Shown: positions 1 through 7,766 of the stretch, piece after piece
How the letters are laid out: every line of letters starts with the position of its first letter
Position numbering within the stretch: the first letter of the stretch is position 1
IMG/VR virus record: IMGVR_UViG_2698536571_000006
DNA: 7,766 nt
Source of the DNA: a virus
Taxonomy: Duplodnaviria; Heunggongvirae; Uroviricota; Caudoviricetes
Reading direction: 5' to 3' (one strand)
Made by a program: the position numbers and the translations under genes
Notes under the pieces: model-generated
What the model was told of the DNA's origin: nothing
The model's database searches: none
What the model saw: the letters and a program-made list of their open reading frames with translations, nothing else

Positions 1-61
1 GAACCGTTCTGACAGCTTCGGCTTTGAACTCTTTAGAGTAACGTTGGGTTTTTCTGCTCAT
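1..61 (-). CDS. IS3-family transposase OrfA, N-terminal 20 codons only (partial; runs off the window start)
   Basis: Minus-strand ATG at 61..59 with AAGGAG SD 6 nt upstream; translation MSRKTQRYSKEFKAEAVRTV is open to position 1. The K/R-x-YS-x-EFK-x-EAV pattern is the characteristic N-terminus of IS3-family OrfA. Confidence 0.7.
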   Translation of the reverse strand, partial: MSRKTQRYSKEFKAEAVRTV

Positions 62-125
62 TATTAGCTCCTTCTGATGCCATTCTATTTCAGGAAGGAG
101 TGTCCGTTAAACTCAGGCTACCTCA
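1..125 (-). mobile_element. IS3-family insertion sequence, terminal ~125 bp (left end with inverted-repeat terminus and 5' end of orfA); the element continues beyond the window start
   Basis: Read on the minus strand, the segment begins TGAGGTAGCCTGAG... (IS3-family ends typically start 5'-TG), followed by an AAGGAG Shine-Dalgarno (+ strand 68-73) and an ATG (+ strand 59-61) opening an ORF whose first 20 residues, MSRKTQRYSKEFKAEAVRTV, match the conserved N-terminus of IS3-family OrfA proteins. From memory it resembles IS600. The boundary at ~125 is approximate. Confidence 0.65.
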
Positions 126-465
126 GTCTGCTGATTTGAGTCGCTACAGTGGCACGGTGGTTAACCGTCCGACGTTTTTTGCTTTTGCAAAAGGCGCGGG
201 TGTGATGGGGGAAGCGGGACCTGAAGCCATTCTGCCACTGCGTCGCGGTGCTGATGGTAAGCTGGGGGGTGTGGCGGATACTGGTGGTTCAGGCATGGTG
301 ATGTTTGCCCCGCAGTACAACATTGAGATCAATAACGATGGCACGAACGGGCAGATAGGTCCGGCTGCCCTGAAGGTGGTTTATGACCTCGGGAAAAAAG
401 CGGCCGCGGACTTTATGCAACAGCAGGCCCGTGATGGTGGCCGGTTAAGTGGAGCATACCGGTAA
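126..465 (+). pseudogene. H: Tail tape measure protein (lambda H-like), 3' fragment of ~113 codons, 5'-truncated at the IS junction
   Basis: Open frame ending TAA 463-465 whose stop overlaps the ATG of M (TAATG), the arrangement expected for the H-M junction. Product SADLSRYSGTVVNRP...GGSGMVMFAPQYNIEINNDG...GAYR. Upstream, all three + frames contain stops within 1..99, so no full-length H can be present. The 100..465 track ORF starts at a GTG lying inside the IS terminus and is a chimera. Confidence 0.55.
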
Positions 466-794
466 TGGAGACGTTTCACTGGAAAGTGCGCCCGGATATG
501 AATGTGGTATCAGAGCCGAAAGTGGTGACAGTGAAGCTGGGCGATGGTTATGAACAGCGTCGTGCGGCGGGACTGAATAACCAGTTGTCGACTTACAGCG
601 TGAAGATACGTGTTCGTAAAGGTGAACACCCATTTTTAAAAGCCTTTCTGGAACGGCACGGTGGCGTCCGCGCATTTCAGTGGACGCCACCTTATGACTG
701 GAAGCCGATCAGGGTGGTTTGTCGTAAATGGTCGGCAAGCGTGGGGGCGTTGTGGGTAACCATAACGGCAGATTTTGAACAGGTCGTGGCATAG
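465..794 (+). CDS. M: Tail tip assembly protein M (lambda gpM-like), 109 aa
   Basis: Complete ATG-to-TAG ORF of 109 aa (METFHWKVRPDMNVV...), the same length as lambda gpM and strongly reminiscent of it from memory; position between the H remnant and L. Confidence 0.9.
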   Translation: METFHWKVRPDMNVVSEPKVVTVKLGDGYEQRRAAGLNNQLSTYSVKIRVRKGEHPFLKAFLERHGGVRAFQWTPPYDWKPIRVVCRKWSASVGALWVTITADFEQVVA

Positions 795-803
795 GAGGCT
801 CTG

Positions 804-1502
804 ATGCAGGATATTCCACAGGAAACACATCATGAGACGACACGCCTCACTCAGTCAGCCCAGGTGGTGCTCTGGGAAATCGATCTGACAGAGGTCGGTG
901 GTGAACGTTATTTTTTCTGTAATGAGCAGAACGAAAAAGGTGAGCCGGTTACCTGGCAGGGGCGGCAGTATCAGGCATACCCCATTCAGGGGACGGGATT
1001 TGAACTGAACGGCAAGGGCAGTGCTGCCCGTCCGACACTGACGGTTTCTAACCTGCACGGAATGGTCACCGGGATGGCGGAAGACCTGCAGAGTCTGGTC
1101 GGCGGAACGGTGGTCAGGCGTAAGGTTTACGCCCGTTTTCTGGATGCGGTGAACTTCGTCAACGGAAACAGCGACGCCGATCCGGAACAGGAGGTGATCA
1201 GCCGCTGGCGCATCGAGCAGTGCAGCGAACTGAGCGCGGTCAGTGCCTCTTTTGTGCTGGCCACACCAACGGAGACGGATGGCGCGGTTTTCCCGGGGCG
1301 TATCATGCTGGCGAATACCTGTATGTGGACTTACCGTTCTGATGAGTGTGGTTACACGGGCAGGGCAGTGGCTGACGAGTTCGACAAACCAACGACGGAT
1401 ATCCGGAAGGACAAATGCAGCAAGTGTATGCGCGGGTGTGAGTTGCGCAACAATACCGGTAATTTCGGCGGTTTCCTTTCCATCAATAAACTTTCTCAGT
1501 AA
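804..1502 (+). CDS. L: Minor tail protein L (lambda gpL-like), 232 aa, with a C-terminal cysteine cluster
   Basis: ATG at 804 preceded by AGGAGG SD (794-799); 232-aa ORF, the length of lambda gpL; C-terminal cysteines (CMWTYRSDECGYTG ... KCSKCMRGC) consistent with the metal-binding cluster described for gpL; synteny M-L-K. Confidence 0.9.
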   Translation: MQDIPQETHHETTRLTQSAQVVLWEIDLTEVGGERYFFCNEQNEKGEPVTWQGRQYQAYPIQGTGFELNGKGSAARPTLTVSNLHGMVTGMAEDLQSLVGGTVVRRKVYARFLDAVNFVNGNSDADPEQEVISRWRIEQCSELSAVSASFVLATPTETDGAVFPGRIMLANTCMWTYRSDECGYTGRAVADEFDKPTTDIRKDKCSKCMRGCELRNNTGNFGGFLSINKLSQ

Positions 1503-1506
1503 ATCC

Positions 1507-2250
1507 ATGACACAGACAGAATCAGCGATTCTGGCGCACGCCCGGCGATGTGCGCCAGCGGAGTCGTGTGGCTTCGTGGTAAGAACGCCGGAGGGAGACA
1601 GGTATCTTCCCAGCGAGAATATCTCCGGTGAGCCGGAGGAACGGTTCCGGATGGCTCCGGAGGACTGGCTGCGGGCACAAATGCAGGGTGAGATTGTGGC
1701 GCTGGTCCACAGTCATCCCGGTGGTCTGCCCTGGCTGAGTGAGGCTGACCGGCGGCTGCAGGTGCAGAGTGATTTGCCGTGGTGGCTGGTCTGCCGGGGG
1801 GCGATTCACAAGTTCCGCTGTGTGCCGCATCTCACCGGGCGGCGCTTTGAGCACGGGGTGACGGACTGTTACACGCTGTTCCGGGATGCTTATCATCTGG
1901 CAGGGATTGAGATGCCGGATTTTCATCGCGGGGATGACTGGTGGCGTAACGGTCAGAATCTCTATCTTGACAATATGGAGGTGACGGGTTTTTACCGTGT
2001 CGCACTGACAGAGGCACAGCCGGGCGATGTGCTGCTGTGCTGTTTTGGTTCATCGGTGCCGAATCATGCCGCCATTTACTGCGGTGACGGCGGGCTGCTG
2101 CACCATATTCCTGAACAACTGAGCAAACGAGAGAGGTACACCGACAAATGGCAGCGACGCACACACTCCCTCTGGCGTCACCGGGCATGGCGCGCATCTG
2201 CCTTTACGGGGATTTACAACGATTTGGTCGCCGCATCGACCTTCGTGTGA
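1507..2250 (+). CDS. K: Tail tip assembly protein K (lambda gpK-like) with MPN/JAMM and NlpC/P60 domains; start codon uncertain (ATG 1507, or internal ATG 1651 equivalent to the classical lambda annotation)
   Basis: ORF open from just after the L stop; ATG at 1507 gives 247 aa. Contains an exact JAMM motif HSHPGGLPWLSEAD (HxHx7Sx2D) and, further downstream, the Cys (TDCYT) and His (PNHAAIY) of an NlpC/P60-like domain. The internal ATG at 1651 has a GGAGGA SD. The 3' end overlaps I by 103 nt out of frame, as in lambda. Confidence 0.85.
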   Translation: MTQTESAILAHARRCAPAESCGFVVRTPEGDRYLPSENISGEPEERFRMAPEDWLRAQMQGEIVALVHSHPGGLPWLSEADRRLQVQSDLPWWLVCRGAIHKFRCVPHLTGRRFEHGVTDCYTLFRDAYHLAGIEMPDFHRGDDWWRNGQNLYLDNMEVTGFYRVALTEAQPGDVLLCCFGSSVPNHAAIYCGDGGLLHHIPEQLSKRERYTDKWQRRTHSLWRHRAWRASAFTGIYNDLVAASTFV

Positions 2251-2789
2251 AAACGGGGGCTGAAGCCATCCGGGCACTGGCCACACAGCTCCCGGCGTTT
2301 CGTCAGAAACTGAGTGACGGCTGGTATCAGGTGCGCATTGCCGGGCGTGATGCAGGTGAAACCGAATTGTCTGCCCGTCTTAATGAGCCGCTGGCAAATG
2401 GTGCAGTGATCCACATAGTACCGCGTCTGGTGGGAGCTAAAAGTGGCGGTGTGTTTCAGGCGGTGCTGGGGGCGGCTGTTATGGCGGTTGCTATATGGAT
2501 GCCGGGGGTAGGAATTATGGCGAGTAATCTGCTGTTTTCTCTCGGTGCCAGTATGACGCTTGGCGGTGTTGCACAGATGCTGGCACCGAAAGCCAGAACT
2601 CCCCGTACACAGACAACGGATAACGGTAAGCAGAACACGTATTTCTCGTCACTGGATAACATGGTTGCCCAGGGCAATGTTCTGCCCGTTCTGTACGGTG
2701 AAATGCGCGTGGGGTCACGTGTGGTTTCTCAGGAGATCAGCACGGCAGACGAAGGGGATGGTGGTCAGGTTGTGGTGATTGGTCGCTGA
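2148..2789 (+). CDS. I: Tail tip assembly protein I (lambda gpI-like), 213 aa
   Basis: ATG at 2148 with GAGAGG SD upstream; overlaps the K 3' end in a different frame; a hydrophobic Gly/Ala-rich segment mid-protein; position immediately upstream of J. Confidence 0.85.
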   Translation: MAATHTLPLASPGMARICLYGDLQRFGRRIDLRVKTGAEAIRALATQLPAFRQKLSDGWYQVRIAGRDAGETELSARLNEPLANGAVIHIVPRLVGAKSGGVFQAVLGAAVMAVAIWMPGVGIMASNLLFSLGASMTLGGVAQMLAPKARTPRTQTTDNGKQNTYFSSLDNMVAQGNVLPVLYGEMRVGSRVVSQEISTADEGDGGQVVVIGR

Positions 2790-2807
2790 TGCAAAATGTT
2801 TTATGTG

Positions 2808-2830
2808 AAACCGCCTGCGGGCGGTTTTGT
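2808..2830 (+). terminator. GC-rich stem-loop in the I-J intergenic spacer (possible attenuator or RNA structure)
   Basis: AAACCGCC (2808-2815), loop TGCG, GGCGGTTT (2820-2827): an 8-bp perfect stem followed by a T-rich tract (TTTTGTCGTTT). J follows at 2850, so any termination must be partial. Confidence 0.3.
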
Positions 2831-2849
2831 CGTTTATGGAGCGTGAGGA

Positions 2850-5800
2850 ATGGGTAAAGGCAGCAGTAAGGGGCATACCCCGCGCGAAGCGAAGGACAAC
2901 CTGAAATCCACGCAGTTGCTGAGTGTGATTGATGCCATCAGCGAAGGGCCGGTTGACGGTCCGGTGGATGGATTAAAAAGCGTGCTGCTGAACGGTACGC
3001 CGGTCCTGGACAGCGAGGGGAAGACAAACTTTTCCGGTGTTACGGTGGTGTTCCGTGCAGGTGAGCAGGAGCAGACACCGCCGGAGGGTTTTGAATCCTC
3101 CGGCTCCGAGACGGTGCTGGGTACGGAAGTGAAATATGACACGCCGATCACCCGGACCATCACGTCGGCAAACATCGACCGTCTGCGCCTGACCTTCGGT
3201 GTGCAGGCACTGGTGGAAACCACCTCAAAGGGTGACCGGAATCCGTCGGAAGTCCGCCTGCTGGTTCAGATACAGCGTAACGGTGGCTGGGTGACGGAAA
3301 AAGACATCACCATTAAGGGCAAAACCACTTCGCAGTATCTGGCCTCGGTGGTGGTGGGTAACCTGCCGCCGCGCCCGTTTAATATCCGGATGCGCAGGAT
3401 GACACCGGACAGCACCACAGACCAGCTGCAGAACAAAACGCTCTGGTCGTCGTACACCGAAATCATCGATGTGAAACAGTGCTACCCGAACACGGCGCTG
3501 GTCGGCGTGCAGGTGGATTCAGAGCAGTTCGGTAACCAGCAGGTGAGTCGCAATTATCATCTTCGCGGGCGCATTCTGCAGGTGCCGTCGAACTATAACC
3601 CGCAGACGCGGCAATACAGCGGTATCTGGGACGGAACGCTTAAGCCAGCATACAGCAACAACATGGCCTGGTGTCTGTGGGACATGCTCACTCATCCGCG
3701 CTACGGCATGGGGAAACGTCTTGGTGCGGCAGATGTGGACAAATGGGCGCTGTATGTCATCGGCCAGTACTGCGACCAGTCAGTGACGGACGGATTTGGC
3801 GGCACGGAGCCGCGCATCACCTGTAACTCTTACCTGACCACACAGCGTAAGGCGTGGGATGTTCTCAGTGATTTCTGCTCGGCGATGCGCTGTATGCCGG
3901 TATGGAACGGACAGATGCTGACGTTCGTGCAGGACCGACCGTCGGATAAGGTGTGNNNNNNNNNNNNNNNNNNNNNNNNNNNNNNNNNNNNNNNNNNNNN
4001 NNNNNNNNNNNNNNNNNNNNNNNNNNNNNNNNNNNNNNNNNNNNNNNNNNNNNNNNNNNNNNNNNNNNNNNNNNNNNNNNNNNNNNNNNNNNNNNNNNNN
4101 NNNNNNNNNNNNNNNNNNNNNNNNNNNNNNNNNNNNNNNNNNNNNNNNNNNNNNNNNNNNNNNNNNNNNNNNNNNNNNNNNNNNNNNNNNNNNNNNNNNN
4201 NNNNNNNNNNNNNNNNNNNNNNNNNNNNCTGCTGGAAACGCAGACCGTGGACTTCAGCGTGGGCGCAGAAGGGCTTCGCCATGTACCGGGTGATGTCATT
4301 GAAATCTGCGATGATGATTATGCCGGTATCANNNNNNNNNNNNNNNNNNNNNNNNNNNNNNNNNNNNNNNNNNNNNNNNNNNNNNNNNNNNNNNNNNNNN
4401 NNNNNNNNNNNNNNNNNNNNNNNNNNNNNNNNNNNNNNNNNNNNNNNNNNNNNNNNNNNNNNNNNNNNNNNNNNNNNNNNNNNNNNNNNNNNNNNNNNNN
4501 NNNNNNNNNNNNNNNNNNNNNNNNNNNNNNNNNNNNNNNNNNNNNNNNNNNNNNNNNNNNNNNNNNNNNNNNNNNNNNNNNNNNNNNNGCTGCGTGAGTA
4601 TCCGTGAGAACGACGACGGCACGTATGCCATCACCGCCGTGCAGCATGTGCCGGAAAAAGAGGCCATCGTGGATAACGGGGCACACTTTGACGGTGACCG
4701 GCGCGGCACGGTGAATGGTGTCACGCCGCCAGCGGTGCAGCATCTGACCGCCGAAGTCACCGCAGACAGCGGGGAATATCAGGTGCTGGCGCGATGGGAC
4801 ACGCCGAAGGTGGTGAAGGGTGTGAGCTTCCTGCTTCGCCTGACCGTGGCAGCGGACGACGGCAGTGAGCGGCTGGTCAGCACAGCCAGGACGACGGAAA
4901 CCACATACCGCTTCAGGCAGCTGGCGCTGGGGAATTACAGTCTGACAGTCCGGGCGGTAAATGCCCGGGGGCAGCAGGGCGATCCGGCGTCGNNNNNNNN
5001 NNNNNNNNNNNNNNNNNNNNNNNNNNNNNNNNNNNNNNNNNNNNNNNNNNNNNNNNNNNNNNNNNNNNNNNNNNNNNNNNNNNNNNNNNNNNNNNNNNNN
5101 NNNNNNNNNNNNNNNNNNNNNNNNNNNNNNNNNNNNNNNNNNNNNNNNNNNNNNNNNNNNNNNNNNNNNNNNNNNNNNNNNNNNNNNNNNNNNNNNNNNN
5201 NNNNNNNNNNNNNNNNNNNNNNNNNNNNNNNNNNNNNNNNNNCGCAGTGTGAACACCGTTGGCAAATCGGCATTTGTGGAGGCCATCGGTCGGGCGAGCG
5301 ATGATGCAGAAGGTTATCTGAATTTTTATAAAGGGTTGATCAATAAAACGCATCTCGGCAAGGAGTTGTGGACGCAGATTGATAACGGTCAGCTTGCGCC
5401 GGACCTGACTGAAATCAGGACGTCCATTACGAATGTCAGCAATGAAATCACGCAAACCGTCAATAAAAAACTGGAAAATCAGAGTGCTGCAATCCAGCAG
5501 ATACAGAAAGTTCAGGTTGATACAAATAATAACCTGAACAGCATGTGGGCTGTGAAGCTGCAACAGATGAAGGACGGACGCCTTTATATTGCGGGTATCG
5601 GTGCCGGTATTGAGAATACGCCAGCAGGAATGCAGAGTCAGGTGCTGCTGGCGGCAGACAGGATTGCGATGATTAATCCTGCGAATGGCANNNNNNNNNN
5701 NNNNNNNNNNNNNNNNNNNNNNNNNNNNNNNNNNNNNNNNNNNNNNNNNNNNNNNNNNNNNNNNNNNNNNNNNNNNNNNNNNNNNNNNNNNNNNNNNNNN

Positions 5801-6361
5801 NNNNNNNNNNNNNNNNNNNNNNNNNNNNNNNNNNNNNNNNNNNNNNNNNNNNNNNNNNNNNNNNNNNNNNNNNNNNNNNNNNNNNNNNNNNNNNNNNNNN
5901 NNNNNNNNNNNNNNNNNNNNNNNNNNNNNNNNNNNNNNNNNNNNNNNNNNNNNNNNNNNNNNNNNNNGGGCAAACCTTTCCCACGGGACTCCCGGGCACC
6001 GGAGAGGTGGCCATCAGGGACCATTACCGTCAGGGTTTATGACGATCAGCCGTTTGATCGGCAAATTGTTATTCCCGCGGTGGCGTTTCGCGGTGCTAAA
6101 CATGAGCGGAAGAATAACAATATTTATTCGTCATGCCGCCTGATAGTGAAGAAAAACGGTGCTGAAATTTATAACCGAACGACCCTGGATAATACGCTGA
6201 TATATACGGGTGTTATTGATATGCCTGCCGGTCACGGTCACATGACGCTGGAGTTTTCTGTATCGGCATGGCTGGTAAATGGCTGGTATCCCACAGCAAG
6301 TATCAGCGATTTGCTGGTTGTGGTGATGAAGAAAGCCACTGCAGGCATCACGATTAGCTGA
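2850..6361 (+). CDS. J: Tail tip / host-specificity protein J (central tail fibre); lambda-like N-terminal and central parts, divergent C-terminal region; interrupted by four masked blocks, so reading-frame continuity is unverified
   Basis: ATG at 2850 (GGAG SD 2838-2841), N-terminus [34 protein letters not shown]... Readable segments continue the same protein in + frames through to TGA at 6359-6361. The frame in window coordinates changes across the first three masked blocks (codon starts mod 3: 0, then 2, then 1, then 2), so the gene is either frameshifted or the masks are not length-preserving. Confidence 0.7.
3956..4228. other. Masked block (273 N) inside J
   Basis: Run of N in the supplied sequence; content unknown. 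Confidence 1.
4332..4588. other. Masked block (257 N) inside J
   Basis: Run of N in the supplied sequence; content unknown. Confidence 1.
4993..5242. other. Masked block (250 N) inside J
   Basis: Run of N in the supplied sequence; content unknown. Confidence 1.
5691..5967. other. Masked block (277 N) inside the J C-terminal region
   Basis: Run of N in the supplied sequence; content unknown. Confidence 1.
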
Positions 6362-6380
6362 ATTTTATAACCCAGATACG

Positions 6381-6404
6381 GGCACCAGAAATGGTGCCTT
6401 TTTT
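6381..6404 (+). terminator. Putative rho-independent terminator downstream of J
   Basis: GGCACC (6381-6386), loop AGAAAT, GGTGCC (6393-6398), then TTTTTT (6399-6404); begins 20 nt after the J stop. Confidence 0.55.
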
Positions 6405-6428
6405 ATTGCAGAAAAGCGAGAGGTAATT

Positions 6429-7028
6429 ATGCGTAAAGTTTGTGCAGCCATTTTGTCCGCAGCCATCTGTCTGGCCGTATCCGGTGCGCCTGCATGGGCG
6501 TCTGAACATCAGTCCACGCTGAGCGCCGGGTATCTTCAGACCCATACTGATATGCCAGGCAGCGATGACCTGAAGGGCATTAACGTGAAATACCGTTATG
6601 AGTTTACGGACACGCTGGGGCTGATTACGTCATTCAGTTATGCCAACGCTGAAGATGAGCAAAAAACGCATTACAGCGATACCCGCTGGCATGAGGATTC
6701 CGTGCGTAACCGCTGGTTCAGCGTGATGGCGGGGCCGTCTGTGCGCGTGAATGAATGGTTCAGCGCGTATGCGATGGCGGGCGTGGCTTACAGCCGTGTG
6801 TCGACCTTCTCCGGGGATTATCTCCGCGTAACTGACAACAAGGGGAAAACGCACGATGTGCTGACCGGAAGTGATGGCGGTCGCCACAGCAACACGTCTC
6901 TGGCGTGGGGGGCTGGCGTGCAGTTTAACCCGACCGAATCCGTGGCCATTGACCTTGCTTATGAAGGTTCCGGCAGTGGTGACTGGCGCACTGACGGTTT
7001 CATCGTGGGTGTCGGTTATAAGTTCTGA
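6429..7028 (+). CDS. lom: Lom-like outer-membrane beta-barrel protein (Ail/Lom/OmpX/PagC family), 199 aa with signal peptide
   Basis: ATG at 6429 with GAGAGG SD (6418-6423). N-terminal signal peptide MRKVCAAILSAAICLAVSGAPAWA with an AWA cleavage motif; C-terminus AYEGSGSGDWRTDGFIVGVGYKF ending in Phe, which from memory matches the lambda Lom C-terminus; located between J and stf as in lambda. Confidence 0.85.
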   Translation: MRKVCAAILSAAICLAVSGAPAWASEHQSTLSAGYLQTHTDMPGSDDLKGINVKYRYEFTDTLGLITSFSYANAEDEQKTHYSDTRWHEDSVRNRWFSVMAGPSVRVNEWFSAYAMAGVAYSRVSTFSGDYLRVTDNKGKTHDVLTGSDGGRHSNTSLAWGAGVQFNPTESVAIDLAYEGSGSGDWRTDGFIVGVGYKF

Positions 7029-7055
7029 TTAGCCAGGTAACACAGTGTTATGACT

Positions 7056-7080
7056 GCCCGCTGGTTCAGGCGGGCTTTTT
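7056..7080 (+). terminator. Putative rho-independent terminator downstream of lom
   Basis: GCCCGC (7056-7061), 8-nt loop, GCGGGC (7070-7075), then TTTTT (7076-7080); begins 28 nt after the lom stop. Confidence 0.5.
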
Positions 7081-7091
7081 GTGGGGTGAAT

Positions 7092-7676
7092 ATGGCAGTA
7101 AAGATTTCAGGTGTACTGAAAGATGGGGCGGGTAAANNNNNNNNNNNNNNNNNNNNNNNNNNNNNNNNNNNNNNNNNNNNNNNNNNNNNNNNNNNNNNNN
7201 NNNNNNNNNNNNNNNNNNNNNNNNNNNNNNNNNNNNNNNNNNNNNNNNNNNNNNNNNNNNNNNNNNNNNNNNNNNNNNNNNNNNNNNNNNNNNNNNNNNN
7301 NNNNNNNNNNNNNNNNNNNNNNNNNNNNNNNNNNNNNNNNNNNNNNNNNNNNNNNNNNNNNNNNNNNNNNNNNNNNNNNNNNNNNNCGGGTAAACCTGTC
7401 GTAAATTGTGCGATTGAACTGCGGGCCAGAAGAACCAGTCCGACCGTTGTGGCACACGTTGTTGCCACTTGCGTGACGGACAATAACGGTGCTTATGTGA
7501 TTGAGGCTGAGCCGGGGTATTACGAGGTTGCGCTTCACTGTAACGGCTGGCAGCCAACCCGTGTCGGGGATATTGATGTGGCACCGACTGATGCACCGGG
7601 GACACTGAACGCGTTTCTGAATGCACCAAAGGATGGTGATTTACGTCCGGAGGTGATGAAGTGTCAGCGCCAGTGA
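7092..7676 (+). CDS. stf: Side tail fibre protein (lambda Stf-like), N-terminal domain only (~195 codons), interrupted by a masked block and ending prematurely relative to full-length Stf; possibly a pseudogene
   Basis: ATG at 7092 (the track ORF start at 7050 lies inside the lom terminator hairpin); N-terminus MAVKISGVLKDGAGK resembles the lambda Stf N-terminus. After the masked block the frame continues GKPVVNCAIELRARRTSPTVV...PGTLNAFLNAPKDGDLRPEV, then stops at TGA 7674-7676. Confidence 0.55.
   Translation: MAVKISGVLKDGAGKXXXXXXXXXXXXXXXXXXXXXXXXXXXXXXXXXXXXXXXXXXXXXXXXXXXXXXXXXXXXXXXXXXXXXXXXXXXXXXXXXXXXGKPVVNCAIELRARRTSPTVVAHVVATCVTDNNGAYVIEAEPGYYEVALHCNGWQPTRVGDIDVAPTDAPGTLNAFLNAPKDGDLRPEVMKCQRQ
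7137..7386. other. Masked block (250 N) inside stf, flanked by the 8-bp direct repeat CGGGTAAA
   Basis: Run of N; CGGGTAAA occurs at 7129-7136 and again at 7387-7394. Confidence 1.
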
Positions 7677-7766
7677 TATAAGACGGTAATTCGCCATTTG
7701 GATTGTCCGCTCCACCCAACATGTTGTTTCCTTAAGGTTCTCACACCAGAAAGGACATCAACATGC

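Follow-up and report, generated by a model that had tools for sequence, protein, structure and literature searches.

IS600 is one of the five insertion sequences that have expanded in all Shigella species, in whose genomes IS-mediated interruption, deletion and rearrangement are a documented mode of decay (PMC7373316). In S. dysenteriae type 1, stx lies within a defective lambdoid prophage that is flanked by IS600 (PMC7819885). Here we analyzed a stretch of viral DNA of 7,766 nucleotides (the window), which opens inside an IS600 copy and passes from it into the 3' end of a tail tape-measure gene. We propose, with a probability of about 0.9, that the IS600 end at 1-125 is one edge of a truncation that IS elements generated in a remnant lambdoid prophage of Shigella sonnei, and that this truncation arose by insertion and IS600 recombination. 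The organism, taken from the names of the matching proteins, is probably S. sonnei.

An earlier reading made from the letters of the window (the sequence-only reading) had interpreted the minus strand of 1..125 as the left end of an IS3-family element similar to IS600, and the TGAGG terminus, the AAGGAG and the ATG that it pointed to are all present, within a 100% match to IS600. A megablast search of complete E. coli genomes with window 1-130 returned matches of 100% identity (E = 7e-61), far above chance level, whose annotation is 'IS3-like element IS600 family transposase'. To judge by this identity the element is IS600 itself, a sharper assignment than an IS600-like member of the IS3 family. 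The same search found the left-end sequence in 3061 of 5426 complete E. coli genomes, so that the earlier remark that IS600-like elements are typical of Shigella and of some E. coli lineages stands for Shigella (the open reading frame across the junction, described below, is SSON_1768), whereas 'some lineages' is too narrow for E. coli. We defined the ends of the element on a full 1264-bp copy at locus L002, where they read TGAGGTAGCC...GGACAC (left) and TGAGGTGTAC...GGACAC (right), imperfect inverted repeats that start with 5'-TG. The left repeat, at window 125-100, is the sole IS600 terminal repeat within the window.

Base 1 of the window corresponds to IS600 position 125, and the orfA frame, whose ATG lies at 61-59 on the minus strand, stays open to base 2 and runs past the window edge. 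Since contigs of other draft S. sonnei scaffolds also start at exactly IS600 position 125, the left edge of the window is an assembly break within the repeat. At the matching place in locus L004, OrfA is complete (100 aa, Pfam HTH_Tnp_1 2.2e-19). In complete genomes, the IS600 copy that touches the tape-measure remnant has the whole of orfA, 20 codons of which are in the window, and neither orfB nor a right end; OrfB of the full IS600 that adjoins this fragment matches rve (8.7e-26). According to RefSeq annotation, IS600 carries a programmed frameshift.

A weak promoter in the left inverted repeat is a known property of IS3-family elements, and the promoter-like site found 5' of orfA has a position that fits it; the single site, compared with 0.8 expected from shuffled sequences, is no evidence by itself. 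Counts in a promoter and terminator scan of window 1-900 were near the shuffle expectation, and an Rfam scan of the whole window gave no match. We also considered whether the GTCTG that lies past the IS terminus could represent a longer IS end or a target preference. This was rejected, as five bases would agree by chance at about 6 of 6124 places and identity to the tape-measure gene starts at 124; the same five bases follow the IS end in 7 E. coli records among those listed.

On the other side of the IS terminus, similarity to intact tape-measure genes of E. coli genomes and phages begins at window 123/124, next to the position of about 126 proposed by the sequence-only reading, and the frame is open to the TAA at 463-465. 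The remnant is 97.6-99.5% identical at the DNA level to E. coli genes and 92-93% identical to those of lambdoid phages, among them mEp460 and phage cdtI. The exact point of the junction is ambiguous within two bases, as the CA at 124-125 belongs both to the IS terminus and, as positions 1 and 2, to codon Q906. The loss of the 5' portion of the gene at an IS boundary, claimed earlier, can be given in codons: those retained are 906/907-1018 of the intact 1018-codon gene of E. coli UTI89 (WP_000372035.1), with an identity of about 95% to the last 112 residues of that protein (106/112, by inspection of the translations), and 905-906 of the 1018 codons (about 89%) are missing. The comparison with lambda H, which had been suggested for 126..465, places the 112 residues translated from 127-462 at residues 782-851 of the 853 of gpH (8iyk_H, from a solved tail-tip structure; E = 2.8e-14). 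Further, remnant residues 1-72 align to positions 259-332 of the 332 of TIGR01541 (tape_meas_lam_C) with E = 1.1e-22; the score, 80.6 bits, falls below the 104.75-bit cut-off because just the end of the domain is present.

Upstream of the remnant, the plus strand has stops in all three frames within 1..99, as had been read: frame 1 is interrupted at 10, 25 and 34 and is open from 37 to the TAA, frame 2 has a stop at 65, and frame 3 has two, at 39 and 75. A full-length tape-measure protein, which has about 850-1020 aa and sets the length of the tail, is not encoded here: 112-113 codons are left and the three frames are closed upstream.

Gene callers nevertheless report an ORF of 121 aa across the junction, with a GTG start within the IS end. 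Its exact entries in the databases are 'tail length tape measure protein [Shigella sonnei]', UniProt Q3Z1A8_SHISS and 'SSON_1768 [Shigella sonnei Ss046]'. In the protein collection it is found on 440 contigs under S. sonnei names (in 432 index blocks), mostly of 5-10 kb, a size to be expected where assemblies are interrupted in the IS copies on either side. On the plus strand, window 92-102 reads AGGAAGGAGTG, a ribosome-binding-like run that is the complement of the IS600 end. This run and the GTG used as the start overlap directly, with no spacer between them, and it probably does not drive translation from that codon. The ORF joins a pseudogene fragment to IS sequence; it is a by-product rather than a functional gene.

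Table 1. Features of the window, with the strand on which each is read and the basis of each assignment.
Feature	Position	Strand	Basis
IS600 left end, element positions 125 to 1	1..125	-	100% identity to annotated IS600 copies over 125-130 bases
IS600 orfA, first 20 codons (MSRKTQRYSKEFKAEAVRTV), open at window edge	2..61	-	Translation
AAGGAG ribosome-binding site, 6 nt 5' of orfA ATG	68..73	-	Direct sequence reading
Promoter-like site (TTAACG, 17-nt spacer, TAGAAT) 5' of orfA	82..110	-	Consensus match only
Left terminal inverted repeat of IS600, TGAGGTAGCCTGAGTTTAACGGACAC	100..125	-	Pairs with right repeat TGAGGTGTACTGGCAATAGCGGACAC of full copy
121-aa junction ORF: GTG start within IS end, 8 IS-derived codons, then tape-measure tail	100..465	+	ORF list; exact database entry
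3' remnant of lambda-like tail tape-measure gene (H), codons Q906-R1018 and stop	124..465	+	DNA identity; UTI89, gpH and TIGR01541 alignments
Minor tail protein M gene	465..794	+	Pfam Phage_min_tail 5.7e-39; ATG overlaps remnant stop (TAATG)
Minor tail protein L gene	804..1502	+	Pfam Phage_tail_L 8.3e-97
Tail tip protein K gene, JAB and NlpC/P60 domains	1507..2250	+	Pfam; 247-aa gene at same place in complete chromosomes
Tail assembly protein I gene	2187..2789	+	Pfam Lambda_tail_I; gene calls
Tip attachment protein J gene, four N runs inside	2850..6361	+	Pfam GpJ domains
lom (Ail/Lom outer-membrane protein) gene	6429..7028	+	Pfam Ail_Lom 4.1e-129
Tail-fibre gene, 5' part	7050..7661	+	About 104 codons match intact 470-aa fibre; contains 250-N gap
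IS21-family element left end (TGTCAGCGCC..., istA ATG at 7763-7765), truncates tail-fibre gene	7662..7766	+	Sequence comparison

Downstream of the junction follows a tail-tip and lom block, which is bounded by IS elements at both ends (Table 1). The boundary between the tail fibre and the IS21-family element is uncertain by about 10 bases (7652-7662), and in complete genomes a further full IS600 (L004 17336-18599), oriented like the copies on the left, interrupts the IS21-family element. The window is interrupted by five N runs, at 3956-4228, 4332-4588, 4993-5242, 5691-5967 and 7137-7386, four of them inside J. We tried the possibility that J is a frameshifted pseudogene, as its split ORFs and partial Pfam matches would suggest, and rejected it, since the blocks that do not match are N runs of wrong length: 273, 257, 250 and 277 bases in the window, and 259, 246, 249 and 271 in the real sequence (differences of 14, 11, 1 and 6 bases). 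These lengths explain why J looks frame-broken in the window; in most complete S. sonnei chromosomes it is an intact ORF of 1159 aa. The fifth run, of 250 N, is spurious: the same 8 bases, CGGGTAAA, stand at 7129-7136 and at 7387-7394, and complete genomes have nothing between them. The 208-aa ORF at 7050-7676 is an artefact of this gap.

To place the left edge in its context, we used ten chromosome-scale NCBI records of 4.6-4.9 Mb, retrieved by exact look-up of the M protein. Window 1-3955 matches them with 99.95-100% identity, and exactly (100%) in 6/10. In most complete chromosomes, the IS600 that adjoins the remnant consists of element positions 1-479 only (up to 482 with microhomology), and directly next to this fragment stands a full IS600 of 1264 bp with the same orientation. 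Past the right inverted repeat of the full copy comes a phage late-regulation module with DUF1367, YbcO, a Q-like antiterminator and four tRNA genes (the Q-tRNA module). In intact relatives this module runs on for about 110 bp into the holin, lysozyme, Rz and terminase genes; here the far end of the full IS600 lies just past the module, where the holin gene is expected, and meets the spacer behind ...GGATAGAGTG, without the CTTTCC that naturally follows there. The outcome that would have spoken against a truncation, an intact in-frame H continuing leftward, was not seen; a full IS600 and then the Q-tRNA module were found instead.

The tRNA cluster, at L006 7426-7736 between the Q-like gene and IS600, was read by ARAGORN as Met(cat), Arg(tct), Thr(tgt) and Gly(tcc); in relatives, the RefSeq annotation of this cluster is Ile, Arg, Thr and then Val or Gly.

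The complete arrangement is, from left to right, Q, tRNAs and spacer; the full IS600; IS600 1-479; 113 tape-measure codons followed by M-L-K-I-J-lom and the truncated fibre; and the IS21-like element. In the complete chromosomes, the Q-tRNA spacer is separated from the tape-measure remnant by IS600 sequence and nothing else. The locus is without lysis, terminase, portal, capsid and tail-tube/tail-shaft genes and without 905 tape-measure codons, genes that intact relatives possess. The sequence-only reading had called the prophage a cryptic remnant, and the matching chromosomes, in which no lysis, terminase, head or tail-shaft genes stand between the Q-tRNA module and the remnant, agree with it. 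Because these genes and the 905 codons are gone, no tail or virion is possible from this locus. The defective state was present in every S. sonnei record examined.

Neither junction was met outside these records: the one between IS600 and the tape-measure remnant occurs in 0 complete E. coli genomes, as does the one between the spacer and IS600, for which the single apparent match proved to be two separate pieces, and a 48-base exact pattern for the junction was absent from the species-representative genomes of GTDB, where S. sonnei is evidently not represented.

The stack of IS600 copies on the left of the window (L006 7919-9661) varies among strains. The commonest form is IS600 1-479 plus a full copy. 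Locus L004 (7329-9661) has an additional tier of element positions 1-593 (1-479, 1-593 and full copy), L016 (1508-3026) has a 1-255 fragment with the full copy in place of 1-479, and L010 (8098-9661) and L018 have an internal deletion of 795-969 in the full copy. Two of the three fragment junctions, at IS600 479 and 593 (the third being at 255), show microhomology to the left inverted repeat, with the bases TGA in common.

These forms suggest a route by which the locus may have been built. IS600 would have inserted at codon 906 of the tape-measure gene, with its transcription directed away from the 3' piece that remains, presumably by simple insertion with its 3-bp duplication. A second IS600 would then have nested in the first, in the same orientation, and homologous recombination between the duplicated 3' parts would have left the 5' fragment followed by a full copy. 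Finally, recombination with an IS600 situated between the phage tRNA cluster and the holin gene would have removed or moved the intervening DNA. The 1-593 tier of L004 and the 1-255 fragment of L016 support the route of nested insertion and recombination; the order and type of the recombination events are our reconstruction, and the missing DNA was probably lost by deletion and did not move elsewhere. The other half of the original insertion, that is, the 5' tape-measure gene next to an IS600 right end, was never seen.

The alternative that retains most weight, although we consider it improbable at about a fifth of the total credence, is a rearrangement between prophages: inversion or translocation through IS600 recombination would have joined the Q-tRNA module of one prophage to the tail-tip module of another, and the 5' tape-measure part and the head genes would survive elsewhere beside another IS600. 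The closest E. coli relatives lend it some support, for they hold the tail and Q-tRNA modules in separate prophages 0.25-0.74 Mb apart (tail versus Q-tRNA module at 2.10 vs 2.35 Mb in RMDEC364, 2.55 vs 2.30 Mb in VL46, 4.15 vs 4.70 Mb in CFSAN029787 and 5.04 vs 4.30 Mb in FDAARGOS_944), and the Q-tRNA prophage of FDAARGOS_943 has a different, non-lambda head module. Rearrangements mediated by IS elements are also known in Shigella genomes (PMC7373316). However, lambdoid phages are mosaic, and the placing of modules in other genomes does not fix their ancestral order in S. sonnei. Moreover, neither the reciprocal junction ...TTTACCAGTC|TGAGGTGTACTGG nor a Shigella-named 5' fragment was found; no Shigella-named protein stands among the best 120 clusters for tape-measure residues 1-906, a weak test because fragments can hide in large clusters of E. 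coli proteins. Deletion and rearrangement alike leave a split gene and a defective locus.

The closest E. coli tail module is that of FDAARGOS_944 (L001 1-18577), with 99.5% identity over window 124-700 and 92.7% over 124-3955. It belongs to a lambda-like prophage that adjoins the sitD iron/manganese transporter gene and in which the portal, capsid, tape-measure and J genes are frameshifted.

Two further readings, to which we jointly assign a very small likelihood, concern the retention of the block and the shape of the IS600 stack. First, the 7.7-kb tail-tip/lom segment, lying between same-orientation IS600 copies and downstream of an intact Q-tRNA module, might have been kept as an expressed and useful piece of DNA, for example by Q-dependent read-through across the antisense IS600 copies that yields Lom or a J-based function. 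Second, the 5' fragments that end at 255, 479 and 593 might reflect a specific activity of IS600, such as self-targeting or aberrant end-joining, and not random nested insertion plus recombination.

Still less credible is a simple IS600 insertion, with the 5' part of the tape-measure gene just past the element and off the window. Elements of the IS3 family such as IS600 normally insert by simple transposition with a 3-bp duplication, and the window taken alone is compatible with such an event, yet in the ten chromosome-scale records what lies beyond the IS600 copies is the Q-tRNA spacer and no tape-measure gene. The outer flanks of the stack, GTG on the left and GTC on the right, also differ; they are not a 3-bp target duplication (the sequence-only reading had proposed to look for one of 3-4 bp), and they fit a rearranged copy and not a fresh insertion. 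That reading had left the choice between insertion and IS-mediated deletion, and on both grounds, the absent 5' part and the unequal flanks, it now leans towards deletion or rearrangement. Least probable of all is a chimeric contig end, an idea that a scaffolded draft with five N runs (one spurious) and a start inside a repeat might invite, as the identical junction is present in gap-free chromosome-scale assemblies and the junction ORF is on 440 contigs.

The locus is thus a routine product of IS600-driven prophage decay in S. sonnei, of a kind already known, and its junction ORF entered the databases with the Ss046 genome; its relevance is mainly one of correct annotation. The 'tape measure protein' of 121 aa is a pseudogene fragment, and the apparent frameshifts of J in the window are artefacts of scaffold gaps and not biology. 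As many S. sonnei assemblies appear to contain the junction, it could be of use as a lineage marker.

Compared with the systems described to date, the element at the left edge has the same TGAGG... repeat, ribosome-binding site and OrfA start as the IS600 of Shigella and E. coli, and is identical to it over 125 bases. It differs from a complete IS600 in that the copy at this locus is a 479-bp 5' fragment stacked on a full copy, and is not autonomous. The phage part follows lambda in its gene order H-M-L-K-I-J-lom, and it is the C-terminal 70 residues of the remnant that align to gpH; the PF09718, PF24622 and PF06791 domains of the intact 1018-aa relatives are absent from it. With the Stx prophage remnant of S. 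dysenteriae type 1 the locus shares the loss of most structural genes and the presence of IS600 at the break points (PMC7819885), but here the prophage and the species are different, the tail-tip/lom and Q-tRNA modules are retained, and there is no toxin operon.

Follow-up and report, generated by a model that had tools for sequence, protein, structure and literature searches.

The tail-tip protein gpJ of phage lambda (P03749; PDB 8IYK, 8XCK, 8XCJ) ends in an alpha-helical shaft (AHS; the name is from the lambda structure paper, PMC11101478), a beta-prism fibre and an Ig-like receptor-binding domain (RBD), and its receptor is LamB. Engineered gpJ-1A2 delivers DNA via OmpC in lamB-deleted cells (PMC11338833; bioRxiv 10.1101/2025.02.28.640725), and the RBD of this chimera (Brödel et al. 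2024) matches those of the VT1-Sakai (Sp15) and PPompW prophage J. Like another gpJ, A8, 1A2 came out of a selection in lamB-deleted cells, and both were tested in lamB/ompC double deletants with plasmid ompC alleles. Delivery by 1A2 is efficient with the EDL933 OmpC allele, but not with the K-12 allele, and A8 accepts a broader range of OmpC alleles. Both RBDs function when grafted onto lambda's own shaft, the fusion point being lambda residue 964 within a conserved fibre island (Brödel et al. 2024). PDB entry 9WCB is the A8 fibre bound to OmpC of EDL933. We found no paper describing the structures 9WCA and 9WCB, and a 2026 receptor-prediction preprint, which covers Drexlerviridae GpJ, contains nothing on the RBD type described below.

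Phage 21 natively uses LamB, and its receptor use can change or broaden through single mutations, one of which gives OmpC use. Its RBD is 48% identical to lambda's and 80% identical to that of OmpC-using A8. Receptor choice is labile in the gpJ RBD family. The example of phage 21 shows that low similarity to the lambda RBD does not alone imply a receptor other than LamB.

The stretch analysed here, the window, is 7,766 nt of caudoviral DNA (IMG/VR record IMGVR_UViG_2698536571_000006). Its gene order, H'-M-L-K-I-J-lom-stf', is the same as in lambda, as seen in the ORF map and in co-linear blastn against lambda 12000-21500, and the neighbours of J are matched by the profiles Lambda_tail_I and Ail_Lom. 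Four N-masks (3956-4228, 4332-4588, 4993-5242 and 5691-5967) hide about 30% of J. In the closest relative, which is 99.4% identical with gpJ intact at 1159 aa, six Pfam domains (FNIII-A, Phage-tail_3, Ig_J, Ig_J_second, Phage_Tail_Tip and Ig_GpJ_C) all score above their cut-offs at the positions that they have in lambda J. The window's own unmasked pieces match PF24489, PF09327 and PF12421. Judged from sequence, the gene is a lambda-type tip attachment protein J in both domains and position (Table 1).

Table 1. Features of the J locus in window coordinates.
Feature	Position	Strand	Basis
Tail-tip (host specificity) gene J	2850..6361	+	ORF pieces and synteny; broken by four N-masks
End of second Ig/FNIII domain, lambda-like, with the probable left recombination junction	5243..5329	+	PF24489 residues 1-29 of the 5243-5689 translation
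Alpha-helical shaft (AHS) module, divergent, AT-rich, 27 codons longer	5330..5488	+	48-62% identity to lambda, 81-84 gap columns
Top of central straight fibre (PF09327 start), divergent	5489..5690	+	PF09327 residues 83-149, E 1.6e-17; 62-68% DNA identity to lambda
Masked stretch: conserved fibre island (PMFV...), then second divergent block from ~5896	5691..5967	+	Relatives aligned to lambda
RBD, Ig-like PF12421, VT1-Sakai/Sp15 (1A2-like) type, including stop codon	5968..6361	+	PF12421 E 8.9e-38
Hypervariable loop codons 47-51, RKNNN (KEHTD in VT1-Sakai/1A2)	6107..6121	+	Five consecutive non-synonymous differences
Terminator-like hairpin and T-run directly after J	6380..6399	+	Annotated terminator at the equivalent place in phage 21

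The reading frame appears to jump across the masks because the N counts are not true to length; the masks of 273, 257, 250 and 277 N correspond to 259, 246, 249 and 271 nt in relative L004. With the lengths corrected from this relative, J would be 3480 nt, or 1159 codons plus stop, where a lambda-type J has a single continuous frame of about 1130-1160 codons. J could instead be a decaying remnant of a defective prophage, its C-terminus without current function, which would be compatible with the other readings discussed below. The masks hide much of the gene, the homologue in VT1-Sakai carries a mutation that splits it, frameshifted J fragments are many in databases, and Shigella-type genomes are rich in degraded prophages, with an ipaH pseudogene adjoining the locus used as proxy. 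Decay is nevertheless improbable, as the unmasked pieces all stay open in one consistent J frame (continuity across the masks is taken from relatives), the gene is intact at 1159 aa in relatives of 98-99% identity, the corrected total is exactly 3480 nt, and the neighbouring M, L, I and lom are all intact.

The window shows no sign of a diversity-generating retroelement or of an opposite-strand gene, as its minus-strand ORFs there cross N-masks. An Rfam search of the window gave no match. A repeat scan of the window returned just one 16-nt family at chance level and one 70%-complementary inverted repeat.

J is lambda-like up to about 5300-5345, at 90-95% DNA identity, and its hub and FNIII parts have about 97% protein identity to lambda J. 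With blastn, lambda matches at 86-95% identity as far as 5372, and there is no match in 5373-5690 or 5968-6361. Identity to lambda by segment runs from 90% to 61%, back to 86% and down to 55%, each step with Fisher p <= 4e-9. At the left junction it is 93% in 5243-5295 and 77% in 5296-5355. The first divergent block, 5346-5715 (61% identical, 81-84 gap columns, 27 codons longer), covers the alpha-helical shaft together with the top of the straight fibre. The second, ~5896-6361, encodes the fibre bottom and the RBD with 55% DNA identity to lambda. Between the two blocks, the masked 5691-5967 holds in relatives a lambda-like island of 86% DNA identity; proxy relative L002 and VT1-Sakai are 82-88% identical to lambda across this stretch and then 45-52%.

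A preliminary description of the window had proposed a divergent C-terminal third of J, unlike lambda's, in which short islands (MWAVK, DRQIV and VDMPAG) remain conserved. The divergence is real, and all three islands are present in the alignment with lambda J. However, it comes as two blocks rather than one, with the mid-fibre lambda-like in relatives. No Pfam model covers 5330-5488, between PF24489 and PF09327. From homology to lambda and a weak single-sequence model, the longer shaft is predicted to be helical. This AF2 model of 5243-5689, helical with pLDDT 57, was set aside as too weak, being over-helical where Pfam puts beta domains.

Base composition changes along the same blocks. GC content is 43.7% in 5301-5600 and 46.7% in 6062-6361, versus about 57-66% in J further upstream. 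Among 377 N-free 300-nt windows upstream of 5300, the mean is 56.9% (sd 3.0, minimum 51.7%), and both stretches lie below every one of them, by 4.4 and 3.4 sd. GC3 falls from 0.72-0.76 to 0.55 (5310-5690) and 0.53 (5968-6358). Since GC3 falls together with GC, the composition shift is more than an amino-acid effect. Lambda J over the same part declines only mildly, from 0.58 to 0.54. The earlier figure of about 58% GC in 4621-4680 agrees with the measured 58.3% (N excluded), and 6050-6360 is AT-rich as described (47.3%). The sharp drop reported for 5301-5360 also holds, the measured value being 35% instead of about 37%. In the sliding GC and codon-usage check suggested along with these figures, the falls in GC and GC3 coincide with the block boundaries.

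Horizontal replacement had been put forward as the cause, and the data support it, as identity, GC and GC3 shift together and shaft and RBD reassort among phages. The window's shaft allele, 27 residues longer than lambda's and about 61% identical to it in DNA, is of the type found in phage 21 and in many Stx and cdt phages. In phage 21, Stx2 phage 1717, cdtI and mEp460_4F5, the DNA corresponding to 5243-5690 is about 90% identical, and their RBDs have only 56-59% protein identity to the window's (a second figure for phage 21 is 63%). Phage 21 J also shares the fibre island. VT1-Sakai J has the same long shaft allele, but differs at the left junction (78% identity in 5296-5355).

A modular mosaic origin of the C-terminal part of J is very likely from these comparisons. 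The whole is best explained, with good probability, as the recombination-assembled C-terminal central tail fibre of a lambda-like prophage J. Just after ...DDAEGYL, J switches to the other shaft allele, 27 residues longer. In the beta-prism fibre it comes back to a lambda-like stretch and then switches a second time, to an Ig-like RBD of the VT1-Sakai/Sp15 type.

On the other hand, the receptor-contacting end of J could have diverged in place by fast diversifying evolution without any module replacement; receptor-binding ends are under arms-race selection, and the hypervariable loop has a run of non-synonymous changes. This is very improbable. DNA divergence from lambda is 40-45% with an 81-nt length difference, sharp boundaries and a conserved island between them, GC3 shifts with the blocks, and the same shaft allele (at about 90% DNA identity) occurs with different RBD types in other phages. 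Furthermore, the 21 synonymous and 11 non-synonymous codon differences from VT1-Sakai indicate old alleles, not recent adaptive bursts.

The RBD scores 129.9 bits against PF12421, for which the cut-off (gathering score) is 26.2. Its AF2 model has eight strands and pLDDT 88, and Foldseek matches the model to 9wca with TM 0.90 and rmsd 1.9, and to lambda 8xck with TM 0.90 and rmsd 2.0. The structural comparison that had been proposed therefore comes out as superposition on the lambda J RBD, and the domain almost certainly has the same fold and role as lambda's. In sequence, the best PDB match is 9wca, 'A8 gpJ 713' (1.7e-128), above lambda. To lambda J residues about 1000-1132 the RBD has 39% protein identity, with no detectable DNA similarity, and it is thus not the lambda (LamB-binding) allele. 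It belongs with A8 to the ...VVVMKK.TAGI.IS group, but is 61% identical to the A8 RBD, which has a longer hypervariable loop (ENFNSNNQQSYW) and a shorter N-terminal loop. The phage 21 RBD, which is A8-like, is 63% identical to the window's.

With the VT1-Sakai RBD it shares 119/130 residues (92%) and 91.9% DNA identity, and the two end in the same C-terminal sequence. A 1A2-like RBD was taken to have at least 90% protein identity and an identical KEHTD loop; the identity lies in that range, but the loop reads RKNNN. This loop, RBD codons 47-51, lies between strands 3 and 4, and family members differ there in both sequence and length. The RBDs of VT1-Sakai and the window are 11 substitutions apart, five of them consecutive in this loop; over 6076-6135 their DNA is 75% identical, compared with 88-98% on either side. 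A protein database search gave only short or frameshifted J fragments, usable for alignment rather than for full-length comparison.

OmpC is probably the receptor of this RBD, going by sequence relatedness, because the RBD is 92% identical to that of VT1-Sakai, which matches OmpC-dependent 1A2 at legible positions. The published 1A2 sequence is noisy scanned, recoded DNA with indel errors that break tblastn alignments; our reading of it was stitched by eye from three frames, and agrees with the VT1-Sakai J translation at every legible position. On the same grounds, the non-lambda specificity that had been suggested is likely. The assignment to OmpC is not certain because the five consecutive substitutions fall in the hypervariable loop.

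The same fold and mechanism could serve a receptor other than OmpC, namely LamB as for phage 21, OmpF or another trimeric porin. The RBD of phage 21, which natively uses LamB, has 63% identity to the window's and 80% to that of OmpC-using A8, the receptor use of phage 21 changes or widens with single mutations, and five consecutive substitutions in the window's RBD fall in the family's most variable loop. Such a receptor is rather unlikely, given the overall identity to the VT1-Sakai RBD and its agreement with 1A2, and given that both tested natural members of the group, which function in lamB-deleted cells, use OmpC. Also, 1A2 and A8 already differ in the OmpC alleles that they accept, and loop variation therefore fits allele tuning, not a change of receptor.

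With OmpC as the probable receptor, infection would proceed as in lambda. At the tail tip, the distal loops of the trimeric RBD would enter a porin trimer in the outer membrane, here most likely OmpC rather than LamB. Porin binding would splay the RBDs and twist the fibre, the shaft would flip, and the tail tube would open for DNA ejection. The RKNNN loop probably tunes which OmpC alleles are recognised.

Of 5,426 complete E. coli genomes, 3,377 carry the RBD type of the window and 3,633 its shaft type, whereas lambda's own RBD occurs in 98. The window's J is the commonest, ordinary form in E. coli and Shigella prophages. Presenting it as a departure from lambda is right in that it is unlike lambda, but the lambda allele is the rare one and the window's type is common.

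The RKNNN loop allele is rare. Among complete E. coli genomes only eight records carry it at >= 99% identity, and Shigella flexneri and S. dysenteriae sequences have it too. An exact-match scan with an 83-nt stretch over the loop, using one genome per species, found S. flexneri SFBU1023 and E. coli ECMA0423. These two loci are 96.6-100% identical to the window by segment, except that one is just 88% identical over most of 124-3947. It is conceivable, though somewhat doubtful, that the RKNNN loop retargets the RBD to distinct OmpC alleles (for example, Shigella-type) or to another porin. If it does, a single loop would act as a natural switch of porin-allele specificity that could be used in engineering lambda-based delivery particles.

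The locus displays two recombination joints cleanly, one after the second FNIII domain and one inside the straight fibre, and the latter coincides with the fusion point that engineers picked empirically. The RKNNN loop adds one more natural variant that can be screened for OmpC-allele specificity, and opens no new question. The tail tip is of a common, probably OmpC-directed class that has already been used to engineer lambda-derived delivery vectors, and in annotation the host range of this prophage should not be assumed to follow LamB.

The open reading frame map shows that the 7,766-nt window carries the distal tail genes of a lambda-like prophage; it is co-linear with lambda 12000–21500. 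The masks within J have 273, 257, 250 and 277 N where a close relative has 259, 246, 249 and 271 nt. Thus masking is not length-preserving, and J appears to change frame across the masks (0, 2, 1, 2) because their lengths are untrue; ORF lists spanning the masks are misleading for this window. With true mask lengths, J would have 3,480 nt, or 1,159 codons plus stop, exactly as in its closest relatives. Of the complete E. coli genomes, FDAARGOS_943 matches best (99.4% identity to the window); its locus (L002) is annotated with gpJ and then an Ail/Lom protein. Shigella dysenteriae and S. sonnei yield fragments identical to the window's sequence, and one 83-nt stretch is matched exactly in both S. 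flexneri SFBU1023 and E. coli ECMA0423. These matches show that the window derives from a prophage of E. coli or Shigella. In L002, the tail fibre genes are closely followed by a frameshifted gene (9663–11308) for an ipaH-type T3SS effector E3 ligase, which suggests a Shigella/EIEC-type prophage cargo region.

Features of the window, with DNA identity to lambda for the parts of J
Feature	Position	Detail
H, 3′ end only	window start, before M	
M	465–794	
L	804–1502	
K	between L and I	
I	2148–2789	
J	2850–6361	
End of second FNIII/Ig domain	up to about 5345	90%
First divergent block	about 5346–5715	61%, 84 gap columns (27 extra codons)
Conserved island	about 5716–5895	86% (proxy sequence; wholly within a mask)
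Second divergent block	about 5896 to stop	55%
Inverted repeat arms	6065–6091, 6095–6121	27 nt each, 70% complementary, 3 nt apart
Terminator-like hairpin and T-run	6380–6399	directly after J
lom	6429–7028	
Terminator-like hairpin and T-run	7056–7075	directly after lom
Side tail fibre gene, start only	after lom	
N-masks (five)	3956–4228, 4332–4588, 4993–5242, 5691–5967, 7137–7386	first four within J

The preliminary description had reported 58% GC at 4621–4680 and a fall farther along J, and both hold. GC is 58.3% at 4621–4680, 35% at 5301–5360, 43.7% at 5301–5600 and 46.7% at 6062–6361, while unmasked 300-nt windows upstream (n = 377) average 56.9% (sd 3.0) with a minimum of 51.7%. Third-position GC falls from 0.72–0.76 to 0.55 and 0.53 in the divergent parts of J; over the equivalent part of lambda J it declines only slightly. 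By blastn, identity to lambda is 86–95% up to 5372, and 5373–5690 and 5968–6361 have no match to lambda, in agreement with the C-terminal mismatch noticed earlier. The small conserved islands noticed with it are all present.

When the masks were filled with the 99.4% proxy (FDAARGOS_943) sequence and J was aligned with lambda and VT1-Sakai, the divergent C-terminal third described initially was resolved into two blocks with a conserved island between them. All the identity steps are significant (Fisher p 1.6e-16 to 3.7e-9). In the solved structure of the lambda tail tip, the domains follow one another as FNIII-1, FNIII-2, alpha-helical shaft, beta-prism straight fibre and receptor-binding domain (RBD) (PMC11101478). 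Mapped on this scheme, the first divergent block corresponds to the shaft and the top of the fibre, the island to the middle of the fibre, and the second block to the bottom of the fibre and the RBD. The Pfam layout is consistent with this map: in the 5243–5689 translation, the end of Ig_J_second covers residues 1–29, residues 30–82 have no Pfam match and Phage_Tail_Tip starts from residue 83, and the 5969–6358 translation matches Ig_GpJ_C (8.9e-38). The left junction, 5296–5355, forms a further small variable patch, the third, with only about 78% DNA identity to either lambda or VT1-Sakai, while its flanks match one or the other well. VT1-Sakai reads LDFFKGEIGKTHLAQEL and lambda LDFFKGKITESHLGKEL there, and the window's own reading differs from these.

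Shaft and RBD alleles move separately. A window-type shaft (about 90% DNA identity) occurs in phage 21, Stx2 phage 1717, cdtI and mEp460_4F5, whose RBDs are 56–59% identical to the window's in protein (phage 21, 63% pairwise). The sharp identity steps, the third-position GC shift and the length difference support the module replacement by recombination proposed initially. The junctions that are conserved are an 11-residue motif and the lambda-like fibre island.

Modelled with AlphaFold2 (12 homologues, pLDDT 88), the last 130 residues of J as encoded in the window itself superpose equally well on the RBD of A8, an engineered lambda gpJ chimera with a natural prophage C-terminus (9WCA; TM 0.90, rmsd 1.9 Å, 56% identity), and on that of lambda (8XCK; TM 0.90, rmsd 2.0 Å, 40% identity). 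The domain therefore has the fold and role of the lambda RBD in a different sequence allele. Pairwise identities to the window RBD are 92% for VT1-Sakai (Sp15), 63% for phage 21, 61% for A8 and 39% for lambda; the 434-type RBD has 39% in a tblastn scan. The window and VT1-Sakai differ at 11 of the 130 residues, five of them consecutive (RKNNN versus KEHTD) in the loop that joins strands 3 and 4, the family's most variable element in both sequence and length. They are old alleles rather than recent mutants, since 21 synonymous codon differences are spread across the domain. The right arm of an imperfect inverted repeat spans the hypervariable loop codons; the repeat is probably due to chance. 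In the Stx1 prophage VT1-Sakai, the closest match in the phage collection, J (L003 1641–5113) is annotated as split in two by mutation.

Receptor use is known for related domains. Brödel et al. (Nature 2024, PMC11338833) grafted the C-terminal parts of natural prophage gpJ proteins onto lambda gpJ, with residue 964 as the fusion point, and used a recipient deleted for lamB in their screen. Chimeras A8 and 1A2 use OmpC, both being functional on lambda's short shaft, and were assayed in lamB/ompC double deletants with 23 ompC alleles carried on plasmids; delivery by 1A2 is efficient with the EDL933 allele and not with the K-12 allele, as restated in a follow-up preprint (bioRxiv 10.1101/2025.02.28.640725). 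PDB 9WCB holds the A8 fibre in complex with OmpC of EDL933. The 1A2 sequence, taken from scanned, recoded supplement DNA and read across scanning errors, agrees with the VT1-Sakai RBD at all legible positions. Given the split of J in VT1-Sakai, the 1A2-matching RBD sits there in a possibly defective gene. Given this match and the small difference of the window from VT1-Sakai, OmpC is the best-supported receptor and a fairly probable one, making the non-lambda specificity proposed initially likely. Our confidence is no higher because the five consecutive differences fall in the most variable loop and receptor choice is labile in this family. Phage 21 natively uses LamB even with an RBD that shares 80% identity with the A8 one, which uses OmpC, and a single mutation gives phage 21 OmpC use as well.

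Downstream, lom is intact and encodes an outer-membrane beta-barrel protein of the Ail/Lom family (PF06316, E 4e-129); its DNA is similar to lambda lom only in short patches (84% over 6570–6625 and from 6901 on). The terminator-like hairpins bracket it, possibly as a separate moron-like unit. Phage 21 lacks lom at the equivalent place and has an annotated terminator directly after J.

Of 5,426 complete E. coli genomes, 3,377 carry an RBD of the window type (at least 80% DNA identity), usually in multiple prophages per genome, and 3,633 carry the window-type shaft. The RBD of lambda itself is present in 98, always at 99% identity or more, and these include some laboratory K-12 strains; lambda is therefore the unusual one. 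The exact window allele (at least 99% identity) is found in only eight records, from complete E. coli genomes.

The J pattern is the modular mosaicism for which lambdoid J genes are well known, and both experiments and structures already exist for this RBD class. What is new, and only mildly so, is the distinct hypervariable-loop variant, a candidate determinant of porin-allele use.
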